A DNA stretch of 64,000 bases from Turneriella sp. (GTDB lineage Bacteria > Spirochaetota > Leptospiria > Turneriellales > Turneriellaceae), in NCBI GenBank assembly GCA_965279515.1, contig CBDIID010000003.1, positions 1,888,001 through 1,952,000 of the forward strand, written 5' to 3'. Positions 1 to 64,000 of this stretch are shown piece by piece. Each line of letters starts with the position of its first letter. Position 1 is the stretch's first letter. A program made the translations under genes and the position numbers. Under the pieces are notes generated by a model that was given only the letters and a program-made list of their open reading frames with translations, was not told the DNA's origin and ran no database searches.

Positions 1-1
1 C

Positions 2-754
2 GGCACGCCCGGCTTTGACCGCATCGCGCATCGCCTCGGCCATGAGCACGGGGTGTTGCGCCTTGGCAATCGCCGTGTTGAGCAACACCGCGTCGGCGCC
101 CAACTCCATCGCGCGCGCGGCGTGCGAAGGTTTGCCGATACCGGCATCGATGATGACCGGCGCACGGCCGCGCATCATTTCCAGAAGGATTACAAGGTTA
201 GCCTCGTTGGCAATCCCCCTGCCTGAGCCAATCGGGCTCGCCGCTGGCATGATCGCATCGGCGCCCGCATCGGCGAGCCGCCGCGCCATGACGGGATCGT
301 CCGTGGTATAGACCATGAGGTAGAGCTGTTTCGTCTCGGCATGGGCCTTGATGAGTTCGACCGCTTTCAGGGTTTCGATCGGGTCGGGTAGAAGGGTCTG
401 CAAATCGCCCGTCACTTCGATCTTGAGATGTGTGGACTCCATCGCAGCCGCGATGCGCGCATAGCGCAGCGCGTCGGCGCCGAATGCAGCGCCCGAGGTG
501 TTGGGCAACAGGGCAATTTTGGCCCGGTCAATGCGGTCGATGAGAGACAGCGAAGGCGACGAACCTGCAGCAGGGATTTCAATCCGCCTTAAGGCGACAG
601 TCACCATTTCGGTGCCCGATACCTCGTGGCAAAGCCGCATGGTTTCGAGATCAGGATAGCGGCCGGTACCCACAATGAGGCGCGAGCCAAGGCTCAATTT
701 TCCGAGTTGTAGGGGTGTTAAAAGAGAAGCGGAGTTAGGCGCGTCGGGGCTCAG
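2..754 (-). CDS. thiG: Thiazole synthase ThiG (3' end runs off the window; start codon uncertain)
   Basis: Manual translation of the minus strand gives SRLIVGTGRY...PIGSGRGI...PVIIDAGIGKPSHAARAMELGADAVLLNTAIAKA. Not in the ORF track. Confidence 0.93.
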   Translation of the reverse strand, partial: MSPDAPNSASLLTPLQLGKLSLGSRLIVGTGRYPDLETMRLCHEVSGTEMVTVALRRIEIPAAGSSPSLSLIDRIDRAKIALLPNTSGAAFGADALRYARIAAAMESTHLKIEVTGDLQTLLPDPIETLKAVELIKAHAETKQLYLMVYTTDDPVMARRLADAGADAIMPAASPIGSGRGIANEANLVILLEMMRGRAPVIIDAGIGKPSHAARAMELGADAVLLNTAIAKAQHPVLMAEAMRDAVKAGRA

Positions 755-990
755 GTGGTTTCGTCTTCGTCGTCATCTGCCACGGCGACAACTTCTTTCT
801 TATCATAACCGTATTTGACTTTTTCGTCGGCGAGCATGCTGAGAGTTTGCACTGCACTTTTGCGGCGCTTCAGGCCCTTGGGAATATCGAGCTTGAAAAG
901 GTGATCGACAACGTCAAAGCTGGCACATGCCACTTCGTATTTTTTGCTTTTCGCGAGGTAGAGAATTTTGGCAATTTCGATGTCTTTCAT
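751..990 (-). CDS. rpoZ: Small protein, probable RNA polymerase omega subunit
   Basis: 79 aa with SKKYEVACA (KY..v.. motif), omega-like C-terminus (TLSMLADEKVKY) and an acidic tail. Confidence 0.5.
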   Translation of the reverse strand: MKDIEIAKILYLAKSKKYEVACASFDVVDHLFKLDIPKGLKRRKSAVQTLSMLADEKVKYGYDKKEVVAVADDDEDETT

Positions 991-1037
991 GGGAGAGGAC
1001 TGCCAAATTTGCTGACTTGAACCTGCTGTAAACTAAA

Positions 1038-2480
1038 ATGAGTGATTCACTGTTCAAGCGCATAACCCGCCTGTTAATAGGTGAATCTGCCGATGGCACC
1101 ACCGCGGCAAACGGCATCAACTACTTCCCCAAACGCCTCCCCGAACATCTCGACGTCATCTTTTTTGAAGAATATATCAGGGCGCTGCGGATGCCCGTCA
1201 TCTGGGTCACGATTCTCGTGTACGCGATCGTGCTCGTCGGTGTCTGTTATTACCAGTCCAAATTTACCTACATTCTGCACTGGTTTGCGGTTTTGCTGGT
1301 CATCGGCCTTTTAACGATCTTCCATATATTCTATTTCTGGGATCTCACCAAGAAGCTGGGCTACCGTAACCAGCTGACGTTGCTCAATATCTTCCTAGGG
1401 TTACTTGTAAGCACGCTGGCATGGGGAATCTTTCTCTCCTGGGAAACAATGACCGAAGGCTACATCGGCATGATGACGACGATCATCGGTTCGATCCTGG
1501 GTGCTGGCGCGGTCATTCTTTCGTATTCGCGCGTCAGTTACCTGATTTTTATGTCGGGCCTGGTCGTGCCGGGCGTGATTTACATGTTCACGCATACCGG
1601 GCCGTTTTACCTTTTTATGGGCATCCTGTTTTGCGGTGGTTTTTTTTCCTTTATCGCGATCAATGTCATGGAGTATGCCAAGCAGCGCCAGCTCTTCGAT
1701 GCGCGGCAGCAACTCACCGAATTTAACGCCGAGCTCACGCGCAAAGACGCCGAACTCGACCAGGAACTTCTGTTTGCCTCGCATATCCAGATGGGGATTT
1801 TTCCCGAGCCGAAAACAAAAACCAATGCATGGTCTTTCCAGACGACGATTTTACCGCTCGGCCGCATTTCCGGCGACTACTGCGACATTGTGACGCGGGG
1901 CGATATCACCTTTGCGATCGTTGCCGATGCCTCGGGCCATGGCGTACCGGCAGCGATGCTGACAATGGCCGCAAAAAACGTTTTTTCGAACACGCTGACA
2001 GAAAAAATCTCACCCGCGGCAGCGCTGGCAAAGAGCAATCATGAGATTCTCAAAATGATCAAAACCCAGGACTTCATGACAGGGTTTCTTTTAAAGCTCT
2101 ACCCTTCGGGCCTTGTCGAATTCTCAAACGCCGCCCACCCTACGGCGTTTTACCAGAGCCGCGCGGGGGATATCCGCTTTCTCGACACCTCGGGTTTTAT
2201 TTTAGGCGGCCTCGATGATGTCGACGCGCTCTATGAAAACGGCAGCGTGCAGATGCAGACAGGCGACCGGCTGTTTCTCTATACCGATGGCGTTATCGAA
2301 AGTTTCAATCCATTAAACAAGCTTTATGGCATGGATCGTCTCGAGAAGGTTCTGCGCATTACGCGCGGCCTCGAACTCGCGAAGGTCGTGCCAAAGGTTT
2401 TTTCTGACGTCGTCGGTTTCTGCGAAGGCGTGCCGTTCCGCGACGATATTGCCATGATGGTGATAGAGTACAATCCCTGA
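1038..2480 (+). CDS. Membrane-bound PP2C/SpoIIE (RsbU-type) phosphatase
   Basis: About 6 TM helices, coiled coil, ISGDYCD, ADASGHGVPAA, YTDGVIE, DDIAM motifs. Confidence 0.92.
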   Translation: MSDSLFKRITRLLIGESADGTTAANGINYFPKRLPEHLDVIFFEEYIRALRMPVIWVTILVYAIVLVGVCYYQSKFTYILHWFAVLLVIGLLTIFHIFYFWDLTKKLGYRNQLTLLNIFLGLLVSTLAWGIFLSWETMTEGYIGMMTTIIGSILGAGAVILSYSRVSYLIFMSGLVVPGVIYMFTHTGPFYLFMGILFCGGFFSFIAINVMEYAKQRQLFDARQQLTEFNAELTRKDAELDQELLFASHIQMGIFPEPKTKTNAWSFQTTILPLGRISGDYCDIVTRGDITFAIVADASGHGVPAAMLTMAAKNVFSNTLTEKISPAAALAKSNHEILKMIKTQDFMTGFLLKLYPSGLVEFSNAAHPTAFYQSRAGDIRFLDTSGFILGGLDDVDALYENGSVQMQTGDRLFLYTDGVIESFNPLNKLYGMDRLEKVLRITRGLELAKVVPKVFSDVVGFCEGVPFRDDIAMMVIEYNP

Positions 2481-2534
2481 TTTACGATTTTAGAAAACTG
2501 GTTTACCCGGCTCCCGGTCTTTGGTAGGGACGTT

Positions 2535-4502
2535 TTGCCTTCAGAAAATATGCCGCCCGGTTTCAGAAAATTACACTTTCTCTGTTATCTGGTGGGTACG
2601 TTTTTTTTACCATCAGGAAAAATTTCCGCCGAGAAATTTATTTTCACGGGCAACATGGAATATCCGCCGCTGATCTTTCTCGAAGACGGCAAGCCCAAAG
2701 GTATTTATCCCGACATCATGCGGGCGATGCAGTCGCCGGAATTCGATGCCGAGATACGCCTCATGGAATGGCAGGCGGCGCAATCGGCGGTACTGCACGG
2801 TTCGGCCGATGCCATCATCGGCATGGCAATTCTCGAAGAGCGTAAAAAGGCATTTGATTTTTCCGATTCACTGCTCGCGCATGAATTTGCGATCTTCGTG
2901 CGCAAGGGCGATCACACCATCCAGGGTTTTTCAGACCTGAAGCGCAAGACGGTGGGTGTCATCCCCGGCAGCGTTCCCGTCGCCCAGCTCAAGGATGAGC
3001 CTGAAATCCATTTCAAATCTTTCTCCAGCTACCGTGAAGGCTTCGCCTTGCTCCGGGAAACAAAGGTCGACGCGCTGGTTATCAATGAATGGGTCGGCGC
3101 GTATATTCTCTATAACAATAACATCGATAATGTCGTTCCGGTAAAATCAGCCTCGGTCATCGGCGGGCCTGCCGGGTTTGGCGTCCGCAAGGGCAATGCG
3201 GCCCTGGTCGCAAAAATCAACGCCGGTCTAAAAAATCTCAGGGCCTCCGGCAAACTCGATAAAATTCTCGAGCGCTGGGCTCCGCATAGTATGATCATCT
3301 GGCCGCAGGCAAAGCTGCGCAGCATGACCACGATTTTTATCGTTTCAGGAACCGCACTGCTGCTTTGTATCCTCATTCTCTGGGTCTTTACCCTGCTGCG
3401 CCATCTGAAACGCGCGCGCCGGGCCGAACAACAACTGCGCGAAAGCCACGAGCTTCTCGGAAAATTAACACACCATGTGCCGGGCATGCTCTACCAGTTC
3501 AGGATGGCCCCCGACGGAAAGTTTTCCCTCAGTTATACCAGCGAGGGTGTGGGCGTTTTGCAGGAGGTTTCGCGTGAGGATGCACTGGCGGATTTCACGC
3601 TGCTGGAACGGCGTGTGCACCCGGATGATAAGGACCGCTTCAGCGAATCCATTCAGGCATCGGCGGCCAATCTCACGCCGTGGAATCTCGAATACCGGAT
3701 GGTTTTGCCCGTGCAGGGTGTCCGCTGGCGCCGGGGAGAATCACAGCCTGAAAAGGCCGCCGACGGAACGATCGTCTGGCACGGCTATCTCTCAGATATT
3801 ACGGAACAAAAACTCAAGGAGACGCAAATTGCCGAACTCTCGGCGAAGATTATCGACCTCAGGGAAAAAGAACGGGCCGAGATTTCCCATGAGCTGCACG
3901 ATTCCGTCGGCCAGAGCCTTGTGATACTCAAACTGCACCTGGAAAGCAAAATGAAGTTGCTCAACGAACAGCAAAAAACCGAATTCCGGGATCTTTTCGC
4001 CACCATCGATAAAGTTCTTTCGACGGCGCGCGAAATTTCCCGCCGCCTGAGCCCCTTACACCTGCGCAGCCTCGGGCTTGCGGGTGTGATTGAAGACCTC
4101 TGCGACCAGATCCGCAAGAGCCGGAACTTCAAAATCTCGCTCGACATCGAGGCGTTTGCGCGCTGCGTTTCCGAAGACTCGGCGATCCAGGTCTACCGCA
4201 TTGTACAGGAAGCGCTCACCAACATTCTCAAACACAGTGACGCCGACGAGATCCGCATCTATGCGCAGCACGGGGACCAGTCGATTCGCCTCGTGATAGC
4301 CGATAATGGAAAAAATGCCCCCGCCAAAATGGCGCAGGGACCGGGTATCGGCCTGCAGATCATGCGCGAGCGCGCCCGAATTATCGAAGGCACCTTCCAT
4401 TTCCATATGGGCAGCGAAGGCGCACAGGTTGAAATTGAACTACCGAAACGTTTTGCCCGCGACGTGGCGATGGAATCAGCGCAGGGTAATGATTCCGGCT
4501 GA
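2535..4502 (+). CDS. Sensor histidine kinase: family-3 solute-binding domain + TM + PAS + HisKA_3/HATPase (alternative ATG at 2550)
   Basis: EYPPL...GIYPDI binding-protein fold, VHPDD PAS, ELHDSVGQ, QEALTNILKHS, DNG, GIGL. Confidence 0.9.
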   Translation: MPSENMPPGFRKLHFLCYLVGTFFLPSGKISAEKFIFTGNMEYPPLIFLEDGKPKGIYPDIMRAMQSPEFDAEIRLMEWQAAQSAVLHGSADAIIGMAILEERKKAFDFSDSLLAHEFAIFVRKGDHTIQGFSDLKRKTVGVIPGSVPVAQLKDEPEIHFKSFSSYREGFALLRETKVDALVINEWVGAYILYNNNIDNVVPVKSASVIGGPAGFGVRKGNAALVAKINAGLKNLRASGKLDKILERWAPHSMIIWPQAKLRSMTTIFIVSGTALLLCILILWVFTLLRHLKRARRAEQQLRESHELLGKLTHHVPGMLYQFRMAPDGKFSLSYTSEGVGVLQEVSREDALADFTLLERRVHPDDKDRFSESIQASAANLTPWNLEYRMVLPVQGVRWRRGESQPEKAADGTIVWHGYLSDITEQKLKETQIAELSAKIIDLREKERAEISHELHDSVGQSLVILKLHLESKMKLLNEQQKTEFRDLFATIDKVLSTAREISRRLSPLHLRSLGLAGVIEDLCDQIRKSRNFKISLDIEAFARCVSEDSAIQVYRIVQEALTNILKHSDADEIRIYAQHGDQSIRLVIADNGKNAPAKMAQGPGIGLQIMRERARIIEGTFHFHMGSEGAQVEIELPKRFARDVAMESAQGNDSG

Positions 4503-5708
4503 AGACTGCAGATAGACCGCATCGCCCCGCGCAACCATACGCTCGGCGACCAAATCATTGCGGTCGAGCAGAATACCGCGCCGGTTGGCAATCAGCAGGC
4601 GGCCTGTGCGGTGGGTAAAAACACAGGCCTGCTCTTTACCAATACGGATCGCGGCGCCGCGCCAAAGGTCGGGAGCGTTGTCACCGGCAGGGGCAGTGAC
4701 CACCGCCACATGCCTGAGGCCCGACTTGCGGCCCGCGGTAAAATAAAGCGCAAGACCGTCGGCGTTTGTATCTGTTTGAGGCGCCGCCTGCAGAAAACAG
4801 ATAGAGTTGGCCGTCATCACCAAAGGCGACGCGGTTACGGTACGAACCGGTAACTCTGCAGTTAAAACCGCGTCGAGATCTGCGGGAACCATCCGCATGG
4901 CCTCGGCCGGCTTTTCTTCTTTCGGCGGCTTCAGCGTGAAAGCGATGCGCAGCAGAAAATCCTTTTGCATCTTTACCTTGTCGACCTCAACCGTGCGTTC
5001 GACAATCGCCGCGAGCTCGCCCGTCTCAAAATCGCAATGCAGCGACTTCAGGGCATAACCGAGCTTGTGGCGGAAATACAGCTTTTGATCAAGATGTGCA
5101 ACGATCACCTCGCCGTCGAGCGAGCCGATACAGACCTGCGCGGTCTTCAGGTCGGGATTATCGTCTGTCACAAAACGCGTGAACAGCACGCCCTGAAAAT
5201 CGGCATGTACCTTGAAATCGGGATTCATGAAGACGACGCGTGAATGGTCGCCCGCTGCCGCCATGATGTAACGCCCGCGCGGCAGCGCGTTCAAATAATG
5301 GCTCTCTTCTTTTTCCCAAAGAAAATTACCCTGCTCGTTGAAAACATAAACCTGTGTACCGATCTGTGGGTACCAGACATAATACGCGCCGTTCTCAGGC
5401 GCCGTGATATAGCCCTCTTTGCCGGTCAGCGAAATCCTGGTATCGTCGGCCTTTTTGAGTTCGGCGCCAGGCAGGCGGATAGACCGCACGATGCCACCCG
5501 CCGCACCTACCCCGTAGGCGATGTACTGGCCTGCGTCGGTGCGGCGGTAGAATACGAGCGCCGGGGTCTCGTTCGCGGCCGTGGCCTCTTCGCGGAAGGC
5601 AGAAAAGGCCGTGATCTCCGGAAGGCGGATTTCATCGGTCGATGAAAACGGCACCTGCCAGATAAGCCAGGTGGCGACGAGAATGGCGGCGATAAAACGG
5701 AAGATCAC
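4476..5708 (-). CDS. Hypothetical exported or membrane-anchored beta-rich protein
   Basis: 410-aa ORF with an N-terminal hydrophobic segment; ATG overlaps the XPB stop. Confidence 0.7.
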   Translation of the reverse strand: MIFRFIAAILVATWLIWQVPFSSTDEIRLPEITAFSAFREEATAANETPALVFYRRTDAGQYIAYGVGAAGGIVRSIRLPGAELKKADDTRISLTGKEGYITAPENGAYYVWYPQIGTQVYVFNEQGNFLWEKEESHYLNALPRGRYIMAAAGDHSRVVFMNPDFKVHADFQGVLFTRFVTDDNPDLKTAQVCIGSLDGEVIVAHLDQKLYFRHKLGYALKSLHCDFETGELAAIVERTVEVDKVKMQKDFLLRIAFTLKPPKEEKPAEAMRMVPADLDAVLTAELPVRTVTASPLVMTANSICFLQAAPQTDTNADGLALYFTAGRKSGLRHVAVVTAPAGDNAPDLWRGAAIRIGKEQACVFTHRTGRLLIANRRGILLDRNDLVAERMVARGDAVYLQSSAGIITLR

Positions 5709-7525
5709 GCGCTGCCGACGGGAGTCCTTCTATCATCCGCGCTCTGCCGGCGATCATCGCCTTCGCGCAATTCTTTCATCTTTTTCATGATCTCGACATA
5801 GGTGCCGTATTTATCGCGGAAGTCCTGGTACGAGTAGATATAATACTCATAACCCTGCTCCGTGAGAAACAGCTGGCGGTTACGGCAGAATTGTTCTTCG
5901 CTCGATTCGTTCGTGATGACTGAATAAAAGAGCGCCTGGTTGCCGTTCTGCTTGGGACGCAGTACGCGGCCCAAACGCTGCGCCTCTTCTTGCCGGCTAC
6001 CGAACGTGCCCGAAATCTGGATAGCCACATTGGCGTCCGGGAGGTCGATCGAGAAGTTGGCAACCTTCGAAACAACGAGTGCACTGATCTGCTTCGTGCG
6101 GAAAGCCTCATAGAGCCGAGCGCGTTCGTCAAGGTGCGTCTTACCCGTGATAAGCGGAATCTTGAAACGCGCGGACACGCGCTGCAGCTGATCGAGGTAT
6201 TGCCCGATCACCAGCACCTGGTCGTTGCGGTGGTGGTACAGCAGCGTGCCGATAACACGCGTCTTCTCCGGATTTTCAGACGACAGACGGAATTTTTCGC
6301 GGTCGTCGGCAACCGAATACATACCGCGCATCAGGGAACGCAGCGGTGTGCGTATTTCGACGCAGCGCGCTTCGGCGATCCATTTTTTCTTCTCGAGCTC
6401 TTTCCAGGGCACGTCGTACTTTTTGGGGCCAATGAGCGAAAACACGTCTTCTTCGAGACCGTCTTCGCGCACCAGTGTGGCGGTGAGGCCCAAACGGCGC
6501 TTCGCCTGCAGCTCGCTCGTCATTCTGAAGACCGGCGCCGGTAAAAGGTGCACCTCATCATAGACGATAAAACCCCAGTTATTCGAAGAGAACAGGTGGA
6601 AGTGCGTGAACTCCCCGCCTTTTTTCTTACGGTGCGTGAGAATGTTATATGTCGCGATCGTAATCGGTTTGATCTCTTTTTTGTCGCCTGAATATTCACC
6701 GATGTCGCTTTCGGGAATCGTCGTCTTGTCGAGAATCTCAGTTTTCCACTGGCGGATCGACAGCGTGTTGGTGACGAGAATCAGCGTCTGCGCGCCGACC
6801 GCATGCATCGCACCGATGCCGACAATCGTCTTACCGGCACCGCAGGGCAGCACAACCACCCCCGAACCGCCTTCGACGCTGCCGTCGGCGTAAAACGCCT
6901 TGATCGAAGATTCCTGGTAGTCGCGGATGATAAACTCATTGCCGCTCGTCAGTTTTTGTTTCAGGTCGAATTTGAAATCGTTACCCTTCTCATAACCCGC
7001 GAGGTCCTCGACCGGATAGCCGATCTTAATGAGAGCCTGTTTTATATGGCCGCGGAAATCCGCTTTGACATAAACTTCATTCGGGGTCTTGGGACCTTCG
7101 ATATAAGGCTGAACTTTTTTGTTGCGGATGACCTCTGCAATATAGCGCGCATCCGCCGATTTGAGAATCAGGTCACCGCGGTCGTCGCGCTCCAGTTTCA
7201 GCTTGCCATAACGGCCGATCTGCGTATAGACATCGGCGCTGACAGCCTGCGGCACAGGATATTTGGAATATTTATAGAGGGCGTCGACAATCTGCTCGGC
7301 CTTGAGCTTTGACGCCGCCGCATTCCACAGCGAAAGCGGGGTGATGCGGTAGGTATGCAGGTACTCGGGCGACTTCTCTAGCTCGGCGAAGCGCGAGATC
7401 TCTGTACGGCAATCCTCAAATTTCGGATGGTCTACTTCGAGAAGCAGAGTCTTATCCGATTGAACAATGAGCGGTTTTTCATCTAAATCTGCCACGTTGT
7501 CTCCTTTCCGGTTTTCGTTGATCAC
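5705..7525 (-). CDS. XPB/Rad25-family DNA helicase
   Basis: PLIVQSDKTLLLE N-terminal domain, LPCGAGKT, DEVH, LTATLVREDG (RED motif), QRLGRVLRPK. Confidence 0.93.
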   Translation of the reverse strand: MINENRKGDNVADLDEKPLIVQSDKTLLLEVDHPKFEDCRTEISRFAELEKSPEYLHTYRITPLSLWNAAASKLKAEQIVDALYKYSKYPVPQAVSADVYTQIGRYGKLKLERDDRGDLILKSADARYIAEVIRNKKVQPYIEGPKTPNEVYVKADFRGHIKQALIKIGYPVEDLAGYEKGNDFKFDLKQKLTSGNEFIIRDYQESSIKAFYADGSVEGGSGVVVLPCGAGKTIVGIGAMHAVGAQTLILVTNTLSIRQWKTEILDKTTIPESDIGEYSGDKKEIKPITIATYNILTHRKKKGGEFTHFHLFSSNNWGFIVYDEVHLLPAPVFRMTSELQAKRRLGLTATLVREDGLEEDVFSLIGPKKYDVPWKELEKKKWIAEARCVEIRTPLRSLMRGMYSVADDREKFRLSSENPEKTRVIGTLLYHHRNDQVLVIGQYLDQLQRVSARFKIPLITGKTHLDERARLYEAFRTKQISALVVSKVANFSIDLPDANVAIQISGTFGSRQEEAQRLGRVLRPKQNGNQALFYSVITNESSEEQFCRNRQLFLTEQGYEYYIYSYQDFRDKYGTYVEIMKKMKELREGDDRRQSADDRRTPVGSA

Positions 7526-7678
7526 CCTCGGGCGCGAAAATCAGGGCGTTTAGGCGTTGAGGTCAAAGACACCCTGTAAAGGAGAATATAAGAGGCATTT
7601 TTCTTCGCGGCGAGTTAATGCGAACCGCATTAAATGGCTAATGGCTTTTCGTTGTGTTAAATTATAAGGTTTCGACAT

Positions 7679-8155
7679 ATGCGCTCTTTTATCTTTATTA
7701 TAGCCCTATTTGCTGCAACGACTGGGGCTGTGACCGCCACGCGCGCCAACCAACAGGGGCATTTGGGCCTGGGCGGTATTATTGGCGAGCCAACGGGTGC
7801 CTCGATCAAGTACGTCATCGACGAACTCTTTGCGGTGCAGGGTGCCGTGGGCCTGAGTATCATCGAAAAGGGTTTTTGGCTCGGTGCGGATTTCCTGCTG
7901 CAGTTCCGCAATGTCTTCACCCAGGACGGCCGCTGGCCACTCTATGTCGGCGGCGGCATTATCATCCAGGATCGCGGTAACAGTGGGAAAACCAACAAGG
8001 GTGAAACTTCGCTGGGCCTGCGCGCCGTCGCCGGTGTGGAGTTCCATGCGCTGGAGAGACTTTCGATTTTTGGCGAAGTTTCGGTTCAACCGTTTATTAT
8101 TCCTTCTATCGACTTTGGCGTTGGCCTCGGTGTCGGCGCACGCTACTGGCTGTAA
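7679..8155 (+). CDS. Small outer-membrane beta-barrel protein
   Basis: Signal peptide, GLGGIIGEPTG, alternating strands, C-terminal GARYWL. Confidence 0.75.
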   Translation: MRSFIFIIALFAATTGAVTATRANQQGHLGLGGIIGEPTGASIKYVIDELFAVQGAVGLSIIEKGFWLGADFLLQFRNVFTQDGRWPLYVGGGIIIQDRGNSGKTNKGETSLGLRAVAGVEFHALERLSIFGEVSVQPFIIPSIDFGVGLGVGARYWL

Positions 8156-8167
8156 ACTTGAGATAAA

Positions 8168-8183
8168 ATAAACCGCGGTTTAT
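8168..8183. promoter_or_regulatory. Perfect 16-bp palindrome ATAAACCGCGGTTTAT, candidate operator
   Basis: Read directly; intergenic, 55 bp upstream of the 8239 gene; related AAACCGCCGGTGTTT at 8201-8215. Confidence 0.45.
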
Positions 8184-8238
8184 GCATTAGCAGTGAGAAA
8201 AAACCGCCGGTGTTTGGTATTTCATAAGCAGAGGCGCC

Positions 8239-8823
8239 ATGAAGTACATCCATCCCCTGCACCACAGGAAAACATCTATATCGCTACCCCGCGCATCCTA
8301 CCGCCGCCTTTGCGCCGCGCGCAAAATCTTCGCCCGCAACGGTATCCGCTATTCCGAGCAGGAAATCTACCGGCGCCTGTTCAAGCTCTTCCTTAAAAAC
8401 TGGCGCGGCCGCGGCCTTAAAACCAACAGTTTGCGGCGCTACAACGCCGCGGGGAAGGCTTTTGAAATCCACCCGCTCTATATCAACCAGGTTCTCTATG
8501 CGACCCTCTGGCAGCGTGCACTGCATTCCGGTGAATCCATATCGCGTATGCTGGATGTGGCTATTCGCGTCTATCTGCCGCAGCTTTTGGAGAGCTTATT
8601 GTATTCGCCACGGCCTTCGGTCACTTTAGACCAGAATGCCCGTTATTGGACGGAACGCTACCGCAACCGAAGATCTCAATCCCCGGACTTTTTCATTAAC
8701 TACCTATGTCGGACGAAGATGAATGACCAGCACGGTCTCGAATATTCGCAAAATACAGAGATTATTTCCAAAGCGGGGCTTTCCCCGATGCAGATCTGGG
8801 ATTTGTTACACAAAGCCGCCTGA
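8239..8823 (+). CDS. Basic hypothetical protein, possibly DUF1564-like with two RHH-like units
   Basis: SD GAGG; Arg/Tyr-rich; KTSISLP...YRRL and YATLWQRALHSGESISRMLDVAIR segments look ribbon-helix-helix-like. Confidence 0.55.
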   Translation: MKYIHPLHHRKTSISLPRASYRRLCAARKIFARNGIRYSEQEIYRRLFKLFLKNWRGRGLKTNSLRRYNAAGKAFEIHPLYINQVLYATLWQRALHSGESISRMLDVAIRVYLPQLLESLLYSPRPSVTLDQNARYWTERYRNRRSQSPDFFINYLCRTKMNDQHGLEYSQNTEIISKAGLSPMQIWDLLHKAA

Positions 8824-8912
8824 ACAGCATTCTGCAAGACCCATCAGCCCAAGCTAACGGCACAAGCACGGTAAATTCCTTGCCTTCGTGTCGCAGAGCG
8901 CCTCAACGGGCG

Positions 8913-10541
8913 ATGCGAAAAATCTGGCGTAATGTCTACCGGTGGGGCGATACCGAAAAAAAAATCGATCACACGATTGAACACCATATCAATCATTTTA
9001 AACACCTGCTCAGCATCGAGGGCGAAACCCATGACCTGCCCTTAAATGCGAACGGCGGCGAAGAAGTCAAACTGACCAAGCGCAGCCGCCTCAGCCGCAC
9101 GGCGCTGCGCGATCTCATGCGCTTTGTCGGCAGCGACAATGTCATGGTCGATGACTATGCGCGCGCAAAACACTCCTTCGGCAAATATTACGGCGACATT
9201 GTGCGCATGCGCCTGGGCAAAATCGCCAACCCGCCCGACGCCGTCGTCTGCCCGCGCACCGAAGAAGATATCATCAAGGTAGTTAACTATTGCCACCTGA
9301 AAAAGATCGCCATCATTCCCTGGGGTGGAGGCACCTCGGTGACGCGCGCCCTCGAAGCCGACAAAGGCGGCATTGCACTCGACCTCACGCGGCATTTCAA
9401 AGACATTCTGTCGTTGAATGCTGAAGACTCGACTGTCACCGTCGAGTCGGGCATTCTCGGCCCCGATCTCGAGCTCTACCTCAACGAGCGCGGTTATACC
9501 TGCGGTCATTTTCCACAGTCATTTGAATTTGCCACCGTTGGGGGTTGGGTCGCCGCGCGTGGCGCGGGGCAGGCGTCGACGGGTTATGGCCGCATCGAAG
9601 ATATCCTGGTGGGATTACGCGCCGTGACGCCTGCGGGCCTCATCTCCTGCGGAAACTATCCCGCCGCTTCCGTGGGGGGAGACATACGCCATTTTATCAT
9701 GGGCAGCGAAGGCACGCTCGGTGTCATCAGCCGTGTGACGATTCGTGTGCGCAAATACAATGCCGCGAACGCCGTCATGAAATCGTACATGTTCAAATCT
9801 TTCGAAGCCGCGGTCGCGGCGATGCGGCAGATGATGCAGTCACAGGTACATCCGCCTCATTTCTTTCGTATTTCAGACCCCGAAGAAACCGAGATAGGTC
9901 TCGGCATGAAAGGAAAAGACAAGGGCATCGCGGGGGCATTCCTCAACTTCATGGGTTTCAAAAAGGGCGGCCGCTCGCTGATGTATGCAATCTTCGAAGG
10001 CGACTCTAAACAATCCAAAGTCGGCGAGCGGACGCTCGGCAAGATCGCGCGCAAGAATGGCGGTCTGTCACTGGGCAGCTATGCGACACGCAAATGGCTC
10101 GAACAACGCTATTCATCCGCCTACATGCGCGACCCGATGATGGACGCGGGCATACGCATTGACACGATCGAGACCTCGGTGCATTATTCGCGCCTGGTCG
10201 AGCTCTGGGAAGCGGTGCGTAAGTATATCAAACAAGACGGGCACACGCTTTGCCTGACGCATATTTCGCACACCTATGAAACCGGTGCAAACCTCTACTT
10301 CATCTTTGCCTCGCCGATGCTGCAAAAAGATGAACTGACACAGTTTGAGAAATTCCATAAGGGAATCGTGGCGACATTTATCGCGCATGGCGGCACGCTC
10401 TCGCACCACCACGGTGTCGGTCGTCTCGTCGCCGATGCTTTGGGTCAGCAGCATTCACCGGCGACGCTGGCGGCATGGCGGGCAGTGAAAAAGACACTGG
10501 ATCCCAAAGGTATCATGAATCCCGGAGCGTTGATTTTCTAG
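8913..10541 (+). CDS. FAD-linked oxidoreductase, alkylglycerone-phosphate synthase-like
   Basis: PWGGGTSV, GHFPQSFEFATVGGWVAARGAGQ, GSEGTLGVI, SHHHGVG, LDPKGIMNPG. Confidence 0.88.
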   Translation: MRKIWRNVYRWGDTEKKIDHTIEHHINHFKHLLSIEGETHDLPLNANGGEEVKLTKRSRLSRTALRDLMRFVGSDNVMVDDYARAKHSFGKYYGDIVRMRLGKIANPPDAVVCPRTEEDIIKVVNYCHLKKIAIIPWGGGTSVTRALEADKGGIALDLTRHFKDILSLNAEDSTVTVESGILGPDLELYLNERGYTCGHFPQSFEFATVGGWVAARGAGQASTGYGRIEDILVGLRAVTPAGLISCGNYPAASVGGDIRHFIMGSEGTLGVISRVTIRVRKYNAANAVMKSYMFKSFEAAVAAMRQMMQSQVHPPHFFRISDPEETEIGLGMKGKDKGIAGAFLNFMGFKKGGRSLMYAIFEGDSKQSKVGERTLGKIARKNGGLSLGSYATRKWLEQRYSSAYMRDPMMDAGIRIDTIETSVHYSRLVELWEAVRKYIKQDGHTLCLTHISHTYETGANLYFIFASPMLQKDELTQFEKFHKGIVATFIAHGGTLSHHHGVGRLVADALGQQHSPATLAAWRAVKKTLDPKGIMNPGALIF

Positions 10542-10552
10542 ACGAACCAGTA

Positions 10553-12316
10553 ATGAGCACGCTGCTGCGGTGGTGGAAGGGAGTCAGCGAGGTGGGCGTA
10601 ATTTACGCCCCCGATGTGCTCCATCAGAAACTGATTCGGCTGCAAAACCGGATCGCCTTTTTCTCGATCTGCCTGGTGGCGATTCAATCGGTACTTTTTT
10701 ACCGCATGGGGCTGACCTATGTCGTACTCGTCAACGCCGCAGCGATTCTGGGTTTTTTATCCTGCTTTGTCATGAATGCTGTGGGAGCCCTCACGCTCTC
10801 GCGGTTTTTTTATATCAGTATCGCGCTGTTTACCGTCACACACCACCATCTCTACTTCGGCCATCAGGCAGGTTTCTGGTTGTTCCTGCTGAATCTCACG
10901 CAGGCGGGCTTTATCCTGTTTCCCCAACTCAGCATGCGCCAATTGCTCATGGTTGGGATACTGATTTCCGCGGGACTCATCGGTCTGGTGTTGTGGAGCA
11001 TGAGCGTTCCCCCGCTCTACGATGGCATGAACACCGCACTCGGACTACAATTGTTTCGCAACAACCTGATCCGCAGTCCCATTCTGCTGGTGCTGGTGGC
11101 TTATTATCTTGTCGCCGAAAACCGCAGCTCTGAAGCAGAGCTGGTATTTTCGGCCAGTAAGGAGGCCGAAGCGGCAAAGGCGAAATCCTTTTTTCTTTCG
11201 AATATTTCCCACGAACTGCGCACGCCGATGAATGCCATCAAGGGTTTTTCGGAAATCCTCTATGAGCAGTGCAACGCCATCCGCGACGAAAGGATGCAGA
11301 TCCAGTTCAAGGAGCACCTCGGCCAGATACGTATTTCATCGGCGAACCTGACTTCGATCATCGACGACCTGCTCGATTTCGCGCGTATCGAATCGGGGCG
11401 CATCGCCTTTCGCAGCAATGACTTTGACCTGCAGGAGGTCGCACAGAATACGATGCATACCGCCGAATTTTACGGCCACCGCGGCAAGGGCATAGAAACC
11501 CGGTTAACCCTCGAGCCGAACCTGCCGCGCGTGCTCAAGGGCGATGCCGCGCGGCTCAGCCAGATACTGCTGAACCTCGTCGGCAATGCCATGAAGTTTA
11601 CCCACAAGGGACATGTCGAATTACGCATCAGCCTGAGAGAAGAAAGTCAAAGCGCCTATAGAATCAACTTCGAGGTTGAAGATACCGGGATCGGTATTCC
11701 AGGTGAAAAACTGCCCTATTTGTTCGATAGCCTGTCACCGGTCTCACGCGAAACCGCAATCCGTTATGGTGGCATGGGCCTTGGGCTGGCAATTTCAAAA
11801 AATCTCGTCGAAATGCAGGGCGGATCCATCACCGTGATGAGTAGCCCCGGCAAGGGCGCGCTCTTTACCGTCGACCTGTGGTTTGAAAAGGGCGGCAACG
11901 CGGCGGCTGCCGAGAAGACCGCAGGGCGCGATCTTAAGCGCGCAAAGATTCTCGTCGCCGAAGACAACGATGTAAACCAGATTCTTGTGCAGACGCTGCT
12001 CGAATCGTGGAATGCCGATATCGAGATCGTCGAGAACGGGCTCAAGGCGCTGGGCGAAGCACAAAAAAACAGCTATGACCTCATTCTGATGGATCTACAG
12101 ATGCCGTTTATGGACGGCATCGAAGCCTGCGAGCAGATTCGCCTGCTCGACGACAAGGGAAAATCCTCGGTACCCATCATTGCGCTGACGGCAGATGTGC
12201 TCAGCGAAACGCGCCGCAAGGTATTTGCCGTCGGCATGAATGATATTGTCACTAAGCCGATTAACCAGGCCGAGCTTTATGCAGCGCTCAGGAAAGGTCT
12301 GAATCTGAAGGAATAA
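10553..12316 (+). CDS. Hybrid sensor histidine kinase / receiver
   Basis: TM region, SHELRTPMN, NLVGNAMKFT, DTGIG, GMGLGL, AEDN...MDLQMP...KP. Confidence 0.93.
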   Translation: MSTLLRWWKGVSEVGVIYAPDVLHQKLIRLQNRIAFFSICLVAIQSVLFYRMGLTYVVLVNAAAILGFLSCFVMNAVGALTLSRFFYISIALFTVTHHHLYFGHQAGFWLFLLNLTQAGFILFPQLSMRQLLMVGILISAGLIGLVLWSMSVPPLYDGMNTALGLQLFRNNLIRSPILLVLVAYYLVAENRSSEAELVFSASKEAEAAKAKSFFLSNISHELRTPMNAIKGFSEILYEQCNAIRDERMQIQFKEHLGQIRISSANLTSIIDDLLDFARIESGRIAFRSNDFDLQEVAQNTMHTAEFYGHRGKGIETRLTLEPNLPRVLKGDAARLSQILLNLVGNAMKFTHKGHVELRISLREESQSAYRINFEVEDTGIGIPGEKLPYLFDSLSPVSRETAIRYGGMGLGLAISKNLVEMQGGSITVMSSPGKGALFTVDLWFEKGGNAAAAEKTAGRDLKRAKILVAEDNDVNQILVQTLLESWNADIEIVENGLKALGEAQKNSYDLILMDLQMPFMDGIEACEQIRLLDDKGKSSVPIIALTADVLSETRRKVFAVGMNDIVTKPINQAELYAALRKGLNLKE

Positions 12317-13340
12317 CTTCTGCTGCGGCGGCACTTAAATGTTTCTGCACCTCGCCATAGACCTGGTCGGCAGTGAGCTCGCGGGCGCAGCGGAAATGTT
12401 TTTTGGGACAGGCATCGAGCCCTTTATGGTTGCAGGGCCGGCAGGGGATGTTGCGTGCCGCCAAAACCTCGGCGTTTTTACCCAACGGAAAAAAACCGAA
12501 TTCTTCTACGGTGCTCAGGAACAGCGCAATCAGCGGGGTTTGGGCGGCCGATAACAGGTGCATGAGGCCGCTATCGTTGCAGACAATTACCTGGGCGGCG
12601 TCGGCAAGCGCCGCCATCTGGCCGACGTCGAGCTGCCCGGCGAGAAACAGCATGCGTTTCATATGCCGGCTCAGGTAAGGATGTTTTGTTAAGAATCCGA
12701 ACAGTTCGGTTTCGTCGGGGCCGCCCAGCCAGATGATTTTTTTAGCCGGGTGTTTCTCGAGTATTTTTGAAGCCAGCGAAACAAAATATTCTTCAGGCCA
12801 CCTTTTTGTCGCCCAACGTGCGCCTGGCGCAATGAGGATAGCCCCTTCGGCAAAACGCACCAACGGTTTCAGGAGTTTGCCGCGTTTCAGCGTAACGCCT
12901 TCTGTCAGCGGTTTATCGTCGAGATCGTGGATTGCCTCAAGGTAACGTTCGCTGATTTTCTTTTTTTCTGTATAACGGTTCTTCTTGAGATAAACCAGCA
13001 GAAGCCGGTTCAGGTATGGCTTATGGTAGCGCCGCTTGAGCCCGGCATCGAGCAGCAGCGAAAGTATGCGGGTTTTCAGGTTGCTCTGCAGATCGACGAG
13101 CAGGTCGAAACGCACTCCCAACGCCGCGATCTTTTTCTTTGCATCAAACAGACCCTCGCCAGGCTTCCACTGAATCAGCTCATTGACATCGGGCGAGGCC
13201 GCAACGAAGGCCGCATATTTTTCTTTCACAAGAAAATGAATTCGCGCTTCGGGATAGAGTTTCCTGAGGCGCGCCAAAACCGGCGTTGTCAGCAGTACAT
13301 CCCCGATGGCGCTGAGGCGTATGACGAGAATATTTTTCAT
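12288..13340 (-). CDS. Glycosyltransferase family 9 (heptosyltransferase-like)
   Basis: IRLSAIGDVLLTTP, APGARWATKRWP, NDSGLMHL, CRPC. Confidence 0.9.
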   Translation of the reverse strand: MKNILVIRLSAIGDVLLTTPVLARLRKLYPEARIHFLVKEKYAAFVAASPDVNELIQWKPGEGLFDAKKKIAALGVRFDLLVDLQSNLKTRILSLLLDAGLKRRYHKPYLNRLLLVYLKKNRYTEKKKISERYLEAIHDLDDKPLTEGVTLKRGKLLKPLVRFAEGAILIAPGARWATKRWPEEYFVSLASKILEKHPAKKIIWLGGPDETELFGFLTKHPYLSRHMKRMLFLAGQLDVGQMAALADAAQVIVCNDSGLMHLLSAAQTPLIALFLSTVEEFGFFPLGKNAEVLAARNIPCRPCNHKGLDACPKKHFRCARELTADQVYGEVQKHLSAAAAEVIPSDSDLS

Positions 13341-13963
13341 GCGGCGATTGCCTCGCTCAAAGCATCGAAGTCGGCCGCCAGCAGCGCCCCGGTTTTTTCG
13401 ATGACCGTCGCTTCGGGGCGCGCGCGCCGGAACAAGGTCATTGCCGCGCCATAACGTCTCGCGATCTGGGAGAGTTTCAGCTCGCTCTCAAAGACGTCGA
13501 GTGCGGCGCGGCCGCTGAGGCGTTCGAGTGCATCTTTCACAGGTAGGTTCAGGAAAATGACGGTATCCGGCGTCAAGATGCGCGTATTCGCGAGGTAATC
13601 CGCCATAATTTTTTCGGTTTCGGCGACTGAAGCTGCCTGGTATGCCGCCGTCGATAAAAAATAACGGTCGAGCAGCACGACCGCGCCCGAGGCGAGAGCC
13701 GGCTTGATTTGGTTCTCAATATCCCAGATGCGGTCGATGAGAAAAAGATCGAGCAACTCGCGGCTGATGCGTTCGTTGATTTCCTTAACGGTTCTCAGAA
13801 TCCGGCGGATTTCGCGCGACGCGTCAGTTTTTTCCGTCGGCTCGCGCAGCATCACGGCATTCACTCCCCTGAGCGAAAGGCGTTTATGGATCTCGAGCGC
13901 GGCTGTGCTTTTACCGCTGCCATCAATCCCCTCAAAAACCACGAAGCGCCCTTGTTGTGACAT
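13337..13963 (-). CDS. tmk: Thymidylate kinase
   Basis: FEGIDGSGKST, REP, LDRYFLSTAAYQ; ATG at 13963 overlaps the SDR stop (TGATG). Confidence 0.92.
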   Translation of the reverse strand: MSQQGRFVVFEGIDGSGKSTAALEIHKRLSLRGVNAVMLREPTEKTDASREIRRILRTVKEINERISRELLDLFLIDRIWDIENQIKPALASGAVVLLDRYFLSTAAYQAASVAETEKIMADYLANTRILTPDTVIFLNLPVKDALERLSGRAALDVFESELKLSQIARRYGAAMTLFRRARPEATVIEKTGALLAADFDALSEAIAA

Positions 13964-14793
13964 CAGCCGCTGATGCCTTTCATGAGACCCCATTTCCACA
14001 TGCGCGAGACGGCGAAGTCTAACGTTTCAGGCGCGAGTTTTTTTGCAAAATACATCGCCTGCGCATCTTCTGCCGAAGGCATGATGGCGATATTTTTGCG
14101 GATGGCCTTCATGGCATCGCGCGCGATGCGGTCGGGTGATATGCCGCGCTTCGCGTAAAACTCGGCGATGCCCTGCTTCGCCGTCGCTTCGGCAGTGCGC
14201 ATTCTGCCGGCGTTGATGATATTCGTATTCACAATACCCGGGCAGAGTGCACTGACGCCGATATCGTGCTTATGGAGTTCGAGGCGAAGCGATTCGGCAA
14301 ACCCGGTCATGGCATATTTGGTCATGCAGTAGGCGCTCATCGCCGGTGCGGGCACAAGGCCTGCGATACTGCTTGTAATCAGCACGTGACCTGGTTTTTT
14401 CTGCTCCATCATCTTTGGTATAAAGAGCTGCGCCATAAAAATATTCGCCCAGAGATTACGGTCGATAATCCAGCGCCAGTCGTCGAAGGTCATTTTTTCA
14501 ATGGGTGATCCGAGCCCCACACCGACATTGAGGCAGAGAATCTGCGGTGTGCCGTTTTTCTCAGAATATAATTTCAGGAATTTTTCGTTCTCGGCCTCAA
14601 GGGTGTGGTCCACTTTAAAGGAAGAATTACCGCCAGCGATGGCGTTGAGCTCAGACAAAACACTTGTTAACTTTTCTTCGTTGATGTCCGTGATGGTGAC
14701 GGATGCACCTTCTCGGGCCAGCGCCAGCGCGAGGCTGCGGCCGATACCCGAGGCCCCCCCGGTAACAATCGCTGAAGCGCCCCGGATTTCCAT
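13963..14793 (-). CDS. Short-chain dehydrogenase/reductase
   Basis: TGGASGIG, YCMTK, CPGIVNT. Confidence 0.92.
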   Translation of the reverse strand: MEIRGASAIVTGGASGIGRSLALALAREGASVTITDINEEKLTSVLSELNAIAGGNSSFKVDHTLEAENEKFLKLYSEKNGTPQILCLNVGVGLGSPIEKMTFDDWRWIIDRNLWANIFMAQLFIPKMMEQKKPGHVLITSSIAGLVPAPAMSAYCMTKYAMTGFAESLRLELHKHDIGVSALCPGIVNTNIINAGRMRTAEATAKQGIAEFYAKRGISPDRIARDAMKAIRKNIAIMPSAEDAQAMYFAKKLAPETLDFAVSRMWKWGLMKGISG

Positions 14794-14913
14794 ACGTCGA
14801 AAAGAAAATTTGCAACGCGCGATACAGCATAAAAGCTAAATGGATTTTTGCGGCGCATACCAGCTTTTAGCGGATTTCAGTTGCACCACTGTTCCACTGT
14901 TTTATTTACGCCG

Positions 14914-16824
14914 ATGGCAAACTTGAATAAGTACACGATGTACGAACTACTGATCACGGCGATGAAAGATCATCCGACGGCGATAGCGCAGATGTATCGG
15001 CCAGATAAGAACGAGCCCTACACAAAAGTAAGCTATACTGAATTCTTCGACAAGGCGCGCGCGATCAGCCTCGGCCTCGATGCAATCGGTCTTAAACGCG
15101 GAGACAAAGTCGGATTCATTGCCGACGTGGGCCAAACGTGGTTGCCGGTCAGCATGGGTATTAACGCCATCGGTGGCGTCGACGTGCCCCGGGGCACAGA
15201 CGCAACACCGCAGGAACTCCTCTATATTTTTAAACATGCTGATTGTCCGGTCATCATTCTGGATAATGAAAAAGTTTTCAACAGTATCTCGGCGAAACTT
15301 GGTGAATTCTCAAATCTCAAGACCATCATCTTTGTAAACCCGGCAACGCCACAGGTTCCGGGTCACATCAAGATCTACAGTCTCGATGAAATCATCGCCA
15401 GCGGCCGCAGCGTGCAGGCATCACAGCCAAATCGGTTTGCAGAACTCGGTAATGCGGTTTCTGAAGAAGAGCTCGCCACAATCATCTACACCTCAGGGAC
15501 AACGGGAAATCCCAAAGGTGTTATGCACACAAATAAATCCCTGAGTTGGGAAATTTCGCACGCCGCCGACGACATCCATTTCAAACCGAATGGTGTTACG
15601 ATGGGCTTTCTGCCGCCTTGGCACGTCGCCGAACGTCTGATCGAATCGGTGGCCCTGACGAAAGGTTGCGCGATTGCGTTTACCGCCGTGCCCACACTGG
15701 CTAAAGATTTACAGGAAGCACGCCCGACCTTTCTATTGTCAGTACCCCGCGTCTGGGAAAGCCTTTACAACCGTGTTCTCGACAATGTGAAGAAGGCCTC
15801 ACCGATCGCGCGCGCACTCTTTAATTTTTCGCGCTGGTCGGCCATGCATTTTTCAATCGAAAAAGACATTCTTGCGAACCGCAAGTACCGACTGACAAAG
15901 CCATCGGTCCTTTTCCATCTGTTCCGCCGCCCGCTCGCCTTGATTGCAATGTTGTGGCTATTGATACCAAATCTTCTGGCGCAATTGATTCTGGGCAAAG
16001 TCCGTAAGGGATTGGGCGGACGCGTTGAATTTGCGCTTTCAGGCGCCGGCGCGCTGCCCGAACACATCGACCGTTTCTTTTATTCGATTGGGGTTGCCAT
16101 TGTCGAAACCTATGGTATGACTGAAACGGTCGGCGTTACCTGCCGCCGGAGTTATCCTGGTACCGTCATCGGCACTGTCGGCAAGACGATCGCGGGCACG
16201 AAAGTGAAGCTGCTCGACGAACATGGCAACGAAATCACAGAGCCCAACATTAAGGGTGTATGCTGGCACTATGGCCCACACATCATGAAAGGCTACTATA
16301 AAGAAGAACAGAAAACCGCTGAGATCCTGAAGGACGGCTGGCTGAATTCCGGCGACATTCTCATCTATACGGCGAACGGCGAGCTGAAATTTGCGGGTCG
16401 CGCGAAAGACACAATCGTACTCATTGGCGGCGAGAACGTCGAGCCGCAGCCCATCGAAGATACGCTGATCCAGAGTGAGTACATCCACCAGGTTGTCGTC
16501 GTTGGCCAGGATAAAAAATCGCTCGGTGCCTTGATCGTGCCTGCGAAAGAAGCGGTACAGAAGTACGCCAGCGAGCAGAAAATCACATTACCGGCTGAGA
16601 TGCGCGACTGGCCGCTGAACCCCGAGATTCAGAAACTCTTTAAGGCCCAGATCAAAGAACGCGTATCCGAAAAAGCCGGTTTCAAGAGCTTCGAAAAAGT
16701 CAATGCCTTCACGGTGATTCCCGATGAATTTAAGATCGGCGAAGAACTGACGCAGACATTGAAAGTCCGCCGCAACGTGGTATTCGACAAGTACGCGAAG
16801 CAGATCGAAGAAATGTATAAATAA
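14914..16824 (+). CDS. Long-chain acyl-CoA synthetase (AMP-binding)
   Basis: YTSGTTGNPKG, YGMTE, SGD, GRAKDTIVLIGGENVEP, TLKVRR. Confidence 0.92.
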   Translation: MANLNKYTMYELLITAMKDHPTAIAQMYRPDKNEPYTKVSYTEFFDKARAISLGLDAIGLKRGDKVGFIADVGQTWLPVSMGINAIGGVDVPRGTDATPQELLYIFKHADCPVIILDNEKVFNSISAKLGEFSNLKTIIFVNPATPQVPGHIKIYSLDEIIASGRSVQASQPNRFAELGNAVSEEELATIIYTSGTTGNPKGVMHTNKSLSWEISHAADDIHFKPNGVTMGFLPPWHVAERLIESVALTKGCAIAFTAVPTLAKDLQEARPTFLLSVPRVWESLYNRVLDNVKKASPIARALFNFSRWSAMHFSIEKDILANRKYRLTKPSVLFHLFRRPLALIAMLWLLIPNLLAQLILGKVRKGLGGRVEFALSGAGALPEHIDRFFYSIGVAIVETYGMTETVGVTCRRSYPGTVIGTVGKTIAGTKVKLLDEHGNEITEPNIKGVCWHYGPHIMKGYYKEEQKTAEILKDGWLNSGDILIYTANGELKFAGRAKDTIVLIGGENVEPQPIEDTLIQSEYIHQVVVVGQDKKSLGALIVPAKEAVQKYASEQKITLPAEMRDWPLNPEIQKLFKAQIKERVSEKAGFKSFEKVNAFTVIPDEFKIGEELTQTLKVRRNVVFDKYAKQIEEMYK

Positions 16825-16848
16825 GGTTTTTTAAGGGGGTATTTCATA

Positions 16849-17817
16849 TTAGATAGCCCGAAGCAGTTTTTCCAGTTCGGCAGTGACGGTTTGGCTACGG
16901 CGCTGCATCATGCGCGCCGCGTCTTCGATGAATTTTGAACGGTCGTAGATTTTAGTCTCACCCCACAGAAAAGGGCGAAAATATCCCGAGCGGTGCGATA
17001 GGCCGAAAAGGTTAGCTCCCACATCGATAATCGAACCCGTACCGAGCATGGTACCGATCGCCGTCTTCGCATAATCGCCGATGATCGAGCCGAATTTGAT
17101 CGTACCCGCGGGGTATTTGTTATCCCGGAAGGTCAGGCGCACCTCGCCGTAATTATTCTTGAGATCCGATGTCGTCGTCAGCGCGCCCAGATTCACCCAA
17201 TCGCCGACCAGGGAATGCCCCAGGAAACCCTCATGGTGCTTGTTGGAAAAATCGCCGATGATCGAATCGGCGATTTCACCGCCCAGCCGGCAATTCTCTC
17301 CGGCAATCGCATTGGAAAAGCGGCAGGCATCGAGCTGGGTCTTTTGGCCGATGTAAGCCGGCCCACGCACAAAGGAAAATGCGCCGACGACCGCGCCGGC
17401 ATCGATAACGATCGGCCCCGCTTCGGTGTTAAAACCGGCAAACCGGGAGATTCGGGCGCTGGAGTGCACCCGGCAATTTGCCGCATCACCTTCGACGAGC
17501 GCCGCCGGGCCTGCTTCAAAGCCATTCCCCAAAAACGCCAAATCGGCGGAGATCTGATTTCCCATATTTGCCAGAAGCGCAGCGGGATGAATCACGGGGT
17601 TTTCGCTCTCGGCATTGGACCAGCTTATTTCGCCTGAGACATGGTGCAGCGCCGTGAGGGTGGCGACTTCCGCCTGTTGCCGCCGCGTTGTCACGGGCAC
17701 AGGCGCCTGGTTTTGCCTGCGCCCTCGTTCCCACGGTGAAAAAATTCCGTCGCGCAGCAGGAAAAACGGCTTCAGGCGCAGCAGCGGAGTGAGCGTTTCT
17801 TGAAAAAGATCTGTCAC
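16849..17817 (-). CDS. GlmU-related left-handed beta-helix protein (sugar-phosphate transferase-like)
   Basis: GPAYIG, GGEI, SNKHHEGFLGHSLVGDWVNLGA, SDLKNNYG, hexapeptide repeats. Confidence 0.8.
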   Translation of the reverse strand: MTDLFQETLTPLLRLKPFFLLRDGIFSPWERGRRQNQAPVPVTTRRQQAEVATLTALHHVSGEISWSNAESENPVIHPAALLANMGNQISADLAFLGNGFEAGPAALVEGDAANCRVHSSARISRFAGFNTEAGPIVIDAGAVVGAFSFVRGPAYIGQKTQLDACRFSNAIAGENCRLGGEIADSIIGDFSNKHHEGFLGHSLVGDWVNLGALTTTSDLKNNYGEVRLTFRDNKYPAGTIKFGSIIGDYAKTAIGTMLGTGSIIDVGANLFGLSHRSGYFRPFLWGETKIYDRSKFIEDAARMMQRRSQTVTAELEKLLRAI

Positions 17818-18603
17818 TTATTGCAGGGTACGTACCAGGTCGAGAATGTGGTAAAAGTATGTACTGAGATTGTGCCCCGACAGCAAGGAGTGCACACCGA
17901 TCATGACCAGCGACGCACCGACGGGTATCGTCAGGTTATCATCCAGCAGACCCTCGTGGCTGACAAATTCGATGAGCAGTGCGGCGATCGAACCTAGCAC
18001 CAGCGTCAGCCAGTTTTCCAGGCGGATGCCGTGGATATCCCACAGCACGTAATCCGACGGGTATTGGATGGCCGAAATGAGCAGGAGAAAGACCAGGCCA
18101 GCAAGGAAGGCGCCCGCCATACCACCGAGTGTGCCCTGCAAACTCTTGCCGTTATAAAAACGGATGGTGCCGAATTTACCGCCGACGAGTGCCGCCGCCG
18201 GATCACCAAAGGTCAGAAACAAGATCGAAAGGATGGCGATCTCGCGCGGAAAAAAGCCGACGACGAGGCAGAGCGCAAGAATATACGGCACGCTGCCATG
18301 CATCTTGTCGGCTTCTTTGCCCTTAAGCATCGGGCCTGCGACCTTGAGGAAAAGGTCTTGCCAGAGCTTAAAACGGAAGCGGAGGAATTCGATGATAAAA
18401 AAAACAATCGTGACAATGCCCGTGATCCAGAAAATGATGGAGCGCGTCGTCTCTTTGAACTTCCACGGGCTGACGCCGTCGAGGACGTTAAAAAAATAGC
18501 AGAACGGAATAATGAGCCCGATCAGGTGAAATAACTTGCGGGCATAGTTGAACTTGTCGCCCGGTTTATTGTCTTTGCTGAAAAGTTTTTTGGGTTCTGC
18601 CAT
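17818..18603 (-). CDS. Dolichol/phytol kinase-like CTP-dependent polyprenol kinase
   Basis: RKLFH, GDPAAALVG, GKSLQG, DDNLTIP; multiple TM helices. Confidence 0.85.
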   Translation of the reverse strand: MAEPKKLFSKDNKPGDKFNYARKLFHLIGLIIPFCYFFNVLDGVSPWKFKETTRSIIFWITGIVTIVFFIIEFLRFRFKLWQDLFLKVAGPMLKGKEADKMHGSVPYILALCLVVGFFPREIAILSILFLTFGDPAAALVGGKFGTIRFYNGKSLQGTLGGMAGAFLAGLVFLLLISAIQYPSDYVLWDIHGIRLENWLTLVLGSIAALLIEFVSHEGLLDDNLTIPVGASLVMIGVHSLLSGHNLSTYFYHILDLVRTLQ

Positions 18604-18657
18604 GCTTCGATACGCTCCGTTACACTCCGCTACTCAGCACAGGTTCCCCCTGACAGC

Positions 18658-19011
18658 CTAGCCCAGAAGTTTTTCTGCGGCCATGCGCGACTGCGCGTAA
18701 GAAAACATTTCGGTAAAACCGGTCATGCTGACGACCTGCTGCACCCGGGCTGAAGGCTGAATCAATGCCAATTTTTTGCCGCTGCGCGACAGCTGCTCGC
18801 TCATTTCGAAGAGCAGGCCGATTCCGGTAGAGACGATGAGTTCGACTTCGCTGAGATCGAGAAGCACGTGGTTCTTGGTCGCGGCATCGAGGAACTTGCG
18901 GCGCACCTCGTGCGTATTCTGGGAATTCATGGCCCCAATGATTTTAAAGAACGTATACGTCTGGGCTTTTTCTTCGATAACCTGAAATTGTTGCTCGGAA
19001 GGCGTTGGCAT
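18658..19011 (-). CDS. STAS-domain anti-sigma-factor antagonist
   Basis: LDLSEVELIVSTGIGLL...VQQVVSMTGF. Confidence 0.85.
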   Translation of the reverse strand: MPTPSEQQFQVIEEKAQTYTFFKIIGAMNSQNTHEVRRKFLDAATKNHVLLDLSEVELIVSTGIGLLFEMSEQLSRSGKKLALIQPSARVQQVVSMTGFTEMFSYAQSRMAAEKLLG

Positions 19012-19138
19012 CGGATTGGCAATCTGACACTGTCAGGCAGACGAGCAAGGAAAAAATGCCTGCCATGCTGCGAATAGGCCGAAATCCCCGCCCTGTGCAA
19101 TCCACTTGACGCGACGCACCAAAGCACGATGCCCGCGG

Positions 19139-20350
19139 ATGCTCGCTGCGCTTCTGTCTCTGGTAAACGCCGGGGCCGGTCTCGACGCCCACCGCCGCCG
19201 CTACGTCGTCAATACGAACGTCTACGCGCTCATCGTCATTGCCATAACGCTCCCCTATCCTTTTATTTACCTCTACCTGCACGTCGACGTCGACCCGCTC
19301 ATTCTTTCGGGCTCGCTGATTTTTCTCGCCGCCTATTCCGGGGTAATTTTTTTGAATTACCTGACCCTGCATACCCTGGCGAAGCTGCTGTTTTTTGCGG
19401 CGGTGCTCTGCCAGCTGTTCTCGATCTGCGTGATCTTCGGTAAGGGCACGGGGCTCGACCAGTTTTTCTATGCGGCCTTTGTGGGGATCTTCTTCGTCGT
19501 CGACCGGCACCAGAAGATCATGATTATTCCTTCGCTGGCGGTGCTGGCGGCGGAATACCTGCTCATACAATACATCAACGCGTATATTGATCCGCTCGTA
19601 AAAATCTCGCCCGCTACCGCGACGATCATCAGCTATATCTCATCGGGCTCGGTGTTCTCGCTACTCGGCCTGCAGTGCCTGTTTTTTTACTGGGGAAATC
19701 TCAAAGCGGAAACGGATCTCGAAACCGCGCGGCGGCAATCTGACCAGCTGCTGCTGAATATTCTGCCCGAGCCGATTGCCGACGAGCTGAAAAAAACCGG
19801 CGCTGTCGAACCGGTCGAGCACGACTCCGTGACGGTGGTTTTCACCGATTTTGTCGGCTTCACCGCGAGTTCCGAATCGCGCAACCCGACCGATCTCTTG
19901 CGTGATCTCGACGACTGTTTCTCGGCCTTCGATGCGATCATTGAAAAACACGGGCTGGAGAAACTGAAGACGATTGGCGACGCCTACATGTTTGCAGGTG
20001 GTGTGCCGACTGATCTCGCCGACAACGCGGCGCAGTGCATTCTCGCGGCAAAAGAAATCGTCGCCTATGTCGAAAAACGCCGGTCGGATAACCCGCGTTT
20101 CTGGCAGATCCGCGTGGGCGTGCACACGGGGCATCTGATCGCGGGCGTGATTGGCCGCAAAAAATTCATCTACGACGTCTGGGGTGATACGGTCAACACG
20201 GCAAGCCGGCTCGAAGCGGCAGGCGAGCCGGGGCGGATCAACACCTCGGCGGCGACCTATGATTTAATTAAGAAAAAATTCACCTGCACACCGCGCGGCG
20301 AGATTGCAGTGAAGGGCAAGGGTCCGCTAACGATGTACTTCGTGGAATAG
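19139..20350 (+). CDS. Membrane class III adenylate/guanylate cyclase (alternative TTG start at 19106)
   Basis: LLLNILP, FTDFVGFT, KTIGDAYM, YDVWGDTVNTASRLE, VKGKG. Confidence 0.93.
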   Translation: MLAALLSLVNAGAGLDAHRRRYVVNTNVYALIVIAITLPYPFIYLYLHVDVDPLILSGSLIFLAAYSGVIFLNYLTLHTLAKLLFFAAVLCQLFSICVIFGKGTGLDQFFYAAFVGIFFVVDRHQKIMIIPSLAVLAAEYLLIQYINAYIDPLVKISPATATIISYISSGSVFSLLGLQCLFFYWGNLKAETDLETARRQSDQLLLNILPEPIADELKKTGAVEPVEHDSVTVVFTDFVGFTASSESRNPTDLLRDLDDCFSAFDAIIEKHGLEKLKTIGDAYMFAGGVPTDLADNAAQCILAAKEIVAYVEKRRSDNPRFWQIRVGVHTGHLIAGVIGRKKFIYDVWGDTVNTASRLEAAGEPGRINTSAATYDLIKKKFTCTPRGEIAVKGKGPLTMYFVE

Positions 20351-20473
20351 GCCTTGTCTGAAATGGGCGAAAAACTTCTTCCGAACGCCCCTGAGGGCCT
20401 GGCCCCTTTTGAACCTCCTCGACTTTTGAACAAAAATGGCTTGAAACCGCATTTGAACAGTATGTTTGAGCAC

Positions 20474-20704
20474 ATGCAAGGGACTTTACATAGGTATGTG
20501 GAAATAGACCCGGCTAAATACGACGGGAAGCCCGTAATTACGGGTACTCGAGTGCCCGTTCAGGCCCTCGTGATGCATTATCGGTCAGGTATGCTCTTAG
20601 AGGAAATACTTGAAGGGTACCCGAACATTACCTCAGCCCAGTTATTTGATGCATTAAGCTACTATTTTGATAATAAAACCGCGATCGATGCCGAATTAGA
20701 ATGA
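20474..20704 (+). CDS. DUF433-family antitoxin
   Basis: DPAKYDGKPVITGTRVPV...EEILEGYPNITSAQLFDALSYY. Confidence 0.9.
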   Translation: MQGTLHRYVEIDPAKYDGKPVITGTRVPVQALVMHYRSGMLLEEILEGYPNITSAQLFDALSYYFDNKTAIDAELE

Positions 20705-21036
20705 TTCGGCTGTATTTGGACGAGGACGTCCACAAGCAAGTAGCCCTTGCTCTCAGGCTAAGAGGGTATGATGTTGTGAGCGTTCATGAGCTGGAAATGT
20801 GGAATTTATCAGACGAAGAACAGCTAGCTTTCGCCACTCAAGACCACAGGGCGATATTCACGTTTAACCGCGGAGATTTTGCCAAATTACATGAGAATTG
20901 GCTATCTTTAGGGAAGAGCCACAACGGCATAATTACCAGTAAGCAACTTACACTTTCCGAAACAATTCAGAGGCTGAACAGGCTTCTATATGCGAAAAAG
21001 GCAGCAGAAATCGAAAACCAGCTTATTTGGTTATGA
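20701..21036 (+). CDS. DUF5615 (VapC45-like) PIN toxin
   Basis: LYLDEDV...LRLRGYDV...SDEEQLAFA...FTFNRGDF...HNGII; ATGA overlap with the antitoxin. Confidence 0.88.
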   Translation: MIRLYLDEDVHKQVALALRLRGYDVVSVHELEMWNLSDEEQLAFATQDHRAIFTFNRGDFAKLHENWLSLGKSHNGIITSKQLTLSETIQRLNRLLYAKKAAEIENQLIWL

Positions 21037-21096
21037 CTACGCAAGGTCAATATTCGAGCTTACGGGGCGAAGTTCATTAGTCCAATCGCCCACTTC

Positions 21097-21310
21097 AGAC
21101 AACAAAATTTACCTGCTGCGCCGCTGCGGTGCGGTAGCTCCTCGCGTGCTCGGCCCTACGCGCCAAAGATCGCGGACAAAGCACAAGCGGGGAGCTTGTT
21201 TTGTGCTTTGCCTGGAGGCGCTACGGGCGGATTGAGTGACGCAACATGGCTCTACAGGATGCAAAGTTGAACAAAGATTCACTCAACCTCAGGTAAATTC
21301 CGCGTTAGCT
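21097..21310 (+). repeat. attC-like recombination site 1 (long, branched hairpin)
   Basis: AGACAAC-AA-AATTTACCTG(21106-21115)...CAGGTAAATT(21290-21299)-CCGC-GTTAGCT; internal stems CAAAGCACAA/TTGTGCTTTG and TTGAGTGA/TCACTCAA. Confidence 0.7.
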
Positions 21311-21363
21311 GCCGTACCCAAGAATTTCAAAGAGTTCACGAAGAGTCAATTTTTCTAAAAAAC

Positions 21364-21400
21364 TTGACTCAATACGTATCCCTCAATATAGTCTACGTAT
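21364..21400 (+). promoter_or_regulatory. Sigma70 promoter TTGACT-17-TATAGT with two TACGTAT operator-like boxes; probably leaderless
   Basis: -35 at 21364-21369, -10 at 21387-21392, ATG at 21399; TACGTAT at 21373 and 21394. Confidence 0.75.
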
Positions 21401-21656
21401 GAGTGCTGTGAAACTGACGCTGAAGTTAGAAGAATCTGCCATCAATAAGGCTAAGACTTACGCTAAGGTTAATAGAACTAGCCTATCTAGATTGGTGGAG
21501 ACTTATTTTAATGAAATTTCGGGTGGCACAAAGAAAAAGGCTTCAGCGAAAATTTCGCCCCGCGTAAGGGAATTGTCAGGTATACTTAAGGGGGCAAATA
21601 TTGATTACAGATCCGAAGTTACTTCAATTCTCCGGAAAAAGCATGGTTTAGATTGA
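21399..21656 (+). CDS. RHH antitoxin (DUF6364-like)
   Basis: KLTLKLEESAINKAKTYAK...SLSRLVETYF...ISPRVRELSGIL...KKH. Confidence 0.85.
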   Translation: MSAVKLTLKLEESAINKAKTYAKVNRTSLSRLVETYFNEISGGTKKKASAKISPRVRELSGILKGANIDYRSEVTSILRKKHGLD

Positions 21657-22075
21657 AAAAGAAAGTATTCTTTGATTCGGACGTACTGCTCGATGTACTC
21701 ATCCAACGTCCCAAGCACTATGGGGAATCGGCTGAGGTTCTTAGCTTGGCCGATTCTAAGGTCGTAGACGGATACACCTCTACACTCATTTTGTGCAATT
21801 TGCATTATATCCTGCGAAAGCAATTAGGGGAAAAAGTGGCCATGCTTCATGTAGCAAAGTTGCTGGAAATGCTTGAAATACTCGACTTGCGAAAAAATGA
21901 CATTAGCGCCGCTATGAACCTCGGCATGCCAGATTTTGAAGATGCAATTCAATCATGCATCGCATTCAGGACGCGCATGGATTGGATAGTGACACGAAAC
22001 AGTAAAGACTTCAAGAAATCCTCTGTAAAACCCCTGATTCCGGGTGATTTTATCGAACTTGGTTACGGCAGATAA
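21653..22075 (+). CDS. PIN-domain (VapC-like) toxin
   Basis: FFDSDVLLD...DFEDAIQ...IVTRNSKDF; TTG start overlapping the antitoxin stop. Confidence 0.9.
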   Translation: MKKKVFFDSDVLLDVLIQRPKHYGESAEVLSLADSKVVDGYTSTLILCNLHYILRKQLGEKVAMLHVAKLLEMLEILDLRKNDISAAMNLGMPDFEDAIQSCIAFRTRMDWIVTRNSKDFKKSSVKPLIPGDFIELGYGR

Positions 22076-22250
22076 AAAAATTTAGCTGCGCGTGTGCTCC
22101 CTAAGGGAGATTCGCTTCGCGCATCCAGGGTCTCCGCAGCAAAACCCGCGGACAAAGCATAAGACGCTAGCTTACCAGCAGCAAGCCGGACACTTGTCTT
22201 GTGCTTTGCCCCGAAGTACTCCGTGCCCATGAAGCAATATAATAAATTCC
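22070..22250 (+). repeat. Degenerate attC-like site 2
   Basis: Shares CAGA.AA.AAAATTTA, CGCGGACAAAGCA.AAG...CTTGT.TTGTGCTTTGCC and TAAATTCC with site 1; AAC changed to AAA and the terminal GTT is lost. Confidence 0.6.
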
Positions 22251-22298
22251 TCCCCCGGAAACTCGTTTACAATTTGCCAGCAAATAACTCACAGCGCT

Positions 22299-22601
22299 AT
22301 GATAAAAATTCCGACCGATAAACCGTTCAAAATACCAGGGGTTGTGAAACAGTTAGTCATCGCGGTAGCAATCCTCGTTTTTTATGGAAATTGCCGCTCA
22401 ACCCCCGATCACCACGTCTTTTGTACCCAGGCCAAAATGCGCCGCGCCGAAGCCGGTAAAGGCACACCCAATGACAGACAAGTCCGCTGCCACGGCCTGA
22501 CCCAGGCGCGTTTAGCAGCGGCGCCGGGACGCGATTTTTCAAAGTACGCCGATTGTGTGCTCGAAGCCGAGAATAATATCACGGCGGGAAAATGCGAATA
22601 A
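22299..22601 (+). CDS. Small Cys-containing putative lipoprotein
   Basis: Hydrophobic stretch followed by YGN-C spirochaetal-type lipobox; four further Cys. Confidence 0.55.
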   Translation: MIKIPTDKPFKIPGVVKQLVIAVAILVFYGNCRSTPDHHVFCTQAKMRRAEAGKGTPNDRQVRCHGLTQARLAAAPGRDFSKYADCVLEAENNITAGKCE

Positions 22602-22620
22602 GGATGCTTTTGCCCATAAT

Positions 22621-23385
22621 ATGAAAAAAATCAACGCCCCACGCCGGATATTCGCCATTGCAGTAATCCTGCTGTTCCTCTGCAATCTCTCCGCTACGGA
22701 GCAGAGCCCGCCGAAATTCAAAGCCATCGCTTTTGACTATTTTGTACTCTTTGATCCAAACTCCGTAATTCCGACCGTCGAAGAAATTTATCCCGGGAAA
22801 GGCATGGAGTTCACTAAAATGTGGCGCAGCAAACAATTCGAGTATGGTTTCTTAAGATCGATTACCAATCGCCATGCCGATTTTTTCGAGGTTACCGGTG
22901 ATGCTTTGGAATACACTGCCGCCGCAATGAAACTAAAGTTAGAACCCGCAATACGAACCCGTCTTTTGAATGCTTATCTGACACTGAAACCCTGGCCCGA
23001 CACGATTGCGGCTCTAAAAAAACTAAAAGCCTCGGGGCTGCGGATTATCACCATCGCAAATTTCAGCAAAAAGATGCTGCAAGCCAATGCCGACAACGCC
23101 GGAATCACCGGTCTATTTGATGAATTGTTAAGTACAGAGGTCAATGGCACTTACAAACCTGATCCGCGCGCCTATGAGCTGGGCCTGAAAAGGTTGAATC
23201 TCAAAAAACATGAAATCGTATTTGCAGCCTTTGGCGGCTGGGATGCCTATGGAGCTAAGAATTTTGGATACCCGACCTACTGGGTAAACAGGTTCAACCT
23301 GCCGACTGAGAATCTGGGCATTTCTGCAGACCGGACCTCAAACGATATTCAGGGCCTGCTGGATTTTATTTTCCCGAAACCCTAA
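22621..23385 (+). CDS. Haloacid dehalogenase type II-like HAD hydrolase with N-terminal signal peptide
   Basis: AFDYFVLFD, WRSKQFEY, YKPDPRAY, GWDAYGAKNFG, WVNR. Confidence 0.85.
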   Translation: MKKINAPRRIFAIAVILLFLCNLSATEQSPPKFKAIAFDYFVLFDPNSVIPTVEEIYPGKGMEFTKMWRSKQFEYGFLRSITNRHADFFEVTGDALEYTAAAMKLKLEPAIRTRLLNAYLTLKPWPDTIAALKKLKASGLRIITIANFSKKMLQANADNAGITGLFDELLSTEVNGTYKPDPRAYELGLKRLNLKKHEIVFAAFGGWDAYGAKNFGYPTYWVNRFNLPTENLGISADRTSNDIQGLLDFIFPKP

Positions 23386-23396
23386 CGATACGACGG

Positions 23397-23834
23397 TCAG
23401 ACTACCGTAACCGAGATAATCTTATCGTCTTTGCGCAGCGCATTGACAACGTCCATATCGTGCGTGCGGCCGAAAACCGTGTGCACACCGTCGAGATGCG
23501 GCTGCGCCTTGTGGCAAATAAAGAACTGGCTGCCACCGGTATCTTTGCCCGCATGCGCCATCGACAGGCTGCCCGCCATGTGTTTGTTCTCGTTGATCTC
23601 GCACTTGATCGTATAGCCGGGACCACCCGTCCCTGGCATGCCTGACGCGCCCGCGCGTGTATTGGGACAACCGCCCTGGACCATAAAATTGGCGATCACA
23701 CGGTGAAAGGCGAGACCGTCGTAAAATTTCTCATTGGCGAGCTTTACGAAGTTGGCGACCGTTGCGGGAGCTTCCTTGTCATAGAGTTCAAAGCTCATTT
23801 TCCCTTTACTGGTTTCGATAATGACTTCAGGCAT
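23397..23834 (-). CDS. Cyclophilin-type peptidyl-prolyl isomerase
   Basis: [45 protein letters not shown]. Confidence 0.95.
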
Positions 23835-23883
23835 AAGGTTCAAATGCATTTTCCAGTCGGCGCGACAAGAAATTCAGAACTGC

Positions 23884-24453
23884 CTAGATCCTCAGCGAAG
23901 CCCGGAAACCCCTGACGGCATAATAAGATTCCGCGCCATTATGGTAGGTGAAGACCTGATCGTAGCGGCGATCGCAAAAGATCGCGCCGCCCAGTTTACG
24001 GATATGCGCCGGAGTTTTGACCCAGCTTGAAGTTTTTGTATCGAATTCGCCGAAACTTTGCAGCTTACGGTATTCTTCTTCGGTTAAAATCTCAACACCC
24101 ATCGCCGCCGCCATGTTCACGGCGCTGTCCTTCGGCTTGTGTTCTTTGCGGGCTTTTAACGCTTCGTGGTCATAGCACAGGCTGCGGCGCTCCTTCGGGC
24201 TTTCGGCAGCGCAATCATAAAAAACGTACTCTCCCGTCTTTTTATCATGCGCCACAACATCGGGCTCGCCGCCGGTCCTTTCCATTTCAGAAAGCGACCA
24301 CAGTTTATCCGCAATGCTCACGAGCTTTGCCTGCACTTTGTCCCAGGAAAGATCTTTGTGCCGGTTCGTATTTTTCTCAAAGCGGGATTTCAGTATTTTG
24401 AAAAAATCTTCTTGTTGCTTCGGCGAAAGTTTATTTATAGCAACCTTGGCCAT
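23884..24453 (-). CDS. DUF4256-family protein
   Basis: MERTGGEPDVV, ESPKERRSLCYD, FDTKTSSW, YHNGAESYYAVRGFR. Confidence 0.85.
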   Translation of the reverse strand: MAKVAINKLSPKQQEDFFKILKSRFEKNTNRHKDLSWDKVQAKLVSIADKLWSLSEMERTGGEPDVVAHDKKTGEYVFYDCAAESPKERRSLCYDHEALKARKEHKPKDSAVNMAAAMGVEILTEEEYRKLQSFGEFDTKTSSWVKTPAHIRKLGGAIFCDRRYDQVFTYHNGAESYYAVRGFRASLRI

Positions 24454-24465
24454 GGTTGTCAGACC

Positions 24466-24942
24466 CTAAAGCGGAGTAATATCACCCTGAGCAACGAAGT
24501 CTCTCTGCTTTCCCTTTTTATCCGTATAAAAATATAACCTTTTACCCAGTGTGGGATAATCACACACGTCGAATTCCTGCCTGTCACCGCCAACGAGGTA
24601 GACCAGATCTTCGTTACCCGAATTTACTAATGCATGGCTCGGGCCTTCCGCGGGAAGTCCTACGAAATCACCCGCGACAACTTCAACCTTCTCGTCGTCG
24701 AGCTCAAGCATACCCTTACCCGAAATAATATAAATGAACTCGTCTGCTAATTTATGCGAATGCCGGACCGTCGTCGACTTGCCCGGTTTTACGTGCGTCA
24801 TATGGATGCCGATGCGGCTTAAACCTGTGAGATCGCCCAGCGAAACCGAATGCCTTTCGACGCTGGTATCGAGCGGGTGCGATTTTTTCTCGAGCGAAGC
24901 CTCGAGATTTCCCGTTTTAACTACAAACTTTTTCAAAGCCAT
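24466..24942 (-). CDS. Cupin-domain protein
   Basis: LGDLTGLSRIGIH, HSH...EFIYIISG, HALVN...YLVGG, DYP. Confidence 0.88.
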   Translation of the reverse strand: MALKKFVVKTGNLEASLEKKSHPLDTSVERHSVSLGDLTGLSRIGIHMTHVKPGKSTTVRHSHKLADEFIYIISGKGMLELDDEKVEVVAGDFVGLPAEGPSHALVNSGNEDLVYLVGGDRQEFDVCDYPTLGKRLYFYTDKKGKQRDFVAQGDITPL

Positions 24943-24951
24943 ACCCGAAGG

Positions 24952-25704
24952 TCAGGCCATCATGCTGTCAGTCAGCTCGAGATTCGCATAGACATTCTGC
25001 ACATCGTCGTGATCTTCAAGGGCTGAGATCAGTTCGAGCGCTTCTTTGGCCTTCTCGCCTTCTACGGTGATCGTCGTCTGTGGAATGAATTTGAGGCCCG
25101 ATTCGGTGATCTTAAACCCCTTCGCCGCAACCTTGGGCTCCATGGCAGCAAGAACCGCGTGAAAGTCATTCACCGAAGTTTTCACTGCATAAACCTTGTC
25201 GTCATCCTTCTCAATGTCTTCGGCACCTGCATCGAGCGCGATTTCCATGACGGCGTCTTCAGTGATATTATCGCCTTCGACAAGAATGAGGCCTTTTTTA
25301 TCGAACAGGTAGGCGACGGCATTCGCGTCGGCCATGCTGCCGCCATTGGTTTTGAATAAACTTTTAAGTTCGGGTACAGTGCGTGACTTTTTGTCGGTCA
25401 TGACTTCGACCATGATGGCTATCCCACCGGGGCCATACCCCTCATAGACGCCCTCTTCGTAATTGATGCCTTCGAGTTCACCCGCACCTTTTTTGATGGC
25501 ACGCTCAATATTGTCGCGGGGCATCGAGTTCTGCCGCGCTTTTAGCGTGGCTGCCCTCAGGCGCGGGTTGGCCGTTTCGTCGCTGCCACCGAGCTTCGCC
25601 GCAACCATGATCTCTTTTGCGAGCTTGGTAAAGATCGCGCCGCGCTTTGCGTCGGCGGCACCCTTGCGGTGCTGAATATTTTTCCACTTACTATGGCCTG
25701 CCAT
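24952..25704 (-). CDS. yebC: YebC/PmpR-family protein
   Basis: MAGHSKWKNIQHRKG, YEGYGPGG, LEDHDDVQNVYAN. Confidence 0.96.
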   Translation of the reverse strand: MAGHSKWKNIQHRKGAADAKRGAIFTKLAKEIMVAAKLGGSDETANPRLRAATLKARQNSMPRDNIERAIKKGAGELEGINYEEGVYEGYGPGGIAIMVEVMTDKKSRTVPELKSLFKTNGGSMADANAVAYLFDKKGLILVEGDNITEDAVMEIALDAGAEDIEKDDDKVYAVKTSVNDFHAVLAAMEPKVAAKGFKITESGLKFIPQTTITVEGEKAKEALELISALEDHDDVQNVYANLELTDSMMA

Positions 25705-25762
25705 GGCGGATTAATTGCGGTTCTGCGACGCGCCGCAAAGTAGAAAGGCGCGTCGAAAGCAA

Positions 25763-25799
25763 TTGACATGTTATCACTACCGTTGAACATGATAACATG
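25763..25799 (+). promoter_or_regulatory. TTGACA plus a perfect 10-bp inverted repeat CATGTTATCA-N13-TGATAACATG (TA operator)
   Basis: Arms at 25767-25776 and 25790-25799; the right arm covers the antitoxin ATG. Confidence 0.7.
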
Positions 25800-26024
25800 A
25801 TTCGGACACAGATCTCTCTCGACGCCGAGGTCTATGAAGAAGCTAAAGTCTATGCTGCCGAAAGCGGGGTATCTTTGGCTGAGTTCTGCAGACAGAGCAT
25901 CAATGAACAGCTTGTCAAATACCGCAAAGCCGGTCCCATTGCGCGCTTCGCTGGTGTCTACCTCGGGCAAGGCGATGATAGCTCAACCGTCGACGAAGTC
26001 GTTTATGGCAAACGTTATGTATGA
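25797..26024 (+). CDS. CopG/RHH antitoxin (VapB-like)
   Basis: MIRTQISL...SGVSLAEFCRQSI...VDEVVYG. Confidence 0.85.
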   Translation: MIRTQISLDAEVYEEAKVYAAESGVSLAEFCRQSINEQLVKYRKAGPIARFAGVYLGQGDDSSTVDEVVYGKRYV

Positions 26025-26428
26025 GCGAAAAGGTATTCATCGATAGCGGCATCTTGATCGCGTATATGAATGCCCGCGACCGCTGGCATCAGCAGGCGCT
26101 CTACCTGTTCCAGGAAAAAAATATTCAACCTTTCACTTCTGAACTTGTGATCTCCGAAACCTATTCCTGGTTTCTGCACCAGGCCGGCGAAGAGATCGCC
26201 CGCCAGTTCCGCTTGTTTGTGAAGGCCATACCTAAATTAAAAATTTTATTCATGAATGCTGACGGTCTCGATGCAACGGCGGTAATGCTCGATAAGCACC
26301 GGGGGGCCAAGCTGACCTACGTCGATGCGGCAAGCCTTGTGCATCTCGAGGTGCAGAAGATTCATACAGTCTGGTCGACAGATTACCATCTGTCCCTGAC
26401 CGGCAGGACAATTAAGCCCGTTAAATAG
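26021..26428 (+). CDS. VapC PIN toxin
   Basis: FIDSGILIA...D..H, VISET, TYVDAAS, STDYHL; ATGA overlap. Confidence 0.9.
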   Translation: MSEKVFIDSGILIAYMNARDRWHQQALYLFQEKNIQPFTSELVISETYSWFLHQAGEEIARQFRLFVKAIPKLKILFMNADGLDATAVMLDKHRGAKLTYVDAASLVHLEVQKIHTVWSTDYHLSLTGRTIKPVK

Positions 26429-26438
26429 CCGTCACAGT

Positions 26439-28229
26439 TCAGGCTGTCTTTAATTTCTCCAAAAGCTCCGCTTCAGAAAGCTCGAGCTTTTCTCCCGAGC
26501 GGCGCAGCTTGACCTCGAGCTTACCGGATTCGATCGTCTTCTTACCGACGGTGACGATAAAGGGAAAACCGACAAGCTCGGCATCGTTGAATTTTACGCC
26601 GGCGCGCTCGTCGCGGTCGTCGAGGTATACAGTGACACCCGCTTGCTTCAGCGTCGCATAAAGTTTGTCGACGAATGCCAGTTCGCTCTCGGCCTTTGCC
26701 AGCGAAACGAGGTAAACAGTGAAGGGCGAGAGTGCCGTGTTCCAGATAATACCGCGGTCGTCGTGATTCTGTTCCACCGCAGTGGCAATCGTGCGGCCTA
26801 CGCCAATGCCATAACAACCCATGGTCGGAGTTAAAGGTTTTCCATTCGGATCGAGCACAGAGAGATTCATTTTCGCGGCATATTTTTTACCGAGTTTAAA
26901 GATATGCCCGACCTCGATGCCCCGGGTCTCTGTCAGCTCGGCCTTTTTGCACTGCGGGCAGATATCGCCGGCGTGTGCGACAACGAGGTCATGCTCTCCG
27001 CTGAGAGTGAAATCACGGCCTTCGGCGACGTGTTTTTTATGAAAGCCGGTTTTATTCGCACCGGCGATAAGGCCGCTGCGGCTCTTGAGATGCCGGTCAA
27101 AAAAGATATGGAGAATTTTCTTTGCGACCTTGTCGTTCGCCTTGAAGGGTAATGCCACCGGCCCGGCATAACCGGGCTCGGCACCGGTGAGCGCCTGAAT
27201 CGTCTCTTCACCTGCGAGCCAATAATCCGTCGCACCCGACAAATTCTTCATTTTGATTTCGGAAAGTTCACGGTCCCCGGGCACAAAGCACAGAAAGATA
27301 TTTTCTTTATCTTCGTAGATCACGGCCTTGATAAAATCACGGGGAGCTTGCCCTGTGAGTTTCGAGACGTCTTCGATCGTCTTCGCGGCGCCGGTTTCAA
27401 AATCGACCATCGCCAAGGATGGCGAAGGGGTGTTTGAGCCATGGCTGGCGGCTGCACCCGCTGCATCGGCAGAAGGGGATATCCCACTTTGATTTTTAGG
27501 ATTTTCAAGGAAGGCTGTCTTCTCTTGGTTCGAGCGGTAGCCGCAGGCTTCGTCGCTGCAAAGCAGCAAAGTTTCTTCGCCGATGGATGAAGCGACCATG
27601 AACTCTTCGGAGCCGCTGCCACCCATGTTGCCCGAGTCGGCTTCGACGGGAATTGTTTTGAGCCCACAGCGGTCAAAGATGGCGCGGTAACATTCGCGCA
27701 TTTTCTGGTAGGTCTCATCGAGCGAGGTATCGTCGACGTGGTATGAGTATGCATCTTTCATCGTGAACTCGCGGCAGCGGATGAGGCCATAGCGCGGGCG
27801 AATCTCGTCGCGGTATTTTTTACCGATCTGGTAGAGATTGAGCGGCAGCTGTTTATACGATTGCAGAAAGCCGCGTGCGAGATCGGTCATCGCTTCTTCA
27901 TGAGTCGGCCCGAGTGCATAACCGACATCGTGGCGGTCCTGCATCCGCATCATTTCTTTGCCCATGACCGACCAGCGGCCCGACTCTTGCCAAAGCTCGG
28001 CGGGTGTGATCACGGGCAGCGTCACCTCGACGCCGCCGAAGCGGTTCATCTCTTCGCGGATGATTTCGACGATCTTGCGGTGAACAATATCGCCGAACGG
28101 CAGGTAAGAGTACAGCCCCGCCGCCTGCTTGCGAATGTAGCCGGCGCGTGAAAGCAGGCGGTGCGAAGCAACCTGCGCGTCGCTGGGATCGTTTTTTGAG
28201 GTAAAGAGGGGCAGTTGTGACGCGCGCAT
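26439..28229 (-). CDS. proS: Proline--tRNA ligase (bacterial type with editing domain)
   Basis: LGPTHEE, RDEIRPRYGLIRCREF, GIEVGHIFKLG, MGCYGIG, anticodon-binding domain. Confidence 0.97.
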   Translation of the reverse strand: MRASQLPLFTSKNDPSDAQVASHRLLSRAGYIRKQAAGLYSYLPFGDIVHRKIVEIIREEMNRFGGVEVTLPVITPAELWQESGRWSVMGKEMMRMQDRHDVGYALGPTHEEAMTDLARGFLQSYKQLPLNLYQIGKKYRDEIRPRYGLIRCREFTMKDAYSYHVDDTSLDETYQKMRECYRAIFDRCGLKTIPVEADSGNMGGSGSEEFMVASSIGEETLLLCSDEACGYRSNQEKTAFLENPKNQSGISPSADAAGAAASHGSNTPSPSLAMVDFETGAAKTIEDVSKLTGQAPRDFIKAVIYEDKENIFLCFVPGDRELSEIKMKNLSGATDYWLAGEETIQALTGAEPGYAGPVALPFKANDKVAKKILHIFFDRHLKSRSGLIAGANKTGFHKKHVAEGRDFTLSGEHDLVVAHAGDICPQCKKAELTETRGIEVGHIFKLGKKYAAKMNLSVLDPNGKPLTPTMGCYGIGVGRTIATAVEQNHDDRGIIWNTALSPFTVYLVSLAKAESELAFVDKLYATLKQAGVTVYLDDRDERAGVKFNDAELVGFPFIVTVGKKTIESGKLEVKLRRSGEKLELSEAELLEKLKTA

Positions 28230-28312
28230 ATCGGGAAAAAATGAAAAACAGACATGCCTTCAAGCAGAATCAATGGTCGTTGACCCGACGTCTTCGCGTC
28301 AGGTCATGGGAG

Positions 28313-29740
28313 ATGCTCAGCCGATTCAAAATAGCGGTCCTGAGATCTTACCAGGCGGGCGACTACGTTCTGCGCCGCAAAGCGACGACCTTCTTTTACT
28401 TCTGCCTCGCCTTCGTCGCCCTCATGCCGGTCTTCATGCTGATTTATCTCGTGTGGATACCCCACCGCCTGCCTTTTGCAGCGCCGCCGATGCTTGCGGC
28501 GATGGCGATCGGCCTCGTCTGCCTGACAATTCTTGCGCGCGGCAAGTTCTACATTGCCGGCCAAACCCTTGCCTTCGTCGCCTTTGCGATCATCGCCACG
28601 GCGCAGTTCCAGAAGTTAAACGGTGAATATTTCACCGCCTACTCGACTTTTATTCATCTCTTTGCGATTCCGATTCTGATCGTGGGGCTGTTCGGCCGCA
28701 AACGCTACATTCTGCCGATGTACGGTGTCATGGTTGTCACCAATGTCATCTTCTTTGTATTGCTGCGCCCGCGCATCAGCGGCGAGTACCTGACAGCTGC
28801 GCAGGTGGGGCTCATGACGAGTGTGATCGCTCTTACCCTGGCAACGACGCTGCTGTTTTTACTGCGGAACATCATGGATTCGGCGGTTTTCGAAGTCGAA
28901 AAAACCAACGCTTCGATGAACCGTTTTGTACCGACCGAATTCTTAAGCCTGCTGAAAAAGAAAAACATCAACGAGGTTGGGCTCGGTGATCATACGGAAA
29001 AAGAGATGACCATTCTTTTTGCCGACATCCGCAATTTTACGGGCATCTCAGAGACGCTGAGCCCTTCGGAAAATTTTTCATTCATCAATGACTATCTGAG
29101 TGTGATGGGGCCGATCATCCGCGAGAACAATGGTTTCATCGATAAATATATCGGTGATGCGATTCTCGCACTGTTTTTCACATCCGCTGACGCGGCGAAG
29201 GCCTCGGTGGAAATGCATGCGATGCTGCAGCGTTTTAACGCACAGTTCATCGACGGTATTTTTCCCGAAATCCGCATCGGTGTCGGCATCCACACGGGTC
29301 GCATCATGCTGGGCACGATCGGCGAGGTGCGCCGCATGGAAAATACCGTCATTAGCGACACGGTGAATGCGGCGTCGCGCATCGAGAGCCTGACAAAAAA
29401 ACTCGCTGCCGGTATCCTTTTAAGCGGTGAATCCCTCGCGCAGATTCCCGGCGACGACTACAACGTGCGGCTCGTCGATGTCACACAGCTGCGCGGCAAA
29501 ACCAAAATGCTTGAAATCTACGAACTACTGAACCCGCTGGCAGATGAGCGGCGCGAACTGCTGCTGTCTTATGCGGATGACCTGAAGACCGCCGTGCACG
29601 ACATTCGGCAAGGCAGACTCGATTCGGCGAAAGCCCTGCTGGAAAAATGCCGCCAGATCTGCGAAGACGACGGCACTGTTTTACACCATTTACGCAAACT
29701 GCAAAAAATGGAAATTCTCAAAGCACGCAATTTGAATTAG
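28313..29740 (+). CDS. Membrane class III adenylate cyclase (alternative ATG at 28241)
   Basis: 6 TM, RFVP, FADIRNFT, KYIGDA, TVISDTVNAASRIE. Confidence 0.92.
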   Translation: MLSRFKIAVLRSYQAGDYVLRRKATTFFYFCLAFVALMPVFMLIYLVWIPHRLPFAAPPMLAAMAIGLVCLTILARGKFYIAGQTLAFVAFAIIATAQFQKLNGEYFTAYSTFIHLFAIPILIVGLFGRKRYILPMYGVMVVTNVIFFVLLRPRISGEYLTAAQVGLMTSVIALTLATTLLFLLRNIMDSAVFEVEKTNASMNRFVPTEFLSLLKKKNINEVGLGDHTEKEMTILFADIRNFTGISETLSPSENFSFINDYLSVMGPIIRENNGFIDKYIGDAILALFFTSADAAKASVEMHAMLQRFNAQFIDGIFPEIRIGVGIHTGRIMLGTIGEVRRMENTVISDTVNAASRIESLTKKLAAGILLSGESLAQIPGDDYNVRLVDVTQLRGKTKMLEIYELLNPLADERRELLLSYADDLKTAVHDIRQGRLDSAKALLEKCRQICEDDGTVLHHLRKLQKMEILKARNLN

Positions 29741-29748
29741 GAAGGTTT

Positions 29749-30285
29749 ATGGACGCAATTAAAAGATACATCGGTGGCTTCTTCGGCTCCCTGGCCGAAC
29801 GCATTTTCGTTTTCTTCATGGCGCTCTTCATCAGCCAGGCGCCGCAGTACATGAACCTCTACCTCAACGTACTCTCGGGCGCAAAAGCTGCGTATGAAAA
29901 ATCGGTGAAGGAAATCGCCGAAAAAGCCAATGAGCTCGGCATGACGACGCAGGAATTCATCACCGATCTCGTAAAATCGCAAAGCCAGGCGGCAAAAAAA
30001 TCGGGGGAATTACACCAGAGCCAGATTACACATCTCAAGAATGCAAAAAAAGCCTTCGACGCGATCAAAAACGCCGGTGCCTTCTCGCGCCCCTTTGTTT
30101 TCCTGAAACACGTCGACTGGTCGCTGGCGAAGAGCGTGCAGTTTCAGCCGGCATTCCCGTTCACCCTGGAGGCGCTGATCTATGTCGTGGTGGGAATTAT
30201 TTTGGGCATGATCCTGTTCCGCGGCCTGCTTTACTTTCCCAAAAAGTGGCTGGGCGGCGGCAAGAAGCAACAACCAGCGTACTAG
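29749..30285 (+). CDS. DUF2937-like membrane protein
   Basis: SD AGGAAGG; SQAPQYMNLY...LSG; C-terminal PFTLEALIY TM. Confidence 0.7.
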   Translation: MDAIKRYIGGFFGSLAERIFVFFMALFISQAPQYMNLYLNVLSGAKAAYEKSVKEIAEKANELGMTTQEFITDLVKSQSQAAKKSGELHQSQITHLKNAKKAFDAIKNAGAFSRPFVFLKHVDWSLAKSVQFQPAFPFTLEALIYVVVGIILGMILFRGLLYFPKKWLGGGKKQQPAY

Positions 30286-30347
30286 TTTTCATTTGCCCCC
30301 TTAGAATTATCCTTTAAACAGATTCCCACAAATCAATAAGCGGTAGC

Positions 30348-30737
30348 TTATTGATTTGTGGTTAAATAAAAGCGGGCAATCCGCACTTCAAACGGCAGGC
30401 CGTCGCGGCGCACCATACTGAACGAGCCTTCCATGGTGCCGAAATTGGTGCCGAGCGGGCAAAAGCTCGAATACGAGTAGGATTCCCCCGGCTCGAGTTC
30501 CGGCTCTTCACCCACCACGCCTGGCCCGTAGACGTCTTCGCGTTTGCCATCCGAATCGATGATAATCCAGTGCCGTGACTTGAGCTTCGCCCAGGCGTCG
30601 CCCTCGTTGTGGATCGAAATCTTGTACGAGAACAAAAACTGGCCGTCTTCGGGTATAGAGCGCTCGATCAGATAGTGTGGCTCCGCCTTGATACGGATGC
30701 CATCGGTGACGATTTCTGAACCAGCGGTAACCGGCAT
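30348..30737 (-). CDS. apaG: ApaG protein
   Basis: LKSRHWIIID, GPGVVGEEP, YSSFCPL, GTMEG. Confidence 0.95.
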   Translation of the reverse strand: MPVTAGSEIVTDGIRIKAEPHYLIERSIPEDGQFLFSYKISIHNEGDAWAKLKSRHWIIIDSDGKREDVYGPGVVGEEPELEPGESYSYSSFCPLGTNFGTMEGSFSMVRRDGLPFEVRIARFYLTTNQ

Positions 30738-30742
30738 GCGTA

Positions 30743-30770
30743 ACTATACCCCCGGCCACGATGCTGTAAA
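30743..30770 (-). promoter_or_regulatory. Candidate sigma70 promoter TTTACA-16-TATAGT, 5 nt before the apaG ATG
   Basis: Plus strand shows ACTATA at 30743-30748 and TGTAAA at 30765-30770. Confidence 0.55.
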
Positions 30771-30854
30771 TCAAAAACTCAATTGACGCAACATCTTCCT
30801 TATAAAGAGACATAATTCCTGCGCCGTTTTCGCTGAAAATCGGCGCTCATTCCA

Positions 30855-31973
30855 ATGCTCGCAGACATACTTTCGCGCTACAAAGCCGCCTCTTCGCTCG
30901 TCTTTACCGTCGTTTTCTGCCTGAGTTGCCTCATCTGGAAATCGAACCTGCTGTCGCGCACGGCGAACAGTGCCAGCCGCGCACTCGACTTCTTTTCTAC
31001 CACGTTTTCATCGTTTGGCAAGGGGATATCCCGCTTTGTCGACAGTTATGGCACGTATGAAACCGTACGCGGTGAACGCGACGTGCTGCGCGAAAAGGTG
31101 AAACAGAACCTCGACATACAGGTCGAACTCGTGCGCCTGCGCGAAGAGAACAGCAAGCTGCGCCAGTTTCTGCAACTGCCGCCGGTTTCGAACCACCCTG
31201 TGCTGCAGGCAGAGGTTATTTCGCAGGATCCCGACAACTGGTTCCGCACCATCATCATCAACAAGGGCAGCGCCGATGGTGTCGCCACGTATATGCCGGT
31301 TGTCGCCATGCAGACGGTGATTGTGCCCGCAGAAAACAACAAACCCGCGGAGCCAAAACTCGTCGTCGGCATCGTCGGCAAAGTCATCCAGGTGAATCCC
31401 CACTCCGCGCGTATTCTGCCGCTCACCGACCAGTTCTCACGCATCGGCGTGACGGTAAAAAAGACCGGGCATTGGGCGCTCCTCAATGGCCAGAGTCCCC
31501 ACCAGGACATGCCGCTCATCGACTACCTCAGCCTCGGGGTATTTATTTCGACCGGCGATGAGATCGTCACCTCGGGTGGCGATGGAATTTTTCCACGCGG
31601 CCTGCCTGTCGGCAGCGTCGGTAAGCGCATCGAACGCCTCGGCAGTTTCCAGAAGGCAGAGATTAATCCGGTGATCGATTTCAAGAAACTGGATTTCGTC
31701 ATCGTCATCCAGAAGAAGGTCGATACCGAAGCGCTGAATTTTTTGCCGCTGAAACCCGACACGGTAGAAGAGCCAAAACTTTTACCCGCGCCGCCGGCAG
31801 TTAAAAAGAAAGGCGATGAAGAAGACGAAGAGGCTGAAGGCCCTGCAAAGCCCAAAGCCAACAAACCCGAAGCCAAAGCAGACAAACCGAAAACGCCCGC
31901 CGCCAAACCAGCGGAACCTGCGCCGCCCAAGCCGGCGGCCCCCACCCCGGCGCCTGAAGGAGGCACGCCGTGA
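30855..31973 (+). CDS. mreC: Rod shape-determining protein MreC
   Basis: Coiled coil ENSKLR, IINKG, VGKV, VTSGGDGIFPRGLPVG; Pro/Ala/Lys-rich tail. Confidence 0.93.
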   Translation: MLADILSRYKAASSLVFTVVFCLSCLIWKSNLLSRTANSASRALDFFSTTFSSFGKGISRFVDSYGTYETVRGERDVLREKVKQNLDIQVELVRLREENSKLRQFLQLPPVSNHPVLQAEVISQDPDNWFRTIIINKGSADGVATYMPVVAMQTVIVPAENNKPAEPKLVVGIVGKVIQVNPHSARILPLTDQFSRIGVTVKKTGHWALLNGQSPHQDMPLIDYLSLGVFISTGDEIVTSGGDGIFPRGLPVGSVGKRIERLGSFQKAEINPVIDFKKLDFVIVIQKKVDTEALNFLPLKPDTVEEPKLLPAPPAVKKKGDEEDEEAEGPAKPKANKPEAKADKPKTPAAKPAEPAPPKPAAPTPAPEGGTP

Positions 31974-32524
31974 TTCTTGAAAAAGTCGTCATTGCGATCG
32001 CGATCTTTGTTTCTTATTTTCTCCAGACCAGCGTGGATTTTTTTGCGCTCGGATCCATTAAACCGGATTTCCTGTTAATCCTGACAGTGTACTTCGCCCT
32101 CTACCGCGGTGCCTTTGCGGCCCTGTGGATCGGTTTTTTCGGCGGCCTGCTGCAGGACATCAACCTCGGCGGTTATACCAATCTCATCAAACAGGACATG
32201 CAGTATTATATCGGCACCTCGGCGCTGGCAAAAACCGTGATCGGTTTTATGGCTGGCAAAGTGGCGCGCGATATCAATAAAGAAGCAACGTCGCTGATCG
32301 TCATCGTTGTGTTCGTCGCGTGTTTTTTAAAGGGCGTCATCATGTTCTTTACCGTCGCCCTCTTCCACTCCAGCGCACATGCCTCATCGCTGATTACCAT
32401 TGTGATTCCGGAGGCGCTTTTCACGGCGGTACTCTCGATCGTTTGGTTCCGCCTGTTGCGCTGGGCTTTCCCAACAGTCGAAAAAGCGGAAGGCCAACGG
32501 ATTATCCGCCGCATGGGTCAATAG
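31970..32524 (+). CDS. mreD: Rod shape-determining protein MreD
   Basis: KPDFLLI, GLLQD; position in the operon. Confidence 0.9.
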   Translation: MILEKVVIAIAIFVSYFLQTSVDFFALGSIKPDFLLILTVYFALYRGAFAALWIGFFGGLLQDINLGGYTNLIKQDMQYYIGTSALAKTVIGFMAGKVARDINKEATSLIVIVVFVACFLKGVIMFFTVALFHSSAHASSLITIVIPEALFTAVLSIVWFRLLRWAFPTVEKAEGQRIIRRMGQ

Positions 32525-32527
32525 ATT

Positions 32528-34384
32528 ATGGCCCAGACGATACAGCAGTTCCAGCTCCGCCAGCGTCTGGATCGCCGTGTGACCGGTCTCACGATCTTTA
32601 CGCTGGCCATGCTGGGCCTCTTAATTTTACGTATCGGCGACCTGCAGATTCTGCGCGGCGACGAATTCTTTGATAAATCACAACGCGTGATTCGCCGCGT
32701 CGTGGCACTCACCGCGCCGCGCGGCGAAATGTTTGCACGTAACTACACCAGCCGCGACAAGGCCACGTACATTGTCTCAAATTCGTCGGCCGTGTCTTTG
32801 AGCGTGATTCCATCCCACTTTCCGAAAAAGAAAGAACTGAAAGAGCTCGTCGCCAAACTCGAACGCCTGCTACGTTACCCCGAAGGATCGCTCACGGTAA
32901 AAGTCGCAGACAATAAGTACAAGGCGCACGAAGAAATCGTGCTGATTGAGAACCTGAAATCGGAACAGACGACTGTGATTGCTGACTATTATATTACCTT
33001 TTCAAAGTTTATCATCCGCCCGACGTCGCGTCGGTTCTATAATCTCGGCGCCTCGGCAGCTCACCTGACGGGTTACATCGGCCTGCCAAACCAGCGCGAG
33101 GTGGCCGCAGGTGTGCGCAGCTACCAGTATACGGGTAAGAACGGACTCGAGTCGCAATACGATACGATTTTGCGCGGTGACGACGGCGAGATTGTGCAGA
33201 TCAAATCAGCGACCGGCGACATTGAAGAGCAAAAAGTGTTTCGTAATTTTGCGCCGGGCAATAACCTGATTCTGACCATTGACGCCGATCTGCAGATCGC
33301 CGCCTCGAAGGCGATGGGCGATAAGACCGGTGGCCTGATCGCGATGCGCCCGCATACGGGGGAGATCCTCGCTATCGTTTCAAAACCCGATTTTGACCCG
33401 AATATCCTGATCGCACTCGACAACCCCGACCGCCCCGACCATATCAGGCAGATCCAGGAGCAGAGAGCGGAGCTCAATCGCACGATTTCAACCAAATACC
33501 CGCCGGCTTCAACCTTCAAACCGCTCGTGGCTCTTGCCGGTCTCGAAGAAAAACGCCTGGCGAAAACCGATCATTATTACTGCAATAAAACCTTCACGCT
33601 GAAAAGCAGCTACAAAGGTTCGGCCGACACAACATGGGGCGACTGGGGCCGGCATGGCGATAATGACCTGACCGGGGCTCTCGCGCAAAGCTGTTCGGTT
33701 TATTTTTACGAAGCGGGATACCGCATGGGAGCCGAACCCATGATCAAATACTCGCGCTATTTCCATCTCGGCGAAAAATCGCAGATCGATCTGCCCAGCG
33801 AGATTGCGGGCTTTGTGCCCGACAATGCCTGGAAAGAAAAAACGTTTAATACGCGCTGGTTTGACGGCGATACGGTAAACCTCTCAATCGGCCAGGGTTT
33901 CATCGAAACGACGCTCATCGGCATGGTGGGCTTCTATGCAGGCGTCGCAACCGGTGGCACCATCTATAAGCCGCACCTGATACGCCAGATCCGCTTCGCC
34001 GAAAACGACCAGGTAAAACTTGATGTCAAACCCCAGGTACAGGACCAGATACCGCTCTCAAAATCTGCGGTGCAGGCAGTGCGAGAGGGATTGCGTGCCG
34101 TGACGACGCGGGGTACTGCCGGCGGAGTATTCCGCGTGCCCGGTATTATTCCTGTCGCCGGGAAAACCGGTACCGTGCAGACGCGATCGGGCGCGCCCGG
34201 CGACAAGGCATCGCAGCACGCCTGGTTCGTCGGTTATGGCCCTTTTGAAGGCGAGCCGAAAGACATGCTCGTCATCGGCGTTATCATCGAACGCGGCGTC
34301 GGTGGTTCGGTCGGCGCGGCGCCGATTGCGCGCGACGTGTTTGTGAAATACTCACAAAAACTCAAAGCGGGGACAGCCAACTGA
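32528..34384 (+). CDS. mrdA: Penicillin-binding protein 2
   Basis: APRG, STFK (SxxK), SCS (SxN variant), KTGT. Confidence 0.93.
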   Translation: MAQTIQQFQLRQRLDRRVTGLTIFTLAMLGLLILRIGDLQILRGDEFFDKSQRVIRRVVALTAPRGEMFARNYTSRDKATYIVSNSSAVSLSVIPSHFPKKKELKELVAKLERLLRYPEGSLTVKVADNKYKAHEEIVLIENLKSEQTTVIADYYITFSKFIIRPTSRRFYNLGASAAHLTGYIGLPNQREVAAGVRSYQYTGKNGLESQYDTILRGDDGEIVQIKSATGDIEEQKVFRNFAPGNNLILTIDADLQIAASKAMGDKTGGLIAMRPHTGEILAIVSKPDFDPNILIALDNPDRPDHIRQIQEQRAELNRTISTKYPPASTFKPLVALAGLEEKRLAKTDHYYCNKTFTLKSSYKGSADTTWGDWGRHGDNDLTGALAQSCSVYFYEAGYRMGAEPMIKYSRYFHLGEKSQIDLPSEIAGFVPDNAWKEKTFNTRWFDGDTVNLSIGQGFIETTLIGMVGFYAGVATGGTIYKPHLIRQIRFAENDQVKLDVKPQVQDQIPLSKSAVQAVREGLRAVTTRGTAGGVFRVPGIIPVAGKTGTVQTRSGAPGDKASQHAWFVGYGPFEGEPKDMLVIGVIIERGVGGSVGAAPIARDVFVKYSQKLKAGTAN

Positions 34385-35907
34385 TGGAACGTTTTAGCCG
34401 TCTCGACTGGGTTTCGATTTTCCTCTCGGTCTCCGCGACGCTGATCGGTGTGGCCGTGCTTTATGGCGGGGGTATCACGGGCGAGGAGCTCGCGCAACGC
34501 AAACTCATCTGGCTTATACTCTGTGTGATAGCGATGCTGGTTTTCGCCAACATCAACTACCAGCTCTTAGGTTCCTTTGCGCCGATCATCTATGCCATCG
34601 GCGTTTTCGTCCTGATTCTGGTACTGGTACCCTTCATTGGTAAAGAAGTTAAGGGTGCCCGTTCATGGCTGCGCATCGGCTCGCTGGGTTTTCAGCCGGC
34701 GGAGTTCATGAAGCTGGTGGTTGTCATTACCCTCAGCAAGTACCTCGTGTTGCGTGAATCGGAAATCGGCAAACTCAAAGAGCTCATTATACCGGCCGTA
34801 CTCGTTACGATACCCGCGCTGCTCATCGGTGTACAGCCCGACCTTGGTGGCGCAGTGATGTTCATGGCAATCCTCTTCGGTATGTTGTTCATCGGCGGCG
34901 CGAACACGGCTGTGCTCTTCGGTTTTGCCATCATCGGTTTTTTCGCCGTCTTCACACCGATGTTTCTCGAATATGAACGTTACATCATCGTCGACGACGT
35001 CTATAACGCGCTGCGCGAAGAGCATTTTCGCCTCGCCGATGCGGTGCGCATTCTCAACTTCGAAGTCTGGGAGGTGGCCGAAAATCTTAACTATAACACC
35101 CGGCTGATCCAGGACAAAACTCTTGTGACCTGGGCCAAAGAGACCTTGTCGCAGGGTGAGAACCTCAAGATTTTCTGGCAAACCGCTGCGGCCGTCGAAC
35201 AAAAAAGCCCGAGCTTTTTGCGCGACATGCTGCGCAATACCACAGTCATGATTGCCATCGGCGGTACCGGTATTTTCTTTTACGGTCTCGGCGTACTCGG
35301 CAACTTTATGACGGGCGCCCCCTGGATGCGCCGCATCGGCAACATTGCACTGATCGTGGGGCTATCGTTCAGCTCGGGTTACATGTTTAACAAGTTCATC
35401 AACTTCAAACCCCACCAGGTGATTCGCATCGTGTCGTTTGTGAATCCCGACAAGTTCCAGAAGGGCGCGGGCTACCAGCTGCGGCACTCTCTGATCACCG
35501 TAGGCTCGGGCAAGTTTGCCGGCAAGGGCCTGTTCAAGGGTGACATGACCAAGGGAGACACGCCGTTTCTACCCGAGTGGTATAACGACTTTATCTTTTC
35601 CGTTGTCGGCGAACAGCTGGGCTTCTGGGGCGCGGGCACGTTACTGCTGCTATTATTCGGGCTGATCTTAAGGGCGATCAATATCGCGGTAACATCGAAG
35701 GATGATTTTGGCGCCATGCTTGCCTCGGGCATCGCTTTGATTTTCTTTCTGCACGTCTTCATCAACATCGGCATATCGCTGGGTCTCATGCCGGTGACGG
35801 GTATACCTCTAAGCTTTGTCAGCTATGGCGGATCGCATATGCTCTTGTGTTTTGTCTGCGTGGGCATACTCATCAACATCTACCGCCGCCGCTTTATCAA
35901 CGCGTAA
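34384..35907 (+). CDS. rodA: SEDS glycosyltransferase RodA (with a long internal insertion)
   Basis: GARSW, QPAEFMK, QPDLG, LPEWYNDFIFS, PVTGIPLSFVSYGGS. Confidence 0.93.
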   Translation: MERFSRLDWVSIFLSVSATLIGVAVLYGGGITGEELAQRKLIWLILCVIAMLVFANINYQLLGSFAPIIYAIGVFVLILVLVPFIGKEVKGARSWLRIGSLGFQPAEFMKLVVVITLSKYLVLRESEIGKLKELIIPAVLVTIPALLIGVQPDLGGAVMFMAILFGMLFIGGANTAVLFGFAIIGFFAVFTPMFLEYERYIIVDDVYNALREEHFRLADAVRILNFEVWEVAENLNYNTRLIQDKTLVTWAKETLSQGENLKIFWQTAAAVEQKSPSFLRDMLRNTTVMIAIGGTGIFFYGLGVLGNFMTGAPWMRRIGNIALIVGLSFSSGYMFNKFINFKPHQVIRIVSFVNPDKFQKGAGYQLRHSLITVGSGKFAGKGLFKGDMTKGDTPFLPEWYNDFIFSVVGEQLGFWGAGTLLLLLFGLILRAINIAVTSKDDFGAMLASGIALIFFLHVFINIGISLGLMPVTGIPLSFVSYGGSHMLLCFVCVGILINIYRRRFINA

Positions 35908-35955
35908 TAACAAAAGAGATTGACCCGCTAGCGGACCGGCGTTCCGCAAGAATAG

Positions 35956-36510
35956 ATGTTGGCTTTAAGGATCACATTCTTTTTTTCCTTAGTGAGCCTA
36001 GGCATGGCTACGGACCAATCGTCTCGCCTGCAGAAGATTAATCGAATCTATACGAAAATTGCCGCCCTGGAAGATTCGCGAGATTTGCTGACTTCAGAAG
36101 AAGAAGGCATCTTAATACTCAGCAAATTTGTCTGTTTTGCCGATCTGCAATGTGAAAAATTCCCCGAAGAAATTATACATGTGCCGGAATCGAACAGCAC
36201 CTTCTACGTCGGGACACGAAACAGCGATGGTTGTTACGGAGCATGGAACATTCAGAACCGGCCTATCGGTCATCGCATAGCCCGCCCTCAAAATCATTTT
36301 TTCTCAGCCATGGGTGTAAAACCAAAAGATGTCATCGTCGCAATGGAAGGTCATTTGATTCTGGGAGAGAATCAAACGGCCTTGTGGCAGAACATTCGCG
36401 TTGCTGCAGAAAACCAAAAAAAATTGTCGATTGATCTATTCCGGGGTACCAGGCTGATTCGCCTGATAACCCCGATGCCCAAACTCAGATTGATTGCGCC
36501 AAGCACATAA
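35956..36510 (+). CDS. Hypothetical exported protein with a PDZ-like C-terminus
   Basis: Signal-like N-terminus; AMGVKPKDVIVAMEG and IDLFRG resemble PDZ strands. Confidence 0.5.
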   Translation: MLALRITFFFSLVSLGMATDQSSRLQKINRIYTKIAALEDSRDLLTSEEEGILILSKFVCFADLQCEKFPEEIIHVPESNSTFYVGTRNSDGCYGAWNIQNRPIGHRIARPQNHFFSAMGVKPKDVIVAMEGHLILGENQTALWQNIRVAAENQKKLSIDLFRGTRLIRLITPMPKLRLIAPST

Positions 36511-36523
36511 CAACGTAGCTGCC

Positions 36524-37513
36524 TTACGCAGCCCCGCCCGAAAATGTGCGGCGAATCGCCGGCAGCACGCGGACGACACCGCGATAAACGAGATAGCCGA
36601 TCAGCAGCAGTGGCACGATATAGATCAGCGCATAGACCAGTTGCAGCAGCACATTCAGCAATCCCACAAAGGCATTGCGAAACTCAGGTACCTCTACCGG
36701 CGCTGGTGCGGCGATGGCGGGCAGCGAAAGCGTGATCTGCAGCGTCGCCCAACCGGTGCGGTCAGCGATGCGCCACTCTTCCATGCGGGTCGCCAACTGC
36801 TTGTCTTCGCTCTGCGACAGTAGATTCTCGGTGGCTTCCCAGTTTTTAGAACCTGTGCCGGTATTCGCGTTGGCAGCAGTACGACGACGATTGCGGATAT
36901 CTTCGCGTGCCGCAAGCATCTGCTGATGGACCGCATTTTCCGTGTGATCCGTCACGGTAATATTTTCCGATGCCAGGGCGCCGATCGCATCGAGGTCATT
37001 TAAAGCTGCGTATAGATTGGAACTCCGCACGCGCACGCGCAGCGTCATGTAGCCGTTATGCTGGCCAGACGCGCTTTCGTTCAGCAGGAAACCGTATCGC
37101 GGAATCCACTGGTTAAAGAAGGCCCGCGCCGGTTTCAGCGCATCGATCTGGTAGTTGACCGCGATATTGTATTCGAGTTTGCGTTCGCCGTTAACAACAG
37201 GAGTGAAGACTTTACCGAGATGGACGTCCGCATCTTTAATTTTGTTATTCTCGCTGTAGAACCGGTCCTTATCCTGATTTTTTTGTTCGGACGCAGCCGC
37301 ACGGGTCTTGGCTGCGAATTCGCCGCCGATGGCATCGATTTCAGCTGCAGGCCGGTTTTCTTCCCGCTCATCGAGGGTGATATCCATGGGCTTCGCCGGG
37401 CTGCGTGCTTCGGTCTTCTTGAAGACCGAACGATTTTTGATAAAAAAAGCCGCGGTAATACCGAGGCCGACGAATGCCACCGAAGCGGCGGCGATGATAA
37501 TTTTCTTTTTCAT
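36524..37513 (-). CDS. DUF4349-like membrane-anchored protein
   Basis: N-terminal TM, LRVRVRS...LDAIG...ENITVTDHTE, coiled coil, ATLQITL, C-terminal TM. Confidence 0.75.
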   Translation of the reverse strand: MKKKIIIAAASVAFVGLGITAAFFIKNRSVFKKTEARSPAKPMDITLDEREENRPAAEIDAIGGEFAAKTRAAASEQKNQDKDRFYSENNKIKDADVHLGKVFTPVVNGERKLEYNIAVNYQIDALKPARAFFNQWIPRYGFLLNESASGQHNGYMTLRVRVRSSNLYAALNDLDAIGALASENITVTDHTENAVHQQMLAAREDIRNRRRTAANANTGTGSKNWEATENLLSQSEDKQLATRMEEWRIADRTGWATLQITLSLPAIAAPAPVEVPEFRNAFVGLLNVLLQLVYALIYIVPLLLIGYLVYRGVVRVLPAIRRTFSGGAA

Positions 37514-37545
37514 GCGGATTCGACGCTCGGCGAAAAAAAGAGTTC

Positions 37546-37572
37546 AAAAAAAACGCCCCAGCGGGGCGTTTT
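37546..37572 (-). terminator. Intrinsic terminator (potentially bidirectional)
   Basis: AAAACGCCCC-AGC-GGGGCGTTTT, with an A-tract giving a U-tail on the minus strand after the Omp85 gene. Confidence 0.85.
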
Positions 37573-37593
37573 GTAAGCAGACCGTTGCGGTGC

Positions 37594-39081
37594 TTAGAAG
37601 ATATGGCTGAAGTTGATGAACATGTTTGAGTCTTCTTTACTCAATGCATAATCCACCATGATAATCGTCGCCTGATTCCAGGCCAGACGCAGACCCGCGC
37701 CATATGCGTATTTCCAGATGCTGACGCCGATATCTTTCGGCTGGTCGAATGCGCTACCGATATCAAAGAATGGTACCAAGATCGGCGCAAAATTCTGCCC
37801 AAAGACCGTGAATTCAAACATCGTCCAGCGGAGTTCGAGGTTGGCGAGAGCGATGTTGTTGGCGACAAAGCGGCTCGCCTTGTAACCGCGCAGCGAGCGC
37901 AAACCACCCAACGCCCCCTGGTAGACACGCTCGGTGCTCGAGAACTGGTCCTTCACGTAGAATGGCACATCACCCACGGATTGTGTATAAGCGACGCGAC
38001 CGGCAATAACGAGGTCGACCAGTTTTTCAAACGGGCTGAGGAAGAATTTTTCTGAAACGGTGTATCGTGCGAAGTTGAACTCCGAGCCAACTGCTTTGTT
38101 TGAAACCTCGGCGATCGCTTCGAACATTTGGCCTTTGTTCGGGTCTGGTTCGTAGTCGCGTGTATCGATCGCAATGCCGAAACGCACAGTATTATTCCAA
38201 CCCCCGCCGTAACCGGTAAGAAGCCCCGCATTCTGGTATTGTGTCAACAGCGTGCTGGGACTGTTTGTCGCATCACCGTCGGCGGCTTTGACCGTAGTAC
38301 CGGCCAGATCGCGGATTGTGTATTTGCTCACCTGAATGCCTAATTGCGGGCGGATAATGCCGCCAAACACATCGCGTTCAAGCATCGCGGTAAAAGCAGG
38401 CCTTTCATAGGAGTAATGGTTGAATGCCGCATTCGTAGTACCGGCAGTCGTTTTCCGCAGTTCATCGTTAAAATCCGAATACTTTTCGAAATCGCGACCA
38501 CTGAACGCCAGGCCGTTCATACTACTGGCATTGCTGCCGAAAAAATTCGCCCAAGTATTCTTTTCAAAGACTACTGCGGAGCGAATGCGGAAGAGCGAGT
38601 TACCGATGTAAGGAGCATCCCAGTTGAGCTCATGGTATTGGTAACCCAAAGTCGTCTGAAAGAACTGTGCATAGAGCTGCGAACGGTAAGGCGTACGGCG
38701 GAAAAGCGGGTTATCCTTCTCACCATTATAAAAATAGAAAACGCGGGCGCCATAGCCGATACCCGTATTGGGGTCTGAGTTGATCAGCGGAAGGCCCGTA
38801 ATGAAGCCGCCCTCTTTCTTTTTACCGAAGTCGTGGTCGCTCAGCTTGCGCTTGCGGCGGATCGCCTCAAGCAATTCTTCGGAAACGCCGTATTTCTTAG
38901 CGGCTTCCATCTCTTGCGCGTGTTCTGCATCGGCAGGTGTTGCGGCTGCAGCAGCCACCGGGGCTGTGGGTGCCGCGGCGGCGGCAGGTTTCTTAGGTGG
39001 TGCCTTGCGCGGCGCAGACCAGACCGCAGCCACGCTGAATAAAAGCATGGACGTTAATGGGATAAAAATTCGTTTTAGCAT
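37594..39081 (-). CDS. Omp85/BamA-TamA-family barrel without POTRA domains
   Basis: Signal peptide, SLRGYKASRF (VRGY-like), FFDIG, YGAGLRL, C-terminal Phe. Confidence 0.85.
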   Translation of the reverse strand: MLKRIFIPLTSMLLFSVAAVWSAPRKAPPKKPAAAAAPTAPVAAAAATPADAEHAQEMEAAKKYGVSEELLEAIRRKRKLSDHDFGKKKEGGFITGLPLINSDPNTGIGYGARVFYFYNGEKDNPLFRRTPYRSQLYAQFFQTTLGYQYHELNWDAPYIGNSLFRIRSAVVFEKNTWANFFGSNASSMNGLAFSGRDFEKYSDFNDELRKTTAGTTNAAFNHYSYERPAFTAMLERDVFGGIIRPQLGIQVSKYTIRDLAGTTVKAADGDATNSPSTLLTQYQNAGLLTGYGGGWNNTVRFGIAIDTRDYEPDPNKGQMFEAIAEVSNKAVGSEFNFARYTVSEKFFLSPFEKLVDLVIAGRVAYTQSVGDVPFYVKDQFSSTERVYQGALGGLRSLRGYKASRFVANNIALANLELRWTMFEFTVFGQNFAPILVPFFDIGSAFDQPKDIGVSIWKYAYGAGLRLAWNQATIIMVDYALSKEDSNMFINFSHIF

Positions 39082-39308
39082 GTTGTCTCCTCAGGTTGTT
39101 CGCCCGGTATGTATTTGTTCCGGGTCGTCCACGGGAGAGTGCGCAACGCAATCGTCAAGTACGAAAAAACAACCGAAAATCCTAGGCAGAAACGAGTAGA
39201 AAGTCAATAGCATAATAAGGTACACACGTTCCCCCAGTAAACCGGGATGCATGAGTCGAAACCCGGAGAACATAGGGAGGCTATCGAGAGGCCTGACAGC
39301 CGGCAGCG

Positions 39309-39327
39309 TGTGTCATTTTTTGACACA
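39309..39327. promoter_or_regulatory. Inverted repeat TGTGTCA-N5-TGACACA, candidate regulator site
   Basis: Perfect 7-bp arms in the divergent intergenic region. Confidence 0.5.
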
Positions 39328-39448
39328 GCTACACGTGGCCGGACACATCTGGCACACCTTGTTTTTTTTAATGATTGACGCGCCTTGAGGGAAACTCTCA
39401 TGCAGAACGGTCCGGGAGAATCTAACGATTCACCGATTCAGGGGGTTT

Positions 39449-40060
39449 ATGGTCGCTGCTCCATTCCGCAATATTGAAGTGCTCGTCGCCGATGATGAGG
39501 CCCAGTTACTTGAAATACTTAGAAGTACGCTGATTACGGCAGGGTACGGCTGCACGGCGGTCGATAGCGGCGAAAAAGCGCTCAGTGTGCTTAATTCGCG
39601 GCAGATTAACATCCTTGTCTGTGATGTCTATCTGGGAAAAACCGACGGCCTGGAGCTAGGTCAGAAGATCCGGCAAACGAATGCGAATTTGGCCTTCGTT
39701 TTTATCAGCGGTAAACCTTCAGTGAAAGCCGGCACACGCGCGCAGCAATTGTCGGCCATACAATACGTAGCAAAACCTTTTGACCCAAAGGAATTCACCG
39801 AGACGGTTTCCCTCGCAGCCCGGTGGAATGTAGCGCAATTGATCGTAGCCGCTGCGGAAAAATATTTTGCGATACGCAGGGAACACCTGCAGAAATTGCA
39901 TCACAATATTCAAAGAGTCAAGTCAGAACTCAAGAATCTGATGATCTCGAAACAAGATGTCCGTCCCCTGCGCGATTTCGTTTTAACAAAGAATAGCCAG
40001 GCACATGAGTTGTTTCTGCTGTTGGATGCGAAGCTTATCCCCTTCTCACAGGTAAAATAA
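39449..40060 (+). CDS. Response regulator (receiver + helical C-terminus)
   Basis: VADDE, CDVYL, ISG, KPF. Confidence 0.88.
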   Translation: MVAAPFRNIEVLVADDEAQLLEILRSTLITAGYGCTAVDSGEKALSVLNSRQINILVCDVYLGKTDGLELGQKIRQTNANLAFVFISGKPSVKAGTRAQQLSAIQYVAKPFDPKEFTETVSLAARWNVAQLIVAAAEKYFAIRREHLQKLHHNIQRVKSELKNLMISKQDVRPLRDFVLTKNSQAHELFLLLDAKLIPFSQVK

Positions 40061-40088
40061 TCGACACACGGCAAAATGCTGAACGGTT

Positions 40089-42431
40089 ATGGAATCCGAA
40101 CTGAAACTGGCGGCCGCATTTATCACAGCCCTGACAGAACCTAGCTGCGGCGTCGGCCCAGAAGGGCAAATTCTGGTCAGCAACCCCGCATGGCAAACGC
40201 GTTTCAACGGTGGCCAAATACAAGACAATCTGCTGCAATTATTAGAAAAACATATTTCCGGGAATAATACCGCGGTATCTGACGGGATTTCCCAGTGTTA
40301 TCTCCGCGTAAATTCCGGACTCGAAGCCTCGGCACAAATAGCTGTCAAAGACCAATACGACGAGCTGGGAAAACAACATGTCGTCAGATTCAGTCGACTG
40401 GCCTTAACCAAACAAAGCATGACCTTGGTACGGCTCGAAGAAAAGGAAAATCCGGCGTTAGAACCCGGAAACATACCCGATGCGGTTTTTCGGACCTTGT
40501 CGAATAACTTGCCGATGCTTCTCAGCATCTGCAACAGAAACAACGAATACATTTGGGTCAATGAGGCATATTCCCGGCATTTTGAGTTAGTTAAAAAGGC
40601 AACAAACGATAAACATGTGGCAAAATCCCGGGAATCGGATGAAGCCAAGGCCATCGATAAACTGCGGCAAAAATGTTTCGAGACGGGTCAGGCGCAGGTA
40701 GAACATATTACCCTTGAGAACCTGGGTAAACCCATAGTCCTCGAAGTGACATGCCTGCCGGTGCAGGTTGATGGGCTTGTACAATATGTCGTCAGCGCCA
40801 AACGCGATATAACCAAACAATTCCAGTCGCAGAAATCCCGCGCGGCGGCGTATGACCTGCTGAACGACGTCCTTGAAAGAATGCCGGTAGGTTTCGTAGC
40901 CACAGATGACCATTACAACATTTTGCGGACGAATGACACAGCCTGCCGTCTTTTCGAATATACCAAAGACGACCTGGTCGGTCAGAATATTGACCTTCTG
41001 ATTCCACTGGAAGCCCGGCTCATCAATTCGACCTTTGTCGAGAATTTTCTGAATACCCCGCGCCCTTCCGGTGAAACCAACCCAAGTATCGAAATCTCGG
41101 GGCTCAAACGTAACGGCTCCGTGTTTCCGATGCTGATTTCCGTATTGCCCATGGCGCTGGGGGAGTTTCCCCTGTTCTGTGTAATGATCATCGACCTGAC
41201 AGAAATGCGCGGCGCGGAACAACGCCTCGTCGAAACGCAACTACGCGTGCAGCGCATGCAAAAACAAGAAGCGTTAGGACAGCTGGCAGGTAACATCGCG
41301 CATGACTTTAATAACCTTTTGACGATCATTTACGGTTACGCCGAAATCGTTCATGCTGATCCGAACTGTTTAGCGCCGCTGAAAAAAATCATGACTGAAA
41401 TCAAAAGCGCAGTAAACCGCGGGGCAGCGTTAACAGGCCAGATTCTCGCATACGCAAAGCACCAGGCGCTCGAAGTTAAGCCCCGGGATATGCATCTGAT
41501 TCTCCGGGAAAACCAGTCCATGATCGAAGCTGCATTGACATCAAAGATCAAGTATCAAGTGGATCTCAGCGCGGAATCTCACATCGTTGAAATTGATGAA
41601 AATCAGCTGATGCAGGTACTGTTAAACCTGGCGGTAAATGCCCGTGATGCCATGGCATCCGGCGGGGAATTCTCCGTTAAAACAGCCTCGATATCCCGTG
41701 ATTCGGATTTCTTTTTGTTCCGTTCGATTGAGCCGAAGGTCGATAAGTATCTCTGCATCACTGTCTCGGATACCGGCCCTGGAATTCCGGAGCAAATTTT
41801 GCCACGTATCTTCGATCCGTATTTTTCCACCAAACCCAGAAATAAAGGCACCGGCTTAGGTTTAGCAGTAGCCTACGGAATCATTAAACAGCACCAAGGA
41901 TTTATATTCTGTTTCTCTAAACCCGGCCATGGCGCCACGTTCGAAATTATTTTGCCCGCATGCGCCCCGAATACAACAGCTGCTAATCCCGACGCCCATG
42001 AAAACAGCATGGCGATGAACCCCGAAGATATCCGGCGAACTATAATTCTTGTCGTTGACGATGAAGCGCCGATTCGAAACTTCTTAACCGCCAGATTAGA
42101 GAGCGCCGGCTTCCAGGTGCATTCGGCCTCGAACGGCGAAGAGGCCCTGGATTTTATCGACGCTTTTGAGGGCAAAATCGATATTATCCTCAGCGACATC
42201 ATGATGCCCAGAATGACAGGGCTGGAGATGGCCGAAATTGCACAACTGCTGCAGCCTGAAACGATGTTTATTTTTATGAGCGGCTATTCAAAAGAATTGC
42301 TGGATAATGACAGACCCAGGGGAAACTTTAACCTGCTGGTAAAACCCTTCAGGACAGAAGCATTATTCGCTGAAATTAACCGCTTAATCACAATAAAACG
42401 CGATCTGTTTCTCAGTCAGAACAATACCTGA
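40089..42431 (+). CDS. Cytoplasmic multi-PAS hybrid histidine kinase (CckA-like architecture)
   Basis: [27 protein letters not shown]...GTGLGL, VDDE...SDIMMP. Confidence 0.92.
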
Positions 42432-42474
42432 AGGCGCGCATACGGATCTGAATTTCCGTTAGCCGAATTACCGG

Positions 42475-43584
42475 CTAAGCAAAAGTTTTCTTCAGCACAC
42501 GGTAGGTTTTATAGCGCACGCAGCCGATCTTTTCGAGCACCGAAACCATGGCTGTATTGGTCTCGACGATCAGCGAACAATCCGCATCTTTCATGCCCAT
42601 CGCCACGCCGTTTTCAATAGTCTTGTGGATCATGGCGATCTCATAGCCCTTGTTGCGGTGTTCCTTGAGAACTCCCATGATGGTTGTACGCACGCGCGTA
42701 ATCTTTTTCATTTCAAGCAGCAATTTGATGAGACCGAACGGGAAAAGGCTGCCGTTCGCTTTTTTAACGGCCTGGTTCGCGTCGATGAGGCTGATCGAGA
42801 AGGCGATCGGCACACCGTCGATCTCGGTGATAAAAGCGAGTTTTTCATTCAGGATCATCTTGAGCTCTTTGACCAGGTGATGCCACTGGTCGTCGTTGAA
42901 GGGGACATTCCCCCAGTTATCTGCCCAGGCCTGGTTGAATATATGTTTCACCGCTTCGGCTTCTTTGTCCACGTTCTTGCGGTTCACTTCGCGTATCACA
43001 ACGCCCTTCTGTTTCAGCACCCTGTTGTAGATCAGCCGCATAAAATTAGGGATCGTGGTGTCCTTGAGAAATGCATACCAATCGACTTCTTTCTTATAAC
43101 CAATCTTATCGAGCAACGTGAGATAATACGGCGGATTGTAAGTACACATGAGTATCGGGTCGACATCAAAAGCATTCGTGAGCAGCCCCATCTCGTCATA
43201 GACAGAAAAGTTCATCGGCCCCAGCGCCGACGTACAACCGCGCTCTTTCAGCCACTTTTCCCCGGCGGCAAAAATAGCATCGACTGCTTCCTGGTCATCG
43301 AGGGCCTCAAAAAAGCCGAAGAAACCCTGGTTCTCTTTATAGTGGTCGTTATGCGCATAATTGCGATGCACCGAAAGCCGGGCGACGATCTTGTCGCCGC
43401 GGTAGGCCAGGTACAGCTGCTTCTCACCGATCTTATTGAACGGGCCCTTCATGATAAATTTTACCACTTCGGAATAGATCGGCGGCACAAAATTGGGATA
43501 GTTCTTATAGACGTCTTTCATGAAATTCACAAAAGCCTTGGTCTCTTTCTTGCTGGGGCCGATGGGCACGATACGGAGCGACAT
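42475..43584 (-). CDS. YghO-like GNAT-fold protein
   Basis: GFFGFFE, GPMNFS, YNPPYY, NWGNVP, GVLKEHRNKG, YKTYR. Confidence 0.8.
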   Translation of the reverse strand: MSLRIVPIGPSKKETKAFVNFMKDVYKNYPNFVPPIYSEVVKFIMKGPFNKIGEKQLYLAYRGDKIVARLSVHRNYAHNDHYKENQGFFGFFEALDDQEAVDAIFAAGEKWLKERGCTSALGPMNFSVYDEMGLLTNAFDVDPILMCTYNPPYYLTLLDKIGYKKEVDWYAFLKDTTIPNFMRLIYNRVLKQKGVVIREVNRKNVDKEAEAVKHIFNQAWADNWGNVPFNDDQWHHLVKELKMILNEKLAFITEIDGVPIAFSISLIDANQAVKKANGSLFPFGLIKLLLEMKKITRVRTTIMGVLKEHRNKGYEIAMIHKTIENGVAMGMKDADCSLIVETNTAMVSVLEKIGCVRYKTYRVLKKTFA

Positions 43585-43700
43585 GCGCTGAAAATGCACT
43601 CTCAGACCCGGCGAAAATGAGATTTTTCAGATTGACCGAGTATAGGCTCAAAATCCGATGCGTGGTCGCATTGGCGAAAAAACAATACTCAGGAGAAAAA

Positions 43701-44051
43701 ATGAAAAAGAAAATGTTCATTGGGGTCATTCTGATCCTCGCTACCGTCTTCGTACTCAATTGTGGGCGTAAAAAAGCTACCCATCCGGCGGGTATGCTGC
43801 TCGATACAGCGATCGAACAGCTCAAAGCGGCAAAAGACGCGAAAGCGGCGGCGGCAGCCATTGACACACTCGCGACGGCCGCGGCAGCGCTCAAAGAAAA
43901 AGATCCCAACGCATTTGCCGACCGCACTAAATTCGCCGATTCTGACAAGGCATTCATCGATGCATACACCGAAGCCGCCATTGCGCATATGGGCAACGAA
44001 GACTTCGGCGCAGCAGAGAAAAAACTGCTTCCCCTCGGCGTTCTCCACTAA
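43701..44051 (+). CDS. Small helical lipoprotein
   Basis: SD AGGAG; MKKKMF...VLN-C lipobox. Confidence 0.75.
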   Translation: MKKKMFIGVILILATVFVLNCGRKKATHPAGMLLDTAIEQLKAAKDAKAAAAAIDTLATAAAALKEKDPNAFADRTKFADSDKAFIDAYTEAAIAHMGNEDFGAAEKKLLPLGVLH

Positions 44052-44131
44052 TTTCTCTCACGGGTCCGCGGCGTATGCCGCGGGCCGAATCCCGGTCTTA
44101 TGCTTTTTACCGAAAAAACCGATAATCAACT

Positions 44132-44941
44132 GTGAAAATACGCGTTCTCTTATGCATCTTTATGGCCATGGTGGCCGGCCTTTGGGCCCAGGCGGGACGC
44201 CCCCCGGCGGCGGCGCCTGCACGACCAGCGGCAGCCACGCCCGCAGCACCACCAAAACCCGGAACCATCGGTACGGGTGTAAAACCGCCCGCAGGCCAGC
44301 CAACCAGCACCACCGGCGGCCCCGCTTCGACTACGGGCAATAACCCGAACGATAAGAACGGCTCGTCCAAAATCGAAGGTTTTGACGGCGCCGCGTGGGG
44401 CATCACCTACAAAGAGATGAAAGACCGTTTCCGCGTCATGGCATCCAACGCCAACGCGGCCGACAATGTCGAGATTGTCTCAGACACACCTGACCGCGAG
44501 ATTCTGATACGCCGGCGCGAGATCTATTACCGTTACGTCTTCTATAAGAAGCCCGCCGCCAAGTCGGTCGAATCGATGCCCAAACCCGAGGCGGGTAAGC
44601 CGGCAGAAAAACCGGCAGCCGACGACCCAACCGCAGGCACGGCGAAATTCTTTTTTGTCGAGAGTGTTTTTCCGCTTTTGAAATCCGAAGAGCTCTACAC
44701 CACGCTCACGGCAAAATATGGCCAGCGCACGGGTTCGAGCGTCGGCGATACGATGCGCGGCGCTCACACCTGGGAAAAGGAAGAAGGTTTTATGGTGCAA
44801 TGGGTTGAGCCCTATGCGAAGAACGGTTACACGCGCTCGCTCTACTACCTTTCGCGCAAAATACGGGACGAAATCAAAGCAGACCTGCAGGCATGGCAGT
44901 TTGTGCGCGAAATCAAGGCACTCGATTCACTATTAAAATGA
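44132..44941 (+). CDS. Hypothetical exported protein with a Pro/Ala/Thr-rich N-terminus
   Basis: Signal peptide LWA/Q, low-complexity linker, IEGFDGAAWG domain. Confidence 0.75.
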   Translation: MKIRVLLCIFMAMVAGLWAQAGRPPAAAPARPAAATPAAPPKPGTIGTGVKPPAGQPTSTTGGPASTTGNNPNDKNGSSKIEGFDGAAWGITYKEMKDRFRVMASNANAADNVEIVSDTPDREILIRRREIYYRYVFYKKPAAKSVESMPKPEAGKPAEKPAADDPTAGTAKFFFVESVFPLLKSEELYTTLTAKYGQRTGSSVGDTMRGAHTWEKEEGFMVQWVEPYAKNGYTRSLYYLSRKIRDEIKADLQAWQFVREIKALDSLLK

Positions 44942-44942
44942 C

Positions 44943-44992
44943 AACCCCTCCCCTTCCCCTCCCCTATTAGGGGAGGGGTTAGGGGCGGGGTT
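44943..44992. repeat. REP-like palindromic element (intergenic copy)
   Basis: AACCCCTCCCCTTCCCCTCCCCT-ATT-AGGGGAGGGGTTAGGGGCGGGGTT; fills the 44942-44996 spacer. Confidence 0.8.
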
Positions 44993-44996
44993 AAAC

Positions 44997-45878
44997 ATGA
45001 AGCGCTTCGCAGTCCTCATTAACCCCAGTTCTGCGGGCGGGCGTACGCTCGCGCTCTGGCCCGGCTTTGAGAAGAAGCTCCAGGGGGATGGCTTTCAGGT
45101 AACGCACCATTTCTCAGAAAGCGAGGCCGATTTCCGAAACCGCGTCAAAATCTTCGCACGCACGTTCAAATATATCGCCGTATGCGGCGGCGATTCATCG
45201 CTCACCATCGCCGCCGAAGAACTCGCACAGACAAAATTTTCCGGCGAGCTACGGTTTTTGCCCGCGGGTTCGGTGAACGACATCATTCTCGATATTGCTG
45301 AGCAGCAGCACGGCAAAAAAGCACCGATCTACCTGGGCCATCTCAGCGCCGCCGGAGCTACGCACAGTTTTATCGGCCAGGCAAACTGGGGTCTCGGCGT
45401 TGTCGTCAACCGCTGGGTCAGAAATATTCTGCACACCCTGCCCTTTCTGCGGCCGGCGCAGAATCTTATCGGTACACTCTGCATCATCACCGCACATATT
45501 CTCAAAAGGGAAAAAGTTGCGCTCACGGTTCAGGCCGGCGCGCGCACAGTTTCCGGAGAATATTCTCTCGTGTTGGTGAGCCAGATCAGGCATTGGGCAT
45601 CCGGCATGCTTTTTTGCCCGGGCGCAAGTTATCTCACTCCTGAATTCCAGATTGTCACAATCGCACGCTGCGGTCTCTTCCGCCTCATCCGCATCATTCT
45701 AGCCGCTAAAAACGGGGAACATCTTGGGTTTCCGGAGGTTGCAAGTATCCGCGCGGCCAGCATCGAAGTCCATTCCGCAAAACCGCTCCGCGTACAGATC
45801 GATGGTGATGTGCCGGATTTGGAAAGCCAGGTTTTTAAGCTGACTAAGAAAAAATCCATGCTGCGTCTTTCGTTGTGA
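44997..45878 (+). CDS. Diacylglycerol/lipid kinase family protein
   Basis: INPSSAGG, GGDSSL, LPAGSVND, QIDGD. Confidence 0.85.
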   Translation: MKRFAVLINPSSAGGRTLALWPGFEKKLQGDGFQVTHHFSESEADFRNRVKIFARTFKYIAVCGGDSSLTIAAEELAQTKFSGELRFLPAGSVNDIILDIAEQQHGKKAPIYLGHLSAAGATHSFIGQANWGLGVVVNRWVRNILHTLPFLRPAQNLIGTLCIITAHILKREKVALTVQAGARTVSGEYSLVLVSQIRHWASGMLFCPGASYLTPEFQIVTIARCGLFRLIRIILAAKNGEHLGFPEVASIRAASIEVHSAKPLRVQIDGDVPDLESQVFKLTKKKSMLRLSL

Positions 45879-45891
45879 GCAGCGCGGCGAA

Positions 45892-47280
45892 TCAGCCCGA
45901 AATCATCAGCCGGTTAAGCCACTTTTTCCCGAAAAATCTCAGGAAAAAAAGCGTTCCGAGAAAGAAAATCATCCCGGTGAGAACCCACCAGGCGCCAAAT
46001 GCCGTCAGGCCCCAGTGGCCCTTGAACTGGAAGACAACAATCGCCGTCGTCCACATCGCGGTATTTGAGACCAGCATCGTCCAGACGGTATCACCCGCGC
46101 CCTTGAGAATGCCGCCCAGTACGCTGTAGGTTGCGTCGAAGAAAAAATACAGGCATGAAATGCGCAACATCGTCGTGCCGGCTGCCATGACACCGGCAAA
46201 GTTTGCCCATTGTTCTTCTGTTGAAAAAATGCGGATCAGTGCCTGTGTCGCCGTGAAGTAGAGCGTGGTGATGATTGCCGCGTAGATCCATCCGGCCTTG
46301 AGCCCCGACCAGGCCGAGCGCAGTGCCAGCTTTTTTTTACCGGCGCCGAGATACTTGCCGACAAGGCTCGATGCCCCCTGGCTGACGCCCAGAAGCGGCA
46401 GAAACGAAACCATATCCCAGTTGAGGACGATCGTCGTCGCCGCCGCGATGTCGGCGCTATAAGAATACATCACCATCGTAAAGAAGGTAAAGCCGCCGAC
46501 ATTGACGAACATCTCCATGCCTGCGGGCATACCATAACGTATCAGCTGAAACAAAACTGCGCCGTTGATGCGGAAACGCCCGCCCGTCTGGAATTCGCGT
46601 CTTAAATCAGGGGCAAAAAACCGTACGGCGAGAATCGCGATGGGCAAAAATCCGGCGAAGAATGTCGCCCACGCGGCGCCGCGGATTTCAAGGCGCGGTG
46701 CTCCCCAGGCGCCGAAAGTCAACGCATAGGCGAGCGGCAGGTTCAGGATGACCGCGCTGAAAGATGCCAGGGACACCATCTTTGTTTTGCCGATACCGAT
46801 AAAAAAATTGGCGAAAATCTGCCTGAGTGTTGTGGTAAAAATCGTCAGACTCAGGATCGAAAAGTATTCGAGCTCGCTGCTGAGCAAAACGCCGCCGTGG
46901 TTAAAGAATGCAAAGACCTTTGGCGCCGCGAGCTGCGCGATAAAAAAAATTGCCGGGGCAAATATGACGCTGAAAAGGAGACCCTGGTGAACCACCTGGG
47001 TACATTCCGCTTTACGGTTAGCGCCACGGTACTGTGCGACCAGCGGATTCATCTGGCCCAATGTACCGGTGATCAGCGTGGTAATCATGAAGGTGAGAAT
47101 GCCGCCTGAAAGCGTCGCCGCGAGCTGTTCTTTGCCAATCTGCGACAAAAAAAGACGGTCGCAGAAGAGCATCAGCACGTCGATGGCCTGCGAGATGACA
47201 ATCGGCAGCGTGACCGGCGTCAGTTCGCGGATAGTGCCGAAACGGTACCGGAAATTTTGCCGAATAAACCGGCCGATCAT
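45892..47280 (-). CDS. MATE efflux transporter
   Basis: 12 TM, DRLFLSQIG, GAAWAT, GILKGAGDT. Confidence 0.92.
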   Translation of the reverse strand: MIGRFIRQNFRYRFGTIRELTPVTLPIVISQAIDVLMLFCDRLFLSQIGKEQLAATLSGGILTFMITTLITGTLGQMNPLVAQYRGANRKAECTQVVHQGLLFSVIFAPAIFFIAQLAAPKVFAFFNHGGVLLSSELEYFSILSLTIFTTTLRQIFANFFIGIGKTKMVSLASFSAVILNLPLAYALTFGAWGAPRLEIRGAAWATFFAGFLPIAILAVRFFAPDLRREFQTGGRFRINGAVLFQLIRYGMPAGMEMFVNVGGFTFFTMVMYSYSADIAAATTIVLNWDMVSFLPLLGVSQGASSLVGKYLGAGKKKLALRSAWSGLKAGWIYAAIITTLYFTATQALIRIFSTEEQWANFAGVMAAGTTMLRISCLYFFFDATYSVLGGILKGAGDTVWTMLVSNTAMWTTAIVVFQFKGHWGLTAFGAWWVLTGMIFFLGTLFFLRFFGKKWLNRLMISG

Positions 47281-48266
47281 TCGAGTTTGTCGCCAGCAAC
47301 CAGGCGGTAACCGTTAATGAAATCGCCGGCCTGCATGGCTTTTTTACCTTCGGGGGTGACGGTTGAGATTTTCAGTGTATTGCCATCGCCGCAGAGGACG
47401 TAGAGATCAGTTTTATTTTGCCTGGATAACGACCCCACCCCCATCCCCTCGCCTATTAGGGGAGGGGTGCCGGAGGCGGGGTGGGGTTCAAATCCCAGCT
47501 TCACCTTCTTTTCACGAAAAAACGCAAATACTCCCGGCCGCGGGGTATACGCCCGGTACTTGTTATGGATTTCCATAGCCGGCCGGGAGAAGTCGATCCG
47601 CCCATCTTCAGCCGAAATCTTACCGCAGTGCGTTGCCAGCGCATGGTTTTGCGGATGAATTTCCGAGCGGCCCTGCACATAGTCAGACAGCATCTGCGCG
47701 CCATGTGCCAGCAAATCTTGTGTCAGTTTTGGGTAGAGGGTTTCCGTTGTATCAGTGGGCTCAATCGCCACCTTACTCTGCGCGACAATGTCGCCCGCGT
47801 CGAGCTCCATGACAATGCGCTGCAATGTCCAACCTGTTTCTGTAAAACCGTAAAGCAATGCATGCTCAATGGGCGCCGCACCGCGCAGTAAGGGTAACAG
47901 GCTGCCATGGAAGTTCACAGATTTTAGTCGGGGCGCGTCGATAATACTTACGGGCAAAATTTTTCCGTATGCGAGCACGACAAAGAGATCAAAACCGATT
48001 TTATTCAGCTCGCTAAGAAGTGCATCCGCCTCTTTTTTAACCGACTTGGGGGTAAAAACAGGTATGCCAAGCTCTTCGGCTTTTACATGCACTGCGGAAC
48101 GCGCGGCGGCTTTGCCCTGACGCTGGATGACTTTTTCTGTCTGCGTGACGCAGGCAACGACGACAAATTCATCGCTGTGATTTGCCACGAGATGCGCGAG
48201 AAATTCCGCGGCAATGCGGGGAGAACCCCAGAAAACAATGCGTGTTTTTCCGGTCACGGCTGACAC
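47277..48266 (-). CDS. fmt: Methionyl-tRNA formyltransferase
   Basis: FWGSP, AYGKIL, NFHGSLLPLLRGAAPI, LDAGD, PEGKK. Confidence 0.95.
   Translation of the reverse strand: MSAVTGKTRIVFWGSPRIAAEFLAHLVANHSDEFVVVACVTQTEKVIQRQGKAAARSAVHVKAEELGIPVFTPKSVKKEADALLSELNKIGFDLFVVLAYGKILPVSIIDAPRLKSVNFHGSLLPLLRGAAPIEHALLYGFTETGWTLQRIVMELDAGDIVAQSKVAIEPTDTTETLYPKLTQDLLAHGAQMLSDYVQGRSEIHPQNHALATHCGKISAEDGRIDFSRPAMEIHNKYRAYTPRPGVFAFFREKKVKLGFEPHPASGTPPLIGEGMGVGSLSRQNKTDLYVLCGDGNTLKISTVTPEGKKAMQAGDFINGYRLVAGDKLE
47431..47488. repeat. REP-like palindromic element embedded in frame in fmt
   Basis: Core 47444-47468 is 24/25 identical to 44955-44979; outer arms ACCCCACCCC/GGGGTGGGGT. Confidence 0.8.
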
Positions 48267-48269
48267 CGT

Positions 48270-49295
48270 TCAACGCCCCTTATCGATTAAGGCAGCGAAT
48301 GATTTCGCCCACGGCGTGTCGTCGTTGAGACATGGAATATACGTGAAGCGTTTTCCCCCGGCGGCGAGAAAAATTTCGCGCAGCTGCATATTGACTTCTT
48401 CGAGCGTTTCGAGATTATCCGCAACGAAGGCCGGGGCGATGACGGCCAGGTTGCGGATGCCCTTTTGCGCGAGGTCGACAACGAACTCGGAAGTCATGGG
48501 TTTCAGCCACTCAGCGCGGCCGAGGCGCGACTGGAAGGAGAAGCTGTAGTTCTGCGGCTTGAGTTTTAATGCTTTTGCCACCAGCTCGGTGGTCTCAATC
48601 ACCTGGTGGCGGTAACAGGTTTTATGCGCCTCGGAATCAATATGACAGCAATTTTCGCGCTGCAGGCAATGGCTTTTGGTTGGGTCGGCTTTGGTGATAT
48701 GTTTCACCGGCAAGCCGTGGTAGCTAAACAACACGTGGTCGTCGTCATGGATAAGTCGTTTTACCTGTTGCGTCAGCGCAACCTGGTGTTCCTTAGTGTC
48801 GTAGAACGCAGGCACAAATTCCATCTGTATGCCAAGGGCAGCCCCGTGCTTTTTGGCCTCTTCGATGGCTGTAACGGTCGACGACAGTGCATGGTGGGGG
48901 TAGAGCGGGACAATGCGGACTTTATCGAAGCCAGCTGCTTTAATTTCCCTTAACACGCCTTGGATGGCAGGGCTACCATAACGCATCGCCCAAAAGACTT
49001 TGCTCTTACTAAACTTTGCTACTTTTTCTGCAAACCGTTTGGTATTGAGAAGCAGCGGTGAACCTTTCTCTGTCCAGATTTTTGCATAAGCTTCTGCCGA
49101 ACGCTTCGGACGGAACGGCAAAATGAAAAGGTGAACGATGAGCCAGCGCAGCACATAGGGAACATCGATGACGTAACCATCCATGAGAAACTCACCGAGG
49201 TAACGGCGTACGTCGCCCACCTCGGGCGAAGCGGGCGAGCCGAGGTTAATCAGCAGTATTGCCGGACGTTCCGGTTTAACCGTTTTTACGCGCAA
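48270..49295 (-). CDS. hemH: Ferrochelatase
   Basis: LINLGSP, MRYGSP, PLYP, FSYHGLP, FQSRLG, DNLETLEE, PCLND. Confidence 0.95.
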   Translation of the reverse strand: MRVKTVKPERPAILLINLGSPASPEVGDVRRYLGEFLMDGYVIDVPYVLRWLIVHLFILPFRPKRSAEAYAKIWTEKGSPLLLNTKRFAEKVAKFSKSKVFWAMRYGSPAIQGVLREIKAAGFDKVRIVPLYPHHALSSTVTAIEEAKKHGAALGIQMEFVPAFYDTKEHQVALTQQVKRLIHDDDHVLFSYHGLPVKHITKADPTKSHCLQRENCCHIDSEAHKTCYRHQVIETTELVAKALKLKPQNYSFSFQSRLGRAEWLKPMTSEFVVDLAQKGIRNLAVIAPAFVADNLETLEEVNMQLREIFLAAGGKRFTYIPCLNDDTPWAKSFAALIDKGR

Positions 49296-50385
49296 AGTCC
49301 TGCATGAACTTCACCAGTTCATTGATCGAATTCTGATCGACGGCGTTATAGATCGAAGCGCGCAAACCACCCACGGAGCGGTGCCCCTTGAGGCCGGCAA
49401 AACCCGCAGCTTCGGCTTCTTTGACAAATTTCTTTTCAAGTTCTTCATCTGCGGTGTCGCCCTTGTAGATGCGGTAGTTGACATTCATGCGCGAGCGGTC
49501 GGCTTTATTCACCGGGCACCGGTAATAACCGTTCGAGCCGTCGATCGCATCGTAGAGCGCCGTTGCCTTCGCGATATTGCGCGCTTCGGTTGCCTTGAGG
49601 CCACCCGTTTCCTGGATGTGTTCCATAGTCAGCGCCAGCATATAAATACCGAAAGTCGGCGGCGTATTATAGAGCGAGTTCTCGGCGATGTAGGTACGGT
49701 ACTGCAGCATCGACGGCAGGTTTTTGTCGGCGCGCTCGGCGAGGTCTTTGCGCACAATCACCAGCGTGATGCCCGATGGACCCAAATTCTTCTGTGCACC
49801 GGCAAAAATGAGGCCGTATTTGCTGACATCGATCTGGCGCGAAGCGATGTTCGACGACATGTCACTCACGAGCGGCACACCCTTGGTGTCGGGCAACCAG
49901 CCATTATATTCGGTACCGAAAATGGTATTGTTCTCACACATATGCACGTACGCCGCATCGGGTGTGAGTTTATACTCTGCCTGTGCCGGCAGGCGCATAA
50001 AATTTTCTGATTCCGTACTCGCTACAATATTGACCTCGGCGTGCTTTTTCGCTTCTTTGTACGCCTTTTGCGTCCAGGCGCCGGTCTGGATGAGATCGAT
50101 CTTTTTGCCGGGCAGCGCAAGATTCATCGGCACCATCGTGAACTGCAGGCTGGCGCCACCCTGAACCAGAATGATCGAATAATCATCAGGTACCGAAAGC
50201 GTCTTCTTGATGCCATCAATAGCACGGGCAAGCACAGCTTCGAATTCTTTCGAGCGGTGCGACATCTCCATCACCGACATGCCAGTGCCGGCAAAATTCA
50301 GGAATTCTTCCTGAGCCTTCTTGAGAACAGGTAAGGGAATCGCCGCCGGGCCGGCGTTGAAGTTGTGGATACGGTGCGTGAACAT
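49276..50385 (-). CDS. serC: Phosphoserine aminotransferase
   Basis: NFNAGPA, EMSHRS, GAQKNLG, NTPPTF, GHRSVGGLRASIYNA; start placed at MFTHR. Confidence 0.96.
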   Translation of the reverse strand: MFTHRIHNFNAGPAAIPLPVLKKAQEEFLNFAGTGMSVMEMSHRSKEFEAVLARAIDGIKKTLSVPDDYSIILVQGGASLQFTMVPMNLALPGKKIDLIQTGAWTQKAYKEAKKHAEVNIVASTESENFMRLPAQAEYKLTPDAAYVHMCENNTIFGTEYNGWLPDTKGVPLVSDMSSNIASRQIDVSKYGLIFAGAQKNLGPSGITLVIVRKDLAERADKNLPSMLQYRTYIAENSLYNTPPTFGIYMLALTMEHIQETGGLKATEARNIAKATALYDAIDGSNGYYRCPVNKADRSRMNVNYRIYKGDTADEELEKKFVKEAEAAGFAGLKGHRSVGGLRASIYNAVDQNSINELVKFMQDFARKNG

Positions 50386-50451
50386 GCGTCCAAAATAGAG
50401 AGCGAAACAGGGGGTCGAGCAGGAAGAAAGGAACAGCCCCGAAAGGGTAAC

Positions 50452-51030
50452 TCCACCAGTCAGTACGTCATCAGCCAAGGTCGCGGCCGAAACGATACCC
50501 CTGGCACCTTCAGGAACCGATCGTGCTCCCCAATTTTCAGTGCCGGGTATGTGATGACAAAGCCAGGACACACAGAATTTACTTTAATTTGCGTTCTCAG
50601 AGCTCCCTTACGATTTTGACTGCCAGGCCATTCAATGCTACCTTTGTTAAGGCATAGACCGGTACTCAGCTGGGGTGTGGGGATAATCCAAAAACAGGAT
50701 CTGTAAAGAGCCTGCTACACTGGAGACATTCACTACGCGTCCCGAAGAACTTTTTTAAGGTAGGAAAACATGGCAACGATAAGCCACTATGCACCAAAGA
50801 GATTCGTATCAAAGACATCACCGGCAAACTTAAAATCCGGTTCTAATGCGGCTTTTCCCGCATCAAAATAACCCCCGGCATTATTGATGATTGTATCCAA
50901 ATGATCAAACCTGCCGCTAAAATGTGAGATGAAGTTCTCTATACGGGAAAGGTCGACAACATCCAACGGATGCGTTTTGCCAATTCCGCCATCTTTGCCC
51001 CATACGGGAAAATTGAAATTATTTAAGCGT
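50452..51030 (-). pseudogene. Decayed carbonyl-reductase-like SDR (5' truncated, several stops and frameshifts)
   Basis: Across frames: LDTIINNAG...DTNLFGA*, GRVVNVSSVAGS, *VPVYALTKVALNG (YxxxK), KVNSVCPGFV, GARSVPEGARGIVSAATLADDVLTGG; stops at 50787, 50666 and 50597. Confidence 0.88.
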
Positions 51031-51033
51031 GAG

Positions 51034-54000
51034 TCAAAATTTTTGCAGACCAATCTTGTACAGCTCAGTCTCTTTTAAGGTGCCCATCAGATATAACTGC
51101 GTCCAACCTAAGCGCACAATTTCCAGCGCAATTAATTCTGCTCTCTCGCGGCGTTTCCAATATCCATCCATTGCTTCCAAAAACTCGGTGGCCGAAACCC
51201 GCCCTTGTGCTACGCGGGATTTTTCACGAGACAGGATGCGGCTGTATTCTATTAATTCAGTGACTAACGTTTCTGCGTGTTCCTTAGATGTCTTCAGGCG
51301 GAGCTTGACATCGTTTAGCTGGATTTTGGCGGCACGACGAGCATCCACCAACTGTTGTCGCTTTTCCTCATAGGCTTCTGCCTTCATTTGCCTACGCGTA
51401 ATCTGTGTGCCGCCATCGAGGATACGCCATCGAGCACCTATGGATGCCTGGAACCAATCCTCAGGTGTGAATTGCCGTGCTCCATAATGTGTATAATTGC
51501 CACGGGCATAAATCTCCGGAAGTGATTCCAGAAGAATCCCGTCTCGCTCTGCTTCCAGTGCCGCCATGAATGTCTCAAGTGATTTGAGATCGGGACGATT
51601 TGCGATATCATTTTCATGAACTTCAGGCGGAAGTGCCTTTTCACCAGTGAGTGGCGTTCTTGGGCCATCGGAAGCAGTGAGCCGACCTAAATCTTCCTCA
51701 CAGAGTCTTCGTGCATCGCCAATGGTGTCCAGTCCATTGCGCGCTTCCGCTGTTTTCATCGCAACTTTTGCCTGATCAATTTCGCGCGAACGCCCGGAGC
51801 GGGCGAGACGCCGGAGCTCTACGGTGAGCGATTCGAGATTTTTTACGCGCTCCCTGGCGATTTTCTGCCGCTCACCGAGCTCGGCGCAATCGTAGAATCG
51901 GGATAGTGCCATGTAGATCGCACTCATCGATTCCCATTCAGCCATAAGTGCCGCAGCTCGTTCGCGGCGCGCAGCGGCCGGGATTTTCGACAGAACGCTG
52001 TCGGAGGCCCAAAGAGTCTGGTAGACTTCTACGCCCAGTTGGCCATAGTTCTGCCTGCCATAGGGGAACTGCCCAAAGGGAGTTTGCAGAAAAAAGTCAC
52101 GATCCCGAAGGATGTATTCACCTCCGGCTGTTATTTTAGGTCCCCAAACACCCAAAATTTCGGTATTCTTCCCTGCGCTAGCGATCGCGGCGCGGTGCCA
52201 TGCCGCTTTTGCCGAGGGGGCATCTGCTGCCCGAACCAGCACTTCAGCGGTGGTGATGGGGGGAACATCAACAGCCCTCAAGGGATTCATGGCAACCGCA
52301 AATAGTGCTACTGTAGCGATGACTTCCATCCGTATTTTTTTATCCTTCAATTTTGCATAGAGCCAGGGCACAATGAATAATGTAAAGAGCGTCGAAACTC
52401 CGAGCCCCGACATCATCGCCCACGCAAATGGGGGCCAAAGTGTCGAGTCGGTAAACGTGAGTGGCACCATGCCCAGAATCGTTGAGCCACTCGTCAGCAA
52501 GATCGGACGCAGGCGCTCTCGTATACCGATACGTACGGCAGCCTCTCTGCTTTTGCCCTCCGCCTGCGCGGATTTAAAACGATCTATGAGTAAAATCCCG
52601 TTGTTTACCACAATACCAATCAAAGCAAAAAGCGCCAGCAGCGCCATGAAGCCGAATGGTTTGCGCCCAATGGCGAGGCCTGGCAAAACACCCAATGCGG
52701 CTGTGGGCACACAGGTCAGGATAATGAGTGTAAGTTTGAGCGAATTGAACTCCCAGATCAGGATCGCAATCAGGATAATCATCGCGAGCGGCATAGCGGC
52801 CAGAATCGCGCCATTTGCTTTCAGTGATTCGCCCACCTCGCCGCCGATTTCATACCGAGCCCCGGACGGCAGGGGATGAGTTTTTATATATTCTTTTGCA
52901 TGAGAGAGCAGGTGAGCTGCGCTCAGGGTACCATTCGTTTCCGCCAATACACGCACGACGTTCTCGCGATCCCGGCGATGTAGAATGCCCGTGCCGTGCT
53001 TCTCTGAAAAAACTGCAGTGTCCGCGATGGTGATCGCGTGGTCTGGATTCTGCCCAACCACGGCGCGTTTCAATATCGTCGGGGTTGTTTTTTCCGCCTC
53101 ATTGTAAGCGACTATGATCGGTAGGGTTTCCGTATCGGTGCGGAAAAAACCGGCTGGAATACCCCGGGTTGCCTGCAAAGCCGCCAAAGCGAGGTCATTG
53201 CGTGTCAGTCCATTTTCCGCGAGTACCCGATCGCGGGGATTCAATCTAAGCTCGCGCGAAAAACCTTCCGCATCGTGACGCACGGTTCCCGCACCCGAAA
53301 TAGCAGAAAGCGATGATACCATCATGTCAGCGTATGGAAGAATATCCGGCCCCAGGAGACGAATCTCCACCGGCGCCGGAATCGGTGGGCCTTGCTCCAG
53401 TGAGCGGACGATGATGCGCGGCTGCCCTGTCAGTGCAAGTTCGCCGATTTCGCGCCGCAAATTCGTATGGCTCGACACCGCGGTAGTCATCACCAATATT
53501 TGCGCCAGATGCGGCGCATTGGGTTGCTGGTTAAGATTGTAATAAAATCGCGGAGTCGAGCGGCCAATGAACGAAGCATATCCGTTGACAAATTTGGAGT
53601 CCCCAAGTCGGGCTTCGATGGCATCGACAGCCTTTCGGGTGCGCGAGAGCGCGGTACCTTCCGGATACAGTATCTCTATGACGAGCTGCTGCCGGTCCGC
53701 TGAGGGGAAAAATTTTTGGCCGATGGTGAATGCTGAAAGCACGGCAACGATGATAAGTGTGCCGATGCCAAAAACAATGTGGTGTGAGGCGCCAGTGGCG
53801 ATAGAAGAAATCCATGTGGATACTCTGTCAAGAAATGGCCATTCACGGGTCATACCACGTTTGAGGCCCCAGGCAGCGAGCGTGGGCGTCAGATAAACCG
53901 CTGCAAGCCAGCTCACGCTGAGCGTCGTGATAGCGATAGCAGGTATAGCAAACGTAAACTCTGAGGTCGTGCCCTTGGCCAAGAGCATCGGTAGAAACGA

Positions 54001-55320
54001 AGCAACCGTTGTGAGCGTCGAAGAAAGTAATGGAACCGCGAACATCGAAACCGTTTTTGTTGCGGCAACCATTCGTGGCACGCCGCGGTCGATCTGCTCT
54101 TGTACACTTTCTGCCACGACAATAATGTTATCAATCAAGAGACCCAGTGACATAACAAAGGCTGCTATCGAAATCTGCTGCAAGACACCACCTACAATGG
54201 AATTCAGGGCCAAGGCAATAAGACTGATAAGCGGGAGCATCAGGGTGACCACCAGGCCGACGCGGATCCCCATGGTGATGAGCATCATTGCCCCGAGAAT
54301 GATCATACTTTCGAGCAGTGAGACCGCAAGTTCATTGAGGCGAGAGCGCACAAAAGCAGGTTGTGAATTAATGATCTCAATATCCACGCCTCCTTTCGCT
54401 TCAAATTTACCGATGAGTACGGCAATATCGTCGCCAAAACGTACCAGGTCGATCTCCTGTCGGGCTACGATACCGAGAGCTGACGCAGGTTTCCCCTTCC
54501 AGCGCATTTCTTGCGTGGCTGGCCTTCGCACAGTCTCATCTACCTGTGAAATGGATTTAAGAATGATCGATCCCCCGTTACGCGCTGTGAGAGTAAAATT
54601 GCGAATATCATCCATGGCTTCGAAACCATTCACTGTCTTCAGATTTATTTTATCTCCACCAACGTCGATGCTGCCAGTGCCGAGGCGCTGATTCGCTGCG
54701 AGTACCTGCCCTATCACCTGCGGGCTAGTCAGGCCTGACGCCGCGAGCGCATTGCGATCAAAGGTCAATGTTACCTGTCGGCCTTCGTCTCCTATGTTCG
54801 TGACCGCCGAGACATTTCTGATTTTTAACAGTTCAGTTTCAAGATCCACCAAAGCACGGTGGCGTGCCGCATCCGGGCCTGTCAGGGCAATGAGGATCGC
54901 TTCCTGGTCTAATGCCTTGCGGTTGAGCTGCGGCTTCACCACACCCTGTGGAAAACGCGATTCCGCGCGGCGCAAGGCTGCTTCAACGTCGTCCCATTCG
55001 CGTGTTATCGCCGCGTCAGCAGAGATGGCTCCTTTAAGCTCCACGCGGAAAAAAGCAAATTCAGAACGGATGAGTACATCGAGATGTTCGATACCAGTTA
55101 CTGCACTGAACTCCTTTTCTACTTCGCGGACGACATATTTATTCATTTCCACGGGCGACGCACCCGGATAGATAATATTAATTGTGCCGAAGCGTGGTTT
55201 AAGTCTTGGATCTTCTTCTTTCGCTACGGTGAACCATGAAACAAATCCATAGATGGCGAGAGCACCACCCAGAAACCAAAAGAAACGGGCTCGGCCGGTA
55301 ATTGCTGAACTTGCATTCAT
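51034..55320 (-). CDS. RND (AcrB-family) transporter fused to a C-terminal TolC/OEP domain
   Basis: EEDP, YPGASP, GLLIDNIIVVAE, GIVVNNGILLID, RLRPILLTS; then about 430 aa of OEP-like helical repeats with barrel strands. Confidence 0.88.
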   Translation of the reverse strand: MNASSAITGRARFFWFLGGALAIYGFVSWFTVAKEEDPRLKPRFGTINIIYPGASPVEMNKYVVREVEKEFSAVTGIEHLDVLIRSEFAFFRVELKGAISADAAITREWDDVEAALRRAESRFPQGVVKPQLNRKALDQEAILIALTGPDAARHRALVDLETELLKIRNVSAVTNIGDEGRQVTLTFDRNALAASGLTSPQVIGQVLAANQRLGTGSIDVGGDKINLKTVNGFEAMDDIRNFTLTARNGGSIILKSISQVDETVRRPATQEMRWKGKPASALGIVARQEIDLVRFGDDIAVLIGKFEAKGGVDIEIINSQPAFVRSRLNELAVSLLESMIILGAMMLITMGIRVGLVVTLMLPLISLIALALNSIVGGVLQQISIAAFVMSLGLLIDNIIVVAESVQEQIDRGVPRMVAATKTVSMFAVPLLSSTLTTVASFLPMLLAKGTTSEFTFAIPAIAITTLSVSWLAAVYLTPTLAAWGLKRGMTREWPFLDRVSTWISSIATGASHHIVFGIGTLIIVAVLSAFTIGQKFFPSADRQQLVIEILYPEGTALSRTRKAVDAIEARLGDSKFVNGYASFIGRSTPRFYYNLNQQPNAPHLAQILVMTTAVSSHTNLRREIGELALTGQPRIIVRSLEQGPPIPAPVEIRLLGPDILPYADMMVSSLSAISGAGTVRHDAEGFSRELRLNPRDRVLAENGLTRNDLALAALQATRGIPAGFFRTDTETLPIIVAYNEAEKTTPTILKRAVVGQNPDHAITIADTAVFSEKHGTGILHRRDRENVVRVLAETNGTLSAAHLLSHAKEYIKTHPLPSGARYEIGGEVGESLKANGAILAAMPLAMIILIAILIWEFNSLKLTLIILTCVPTAALGVLPGLAIGRKPFGFMALLALFALIGIVVNNGILLIDRFKSAQAEGKSREAAVRIGIRERLRPILLTSGSTILGMVPLTFTDSTLWPPFAWAMMSGLGVSTLFTLFIVPWLYAKLKDKKIRMEVIATVALFAVAMNPLRAVDVPPITTAEVLVRAADAPSAKAAWHRAAIASAGKNTEILGVWGPKITAGGEYILRDRDFFLQTPFGQFPYGRQNYGQLGVEVYQTLWASDSVLSKIPAAARRERAAALMAEWESMSAIYMALSRFYDCAELGERQKIARERVKNLESLTVELRRLARSGRSREIDQAKVAMKTAEARNGLDTIGDARRLCEEDLGRLTASDGPRTPLTGEKALPPEVHENDIANRPDLKSLETFMAALEAERDGILLESLPEIYARGNYTHYGARQFTPEDWFQASIGARWRILDGGTQITRRQMKAEAYEEKRQQLVDARRAAKIQLNDVKLRLKTSKEHAETLVTELIEYSRILSREKSRVAQGRVSATEFLEAMDGYWKRRERAELIALEIVRLGWTQLYLMGTLKETELYKIGLQKF

Positions 55321-55329
55321 ATTTTCTCC

Positions 55330-56100
55330 TTATGGCACGGCAAGAAATGCTCGGCCTCGTAAGGCCTGCAACAAAGTAAACGTTGCGAACGAACCATAAA
55401 TTAAGGCGAAGGCCAATGTGAGCCAGATATTTTTTAGAAGGTAGAAAGAAGCCAGAGGAATAATCTGTAGTGCGTGCATACCGAAGAAATGAGCGACCCG
55501 GCCATCACCAAACTCTAAGCTCCAGCCGAAGAATCTCATACCCTGACCGCCATCTTCGCCGCCAATAGTATGCTTTAGCTTTGAACCCATAACGAAGCCC
55601 TGAAAGGAAAAAATGATGAAGATGATGAGACCGAAGCGTATTGCCCAGAGATAATGCAGCGGTAATTTTAAATCTGATGAAGATAAAAAAATCACTGCCA
55701 TGTACGTTGTCATCATTGTCGCAATTGCCGCTGCAAGGGCCATAAGGGCATAGAGCGCGGCGTACATAGGTGTACTCAGGTTGAAATGGGATGCTTCCCC
55801 GCGCGCAGCCTGAACCGCAATATAGCCGAGATCAAATCCTAATGTTACGATGGTTACGAAGTTAAAAAGTCCTGTGTTCCATTTTCCGCCGAGGTAGCCG
55901 CTGTACCAGCTAACCGTCAACGCGTAGATTCCGATGGACAGACTAAACTTTATGGGCTTAAACCATGCATTTACACCACCAACCTGGATGTGCGTAAGAA
56001 GACTCAAAAACGTGAAAATCAAGGCTAGAGTGAGGCATACCGTTCCGAAATAAAACATTGCTTCATTGCGCTGTCGTATGCCATCCAAAAACACACTCAT
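55330..56100 (-). CDS. Conserved-looking hypothetical membrane protein
   Basis: About 7 TM; WFKPIKF, QAARGEASHFN, HTIGGEDGG, GDGRVAHFFGMHALQ. Confidence 0.8.
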   Translation of the reverse strand: MSVFLDGIRQRNEAMFYFGTVCLTLALIFTFLSLLTHIQVGGVNAWFKPIKFSLSIGIYALTVSWYSGYLGGKWNTGLFNFVTIVTLGFDLGYIAVQAARGEASHFNLSTPMYAALYALMALAAAIATMMTTYMAVIFLSSSDLKLPLHYLWAIRFGLIIFIIFSFQGFVMGSKLKHTIGGEDGGQGMRFFGWSLEFGDGRVAHFFGMHALQIIPLASFYLLKNIWLTLAFALIYGSFATFTLLQALRGRAFLAVP

Positions 56101-56915
56101 GCTACGCCCCGCTTTTCCCGAGTCATGGCCCCCATCACGACTTGCATCGCCCGCACCGCAAAACGGCGTGGCAGAGTTTTCAGTGAAAAGATGAGGAACT
56201 TGCTGAGAAAGCCGGGCATGACTAGATATCCCCGACCAAGCTTTTTCAGAATCCGTGCACCGATATTCTCAGCCGATGGCGGTTTTCCCATACTCATACC
56301 AGCGCGTTTTCCGAATCCACTGGCGACCGGCCCTGGGGCTGCCGCGAGTACATCGACACCGAAGGGCCTCAATTCAACGGCAAGAGCTTCGGCCAGCGAT
56401 TGAATATAGGCTTTTGTCGCGGCATAGTTTGCCGCGTAAGGCACTCCCTGAAACGCCACCAGAGAGCTCATGAGAATAATGCCTCCGCGCCGTTGCCAGA
56501 CAAATTGTTTTGCAAAATGGTGCGTCATACGCATCACCGCTTCGGCATTCACGCGAAGCATCTGTACTTCGGCCGCTAAATCTCCCTGATGGAAATAACC
56601 CGAGGTACCGAAGCCTGCCGCGGCGACCAGAAGGCCGACCTTAAGATCTGCCGTGTATGCAAAAATGCGGTCGCAGGCTTTCGGGTCACCGAGATCTTCT
56701 GCCAGCACATAGGTCTCTATGCCATAGCGTTCAAAGAGATCTTCTGCAAAGCTTTCCAACTCGCTCTTGTTGCGGGCGATGAGCACCAAATTAAGTGACG
56801 CTGCTGCGAGATTTTCGGCGAGGCTGCGCCCAATGCCCGAAGAGGCGCCGGTGACTACCGCCCAGCTTCCGTAGCGATCTTTCAGACGGCGACCTTCTTT
56901 TCCTGATAATCTCAT
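56097..56915 (-). CDS. SDR (ketoacyl-reductase / 17-beta-HSD-like)
   Basis: RYGSWAVVTGASSGIG, YAATK. Confidence 0.92.
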   Translation of the reverse strand: MRLSGKEGRRLKDRYGSWAVVTGASSGIGRSLAENLAAASLNLVLIARNKSELESFAEDLFERYGIETYVLAEDLGDPKACDRIFAYTADLKVGLLVAAAGFGTSGYFHQGDLAAEVQMLRVNAEAVMRMTHHFAKQFVWQRRGGIILMSSLVAFQGVPYAANYAATKAYIQSLAEALAVELRPFGVDVLAAAPGPVASGFGKRAGMSMGKPPSAENIGARILKKLGRGYLVMPGFLSKFLIFSLKTLPRRFAVRAMQVVMGAMTREKRGVA

Positions 56916-57964
56916 CGTTTAGCTCCTTTATCTGAAAGTTTAATGGATAACGTCTCACCCTCAGCAAGCATGCGGAATGGGAGCGATTCCGGATTGTGCG
57001 CAATGGCCTGCTTCAGATCACGGGCCGGCGCATCTATTGCTTCAGCCGTAAGATTAAATGCACCAAAATGCATCGCTACGGAGGTGCGTGATTTCAGATC
57101 GATATGGGCCTGAACGGCCTCTTTAGGATTCATGTGAAATTCCCGCATGCGTTCGTTCGGTTCATACGCTCCAATTGGCAACAAGGCAATAGTGGGATTT
57201 CCCAGCCGCCGGTAAATTTCGCTGAAATGGCTGCTATACGCCGTGTCGCCGGCGAAATAGACATAATTTTTTCCGCCTAAAAATATCGCATACGAGCCCC
57301 ACAGGGATTCGTCGCGGTCAAATAAACCGCGACCTGAATTATGCCGAGACGGCGTGAGAAGAATTGAGCTTCCCTCACCGACTTTATAAGACGCCCACCA
57401 GTCGAGTTCAATCACGTTTTCTGAGACATGTTCGCGGATAACCCCCGCATTTCCGAGCGGGACAACAAATACGGGATTGGAATGTTCCTTCAATTGAATG
57501 AGTGTTGGTAAATCGAGATGGTCATAGTGGTTATGGCTGATGACAACTGCATCGACATGCGGCAGACGAGACATTGCGATACCCGGCTCGACAGCGCGTT
57601 TGGGGCCAGCCCAAGGAAAGGGACCAACCTTCGTAGACCAGACGGGATCGGTGAGCACCGCTGTGTCAAATGAGCGGACGAGCAGCGTTGCATGGTTTAT
57701 GAATGTTATTGAGATTTCTCCGCGGTTCACTTTTGGCAGTGTAACGTTTGTTGTGACTGCCCGCGTGCCATCGGGCCAATCACTGTTTCGTCCTGACGCG
57801 ATATGCCGCGCGACTGCAGCAAAGCTCATGTGTTTAGTACGGGGCGTGTTATGAAAGACTTTACCATCAAAATGGTCAGACAATGGATAGTTATGTGCAG
57901 TAGCGCAGCCAACAGCAAGACCAAGCGGGCAGAATATTAGTAAAAAAAACGCAGGGCTACACAC
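56912..57964 (-). CDS. Metallo-beta-lactamase-fold hydrolase (NAPE-PLD/RomA-like), probable lipoprotein
   Basis: AVG-C lipobox, SDHFDG, SHNHYDHLD, YFAGDT, LPIGAYEP, HMNP. Confidence 0.88.
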   Translation of the reverse strand: MCSPAFFLLIFCPLGLAVGCATAHNYPLSDHFDGKVFHNTPRTKHMSFAAVARHIASGRNSDWPDGTRAVTTNVTLPKVNRGEISITFINHATLLVRSFDTAVLTDPVWSTKVGPFPWAGPKRAVEPGIAMSRLPHVDAVVISHNHYDHLDLPTLIQLKEHSNPVFVVPLGNAGVIREHVSENVIELDWWASYKVGEGSSILLTPSRHNSGRGLFDRDESLWGSYAIFLGGKNYVYFAGDTAYSSHFSEIYRRLGNPTIALLPIGAYEPNERMREFHMNPKEAVQAHIDLKSRTSVAMHFGAFNLTAEAIDAPARDLKQAIAHNPESLPFRMLAEGETLSIKLSDKGAKR

Positions 57965-57965
57965 C

Positions 57966-58532
57966 TCAGATACCCTGCTCCGCTTTGCGCTTAATCTCAG
58001 TCAGCCAGGCATCGTGTAGGCGCGATAATTTATTCGGCACGAAAATTTTTTGAAAGAAAGTTAGAAATCCCTTCTGCGATTCATCCGTTATCAGAATGAC
58101 GCCGTCCTTCTTCGGAATAATCAGCCAGGCATGGTAGCCGCGAATCACAGCCTTTTTTGACTCCCAGGAAAGCCGGCGATTCGGTACATATTCCCTAATC
58201 GTCGAGACGAAGTCCAGGCCCATCGTAGTCCAGGTAAAGACGCTCGCCTCCTGTAGTTTCGGATGATTGTTCATGATGACGACATTTTGGGCCCCGTCGT
58301 ACCATTCGGGCCATGCCTTCGCGTCGATCAGAACCTTCCAGACAGCCTCTGGTGCGGCTTTTATCTCTATCGAATTATGGATATAGAAACTGGCATCTTC
58401 AGGCAGGTAATCTTCGGGCCAGTTAATTTGTTCTTCATAGCTGCGGCTCTTCGCAATGGAAGGGCCTGTCGACTGGCAGCCAACAGCTAGAACCAGTGCA
58501 GCGCAGAGGAATCGGATATTCTTGTTTTTCAT
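57966..58532 (-). CDS. SRPBCC (polyketide cyclase-like) lipoprotein
   Basis: AVG-C lipobox, IEIKAAPEAVWKVLID...WPEWY, YHAW. Confidence 0.85.
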   Translation of the reverse strand: MKNKNIRFLCAALVLAVGCQSTGPSIAKSRSYEEQINWPEDYLPEDASFYIHNSIEIKAAPEAVWKVLIDAKAWPEWYDGAQNVVIMNNHPKLQEASVFTWTTMGLDFVSTIREYVPNRRLSWESKKAVIRGYHAWLIIPKKDGVILITDESQKGFLTFFQKIFVPNKLSRLHDAWLTEIKRKAEQGI

Positions 58533-58567
58533 TTAGCCCCCTATTACAATACAATATCTACTTTTTT

Positions 58568-58582
58568 GTAGACACTGTCTAC
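58568..58582. promoter_or_regulatory. TetR-type operator GTAGACA-C-TGTCTAC
   Basis: Perfect 7-1-7 palindrome between the divergent SRPBCC and TetR genes; partial copies near 58547-58561 and 58626-58635. Confidence 0.75.
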
Positions 58583-58672
58583 TTATTTTCGCAGATTTTT
58601 CCTTCAGGAGGTGGGAATCCGCAAAGATAGACGCTGGGAGTCTGCGTTGTTTTCTGCTCGCCGCAGGGTCAT

Positions 58673-59320
58673 ATGGCTGTTAAGCGCAAAAACATCCCAA
58701 AAAAACGCGCTACGCTTGGCGAAACAGTACCTGAGGACTTGCGCACAGCGGTTCTCACTGAAAGCCTCAATATTTTACGTAGCGAGGGTATCGGCGCGCT
58801 CAGCATACGCAAAGTGGCCCGTAATCTCGGGATTTCGCATGGTGCGCCCTACCGGCATTTTCCCACCCGCGAGCATATTCTGGCTGCGCTTACAGAGCGG
58901 GGATTCACCTTGTTCGCAGCGGCGCTCAGGGAAAATCTGACACCGCTCTACGAAGTTGACAAACTCGAAGAGCGCCTGATGATGATGTGTGAAAACTATT
59001 TTCGGTTTGTCTTCCGTAATACCGATTACTACCAGTTTATCTTTGGGCCTCGGCGCTTTCCCCATCTTTCGTTTCCGGAGGTAGAGTCTAAGGCCGACAT
59101 GTCGTTTGCAATCCTCACCGAACAGGTCGCGGCGATGATGCACGCGGGTCATATTCGCCGAAGCGACGTCACGGCGGTTTCGATGTTCGTGTTCTCGGCG
59201 ATGCATGGCGCGGCTTCGCTGATGCTCAATGGTGTGACAGAGCACCTCGTGGCCGACCAAAAGATGCGCAATGCCCTATCGGCATTCGTGCAACAGAAAA
59301 TTCTAACCGCCATCCGGTAA
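58673..59320 (+). CDS. TetR/AcrR-family regulator
   Basis: LSIRKVARNLGISHGAPYRHF HTH; MHG (WHG-type) C-terminal domain. Confidence 0.93.
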   Translation: MAVKRKNIPKKRATLGETVPEDLRTAVLTESLNILRSEGIGALSIRKVARNLGISHGAPYRHFPTREHILAALTERGFTLFAAALRENLTPLYEVDKLEERLMMMCENYFRFVFRNTDYYQFIFGPRRFPHLSFPEVESKADMSFAILTEQVAAMMHAGHIRRSDVTAVSMFVFSAMHGAASLMLNGVTEHLVADQKMRNALSAFVQQKILTAIR

Positions 59321-59335
59321 CATACATGTCTCAAG

Positions 59336-60829
59336 ATGGCAGAATATTGGCTTTATGCACCTCTGGGGCAAATGGCAGTGGCGCTCATGATGCAGCTCAA
59401 AATGAATGTGCGGTCTCTCGATGAAAAATTATTTTCGATTACCCAGAGTTCACCACCGCTCGAAACCGCCCTGCCGCTATTCCGAAAATACATAGAGGAA
59501 GCAGATGACTTTGATCTTTTTCGGATAAATCCGTTTTACTTCGCGAAAAATCATGATCTTTCCGACAGTCAATCCATCGATTTATTTCTGCATGCGACCA
59601 AAGCCGGTCTCTTTATTCTGAACTGGCGCCTGATCTGCCCGCGCTGTGGTGACTCGGTCGAAGACTTCAAGGATTTGAAAGACGTGCACGCACATTTCGT
59701 CTGCACGATTTGCCGGCGCGAGCACGACGCTTTCTTAGACGATTACATCCTTATTGATTTCACGATCCATCCTGCGATTCGGCCGATCGCATACCATAAT
59801 CCGGAAAATCTCCCGGTGGAAGATTACCATTACAAATACCATTATTCGCGCGAAGGAAAAATCCCCGGTGGGCCACCGTTCACGGACTGGCTGCGCACCC
59901 AGGAAAAGTTCATCGCCTATGTAAATCCGAACGAGGAGATTAGGAAACCAGTTGACCTGGAAGCCGGGTATGTCATCGGCAACGATTTTATTAACGGGCG
60001 GGAATTCGTTTTCGCCGTTTCTGGGACCAAAACCCCCGATACGCCGTCCGTAAAAACAATCCGCCTGAGCGACAACCATTTAGAAGTCGACGAAAATGTG
60101 GTTGCCAGCGGGCAAAATATTCTTGTCGTCAAAAATCAATCCGCGCAAAAATTCCCACTCGTCATGTATGGTATGGGCCCCGATTTTTACACGAGCGTTT
60201 TCCAGATCGATTTCGATCCTTATCTGACGGCCAAGCGCCTCTTGGTGTCGACAGCCTTCCGCGAACTGTTCCGCAGTGAGGCAATAATCGGCTCAGAGGG
60301 TTTAAGCGTCAAAGATATCACCGTTTTATTCACTGACCTGCGTGGCTCAACGGAGCTTTACGAACGCATTGGCGATCTTAAGGCTTTTGCCCTGGTGCAG
60401 GCGCACTTTGCCCAGATGGGCAAAGTGATCACAAGCAATGCGGGCACGATGGTAAAGACCATCGGCGATGCAATCATGGCAGTCTTCTCCGAACCTGCGA
60501 AGGGTGTGCAAGCTGCTTTGGAAATGTTGGATGAGATTGAAAAATTCAATCAAAATCAGCACCGCAACGAACTCGTATTGAAGATAGCTCTTCACCGCGG
60601 GGCTTCGATCGCAGTAACTCTCAATGATCGCATCGATTATTTCGGGCAAACCATCAATACGGCCGCGAGAGTTCAGGGTGCAGCGCATCCTGAGGAGATC
60701 TGTATTACGCAGGACGTATTCGCAAATGCGGGGGTTACCGTTTTATTGGAGGGCAAAAAAGTCGCCGCAGAAACAATTCAGCTAAAGGGTATTCAAGAAA
60801 AGGTACTAATCCACCGAATCAACCGTTGA
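59336..60829 (+). CDS. Soluble adenylate cyclase with DUF5939-like Zn-ribbon N-terminus (start may be 59387 or 59402)
   Basis: RINP, CPRC...CTIC, FTDLRGSTELY, KTIGDAIMA, DYFGQTINTAARV. Confidence 0.88.
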   Translation: MAEYWLYAPLGQMAVALMMQLKMNVRSLDEKLFSITQSSPPLETALPLFRKYIEEADDFDLFRINPFYFAKNHDLSDSQSIDLFLHATKAGLFILNWRLICPRCGDSVEDFKDLKDVHAHFVCTICRREHDAFLDDYILIDFTIHPAIRPIAYHNPENLPVEDYHYKYHYSREGKIPGGPPFTDWLRTQEKFIAYVNPNEEIRKPVDLEAGYVIGNDFINGREFVFAVSGTKTPDTPSVKTIRLSDNHLEVDENVVASGQNILVVKNQSAQKFPLVMYGMGPDFYTSVFQIDFDPYLTAKRLLVSTAFRELFRSEAIIGSEGLSVKDITVLFTDLRGSTELYERIGDLKAFALVQAHFAQMGKVITSNAGTMVKTIGDAIMAVFSEPAKGVQAALEMLDEIEKFNQNQHRNELVLKIALHRGASIAVTLNDRIDYFGQTINTAARVQGAAHPEEICITQDVFANAGVTVLLEGKKVAAETIQLKGIQEKVLIHRINR

Positions 60830-60880
60830 TGCATGAAGTCCGGACATGAGGTGTTCGGTTAATTGTATCATACCCTTCAC

Positions 60881-60964
60881 AACGATAACGCAGATATGCC
60901 AGACCATGTGATGATACGACAAAGACCTCCAGGCGCAAAACAGAGTCCCCACGGTATTGGCTGC
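60881..60964 (-). pseudogene. Fragment of a haemolysin-III (PAQR-family) C-terminus
   Basis: AANTVGTLFCAWRSLSYHHMVWHICVIV resembles the family motif YTVG..FY....PY.H.IWH.FV. Confidence 0.55.
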
Positions 60965-61127
60965 GGCCTTGGCACGAACGGATTTACGGTTTTTTTGACG
61001 GGTTGGCACTTAAGTAGGATGCATTTGCTTTGAAATTGTTTCCAAAAAATCTCACGCAGCGTTTATTTTGTCCATGGTCTTAGGCCATATCACTTTACAG
61101 TCACCGGCTGGCGCGTAGGCCGCGCTC

Positions 61128-62633
61128 ATGCATCAGAACTACTTTCGCAACTGCTACATCGCTATGTCGCTCGTCAGCTTTATGGCAAATGCGATTGTCG
61201 TCACCTCGATTACCTGGCTCAGCGGATTTTTCATCGCACCAGAGCAACGCTATCTTGCAAAAATTTTCGATTCCGATCTTACAGTACTGTTTTGTTCGCG
61301 TATTCTTCCGTTTGTCATTGTGATGCCGCTCATCGTATATAACCTCTCCCCGGGTTTTGCCACAGACTTCAAAGAACGCGTTATATCATCGGTGGCCTTG
61401 CAAAAACGCGTACTGCAGTTACCGATTCTCACGAGCATTTCGGCGACGCTGGGTTGGGTGATAGGAATTTTCTCTTTCGGAATCATCATTATTTTTTTCC
61501 GGCCTGGTACACCGTTGTCTTTTGTCTTCGACACCTTTGTATTTACCTGGGTTCTTGCTGCCATGGCGCTGTTGATATGCTATTATGCTCTCGAATTCAT
61601 CAATCGCCGCATGATACTTCCGCATATCAGTCAGCACATCAGCGCCGCGGCACTTAGAGGCACATTCAACCTCTCTATACGTATGCGACTGGCGATACAT
61701 CTGCTCGCCACGTTCGGCTTGCCGATGATTATTCTGGCACGCATTATTTTCTTCCTCGATGCGCATAAGCCCGCAGATTTCGCCTACCTTCAGGCACGCG
61801 ATCTCGTCATGTTACTCGGAATAATCGTAGCAACCGGCGTTGTGCTCACCTGGCTACAGAGTAAATTTATCAGCGCGCCCTTGCGTGAAATGCAGAATGC
61901 TACCGCTAGAATTCAGGCGGGTAATTTTTTGACAACCGTTTCCGTAACGTCAGGCGATGAAATCGGCACACTCGCGGCAGACATCAATTCGATGGCGCAG
62001 GGCCTGGCCGAACGCGAACAAATGCGCGAAACCTTCGGGCGTATTGTCGATCCCTCGGTACGTGATTATCTGCTGAAAGAAGGTCATCTCGAAGGGGAGC
62101 TCAGGCATGTCACGGTACTCTTCTGCGATCTTGCAGGCTTTACGACCTTTTCGGAAATACATGAACCCGCAGAGGTGGTCAACTTTCTCAACCGCTACTT
62201 TGCGCTCGGGCAGAAAACGGTCGCAGCGCATGGCGGTATCATCAACAAATTTATCGGCGACGCTTTCATGGCGCTCTTTAACGCACCCGCTCCGCTCGCT
62301 GCACATGCCGACGCCGCGATCGCTGCCGCTGAAGAGTTTCGTGCACGGTACCAGACCCTCGCGGGCACGCCTAAGCCTGGCATCCGCATCGGCATACACT
62401 CGGGCGCAGTGCTGGCCGGCCGTATTGGCAGCGATGAAAGGCAGGAATACACAGTCATCGGTGATACCGTCAACGTCGCTTCGCGCATCGAAGCGCTGGG
62501 CAAAAAGATCAGTGAGAATCTTTTATTCTCGGGAGAAACCGCCGCGCTACTCACGACGGAGAAACCATGGCGTCGAATCGGTCGTATCCGGCTGAGGGGT
62601 AAATCCGCCGAAACGGCCATATTTGCCCTGTAG
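61128..62633 (+). CDS. Membrane HAMP-domain adenylate cyclase
   Basis: 6 TM, DEIGTLA (HAMP), FCDLAGFT, KFIGDA, YTVIGDTVNVASRIE. Confidence 0.93.
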   Translation: MHQNYFRNCYIAMSLVSFMANAIVVTSITWLSGFFIAPEQRYLAKIFDSDLTVLFCSRILPFVIVMPLIVYNLSPGFATDFKERVISSVALQKRVLQLPILTSISATLGWVIGIFSFGIIIIFFRPGTPLSFVFDTFVFTWVLAAMALLICYYALEFINRRMILPHISQHISAAALRGTFNLSIRMRLAIHLLATFGLPMIILARIIFFLDAHKPADFAYLQARDLVMLLGIIVATGVVLTWLQSKFISAPLREMQNATARIQAGNFLTTVSVTSGDEIGTLAADINSMAQGLAEREQMRETFGRIVDPSVRDYLLKEGHLEGELRHVTVLFCDLAGFTTFSEIHEPAEVVNFLNRYFALGQKTVAAHGGIINKFIGDAFMALFNAPAPLAAHADAAIAAAEEFRARYQTLAGTPKPGIRIGIHSGAVLAGRIGSDERQEYTVIGDTVNVASRIEALGKKISENLLFSGETAALLTTEKPWRRIGRIRLRGKSAETAIFAL

Positions 62634-62889
62634 CCATATTGGTGTGAGTGCACTTTTTTTTGCTTTTTCGTCTGTGACAGCCTGGCCGGGCTTTGGCGAC
62701 CGGCAGCAGAGTGATTTTTCTACGGCACACTCTAGTGCACGGTATTAGGTGCGGTTGCGGCGAAGATCACCAACCTTATAAAATCGGCGGATAGATGCGG
62801 TATATGCGGATGTTTTACGAAAATCAACAGGATTGGTCGAAAACGCTCCACCCTCTGGAATCACAGACCTGCTGGCTCGCGGCTAAACG

Positions 62890-63999
62890 CTACTGCAACA
62901 CCATCGTCTGCAGCTGCGCCGCCCTCTGGTGTTCAGGGTCGAGCTCCAGCACACGACGGATATAGCCGCGCGCCTTCGCGCCCCGGCGCATCATGATGTT
63001 GAGTTCCGCCGCCACCAGCAAATATCTCAGCTCTTCACCTTCGCGCAGCACACAGCGCTCTGCCCATTGCAGAGCCAGTTTAATCTTTTTTTCGCGGCGC
63101 AGCGTCTGCGCAATATTGTAACAAACTTCCAGATCATGCGGATTCAGATCGTGCAGGCGCATATAAACCTCCACGGCTGCCGCAGTATCGCCGGCTGCCA
63201 CCAGCGCCGCGGCTTTTTCACGCAGCGCCTCTGTGTCAGGCGTTTCACCGGAAATCATGCCTGCGGCATCGGCCTGGAACTCGATTTTGAGCAGGGATAG
63301 GTCGTCCATAATCTCGCCCATACCCTCGACGCGTTCGAGAATTTTCTTCAAATCACCGCCTGTTTCACGCACGTGCTCCAGGAACAACTGTTCGTTCTCG
63401 TTGATGATATTTGAACCGTCGGGGTTGCGCCCCAAAATGACATCGTCTCGCCCGTCTGAGCCCATGACCAGCGTATCACCCGGCTGCAGCTGAAAGCAGT
63501 GGATCTTGAGCTTGCCCTTGATGCCGGGCGTGCCGAGTTTGCGCAGAATATTCGCATCAAGAAAATGCGCTTCGCCGTTGCGGTAAAGAGCGATACTGGG
63601 ATGTTCGGCGTTGATGTAGTACATCAGCCCCGACGTCTCATCGATGAGACCGATTACCATGGAAATCAACATCGAGCCCTCAAAACTCTCGAAGATGCGG
63701 TGGAGTTCGAGAAAGGTCGTGTGTAGCCAGGTCTCAGGGAAAACATCCGAAAGTTCTTTTGTCCAGCGCATGCGCTCGATCGTCGACTGGAAGACCGCAC
63801 CCAAAACCAGCGCTCCACCTGCCCCCTGCATCGATTTGCCCATCGCATCGGCATTGACGAACACGACATAGGGTTTATCCTTCAAAGTGATGGAAGCTGC
63901 CATGTTGATGTCGCCGCCGATTTCGGATTTCCAGCGGCGGAACTCGAAGGTCTTTTTCTGTTTAATGAGATATTCAATCTGGATGTTCTTACTGGTACT
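62890..63999 (-). CDS. SpoIIE/PP2C phosphatase with C-terminal TPR (5' part outside the window)
   Basis: Frame open to the window edge: QKKTFEF...EIGGD, NADAMGKSMQGAGG, GSDGRDD, DDLSL, then TPR-like helices. Confidence 0.9.
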   Translation of the reverse strand, partial: STSKNIQIEYLIKQKKTFEFRRWKSEIGGDINMAASITLKDKPYVVFVNADAMGKSMQGAGGALVLGAVFQSTIERMRWTKELSDVFPETWLHTTFLELHRIFESFEGSMLISMVIGLIDETSGLMYYINAEHPSIALYRNGEAHFLDANILRKLGTPGIKGKLKIHCFQLQPGDTLVMGSDGRDDVILGRNPDGSNIINENEQLFLEHVRETGGDLKKILERVEGMGEIMDDLSLLKIEFQADAAGMISGETPDTEALREKAAALVAAGDTAAAVEVYMRLHDLNPHDLEVCYNIAQTLRREKKIKLALQWAERCVLREGEELRYLLVAAELNIMMRRGAKARGYIRRVLELDPEHQRAAQLQTMVLQ

Positions 64000-64000
64000 G

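Follow-up and report, generated by a model that had tools for sequence, protein, structure and literature searches.

The 1.9 kb that follow an adenylate/guanylate cyclase gene of Turneriella sp. are very probably a two-cassette outpost of an integron-like system of this genome, likely inserted by recombination at the G|TT of a folded attC-like site. We analysed a stretch of 64,000 nucleotides (contig CBDIID010000003.1, positions 1,888,001 to 1,952,000), which is called the window in the following and to which plain position numbers refer. Between 20354 and 22260 it contains two cassettes, each followed by a copy of a genome-wide repeat. Cassette 1 carries a DUF433 and a DUF5615/PIN-like gene, cassette 2 a DUF6364 and a PIN_3 gene. 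Since the first attC-like site is intact and the second one decayed, the locus is a fossilising outpost of the CALIN type (cluster of attC sites lacking integron-integrase, Cury et al. 2016). Such clusters are there attributed to insertion at secondary sites and to rearrangement (PMC4889954).

Cassette boundaries

The left flank and insertion site is the cyclase gene (19106..20350, forward strand; Pfam PF00211, E 2.2e-52). Its stop codon TAG occupies 20348-20350 and the cassette DNA begins 3 bp further, just as the preliminary description of this DNA had placed it. Cassette 1 (20354..21103, forward strand) has the crossover TT as its first bases and ends with the AAC of an R''-type box. Its 5' arm TTGTCTGAAATGGGCGA (20354..20370, forward strand) pairs at 16/17 positions with TCGCCCACTTCAGACAA at 21086-21102, the pairing part of the 3' arm (21086..21103, forward strand), at the end of which the box CAGACAAC is found. 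The sole mismatch is an A.C at position 11. The left junction reads GCC|TT, such that the base preceding the cassette is C and not G.

Cassette 2 (21305..22075, forward strand) starts with TTAGCTGCCGTA at 21305, directly after G21304, and this start pairs with TACGGCAGATAA at 22064-22075, which includes the TAA stop of the unit. The end strings quoted for both units in the preliminary description were all found in place, and the pairing of unit 2 turned out to extend further, to 18 nt (21305-21322 with 22058-22075, 16/18). The R'' of cassette 2 is decayed, with ...GATAAA in place of ...AAC, and its position 11 is a G:C pair. With a GC content of 45.6% and 41.5%, respectively, cassettes 1 and 2 lie below the flanks (52-56%) and the cyclase gene (56.5%) and are therefore of foreign composition.

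Toxin-antitoxin operons

Toxin-antitoxin (TA) cassettes of chromosomal integrons are two-gene operons of overlapping genes in which the antitoxin gene comes first. Both units of the window resemble them in that an antitoxin-type gene is followed by an overlapping second gene. In unit 1 a DUF433 antitoxin-type gene (20475..20704, forward strand; Pfam PF04255, E 5.1e-19) overlaps by 4 nt (ATGA) with a DUF5615 toxin-type gene (20701..21036, forward strand; PIN-like, Mut7-C-related; Pfam PF18480, E 4.6e-17). The ORF begins mechanically with the TTG at 20354, but it is the ATG at 20475 that is conserved in the homologue of the congener G003. In unit 2 a DUF6364 antitoxin-type gene (21399..21656, forward strand; Pfam PF19891, E 2.3e-20) overlaps by 4 nt with a PIN_3 toxin-type gene (21653..22075, forward strand; PIN-domain; Pfam PF13470, E 1.5e-17). 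Judged from their sequences, both units thus fit the layout of a type II toxin-antitoxin operon, i.e. a small antitoxin gene and then an overlapping toxin-fold gene. What differs from the integron TA cassettes are the families involved (DUF433 with DUF5615, DUF6364 with PIN_3).

The preliminary description had further noted that TA cassettes typically carry their own promoters. Here such a promoter is evident for unit 2 but not for unit 1, where the promoter scan found none. The predicted promoter region of unit 2 (21343..21392, forward strand) contains TTGACT-17-TATAGT at 21364-21392 (10/12 match). The palindrome GAGTCAATTTTT/AAAACTTGACTC and two TACGTAT boxes overlap it, and 4 of 4 homologues keep both these boxes and TTGAC unchanged. 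It is likely an autoregulated TA promoter, with the palindrome as its putative operator, as in the integron TA cassettes.

Close paralogues of the four TA genes are absent from the genome, which holds only relatives of 32-38% identity, located within the arrays described below. TA genes were not enriched in six other satellites, where one of the 24 ORFs gave a weak, sub-threshold MqsA-like match (26.4 vs 30 bits), so that addiction is no general rule for outposts. A scan of 20200-22400 against Rfam returned only two sub-threshold chance matches (SNORD66 and RsmY), neither of them on the repeats.

Repeat family and crossover point

The repeat that follows each unit belongs to a family of about 130 copies in the genome, most of which lie in two arrays, each about 75 kb long. 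The copies are located at the ends of genes, as had been anticipated in the preliminary description. BLAST yielded 132 merged sites, 68 in the first array (C3:93006-169913), 49 in the second (C3:3734384-3804585) and 15 elsewhere. The profile search of the genome gave 156 matches (75 and 53 in the two arrays, 28 elsewhere). Together the two large arrays hold about 120 cassettes, which are bounded in the same way as the units of the window. Like sedentary chromosomal integrons, of which the Vibrio cholerae superintegron with its VCR attC sites and IntIA (2A3V) is the example compared here, the system has long one-way arrays of promoterless or TA cassettes.

Each repeat is built from ...AAC, an inner stem, a three-hairpin centre of about 180 nt, the second strand of the inner stem and G|TT.... 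The inner-stem boxes L'' AATTTACCTG and L' CAGGTAAATT covary among subfamilies. The AAC...GTT triplets and the R''-L'' ... L'-R' inverted-repeat layout are those of sedentary chromosomal integrons. Among 113 distinct sites every helix contained several Watson-Crick pair types, e.g. AT 37, GC 58 and CG 17 for columns 91/124. These data show the attC-like site to be a four-way junction of about 215-225 nt that is both conserved and covarying. As in sedentary chromosomal integrons, the bottom strand folds better than the top strand (consensus fold -32.3 vs -26.9). When the 12-nt boxes are included, 113 of the 118 distinct sites measure 220-236 nt. According to PMC4889954 the variable terminal structure of attC measures 20-100 nt, a range that the branched, covarying centre found here exceeds.

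The crossover point follows from the complementarity of the cassette ends. The first 20 nt of an array cassette were complementary to its own last 20 nt at a median of 17/20 positions, with at least 16/20 in 65 of the 90 array cassettes, and both window units reached 16/20 on this measure. The two arms that flank one repeat matched only at a median of 10/20; at least 16 was found for 5 of 93 such pairs, compared to 4.3% of random arm pairs. Since cassettes pair with their own ends and not with the arm of the neighbour, the crossover is at G|TT, in agreement with the cassette nature and the G|TT recombination that had been proposed for the units. G, T and T were present at positions 1-3 in 89, 90 and 90 of 90 cassettes, paired with C, A and A, and an A.C at position 11, outside the R box (G.T on the bottom strand), was found in 88 of 90, cassette 1 of the window sharing this mismatch. 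The G/TT crossover and the pairing of the first cassette bases with the cassette's own R'' are again as in sedentary chromosomal integrons, from which the system differs in that the end pairing continues for 17-20 bp beyond the crossover and has a fixed A.C at position 11.

The same measurements bear on a different reading, according to which the 200-nt repeats are MITE- or REP-like elements that inserted themselves into terminator hairpins 3' of ordinary genes, the cassettes not being mobile. The repeat does possess terminal inverted repeats of its own (21106-21115 / 21290-21299), and many copies lie at gene ends. A split hairpin predicts complementary flanking arms, and these were not seen: the flanking arms behaved as random pairs, the complementarity residing in the cassette's own arms, and the MITE-in-hairpin model was rejected. 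In two genomes, moreover, cassette 1 has identical ends but adjoins repeats of different subfamilies, and arrays adjoin a divergent tyrosine recombinase gene in six congeners. Overall we regard self-inserting repeats as extremely unlikely.

The two attC-like sites of the window

The profile of the repeat family matched the 64-kb window at two sites only, in line with the related hairpin repeat that had been noticed after each unit. Site 1 (21092..21315, forward strand; nhmmer E 2.5e-60 for 21092-21313) is intact. It consists of the R'' box, the inner stem (AATTTACCTG at 21106-21115 / CAGGTAAATT at 21290-21299), the three-hairpin centre and an R' with G|TT, the G being at 21304, such that its frame reads from the R'' box of cassette 1 to GCG|TTAGCT. 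The site is about 91% identical to array copies and its outer stem is present in the DNA fold. Site 2 (22076..22260, forward strand; nhmmer E 1.9e-8 for 22065-22233) matches model positions 1-145 only and retains only the 5' module and the central hairpin; neither an outer stem nor a recognisable G|TT was found in its fold and sequence. Its nearest copies are the satellite sites C3:3634105 (76% over 127 nt) and C3:2806473 (86% over 66 nt). The downstream repeats of the two units are related to each other. The proposal of long attC-like sites at this locus thus stands for the first site, which is of the 220-nt class, but the second is a decayed remnant. Folds of the single window sequences were only modestly better than those of shuffled sequences (z of -1.7 and -1.6).

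Tyrosine recombinase of the genus

The window contains two profile matches and no tyrosine recombinase gene, as expected for the CALIN-like outpost away from an integrase that had been suggested. The genome has four tyrosine recombinase genes, all of them located outside these 64 kb. With its two attC-type sites and no integrase nearby the locus resembles known CALINs; it differs from them by the oversized sites and by a host genome devoid of any classical IntI. A TIGR02249 match over the cut-off was found in none of 31 genomes of the order, i.e. the host and 30 relatives.

The candidate enzyme is a 366-aa IntI/Xer-like tyrosine recombinase. With TIGR02249 it reaches 161 bits (cut-off 265). 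Alignment to VchIntIA (2A3V) leaves a gap, query 271-295 facing chain positions 181-246, such that about 41 aa are missing at the IntI-specific insertion. In addition, the protein has an N-terminal extension of about 100 aa, which likewise distinguishes it from IntI. Its best match in the structural database is the XerC-like 4A8E (E 5e-33), and it reaches 196 bits with NF040815, thereby remaining below every curated cut-off (NF040815 220, XerC 335, XerD 330). It shares with Xer/XerA-type proteins a chain that is continuous where IntI has the insertion, and differs from them by its end ...SPL, as in IntI4, and by the integron-like position of its gene beside cassette arrays.

This position was found in six of six congeners, counting those examined that have recombinase and array on one contig: the homologues lie 0.46-1.65 kb from the first attC and are divergent, comparable to the integrase gene at the head of sedentary chromosomal arrays. 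In the host genome no recombinase gene is present at either end of either array. The host copy (C3:2926093-2927194) adjoins neither array, and it shares only 39% identity with the copy that lies next to the array in the congener G002. The IntI-type recombinase expected by the preliminary description therefore exists as an IntI-like enzyme beside the arrays of six congeners, but not as a classical IntI.

One may ask whether the sites are instead the remnant of a classical integron, whose canonical IntI generated and mobilised them before it disappeared from the lineage, the Xer-like recombinase being unrelated. The AAC/GTT triplets, the R/L box layout and the crossover are as in classical attC, and CALINs without IntI are common according to the available part of PMC4889954. 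Against this, no genome of the order passes the IntI cut-off, the identity of site copies reaches about 91% both within congeners and between them, and one and the same recombinase family occupies the integron position in six of them. We therefore consider such a remnant highly unlikely.

A scan of species genomes with the recombinase alignment, from which the genus itself was left out, returned 80 loci, which are 33-47% identical and spread over very diverse phyla. On these loci the attC profile matched just twice, and marginally (E 0.016 and 0.019), neither match having a repeat array beside it, so that the system was not traced beyond the family. Matches outside the genus came from one other genus, g4.

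Empty sites and cassette homologues in related genomes

Orthologues of the cyclase gene with 72-79% identity and conserved upstream synteny are present in 12 congeners. In four of six congeners (G011, G002, G007 and G003) cyclase and yebC are adjacent, which represents the empty site that the preliminary description had proposed to look for. Of the other two, G008 has an unrelated 660 nt in the gap and G013 other genes. The TA genes of the window were absent from the cyclase-yebC locus of all six congeners examined and are thus not fixed there.

A homologue of cassette 1 with 72% identity lies inside an array of G003 (G003:C23:18943-19709). Its homology begins exactly at the TT, after ...CCGCG|TT of an attC, its arms are identical to those of cassette 1 (5' 17/17, 3' 18/18), and it is followed by an attC of another subfamily. 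Homologues of cassette 2 with 65-66% identity were found in G012, G009 and G010, the G012 copy having the canonical ends GTTAGCTGACAT / CAGCTAAC.

The strain-specific segment between cyclase and yebC comprises 4.6 kb, of which only the left 1.9 kb are cassette-built. The remaining 2.7 kb (22261..24951, no strand assigned) contain a 100-aa ORF, a HAD hydrolase, a cyclophilin, DUF4256 and a cupin. Neither inverted-repeat arms nor an attC profile match, an IS or a repeat were found there, and this content is likewise missing between cyclase and yebC in the four congeners with adjacent genes. The cassettes might accordingly have come with a larger insertion or rearrangement, either of the whole 4.6 kb or of a fragment from a broken array that IS or homologous recombination had relocated. 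The size of the missing segment and its right part would suit such an event, as would the C at the left junction, the unreadable right junction, the variability of the cyclase-yebC gap within the genus and the IS481-type transposases that flank array 1. On the other hand, the left boundary coincides to the base with the crossover, where also the homology to the G003 array begins, and no IS, attC remnant or repeat follows in the segment to the right of 22260. We judge a larger event to be unlikely, albeit the most plausible of the alternatives.

Proposed route of insertion and its significance

For the preferred reading, i.e. insertion by the integron-like system itself, the following route may be envisaged. 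A circle with the cassettes would have been excised from an array, and the 17-20-bp end stem with its bottom-strand G.T wobble would have re-formed across the circle junction. The circle would then have recombined with a non-attC site beside the cyclase gene, 3 bp after the stop codon, the probable enzyme being the 366-aa recombinase of the genus that lacks the IntI-specific insertion. Lacking an attC before cassette 1 and an outer stem in the second attC, the outpost would now be largely immobile. The two apparently intact TA operons would persist by their own expression and by addiction, unit 2 having its own conserved promoter.

According to the available parts of PMC4792948 and PMC7790495, the IntI-specific insertion is considered necessary for recombining attC sites in their folded single-stranded form. 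The arrays considered here reach about 200 kb and occur across the whole genus with sites of twice the usual length, and the only recombinase associated with them lacks this insertion. Gene-capture platforms would then be wider in form than current detection tools assume. Tentatively, the system may thus be a second kind of integron, in which each cassette carries its own closing stem of 17-20 bp with a G.T wobble that is present only in the excised circle, the sites are four-way junctions of 220 nt, and an Xer-like recombinase without the I2 insertion moves the cassettes and can also place them at ordinary sites of the chromosome, e.g. where a housekeeping gene has its 3' end. The locus would be a natural record of such an event. 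We found no published report of this cassette system in the literature searched.

Compared to the big arrays the locus adds a single insertion that is dated, its site being empty in relatives, and cassette 1 in the array of a congener. The empty sites and this array copy provide comparative evidence for mobility of the units and for landing sites beyond the platform. If the cassettes were dropped here by the system's own recombination, as is likely, the locus is natural evidence for the movement of oversized cassettes. It further provides a small and clean test substrate, in which an intact and a decayed site are combined with a target of known sequence.

Occurrence in metagenomes

An excised form of the locus was not seen in the contigs of the public runs searched. 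One X2 contig jumps back by 220 (from 21311 to 21092) with 90% likeness; because of this likeness the jump most likely reflects closely spaced array sites and not a circle. The contigs of X5 and X8 have no cover on the cyclase side or to the right of 22156, which is not readable as absence. Contigs from a groundwater run and a wastewater run span both cassettes at about 91-99% identity.

Two cassettes downstream of a cyclase gene

The locus is an outpost of a genus-wide integron-like system, of the CALIN type (attC cluster lacking integrase). The adenylate/guanylate cyclase gene (19106-20350) ends with TAG, and 3 bp further on, as the preliminary description had stated, unit 1 begins with TTGTCTGAAATGGGCGA at 20354; it ends with TCGCCCACTTCAGACAAC at 21086-21103. 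Unit 2 starts with TTAGCTGCCGTA at 21305, directly after G21304, and ends with TACGGCAGATAA at 22064-22075. All strings and coordinates quoted in that description were found in the window. An inverted-repeat search of the window recovered the complementary ends of unit 1 (16/17) and, when extended, of unit 2 (16/18), and repeat comparison bore out that each unit is followed by a related repeat.

Each unit carries two genes with a 4-nt overlap: DUF433 and DUF5615 (PIN-like) in unit 1, DUF6364 and PIN_3 in unit 2. The first gene of unit 1 shares the ATG at 20475 with its copy in the congener G003. The GC content of the cassettes is 45.6% and 41.5%, compared to 52-56% in the flanks. The claim that such toxin-antitoxin (TA) cassettes carry their own promoters held for unit 2 only: the best promoter match of the region (TTGACT-17-TATAGT, predicted) lies at 21364-21392 upstream of its first gene, where TTGAC and two TACGTAT boxes, which overlie this predicted promoter and a palindrome, are kept in four of four cassette 2 copies. 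For unit 1 the promoter scan found none.

A large family of branched sites

As anticipated, the repeat has many further copies in the genome that contains the window (4.9 Mb, 3 contigs). BLAST with both repeats provided 132 merged sites, of which 68 form an array at C3:93006-169913 and 49 a second one at C3:3734384-3804585, while 15 lie elsewhere, including the window locus. A profile from aligned sites gave 156 matches (75 in array 1, 53 in array 2, 28 elsewhere); within the 64-kb window it matched only at 21092-21313 (E 2.5e-60) and 22065-22233 (E 1.9e-8). Array sites all have one orientation and are mostly spaced by 0.5-2 kb. Array 1 is bordered on its low side by two genes for integrase-core (IS481-like) transposases (L011, G000:C3:83000-93500), with site remnants beyond them at C3:85779-85887 and 90771-90849; this array may have been broken by an IS.

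All well-preserved sites have ...NNNAAC before them and ...CC(A/G)CG|TTNNNN at their end. A stem follows immediately inside the AAC/GTT boxes (AATTTACCTG / CAGGTAAATT in the window copy), and the inner-stem sides covary among subfamilies (TTTTACGCG/CGCGTAAAA, TTTACACG/CGTGTAAA, AATACCCG/CGGGTATT). Both ends were resolved in 119 of 129 sites, corresponding to 118 distinct sequences; 113 of these (220-236 nt) were aligned and 5 left out for length. In their consensus DNA fold an outer stem and three hairpins meet in a four-way junction, with a score of -32.3 for the bottom and -26.9 for the top strand. Every helix contains several Watson-Crick pair types, as seen for the covarying columns 91/124 (AT 37, GC 58, CG 17), 151/213 (GC 36, TA 56, CG 18) and 152/212 (AT 38, TA 37, GC 35). 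Since the sites form subfamilies they do not represent 113 independent events, yet several pair types per column need several compensated changes. Rfam held no family matching the repeats. For classical attC sites the passages of PMC4889954 on their structure give a variable part of 20-100 nt, whereas here it is branched and comprises ~180 nt.

In the window, site 1 is ~91% identical to array copies. Its outer stem is present in the DNA fold, and the fold energy is only modestly below that of shuffles (z -1.7 for the bottom, -1.6 for the top strand). Of site 2 only the central hairpin and the module 5' of it are left, with no outer stem in the fold and no recognisable G|TT. Its closest relatives are sites in other small satellites, at C3:3634105 (76% over 127 nt) and C3:2806473 (86% over 66 nt). 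A contig of the public sequencing run X2 leads from 21311 straight into 21092 ('goes back 220'); most likely it derives from closely spaced sites at other places of the genome, not from a circle of the window locus.

Crossover at G|TT

To locate the exchange point we compared the 20 nt from the G of GTT with the 20 nt ending at AAC. For both ends of one cassette the median complementarity was 17/20, with at least 16 in 65 of 90 cassettes. For the arms flanking one site, i.e. the ends of neighbouring cassettes, the median was 10/20 and 16 was reached in 5 of 93 cases, matching random arm pairs (4.3%). Since own ends pair while same-site arms behave as random, the exchange occurs at or beside G|TT, in an integron-like manner as originally proposed. 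At position 11, 88 of 90 cassettes have an A.C mismatch in the top strand, equivalent to a G.T wobble in the bottom strand. In the 20-nt comparison each window unit reaches 16/20; in unit 1 the A.C at position 11 is the sole internal mismatch, and unit 2 has G:C there and an R'' box reading GATAAA in place of ...AAC. Insertion of the repeat into a pre-existing hairpin was also considered and is rejected, because same-site arms pair no better than random.

A candidate recombinase

The IntI model TIGR02249 was above cut-off in none of 31 genomes (the window genome, 13 congeners and 17 others of the family and order). Of the IntI-type recombinase that had been expected, the classical form is thus absent from these genomes, while an IntI-like one was found beside arrays in six congeners. 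Four tyrosine recombinase genes were found in the window genome, all of them outside the window and away from the ends of both arrays, in agreement with a CALIN-like dispersal of the two window sites away from intI.

A 366-aa recombinase (C3:2926093-2927194, minus strand) reached 161 bits with TIGR02249 (cut-off 265) and 196 bits with NF040815 (cut-off 220). It aligned to VchIntIA (2A3V) in two pieces with residues 271-295 opposite chain residues 181-246, such that the IntI insertion is short of ~41 residues. It has an N-terminal extension of ~100 aa and, like IntI4, a C-terminus ...SPL. Homologues (39-53% identical) lie divergently oriented at 0.46-1.65 kb from the first site in G002, G011, G005, G007, G012 and G003, congeners picked for having recombinase and sites on one contig. 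Among the matches listed, G013 has both ~16 kb apart on one contig; in G001, G006 and G008 the two are placed on separate contigs. A homologue is present in G004 (98% complete, 250 contigs) at C161:554-1372, but this genome gave no site match at E <= 0.001. By position and family, the recombinase is a candidate for the system's enzyme. In the window genome its distance from both arrays suggests a rearrangement. A truncated site remnant (C3:2929088-2929180), 2 kb away from this gene (L013, C3:2924000-2931000: 2094-3194, minus) and on the same strand, runs directly into a lipoprotein gene. In G003 the array-adjacent recombinase gene is spread over two frames (239-aa ORF, two tblastn pieces; L058, C44:148500-154658), owing to either pseudogene formation or faulty assembly.

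Of the 13 congeners 12 have sites, extending over ~200 kb in G011, and within the family one further genus has them; 12 genomes from other families of the order gave none. Two Spirochaetota MAGs with a distant recombinase relative showed marginal site-profile matches (E about 0.02, first 33 positions; L113 8748-8779, L125 7726-7758) at 0.9-1.9 kb from the recombinase gene, with no array of repeats detected next to these matches. Full-text literature searches returned no paper on integrons in Turneriella or on integron attC in Leptonema, and broader integron searches only work on classical integrons. Spirochaetes attC sites are modelled in PMC8352920, whose main-text passages on them name no genus.

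Origin of the locus

A copy of cassette 1 (72% identical) lies within an array at G003:C23:18943-19709. Its homology begins exactly at TT, preceded by ...CAGGTAAATTCCGCG of a site, and the site after it belongs to another subfamily. The arms are identical (17/17 and 18/18) while the coding part has diverged. Copies of cassette 2 (65-66% identical) occur in G012, G009 and G010, with canonical ends GTTAGCTGACAT ... CAGCTAAC in G012. One groundwater and one wastewater run contain contigs covering both cassettes at ~91-99% identity.

Cyclase orthologues in the genus are 72-79% identical and have conserved upstream genes. Downstream, comparison of six congeners revealed the expected empty site in four of them: in G011, G002, G007 and G003 a convergent yebC follows ~10-45 nt after the cyclase. 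The content of this gap varies in the genus, as G008 has unrelated 660 nt and G013 other genes, and none of the six has these TA genes there. In the window genome 4.6 kb (20351-24951) separate cyclase and yebC. The left 1.9 kb are the two cassettes; the right 2.7 kb (100-aa ORF, HAD hydrolase, cyclophilin, DUF4256, cupin) show no cassette signs (end-pairing arms, site profile) and may belong to the same or another event.

Three observations favour the reading that a cassette circle, once excised, inserted beside the cyclase at a site other than an attC: the left boundary coincides exactly with the crossover point, relatives have empty sites, and G003 has an array copy of cassette 1. PMC4889954, where it treats CALIN origin, names such insertion. 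Against a clean insertion speak the left junction, which is C|TT, the unreadable right junction and the right 2.7 kb of possibly separate origin. The cyclase end TTCGTGGAATAGGCC|TT (20338-20356) matches the L'-R' end CAGGTAAATTCCGCG|TT of a site at 6/12 positions, which could be a weak mimic guiding insertion or chance. Addiction may explain the persistence of these two cassettes; it is no rule for outposts, as other satellites are not TA-rich (1/24 ORFs with a weak, sub-threshold antitoxin-type match). Just past yebC, at 25797-26428, ORFs of 75 and 135 aa with a 4-nt overlap have a toxin-antitoxin-like layout; G011, G002 and G008 share the 135-aa ORF with 83-84% conservation.
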